Shown piece by piece: positions 1-6,067 of a stretch of DNA of 6,067 nucleotides; positions within the stretch are counted from its first letter, which is position 1, and each line of letters starts with the position of its first letter. Below the pieces are notes generated by a model. The model did no database searches. It had not been told where the DNA came from and was given only the letters and a program-made list of their open reading frames with translations. The stretch is taken from positions 1 through 6,067 of the IMG/VR virus record IMGVR_UViG_3300020030_000003; one strand, written 5' to 3'. The position numbers and the translations under genes were made by a program. The DNA comes from a virus.

Positions 1-121
1 AATCAAAATAAGACCACGACGAGACACGAGAAGAAGGGCGAGGCATATAACCAAGAAAGTCACCAACGCCAGCAGATACGAATTTTCGCGTATAACGGCG
101 ATGTTGGAGGAGGCAAGATAA
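1..121. repeat. Terminal redundancy, copy 1 (circular-contig overlap)
   Basis: A base-by-base comparison shows 1..121 is identical to 5947..6067. The repeat lies inside the Rep reading frame, which becomes continuous only when the ends are joined. Confidence 0.95.
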
Positions 122-736
122 AGGTGTAGGGTTTCCATCTACGGTAACATATTTGTCCGAAATTTCATCGGGGTTAAATTGAATTTGTTTAGTGACATAC
201 TTAACGCAGTAACGAGCGCGCTTGTGGGTTGCTTTCGCTAGCCAAACAAAACCAAGGTCTCGGACTGCAGAACGAATCGTGTTATAAAGAACATTTGTGC
301 CGAACAAAAAGCCATGAAAGTGCAACCGAGGTTCATTTCCTGTTTCGGGGTGGGTGCCAAACTCCTGGAAAAAAGCGTGTTTAAACGAATGGCCGAGTTT
401 GTGGCGTAGGCGTTCGTTGAATTTTCGAATAAACCAGGACGGATCAAGTAGAGCCTCGTTGTAATACTTCGGAGCAATCGTTATTGTAATAAAAATAGCC
501 TGCTGACTATCAGCCTTACAGCGAGCAAGCTCGCGCTCAAGACGCACGAACCAATCATTACGCTGGCGACGCAAACAGTCTTCACATTTTCCACACGGGA
601 CCATAAGCCACTGGCGAGCGATATCCCAAGGACGGAGAGCCAGGGCGGACTTAGCAATATCAGAGCCATCACGACAAGGATTCTTCTTATCAAAGTAGCG
701 CCGATTGCGTATCCATATGGGAGAAGAACAGGGCAT
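1..736 (-). CDS. VP4: Replication initiation protein (HUH rolling-circle endonuclease, Microviridae VP4/gpA-like), N-terminal 245 codons. The frame runs off the left edge and continues at 5946.
   Basis: Hand translation of the minus frame whose codon tops are congruent to 1 mod 3 gives ATG at 736..734, then MPCSSPIWIRN.... The zinc-finger-like PCGKCEDC lies at 598..575. Motif I, FITITI, lies at 493..476. The HUH motif RLHFHGFLF has its HFH at 322..314. The catalytic Tyr motif YCVKYVTK lies at 211..188. There is no stop down to position 1. The ORF is absent from the track only because it lacks an in-window stop. Confidence 0.9.
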   Translation of the reverse strand, partial: MPCSSPIWIRNRRYFDKKNPCRDGSDIAKSALALRPWDIARQWLMVPCGKCEDCLRRQRNDWFVRLERELARCKADSQQAIFITITIAPKYYNEALLDPSWFIRKFNERLRHKLGHSFKHAFFQEFGTHPETGNEPRLHFHGFLFGTNVLYNTIRSAVRDLGFVWLAKATHKRARYCVKYVTKQIQFNPDEISDKYVTVDGNPTPLSCLLQHRRYTRKFVSAGVGDFLGYMPRPSSRVSSWSYFD

Positions 737-936
737 TAGAACAAACTTTGAATGCAATCGAATTTAGCGTAAGGGTTATCACGGCGGCAACGAACAAGGT
801 ACTCGAGTGCGGGAGTTTCGTCGGAGAACCAAGCGACAATAATTCGCTTCTTACCACGATACATGCCAATGGAATAACGAAGGGGGGAATTGTTAATGAT
901 AGGGGCAAACCTAGGCCTAAAATCAATATAATCCAT
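736..936 (-). CDS. Small basic hypothetical protein (66 aa), translationally coupled to Rep
   Basis: ATG at 936..934 is preceded by an A/T-rich leader (TTGTATAAATTATTTTTTTCAACC). The product is MDYIDFRPRF...CIQSLF, with 11 Arg+Lys against 7 Asp+Glu. The stop TAA 738..736 overlaps the Rep ATG 736..734 as TAATG. The longer 98-aa version in the track needs a GTG start at 1032 and would run through GC-rich hairpins. Confidence 0.65.
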   Translation of the reverse strand: MDYIDFRPRFAPIINNSPLRYSIGMYRGKKRIIVAWFSDETPALEYLVRCRRDNPYAKFDCIQSLF

Positions 937-962
937 GGTTGAAAAAAATAATTTATACAACA

Positions 963-996
963 CGAGCCTAAGCGGGCTGCGCTGTTTCGGGCCTCG
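963..996 (-). other. GC-rich nested stem-loop in the intergenic region
   Basis: Outer stem 963-968 (cgagcc) pairs with 990-996 (ggcctcg), with one bulged c at 992. Inner stem 971-974 (agcg) pairs with 980-983 (cgct) around the loop ggctg. Confidence 0.45.
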
Positions 997-1015
997 ATCT
1001 CGCGTACGCGATATC
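996..1015. repeat. 20-nt near-perfect palindrome gatcTCGCGTACGCGAtatc
   Basis: The 12-nt core 1000..1011 (tcgcgtacgcga) is a perfect palindrome. The extension to 996..1015 has a single mismatch pair (c999/t1012). It lies about 60 nt upstream of the ORF66 start on the coding strand. Confidence 0.7.
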
Positions 1016-1078
1016 ATCGGCTCCGGAAACACTTACTCGCCGCGCTCTTAACGGCTCGAAGGATATATAGTAAAGAGA

Positions 1079-1110
1079 GGACCTGCAGGAGAAGAGTCTC
1101 CCACAGGTCC
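1079..1110 (-). terminator. Hairpin downstream of ORF107, a candidate intrinsic terminator or ssDNA structural element
   Basis: ggacctg(1079-1085) pairs with caggtcc(1104-1110), 7 bp. A 2x2 internal loop (ca/ca) follows. ggaga(1088-1092) pairs with tctcc(1097-1101), 5 bp, closing the loop agag. On the coding strand it is followed by TCTCTTTACTATATAT, which is T-rich but not a clean T-run. It starts 44 nt after the ORF107 stop. Confidence 0.4.
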
Positions 1111-1121
1111 ACTGCATCAAA

Positions 1122-1132
1122 GAACTCTTCCA
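1122..1132. repeat. 11-mer gaactcttcca shared between the two large intergenic regions (copy 1)
   Basis: Exact match to 3450..3460. Neighbouring shared modules are aaggatata (1059..1067 = 3497..3505) and agtaaag (1069..1075 = 3493..3499). ctgcaggaga at 1083..1092 is the reverse complement of 3412..3421. Confidence 0.8.
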
Positions 1133-1153
1133 CCAAGCGGGCGGGTCACAACT

Positions 1154-1477
1154 TTAGTGCCCTTTCCCTTCTTCTTTCGTCGCGCCTTCATCGTAGTTAA
1201 GATCAAAATCGAACATGAGAACTATCGTATTGTCAAAAAACTCGACGACGAAGCCAGAAAAACCTTCACAGGCAGCGATAAGGTCTGCCATTTTCGAGTG
1301 ATTGACGTAAAGAGAATCGCTAATGTCTGAACTCTCCAAAAAGCCTGCGATAGGAGTGTTTGCAACAGCGCCAAGAGGAAGCGGATCGAACTGACCATCT
1401 TTGAAACGACCTATCTGGACGAGGTCGACCTTAAGAGCCGGACTAACGCGCCGGACAACAACATGAATCTGTGTCAT
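1154..1477 (-). CDS. Hypothetical acidic protein (107 aa)
   Basis: ATG-to-TAA ORF on the gene strand, starting 11 nt after the ORF106 stop. Net charge is about -8. The C-terminus is aromatic and acidic (FVVEFFDNTIVLMFDFDLNYDEGATKEEGKGH). It is followed by the hairpin at 1079..1110. I recognise no motif. Confidence 0.72.
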   Translation of the reverse strand: MTQIHVVVRRVSPALKVDLVQIGRFKDGQFDPLPLGAVANTPIAGFLESSDISDSLYVNHSKMADLIAACEGFSGFVVEFFDNTIVLMFDFDLNYDEGATKEEGKGH

Positions 1478-1488
1478 AATAACGTGAT

Positions 1489-1809
1489 TTAAAGTTTTGT
1501 TTGAAATTCAGCACAAAAGCGTTCCCAAGCGGCAGACTGCTTGCCCCAAAATTTAGCACCTTCAGGCGTCGAATTAAACAAGAACGCAGAGGTGACGAGA
1601 TGGCTCGGGCCAAAGCCTAAATCCTGCAGAGAATGTCGAATATGGGAACGCAAGCGATCGCGAAAGCTCCTGTAGGGCGTGAAATCACGATCGTAGTTCG
1701 CTTTGAAAGCGGAAAATATCCCTCGACGAACAAGCCACTCAGTGAATGTGTACTCTAAAACGTCGACTAACAACTCATTGGTTCGGACACTTTTGCTAAA
1801 ATCTTTCAT
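1489..1809 (-). CDS. Hypothetical basic protein (106 aa)
   Basis: ATG-to-TAA ORF on the gene strand, directly downstream of the promoter-like element. It has 16 Arg+Lys against 12 Asp+Glu. The C-terminal segment is AFLFNSTPEGAKFWGKQSAAWERF, an F-x-F/W-x-x-T-P-E-G-x-x-F-W type motif that looks familiar from small phage proteins, but I cannot place it in a named family. Confidence 0.75.
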   Translation of the reverse strand: MKDFSKSVRTNELLVDVLEYTFTEWLVRRGIFSAFKANYDRDFTPYRSFRDRLRSHIRHSLQDLGFGPSHLVTSAFLFNSTPEGAKFWGKQSAAWERFCAEFQTKL

Positions 1810-1835
1810 GGTAATGTGGTTATTGGTTTACGATA

Positions 1836-1866
1836 CAAATATACGGCAAAAAGAACGAGTAACAAA
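1836..1866 (-). promoter_or_regulatory. Bacteroides-type promoter: -33 TTTG, 19-nt spacer, -7 TAnnTTTG
   Basis: The minus strand reads ACTTTGTTACTCGTTCTTTTTGCCGTATATTTGTATCG. TTTG lies at 1866->1863, the spacer at 1862->1844 (19 nt), and TATATTTG at 1843->1836. The -7 box ends 26 nt upstream of the ORF106 ATG (1809). The element sits in the 83-nt spacer after the VP2 stop. Confidence 0.55.
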
Positions 1867-1892
1867 GTTCAAAAGGTTGGAGAAATTGTTCA

Positions 1893-3149
1893 TTATTTCC
1901 CAGAATAGCTACGACGAGTATAGATACTACCATTCTTATCGCCATAGGGGCTATAAATTTCCTTCACTTCCTCATAACCTTCTGGACCAGCAGGACCTGC
2001 GGCCTTGCGACTAGCGTACGCAGCACCTGCAATACCAGCAGCGGTAGCAAAAGATCGAACAATGTCATAACCAAGGCGATTCTTAGAATTCCGCAAATCC
2101 CAGCGGGCGTTACCGGTTTCAAGCTGAGCGGTTTCGGCGGCAGCCGTATTCAGGATAGACATAGTTTCAGCAACCTTCATCATCTTCGTTTCAACAACTT
2201 CGCCTTTCTCGTTGCGTATCTGAACGGGAACTTCCTTCTCCCAGTTTAGCTCGTACCACTTCTGCAAATCCTTGAGGTTTTGAGAATTGAGCTTTATCCG
2301 GGACTCAGACTCATCAGCGGCAGAAATATTGGCAATGACAGAAGACCAGGCAACAGCGAGCGCAGCACCGGCTTGGGGCGCAAACCAATCATTAGTCTGA
2401 CGAAGATTTTGATATTTTTCCTGCAAAACACCGGCCATAGCCATAATGGAGGACATTTTATAACCTTGCGTGATATCAGATAAATAGGCGTCGATGGCGG
2501 TAATTTGAGCCTGAGCTTCATGTAAATTCGCAATCTCGCGAGCGTCCTTAACGTTATGTTGGGCAATCTGGAGTTCGAGGTTATCCATCTTTTCACGCCA
2601 CTCTTGCGTATGAGTATTACCTCGAAGATTAGCGGCCTCCGCATCGTCTCGGTTAGCGGCAGCGGTATTACGGTCAACCGTAGACTGCGCAACCATGTTT
2701 TGAGCAATAGAGGTAGGGTCAACGGGAGCGAAGCCGCCGGAAACAATCGAGGAACCGCCGGAGGGTCCGGAGGCAGAGGGCATAGACGCAGAACCGCCTG
2801 ACATAGTGGCATTTACGCCAACACCGGAAGAGCCTAAAACGGCGGCGGGGGTTACACCAGCCTTCAAATAGCGATCGAAAACCTTCGAAGGGTCATTGTA
2901 AGAGTTTTCGTAATCGAATTGTCTCTGCCAGTTAGCGTAGGATAACTCAGATTGTTTTTGCATTTGCTCTAAAGCGTACTTCTGCTGGAGAGCCATTTGT
3001 TTTTGCTGAAATTTCCACTGGCGACGAGCGCTCATGCCGCCAAAAAGTTGACCAAGCGCGCCAGAGATTAAACCGGTAGTACCGGTAGATGCGGCCGACT
3101 GACCAAGAGCTTGGCCAAAAGATGCGGCAGCAACAGCAGGAACAGGCAT
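1893..3149 (-). CDS. VP2: Minor capsid / DNA pilot protein (VP2-like, 418 aa)
   Basis: The N-terminus is Gly/Ala/Ser-rich (MPVPAVAAASFGQALGQSAASTGTTGLISGALGQLFGG). A Gln-rich coiled segment follows. The conserved VP2-type block is YENSYNDPSKVFDRYLKAGVTPAAVLG, resembling the N-x-P...R...AG-x-x-P signature of gokushovirus/alpavirus VP2. A long predicted helical central region follows. Size and position after VP1 are typical. Confidence 0.85.
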   Translation of the reverse strand: MPVPAVAAASFGQALGQSAASTGTTGLISGALGQLFGGMSARRQWKFQQKQMALQQKYALEQMQKQSELSYANWQRQFDYENSYNDPSKVFDRYLKAGVTPAAVLGSSGVGVNATMSGGSASMPSASGPSGGSSIVSGGFAPVDPTSIAQNMVAQSTVDRNTAAANRDDAEAANLRGNTHTQEWREKMDNLELQIAQHNVKDAREIANLHEAQAQITAIDAYLSDITQGYKMSSIMAMAGVLQEKYQNLRQTNDWFAPQAGAALAVAWSSVIANISAADESESRIKLNSQNLKDLQKWYELNWEKEVPVQIRNEKGEVVETKMMKVAETMSILNTAAAETAQLETGNARWDLRNSKNRLGYDIVRSFATAAGIAGAAYASRKAAGPAGPEGYEEVKEIYSPYGDKNGSIYTRRSYSGK

Positions 3150-3150
3150 A

Positions 3151-3342
3151 CTATATATGGGTTAAATTATTAGAACGAATGATGTAGTCAACACGGACTG
3201 TGTCGATATGAACGCCACTACGCTGCATCCTAGCTTGAGCTGAACAAGAAGAGAGGAAAAAGGCAGCTAACGCGGCAACAATAGACGAAACGAGTGTCCA
3301 AAAAGCCTTTGATTTATAGAAAGGTTGTTTAGCGTCTGACAT
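3151..3342 (-). CDS. Small putative lipoprotein / membrane protein (63 aa)
   Basis: The product is MSDAKQPFYKSKAFWTLVSSIVAALAAFFLSSCSAQ.... It has a Lys-rich n-region, a 17-residue hydrophobic core (F14-L30) and the lipobox L-S-S-C with Cys33 (codon 3246..3244). The stop TAG 3153..3151 is 1 nt from the VP2 ATG (3149), suggesting translational coupling. Confidence 0.7.
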   Translation of the reverse strand: MSDAKQPFYKSKAFWTLVSSIVAALAAFFLSSCSAQARMQRSGVHIDTVRVDYIIRSNNLTHI

Positions 3343-3397
3343 GGTATTGAAATCTTAGGGGGAGTTATGGCGTAAACAATTAAATAAAGAACGATAG

Positions 3398-3474
3398 AAA
3401 AATGCGCGGCCTCTCCTGCAGTCGTTACCAATAACCTCTAGGAATTCACGAACTCTTCCAAGAGGGGTCCGCGC
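3398..3474 (-). terminator. Large GC-clamped stem-loop followed by a T5 run, a candidate terminator or ssDNA structural element
   Basis: gcgcgg(3404-3409) pairs with ccgcgc(3469-3474), 6 bp. There is a 3-nt bulge at 3466-3468. cctct(3410-3414) pairs with agagg(3461-3465), 5 bp. The interior may branch, with gtta(3424-3427)/taac(3432-3435) and ggaa(3441-3444)/ttcc(3456-3459). On the coding strand the stem is followed by ATTTTT (3403->3398). It lies between the ORF98 stop and the ORF63 start. Confidence 0.4.
3450..3460. repeat. 11-mer gaactcttcca shared between the two large intergenic regions (copy 2)
   Basis: Exact match to 1122..1132. It sits inside the 3404..3474 stem-loop. Confidence 0.8.
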
Positions 3475-3505
3475 ACGTAGCATATATCGTCAAGTAAAGG
3501 ATATA

Positions 3506-3802
3506 CTATTTTTCTTCAGAATTGGAAGGCTTTGAAGTAGACTTAGCCTTATCAAGCTGAGAATCAATGAGTTCCTGTCCAACCTCGAGACCGTCGAACT
3601 TATCCATACGATAAAAGGAGTTAGGATCGAAATCGATATCAGGGTTGAACCTCTCTCCCTTCTCAAAATCGGAAGGTTCAGCGATCACATCCGGACGACC
3701 AGGAAGGACGTCGACGGAGCCAGAACCGTTAAGGACGGAAAGGATGCGCTGACCGCGAGAGACATAAGCGGGAGAATCTTCAAGTAACCAATCAAGTGCC
3801 AT
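3506..3802 (-). CDS. Hypothetical highly acidic protein (98 aa), a possible scaffolding-type protein
   Basis: ATG at 3802 lies 12 nt after the VP1 stop. The stop is TAG 3508..3506. The product is Asp/Glu-rich with aromatic-acidic repeats (DFEKGERFNPDIDFDPNSFYRMDKFDGLE). The functional call rests only on composition and position. Confidence 0.72.
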   Translation of the reverse strand: MALDWLLEDSPAYVSRGQRILSVLNGSGSVDVLPGRPDVIAEPSDFEKGERFNPDIDFDPNSFYRMDKFDGLEVGQELIDSQLDKAKSTSKPSNSEEK

Positions 3803-3814
3803 AAGATCAATATA

Positions 3815-5608
3815 TTAACGATTAGACAAACGGGTTGCAAATGTTTTATTAACCAAGTTCTTCTTCTGAACAGAATACGAAAGGTTGATGAAAAAGTTAT
3901 CTTCCGTCTTGGAGGAAAATGGGGAGTTTACCTGATCAACATCTACGAATAAAAGGGAGTAATACTGGTTATAGCTCGCCGACAAAACACGTTGTTGAAC
4001 CCAATAAGAGTAAAGAGGTGTACTAGCGGCAGAACCTTGGAACCGAGACAGCTGACCAAGAACCTCGTCATACGAAGATCGAAACTCATTAAAGCACGGT
4101 TCGTAAGCCACAGTCTCCGAGGCCGAGGTAGTTCCGAAACCAAATTGGAACCCAGGAACATCCTGATATCCAATGTCATTATAGATCGGATTAAAATAAT
4201 CAGCACCGGTGTAATGGAGGTAATCGGGATAGACGCCTGCCCAATAGTAAACGGGGCGAATACTCAACATATCAATCAGGTAGCCAGGTTCTCGAAAATA
4301 GTAAGACTGTCGACGACCTAACCGTTCGTTGAAAGCGATAGCGCCACCCTGCTGACCAAGATAAGGCGTAGGGTACCCGTTACCGTCAAAATTATTAGTG
4401 CCAGACTGATTCATAACAACCTGAACGTTAACAGTCTGCGAAGCGCTAAAAAGCAGCTTAGGCCTATCGACATGCTCAATCTTCGACGCAAAAAAGGTTT
4501 CCAACCAATCACTATAACGAGAGCCGCCAGCGCCAAGCAAGTCTTTATACTCTTGAAGCCGCGAAGCAATAGCCAACTGTGGTATAGTCGAAACACCGGA
4601 CATGGAAACACCCTCAGAACTGCCGACGGGGAGCAAGCGACTATAACGATCGGGGTTTGAAGGTATAACAGCCATCGGGTGCGAGACGAGGAACGCTCCA
4701 AGCGTAGTGACGGTGGTAGTACCAGCGTCGACAGCAAATTGATTTGCAGGACCTGCGGTAGTTAGCGAGGTACTTCCAGGATAAATAGTAGAAACGGGGT
4801 AACCATCCTTAGAGGCAGTAATCGTAGCGCCAAGGTCAGAAAGTAATATCTGGGAAAAAAGATTTCCTCTATTATACGTATTATTCGACGACGGCACAGA
4901 CGAAGGATAAAACTGGCTTTCATAATAAGCATCGAGAAACTCGAGGTTTCCGAATCTTTGCGAGAAAAACGTCGATTTGTCGCTGAACTGAGAGACATTA
5001 TACGCAGTACCAGTACTATTAGGAATGAACCACCAGCTGCCGGGCCAAGCAAAAGAGTAGAGACCCCACTGGGAATAACCATAATAATTGCGCACAATAT
5101 CCCAATAAGCAAGGTAAGAATCGGCAGTGCACCAGCCCAAAGGATATCCTAGTTGAGCAGTCGAAAGGTTCGCCGACATGGGAACGTTACTAGAGGTTGT
5201 CGCCGGGATAGAAGCAGGAATAACGCGCAACCAACGAAGCAGTGAATTAGAATAAGGGTAGTTGTTGTGGGTGAATTCGTAAGAGGCGGTTGACGCAGCA
5301 GCAACGAAATTCAAGCTCAGATTATTCATATCGAACTTACTACTATTCGTTCTCAACTCAGGATGATACAGCTGAAGCGGTACCCAAAAACGATGCAAAC
5401 GAATAGTGTAGGGATTGAACGTCGGAACAGCGAGCGGATTACTACGGACGTCAATGCCTTGCTCGATGGATACACGATCACGAGCGTTGATAAAATCGAT
5501 TCGCACCGGATACAAAATACCCGGTGTACACGTAAAAGCCTTACTCTCGGGAACGTCATATCGAGAATAGCCATTTACGGCATGCGAAATAAAAGGTTGT
5601 TTTCCCAT
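3815..5608 (-). CDS. VP1: Major capsid protein (Microviridae F/VP1 family, 597 aa)
   Basis: It is the longest ORF. The N-terminal block is RYDVPESKAFTCTPGILYPV...VRSNPLAVPTF...IRLHRFWVPLQLY, matching the F-protein pattern ...G-x-L-x-P...R-x-x-P...FFVP-x-R. Central motifs are GGSRYSDWLETFFA and DRPKLL. The C-terminal motif is YEPCFNEFRSSYDEVLG. The ATG lies 3 nt after the Rep stop. Confidence 0.93.
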   Translation of the reverse strand: MGKQPFISHAVNGYSRYDVPESKAFTCTPGILYPVRIDFINARDRVSIEQGIDVRSNPLAVPTFNPYTIRLHRFWVPLQLYHPELRTNSSKFDMNNLSLNFVAAASTASYEFTHNNYPYSNSLLRWLRVIPASIPATTSSNVPMSANLSTAQLGYPLGWCTADSYLAYWDIVRNYYGYSQWGLYSFAWPGSWWFIPNSTGTAYNVSQFSDKSTFFSQRFGNLEFLDAYYESQFYPSSVPSSNNTYNRGNLFSQILLSDLGATITASKDGYPVSTIYPGSTSLTTAGPANQFAVDAGTTTVTTLGAFLVSHPMAVIPSNPDRYSRLLPVGSSEGVSMSGVSTIPQLAIASRLQEYKDLLGAGGSRYSDWLETFFASKIEHVDRPKLLFSASQTVNVQVVMNQSGTNNFDGNGYPTPYLGQQGGAIAFNERLGRRQSYYFREPGYLIDMLSIRPVYYWAGVYPDYLHYTGADYFNPIYNDIGYQDVPGFQFGFGTTSASETVAYEPCFNEFRSSYDEVLGQLSRFQGSAASTPLYSYWVQQRVLSASYNQYYSLLFVDVDQVNSPFSSKTEDNFFINLSYSVQKKNLVNKTFATRLSNR

Positions 5609-5611
5609 AAA

Positions 5612-6067
5612 TTAAATGTTTAGTTGAAGTTTATAGTGATCTCTCCAAAACTGAAGAATATCTAAATTCAGCCAGGTAGGGGGGTCAAAATCAGGCATCT
5701 TGCGAGAAGACGCAGAAAAGCGCATCACCTGTTTTTGTTCCCACGTATACGCCTCTCTACGGGATACGGAGGAACTGAGATTGAACCGTTCAACACACAG
5801 AGACACAATACGCTTAACCAGAGGAGACTTGCTAAAACGTGAATAAGCGTCAGCAGCGGTAATCGAGCGAACAATGTCATCTTCCGGTTTAATGTATCTA
5901 AGATAATATCGAGGAATCGAGTAATTATAATTGATACGCTTCTCAAAATCAAAATAAGACCACGACGAGACACGAGAAGAAGGGCGAGGCATATAACCAA
6001 GAAAGTCACCAACGCCAGCAGATACGAATTTTCGCGTATAACGGCGATGTTGGAGGAGGCAAGATAA
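5612..6067 (-). CDS. VP4: Replication initiation protein, C-terminal part (same gene as 1..736; unique part 5612..5946, stop TAA 5614..5612)
   Basis: The track ORF 5612..5992 (MPRPSSRVSSWSYFDFEKR...) starts at an internal Met equivalent to position 46 and is in the same frame as the 1..736 frame. The frame stays open through 6067. Joined length is 736+335 = 1,071 nt, giving 356 aa plus a stop. The stop lies 3 nt before the VP1 ATG. Confidence 0.88.
   Translation of the reverse strand, partial: LSCLLQHRRYTRKFVSAGVGDFLGYMPRPSSRVSSWSYFDFEKRINYNYSIPRYYLRYIKPEDDIVRSITAADAYSRFSKSPLVKRIVSLCVERFNLSSSVSRREAYTWEQKQVMRFSASSRKMPDFDPPTWLNLDILQFWRDHYKLQLNI
5947..6067. repeat. Terminal redundancy, copy 2 (circular-contig overlap)
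   Basis: Identical to 1..121. The offset is 5,946 nt, a multiple of 3, so the reading frame is preserved across the junction. Confidence 0.95.

Follow-up and report, generated by a model that had tools for sequence, protein, structure and literature searches.

The closest described systems to the gene reported here are the colicin release lipoproteins (BRPs; Pfam Lysis_col), the spanins Rz1 of phage lambda (an outer-membrane subunit) and gp11 of phage T1 (unimolecular), the exclusion lipoproteins T5 Llp and Cor, and the lysis protein E of phiX174 (Microvir_lysis). BRPs are very small prolipoproteins (about 45-52 aa, with a mature lipopeptide of about 28-35 aa) of small replicons devoid of a murein hydrolase; both the mature lipopeptide and the stable signal peptide are active, the latter in its own right, and their quasi-lysis or release activity depends on lipidation. 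Rz1 and gp11 are small phage lipoproteins of the signal peptidase II (SPII) type, expected on the periplasmic face; an Rz1-type gene is embedded in, overlaps or adjoins that of an i-spanin, a type II membrane protein that forms a periplasmic coiled coil, as part of a holin-endolysin cassette. T5 Llp and Cor are likewise small phage lipoproteins expected to face the periplasm, and their expression blocks adsorption or entry of the same phage. The phiX174 E protein is a small membrane-targeted microvirus protein with a conserved N-terminal hydrophobic helix; its gene is overprinted within gene D, the external scaffolding gene, and the protein lacks a lipobox and targets MraY through its transmembrane (TM) domain, which is the active part, the C-terminus being replaceable.

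We analysed a stretch of 6,067 nucleotides (hereafter the window) of the IMG/VR virus record IMGVR_UViG_3300020030_000003, in which a 63-codon gene, ORF63, lies directly before the gene of the DNA pilot protein VP2. The predicted ORF63 prolipoprotein resembles BRPs in its very small size (63 aa, with a mature lipopeptide of 31 aa), in belonging to a small replicon without a murein hydrolase, and in the strong constraint on both of its modules. It differs from them in having no sequence similarity, a longer signal peptide, and a Bacteroidales host in place of an enterobacterium. Like Rz1 and gp11, it would be a small phage SPII lipoprotein on the periplasmic face, but it is accompanied by no Rz-type partner gene, endolysin or holin cassette (upstream the sequence is non-coding and downstream lies VP2), its mature peptide has neither a Pro-rich region nor an extra Cys, and it ends 30 residues after the Cys without the second hydrophobic, C-terminal TM segment of the T1 gp11 u-spanin. 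With T5 Llp and Cor it shares its small size, the expected periplasmic orientation, a position next to a host-entry gene (VP2) and, at the level of the family, allelic variants behind a common export signal. It shows no homology to either, however, and its degree of conservation exceeds by far what a receptor-specific blocker would lead one to expect; moreover, it appears to be translated together with a late structural gene, and its peptide type does not co-vary with capsid or pilot similarity (a comparison of little value here, as explained below). Finally, ORF63 shares with E the small size, the membrane targeting and the conserved N-terminal hydrophobic helix, but it is free-standing, carries a lipobox and gives no Pfam match.

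Gene content of the window

The window represents a circular gut microvirus genome, all genes of which are on the minus strand. Because it carries a 121-nt terminal direct repeat (nucleotides 1-121 are identical to nucleotides 5947-6067), the true circle measures 5946 nt, and VP4 is recovered as an intact 356-aa ORF once the genome is circularised. The features of the genome are compiled in Table 1. The nearest GenBank records are faecal Microviridae of pig, civet, musk deer, rodents and lemurs.

Table 1. Features of the circular microvirus genome, given in window coordinates
Feature	Coordinates	Strand	Remarks
VP4	736..1, continuing 5946..5612	-	first in coding-strand order
VP1	5608..3815	-	Pfam Phage_F and PHROG major head protein; after VP4
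ORF98	3802..3506	-	after VP1
Non-coding region	3343..3505	-	between ORF98 and ORF63
ORF63, predicted prolipoprotein gene, 63 codons and TAG stop	3151..3342	-	ATG start; intact in 85 loci
Predicted signal peptide, residues 1-32	3247..3342	-	n-region K5/K10/K12, h-region A13-S32
Putative lipobox L30-S31-S32-C33	3244..3255	-	Cys33 codon 3244-3246, TGT on the minus strand
Predicted mature 31-aa peptide CSAQARMQRSGVHIDTVRVDYIIRSNNLTHI, 'type A'	3154..3246	-	core motif G-V-H-I-D-T-V-R-V-D-Y-I-I-R-S
Stop-start junction TAG-T-ATG, ORF63/VP2	3147..3153	-	TAG 3151-3153, base 3150, VP2 ATG 3147-3149
VP2, DNA pilot protein	1893..3149	-	PHROG 8689 'pilot protein for DNA ejection', E=7e-6; named VP2 in relatives
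ORF106 and ORF107	after VP2 in coding-strand order	-	
'h00' 5' part, 46 codons, inside VP4	1..138	-	continues at 5946 on the circle
'h00' 3' part	5725..5946	-	+1 frame of VP4 codons 200-319

ORF63 is a protein-coding gene under very strong purifying selection

The ORF63 product reads MSDAKQPFYKSKAFWTLVSSIVAALAAFFLSSCSAQARMQRSGVHIDTVRVDYIIRSNNLTHI. Comparison with related loci revealed that (i) ORF63 is intact, with exactly 63 codons, in 85 of them (84 unique nucleotide sequences), (ii) its pooled dN/dS is 0.064 (pS 0.62 and pN 0.08 by the Nei-Gojobori method), with saturated synonymous sites, (iii) the other frames over the gene give dN/dS values above 1, except for the antisense frame that shares its third positions, (iv) third positions vary at 61 of the 63 codons, and (v) 28 residues are invariant, including C33 (encoded by TGT or TGC), nearly all of them with 2-5 codons in use. 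When the protein is divided into its parts, dN/dS is 0.049 for the h-region of the signal peptide and 0.086 for the mature peptide. These data show that ORF63 is conserved and protein-coding under very strong purifying selection; a chance ORF is ruled out by the intact copies, the dN/dS value and the variation in codons.

ORF63 is in fact the most conserved protein of the clade, with a mean identity of 91.5%, as compared to 84% for ORF98, 60% for ORF107, 55% for ORF106, and lower values for VP1, VP2 and VP4. A search of 5.8 billion proteins returned 408 homologues, the best 120 of which are all at least 87% identical, and tblastn found the gene in 38 phage records, at identities down to 48%. 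Hundreds of variants recovered from pig, rodent, lemur, tortoise and human samples show almost no change in the mature motif GVHIDTVRVDYIIRS.

Many gene finders report ORF63 as a 100-aa version beginning with MLRARTP. We regard this version as an artefact, since the ATG is preceded by an in-frame stop, no more than 4 codons away, both in the window and in about 40% of the relatives, the upstream stretch is conserved as nucleotides with compensatory pairs, and M1 is invariant.

Junction with VP2 and the upstream non-coding region

An earlier note on this DNA had placed the ORF63 stop 1 nt before the VP2 start, which proved correct. The 1-nt spacer (TA[GA]-T-ATG) recurs in 81 of 83 related loci, as TAGTATG in 65 and as TAATATG in 14, and this conservation fits translational coupling between ORF63 and VP2. 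Throughout the lineage of the window the gene keeps this place before VP2, in agreement with the coupling to the pilot protein claimed in that note, whereas in other lineages and in Alistipes prophages the gene is found between VP2 and VP4, often in a long form of roughly 195 aa.

ORF63 had also been credited with its own structured intergenic region. The region exists (nucleotides 3343-3505) and is conserved, but we take it for the main non-coding region of the genome and not for a private leader of ORF63. Over 77 loci, most of its columns reach an identity of 95% or more, as against the saturated third positions of ORF63. It contains a long imperfect hairpin at about 3403-3476 (GTGCGCGG...CCGCGCAT), followed by a T-run at about 3396-3402; the hairpin shows a few compensatory pairs, and the z-scores of the fold energy of the intergenic region against shuffled sequences are not significant. 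No Rfam match was obtained for the region flanking ORF63, and scanning for consensus terminators and promoters gave nothing beyond expectation; a terminator and/or an origin at this site are guesses. An apparent 'ORF42' (3355-3483) falls inside the same non-coding region.

Predicted lipoprotein architecture

The SPII-type layout attributed to the ORF63 product, with K5, K10 and K12, a hydrophobic stretch, the LSSC lipobox with Cys33 and a mature part of 31 aa, was confirmed. The h-region comprises 20 residues, and its 19-aa Kyte-Doolittle hydropathy peaks at residue 13, with a value of 1.98. The PROSITE PS51257 rule calls for a Met start, a K or R in the first 7 residues and a Cys at position 15-35, with the pattern {DERK}(6)-[LIVMFWSTAG](2)-[LIVMFYSTAGCQ]-[AGS]-C. 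Both the window protein (K5, Cys33, FLSSC) and 204 of the 205 unique family proteins conform to this rule, with the lipoboxes LSSC, LASC, LTSC and others. A Cys at position 33, after a 20-residue h-region, makes for a long signal peptide, near the upper limit of the rule; by comparison, a host Alistipes lipoprotein in L093 has its Cys at position 17. In an alignment of 19 divergent family members, A24 and C33 are the only invariant residues. The residue at position -1 of the lipobox is S, G or A throughout the family, and the Cys codon alternates between TGT and TGC without amino-acid change. Many type B relatives (described below) carry Glu at position -2 (LESC), which is atypical, and several of these would fail PS51257 at that position.

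AF2, run on the 19-sequence alignment, gave a confident helix over residues 12-41, running through the lipobox, and no fold for the mature part (pLDDT <50). Within the mature peptide, G43, H45, D47, T48, V49 and R56 are invariant in divergent homologues. The residues that follow the Cys are SAQAR in type A, and TARHY also occurs in the family. Lipoproteins of Bacteroidota are exported to the surface by a signal (LES) of the form C-X-K-(D/E)2 or SDDDD (Lauber et al. 2016). No acidic residue is present at positions +2 to +6 of the ORF63 mature peptide and hence no such signal, which TARHY lacks as well, and because of this absence the lipopeptide is expected to face the periplasm; it would thus reside on the periplasmic side of the inner or the outer membrane. 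ORF63 almost certainly makes a tiny lipid-anchored envelope peptide. It is highly probable that Sec exports the precursor, that Lgt attaches a diacylglyceryl group to Cys33, and that signal peptidase II cleaves the protein there.

Modular alleles and long forms of the family

Two family members (P0162 and P0173) have an unrelated signal peptide before the same mature peptide as the ORF63 family, while P0183 and P0185-P0187 have the same signal peptide before unrelated mature peptides. Furthermore, P0205 and P0206 are reciprocal chimaeras whose junction is at the lipobox. To judge from these sequences, the predicted signal peptide and the mature peptide are separate modules that recombine exactly at the lipobox.

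Five relatives missed by tblastn (MG945151, MG945453, PP511490, PQ007377 and MG945170) were found to hold a 65-aa gene at the same site before VP2, which combines an ORF63-type signal peptide with a differing, 'type B' mature peptide, C-TARHYVVQSASSIKSGDTTRTTITYEQIGNFKRP. The ORF63 locus is retained throughout the clade, the relatives missed by tblastn carrying a type B allele there. Peptide type (A or B) does not track VP1 or VP2 similarity, a comparison that is uninformative, since the type B genomes look like a single clade lying inside the diversity of type A.

When 1.84 billion cluster representatives were scanned, 55 clusters matched the ORF63 family. There was no cellular homologue among them, all being microvirus-like with the exception of two repeat artefacts (P0182 and P0188). 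Long forms of 172-223 aa (roughly 195 aa) make up about 30 of the 55 clusters. In these, the N-terminal module precedes about 110 unconserved, Ser/Leu/Pro-rich residues overlapping a conserved alternative-frame ORF, and the end consists of a weakly hydrophobic stretch with an invariant Pro, followed by a conserved tail, RRGGRRGxPRPxxKxIPLGGSHL. The C-terminal hydrophobicity of these forms is borderline (19-aa Kyte-Doolittle values of 0.85-1.84). With their N-terminal lipobox, gene-overlapping linker, weakly hydrophobic C-terminal stretch and basic tail, the long forms recall u-spanins and embedded Rz/Rz1 pairs. The ORF63 protein of the window is the minimal form of the family, without the Arg-rich tail.

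Searches against known families and earlier descriptions

The ORF63 family matched nothing in Pfam, NCBIfam or PHROG, even at permissive thresholds. In Pfam, neither the window protein nor four divergent homologues had a match at E<=10, PF02402 (Lysis_col) included, and there was no sequence match of ORF63 to the BRP, Rz1 or E families. Sequence or profile similarity to T5 Llp or Cor was equally lacking in Pfam, NCBIfam and PHROG, and PADLOC gave a marginal PDC-M02A match alone (E 0.01 and 0.003). No peptidoglycan hydrolase was detectable in the window genome. One automated GenBank third-party annotation (TPA) record names a homologue (P0021) 'lipoprotein', and the type B homologue P0193 is called 'chitin synthase regulator'; as both names come from the same kind of automated TPA annotation, they provide no functional evidence.

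We found no description of a microvirus lipoprotein in the literature. In the survey of Kirchberger et al. (2022), peptidase genes are only occasional, peptides of about 65 aa are common to families and mostly have no function assigned, and overprinted genes were explicitly left out. Their Table S2 lists a 'hypothetical' 70-aa cluster, named after MG945151 and present in Families 3, 4 and 18 and in a singleton, which is probably the ORF63 family. The suggestion that ORF63 may be a new envelope effector, of a class not established in Microviridae, holds insofar as no lipoprotein, lysis or exclusion family has been described to which it belongs, and has to be qualified in view of the 'lipoprotein' TPA record and the probable Table S2 cluster. 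Small phage lipoproteins as such are known, but the small lipoprotein family of ssDNA microviruses to which ORF63 belongs had not been described before.

Distribution, host and mobility

Scanning a genome collection for ORF63 gave two matches, both in microvirus prophages of Alistipes. A. montrealensis kh20 carries one of them, on a scaffold of 839 kb, and an uncultured Alistipes carries the other. Near relatives of the window, among them MG945730, MG945790 and MG945713, were placed in 'Family 18' by Kirchberger et al. (2022), whose Table S1 gives Alistipes as host of several members of this family. The prophages and the Family 18 assignment identify the host as Alistipes, a genus of the Bacteroidota, and show that it is diderm.

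In both prophages, as well as in bajarodmic virus 856, the gene sits between VP2 and VP4, and in the prophages it is the first phage gene beside host DNA. The VP1 and VP4 proteins of these lineages are only about 25-30% identical to those of the window, as compared to 50-76% for the lipoprotein module. This difference indicates that the module has moved between distant lineages with a common host genus.

A conserved gene, h00, overprinted on VP4

Hydrophobic ORFs were sought along the coding strand, and each was then examined in the relatives. One of them stood out, h00, a 119-aa ORF with an ATG start and two hydrophobic segments (two-TM), overprinted on VP4. In 79 of 83 relatives no less than 90% of this frame is open. 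Divergent relatives, among them type B genomes and a Poophage, keep h00 as well, and its PPYP motif is conserved there. Over VP4 codons of about 190-315, the synonymous diversity of VP4 drops from about 0.45-0.55 to 0.12-0.19; in the overlap with h00, VP4 has a pS of 0.24, down from 0.68, and a dN/dS of 0.36, up from 0.035. The h00 frame itself has a dN/dS of 0.73 in the overlap, versus 2.68 for the same frame outside it, with h00 intact in 55 of 56 sequences. Only five database proteins match h00, none of them named. By this pattern of variation, h00 looks like genuine dual coding with VP4.

In its arrangement, h00 resembles the E and K genes more closely than ORF63 does, and it is at least as good a candidate lysis gene as ORF63. 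The earlier note had argued by elimination in presenting ORF63 as a candidate lysis factor, an argument that falls because this conserved two-TM gene overprinted on VP4 is a rival candidate.

Discussion

The mechanism that we prefer, and put forward tentatively, is that the ORF63 lipopeptide contributes to failure of the envelope at virus release. ORF63 would be a late gene of an Alistipes-associated microvirus, expressed with VP2; its precursor would be exported, lipidated and cleaved into a 31-aa lipopeptide facing the periplasm, and the lipopeptide would engage a conserved component of the host envelope, leading to envelope failure when the virus is released. The mode of action would be like that of a BRP or of an outer-membrane lysis component, and not like that of phiX174 E, and the lipopeptide may act together with the conserved signal peptide and/or with the two-TM protein h00. 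A role in lysis or egress is favoured by the fact that the ORF63 locus is never lost while no hydrolase is encoded, and by the sizes of precursor and mature peptide and the constraint on two modules, which recall the colicin release lipoproteins. Since the peptide is near-invariant across animal hosts and across lineages with unrelated capsids, a conserved essential target is favoured over a hypervariable receptor. The lysis reading is weakened because h00, itself conserved, might be the lysis protein alone, and because the known single-gene lysis proteins are usually poorly conserved, whereas ORF63 is highly so. Mature peptides of at least two unrelated kinds (A and B) occur as alleles, which is as compatible with a role at a receptor or in exclusion as it is with lysis.

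Superinfection exclusion or receptor masking is a possible, if rather doubtful, alternative, by which the lipopeptide would bind the periplasmic face of an outer-membrane receptor or of another entry factor, and would block re-adsorption to infected cells, debris or vesicles, or protect lysogens. Such a function would suit a small phage lipoprotein without a surface-export signal, with interchangeable mature peptides (A, B and others) behind one export signal, exchanged horizontally between distant lineages on the same host genus, occupying a moron-like position at the edge of an Alistipes prophage and adjoining the pilot gene; lysis could then be left to h00. However, a dN/dS of 0.06 across animal hosts and lineages with unrelated VP1 is unexpected for a partner of the hypervariable, phase-variable Bacteroidales surface, the gene of the window appears to be co-translated with a structural gene and not to be an independently expressed lysogenic gene, and homology to Llp, Cor or PADLOC models does not go beyond the marginal PDC-M02A match. 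That peptide type does not follow VP1 or VP2 similarity also points away from exclusion, with the reservation made above for the single type B clade.

The strong constraint on the 20-residue h-region, which equals that on the mature part (0.049) and leaves F14, W15, L17, I21, A24, L25 and F29 invariant, raises the question of an uncleaved signal-anchor, in which the helix itself would be functional in an E-like or holin-like manner and the Cys would serve another purpose, e.g. a disulfide. The single continuous AF2 helix over residues 12-41, the Glu at position -2 of many type B lipoboxes, and the example of phiX174 E, whose TM domain is active with a replaceable C-terminus, all count in its favour. 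We nevertheless consider it unlikely, given that a Cys after S, G or A is kept when either the whole signal peptide (P0162, P0173) or the mature part (P0183-P0187, type B) is swapped, that the recombination junctions lie exactly at the lipobox, that the mature peptide is strongly conserved too, and that the basic N-terminus orients the protein N-in, as in a signal peptide. The least likely explanation, and an improbable one, is that ORF63 is a morphogenetic or entry helper of VP2, assisting insertion of the pilot into the membrane or assembly at the membrane without direct toxicity or exclusion. The stop-start coupling to VP2 is conserved in the lineage of the window, and the Arg-rich tail of the long forms recalls the DNA-binding protein J; yet this tail is absent from the window protein, the gene is located away from VP2 in other lineages, and an exported lipopeptide would be separated by the membrane from assembly in the cytoplasm.

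Envelope failure at release, the preferred reading, can be extended to a broader model to which we attach little weight. In Alistipes microviruses, a conserved cassette of signal peptide and lipobox may deliver interchangeable lipopeptides of about 30 aa (A, B and others) to the periplasm, where they would block some conserved machinery of the envelope, for example that for lipoprotein trafficking, for biogenesis of the outer membrane or for a step in cell-wall synthesis that takes place in the periplasm. If this were true, the family would constitute new lipid-anchored single-gene 'protein antibiotic' lysis effectors, traded between otherwise genetically isolated microvirus families.

How microviruses exit their hosts and exclude competitors is essentially obscure outside the phiX174 group. 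ORF63 and h00 are the two lysis candidates of this genome, and the ORF63 family provides a concrete candidate envelope effector, relevant to the abundant gut microviruses of Alistipes and other Bacteroidales. Its members are tiny and extremely conserved, with modules that meet at the lipobox, and have been exchanged between lineages otherwise reported to swap genes rarely. If the target of the lipopeptide is conserved and essential, it would represent a new vulnerability of the Bacteroidales envelope.

Alternative and long forms of the lipoprotein

Alongside the type A mature peptide, we found at the same locus, before the pilot protein gene VP2, an alternative allele (type B) in five related genomes (see table below). 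The type B protein carries the same signal peptide as type A, followed by an unrelated mature peptide of 33 aa, and its lipobox is frequently LESC, in which the Glu at position -2 is unusual. Two members of the family, P0205 and P0206, were found to be natural chimaeras with their junction precisely at the lipobox.

Long forms of the lipoprotein were recovered from Alistipes prophages, all of which are adjoined by the same host helix-turn-helix gene. Their reading frame is open across ORF-X (118-140 aa), an ORF conserved in an alternative frame, and they end in a conserved basic tail (RRGGRRGxPRPxxKxIPLGGSHL). This tail has the look of a DNA-binding peptide of the J type, or else of a C-terminal anchor's cytoplasmic tail.

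In the PADLOC search, PDC-M02A, a candidate defence protein, was marginally matched by residues 27-63 of the window lipoprotein ORF63 (3154-3342; E = 0.01) and by the family protein P0146 (E = 0.003), in both cases at identical profile positions (14-50 of 172). This match may reflect nothing beyond similarity in the lipobox region.

Locations of features in the window and in loci of related genomes (L-numbers)
Feature	Location	Strand	Remarks
h00	window 1-138 and 5725-5946	-	single ORF spanning the circular junction; 119 aa, overprinted
ORF107	window 1154-1477	-	downstream of VP2
ORF106	window 1489-1809	-	downstream of VP2
Main non-coding region	window 3343-3505	-	nucleotide conservation above that of flanking genes
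Type B allele	L155 3749-3946; L156 3507-3704; L157 2428-2625; L158 2560-2757; L159 4511-4708		same locus, before VP2
Long-form lipoprotein	L088 7977-8585; L090 3490-4083; also L091-L093, L100, L125, L126		~192-202 aa; Alistipes prophages

Regions flanking the lipoprotein and VP2 genes

The main non-coding region, upstream of ORF63, contains a long imperfect hairpin (~3403-3476) and a T-run, with a conserved ACTTGACGATATAT upstream, which may bear a loose resemblance to the phiX174 origin core. In at least 8 relatives (L008, L010, L014 and L015 among them), an extra GC-rich insert of ~95 nt, whose predicted fold is a strong hairpin with an energy between roughly -33 and -36 kcal/mol, occupies the interval from the hairpin to the ORF63 ATG, just 5' of the lipoprotein gene; its counterpart in the window is a shorter version (~3343-3395). 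The apparent ORF42 (3355-3483), lying inside this region, was rejected as spurious, and the 100-aa database entries correspond to ORF42 joined to ORF63 by gene callers.

Downstream of VP2, the frames of ORF106 and ORF107 are open in most relatives, yet diverge fast (55-60% identity); the family search returned for them only two weak PHROG matches of unknown function.

A gene overprinted on VP4 in the circular genome

The 121 nt at the two ends of the window (1-121 and 5947-6067) form an exact direct repeat. This repeat reflects overlap in the assembly of a circular contig, and the genome is actually 5946 nt long. In the window as assembled, VP4 gives the impression of being split or frameshifted; after circularisation it is an intact 356-aa ORF. 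Codons 200-319 of VP4 are overprinted in the +1 frame by h00, and the collapse in VP4 synonymous diversity coincides exactly with the extent of this overlap. In all but four of 83 relatives (79) the h00 frame is open, and divergent relatives also retain the gene, with a conserved PPYP motif. No annotation or name was found for h00 in the databases; its product, which displays two hydrophobic segments, is a candidate for a membrane or lysis protein of the E/K kind.
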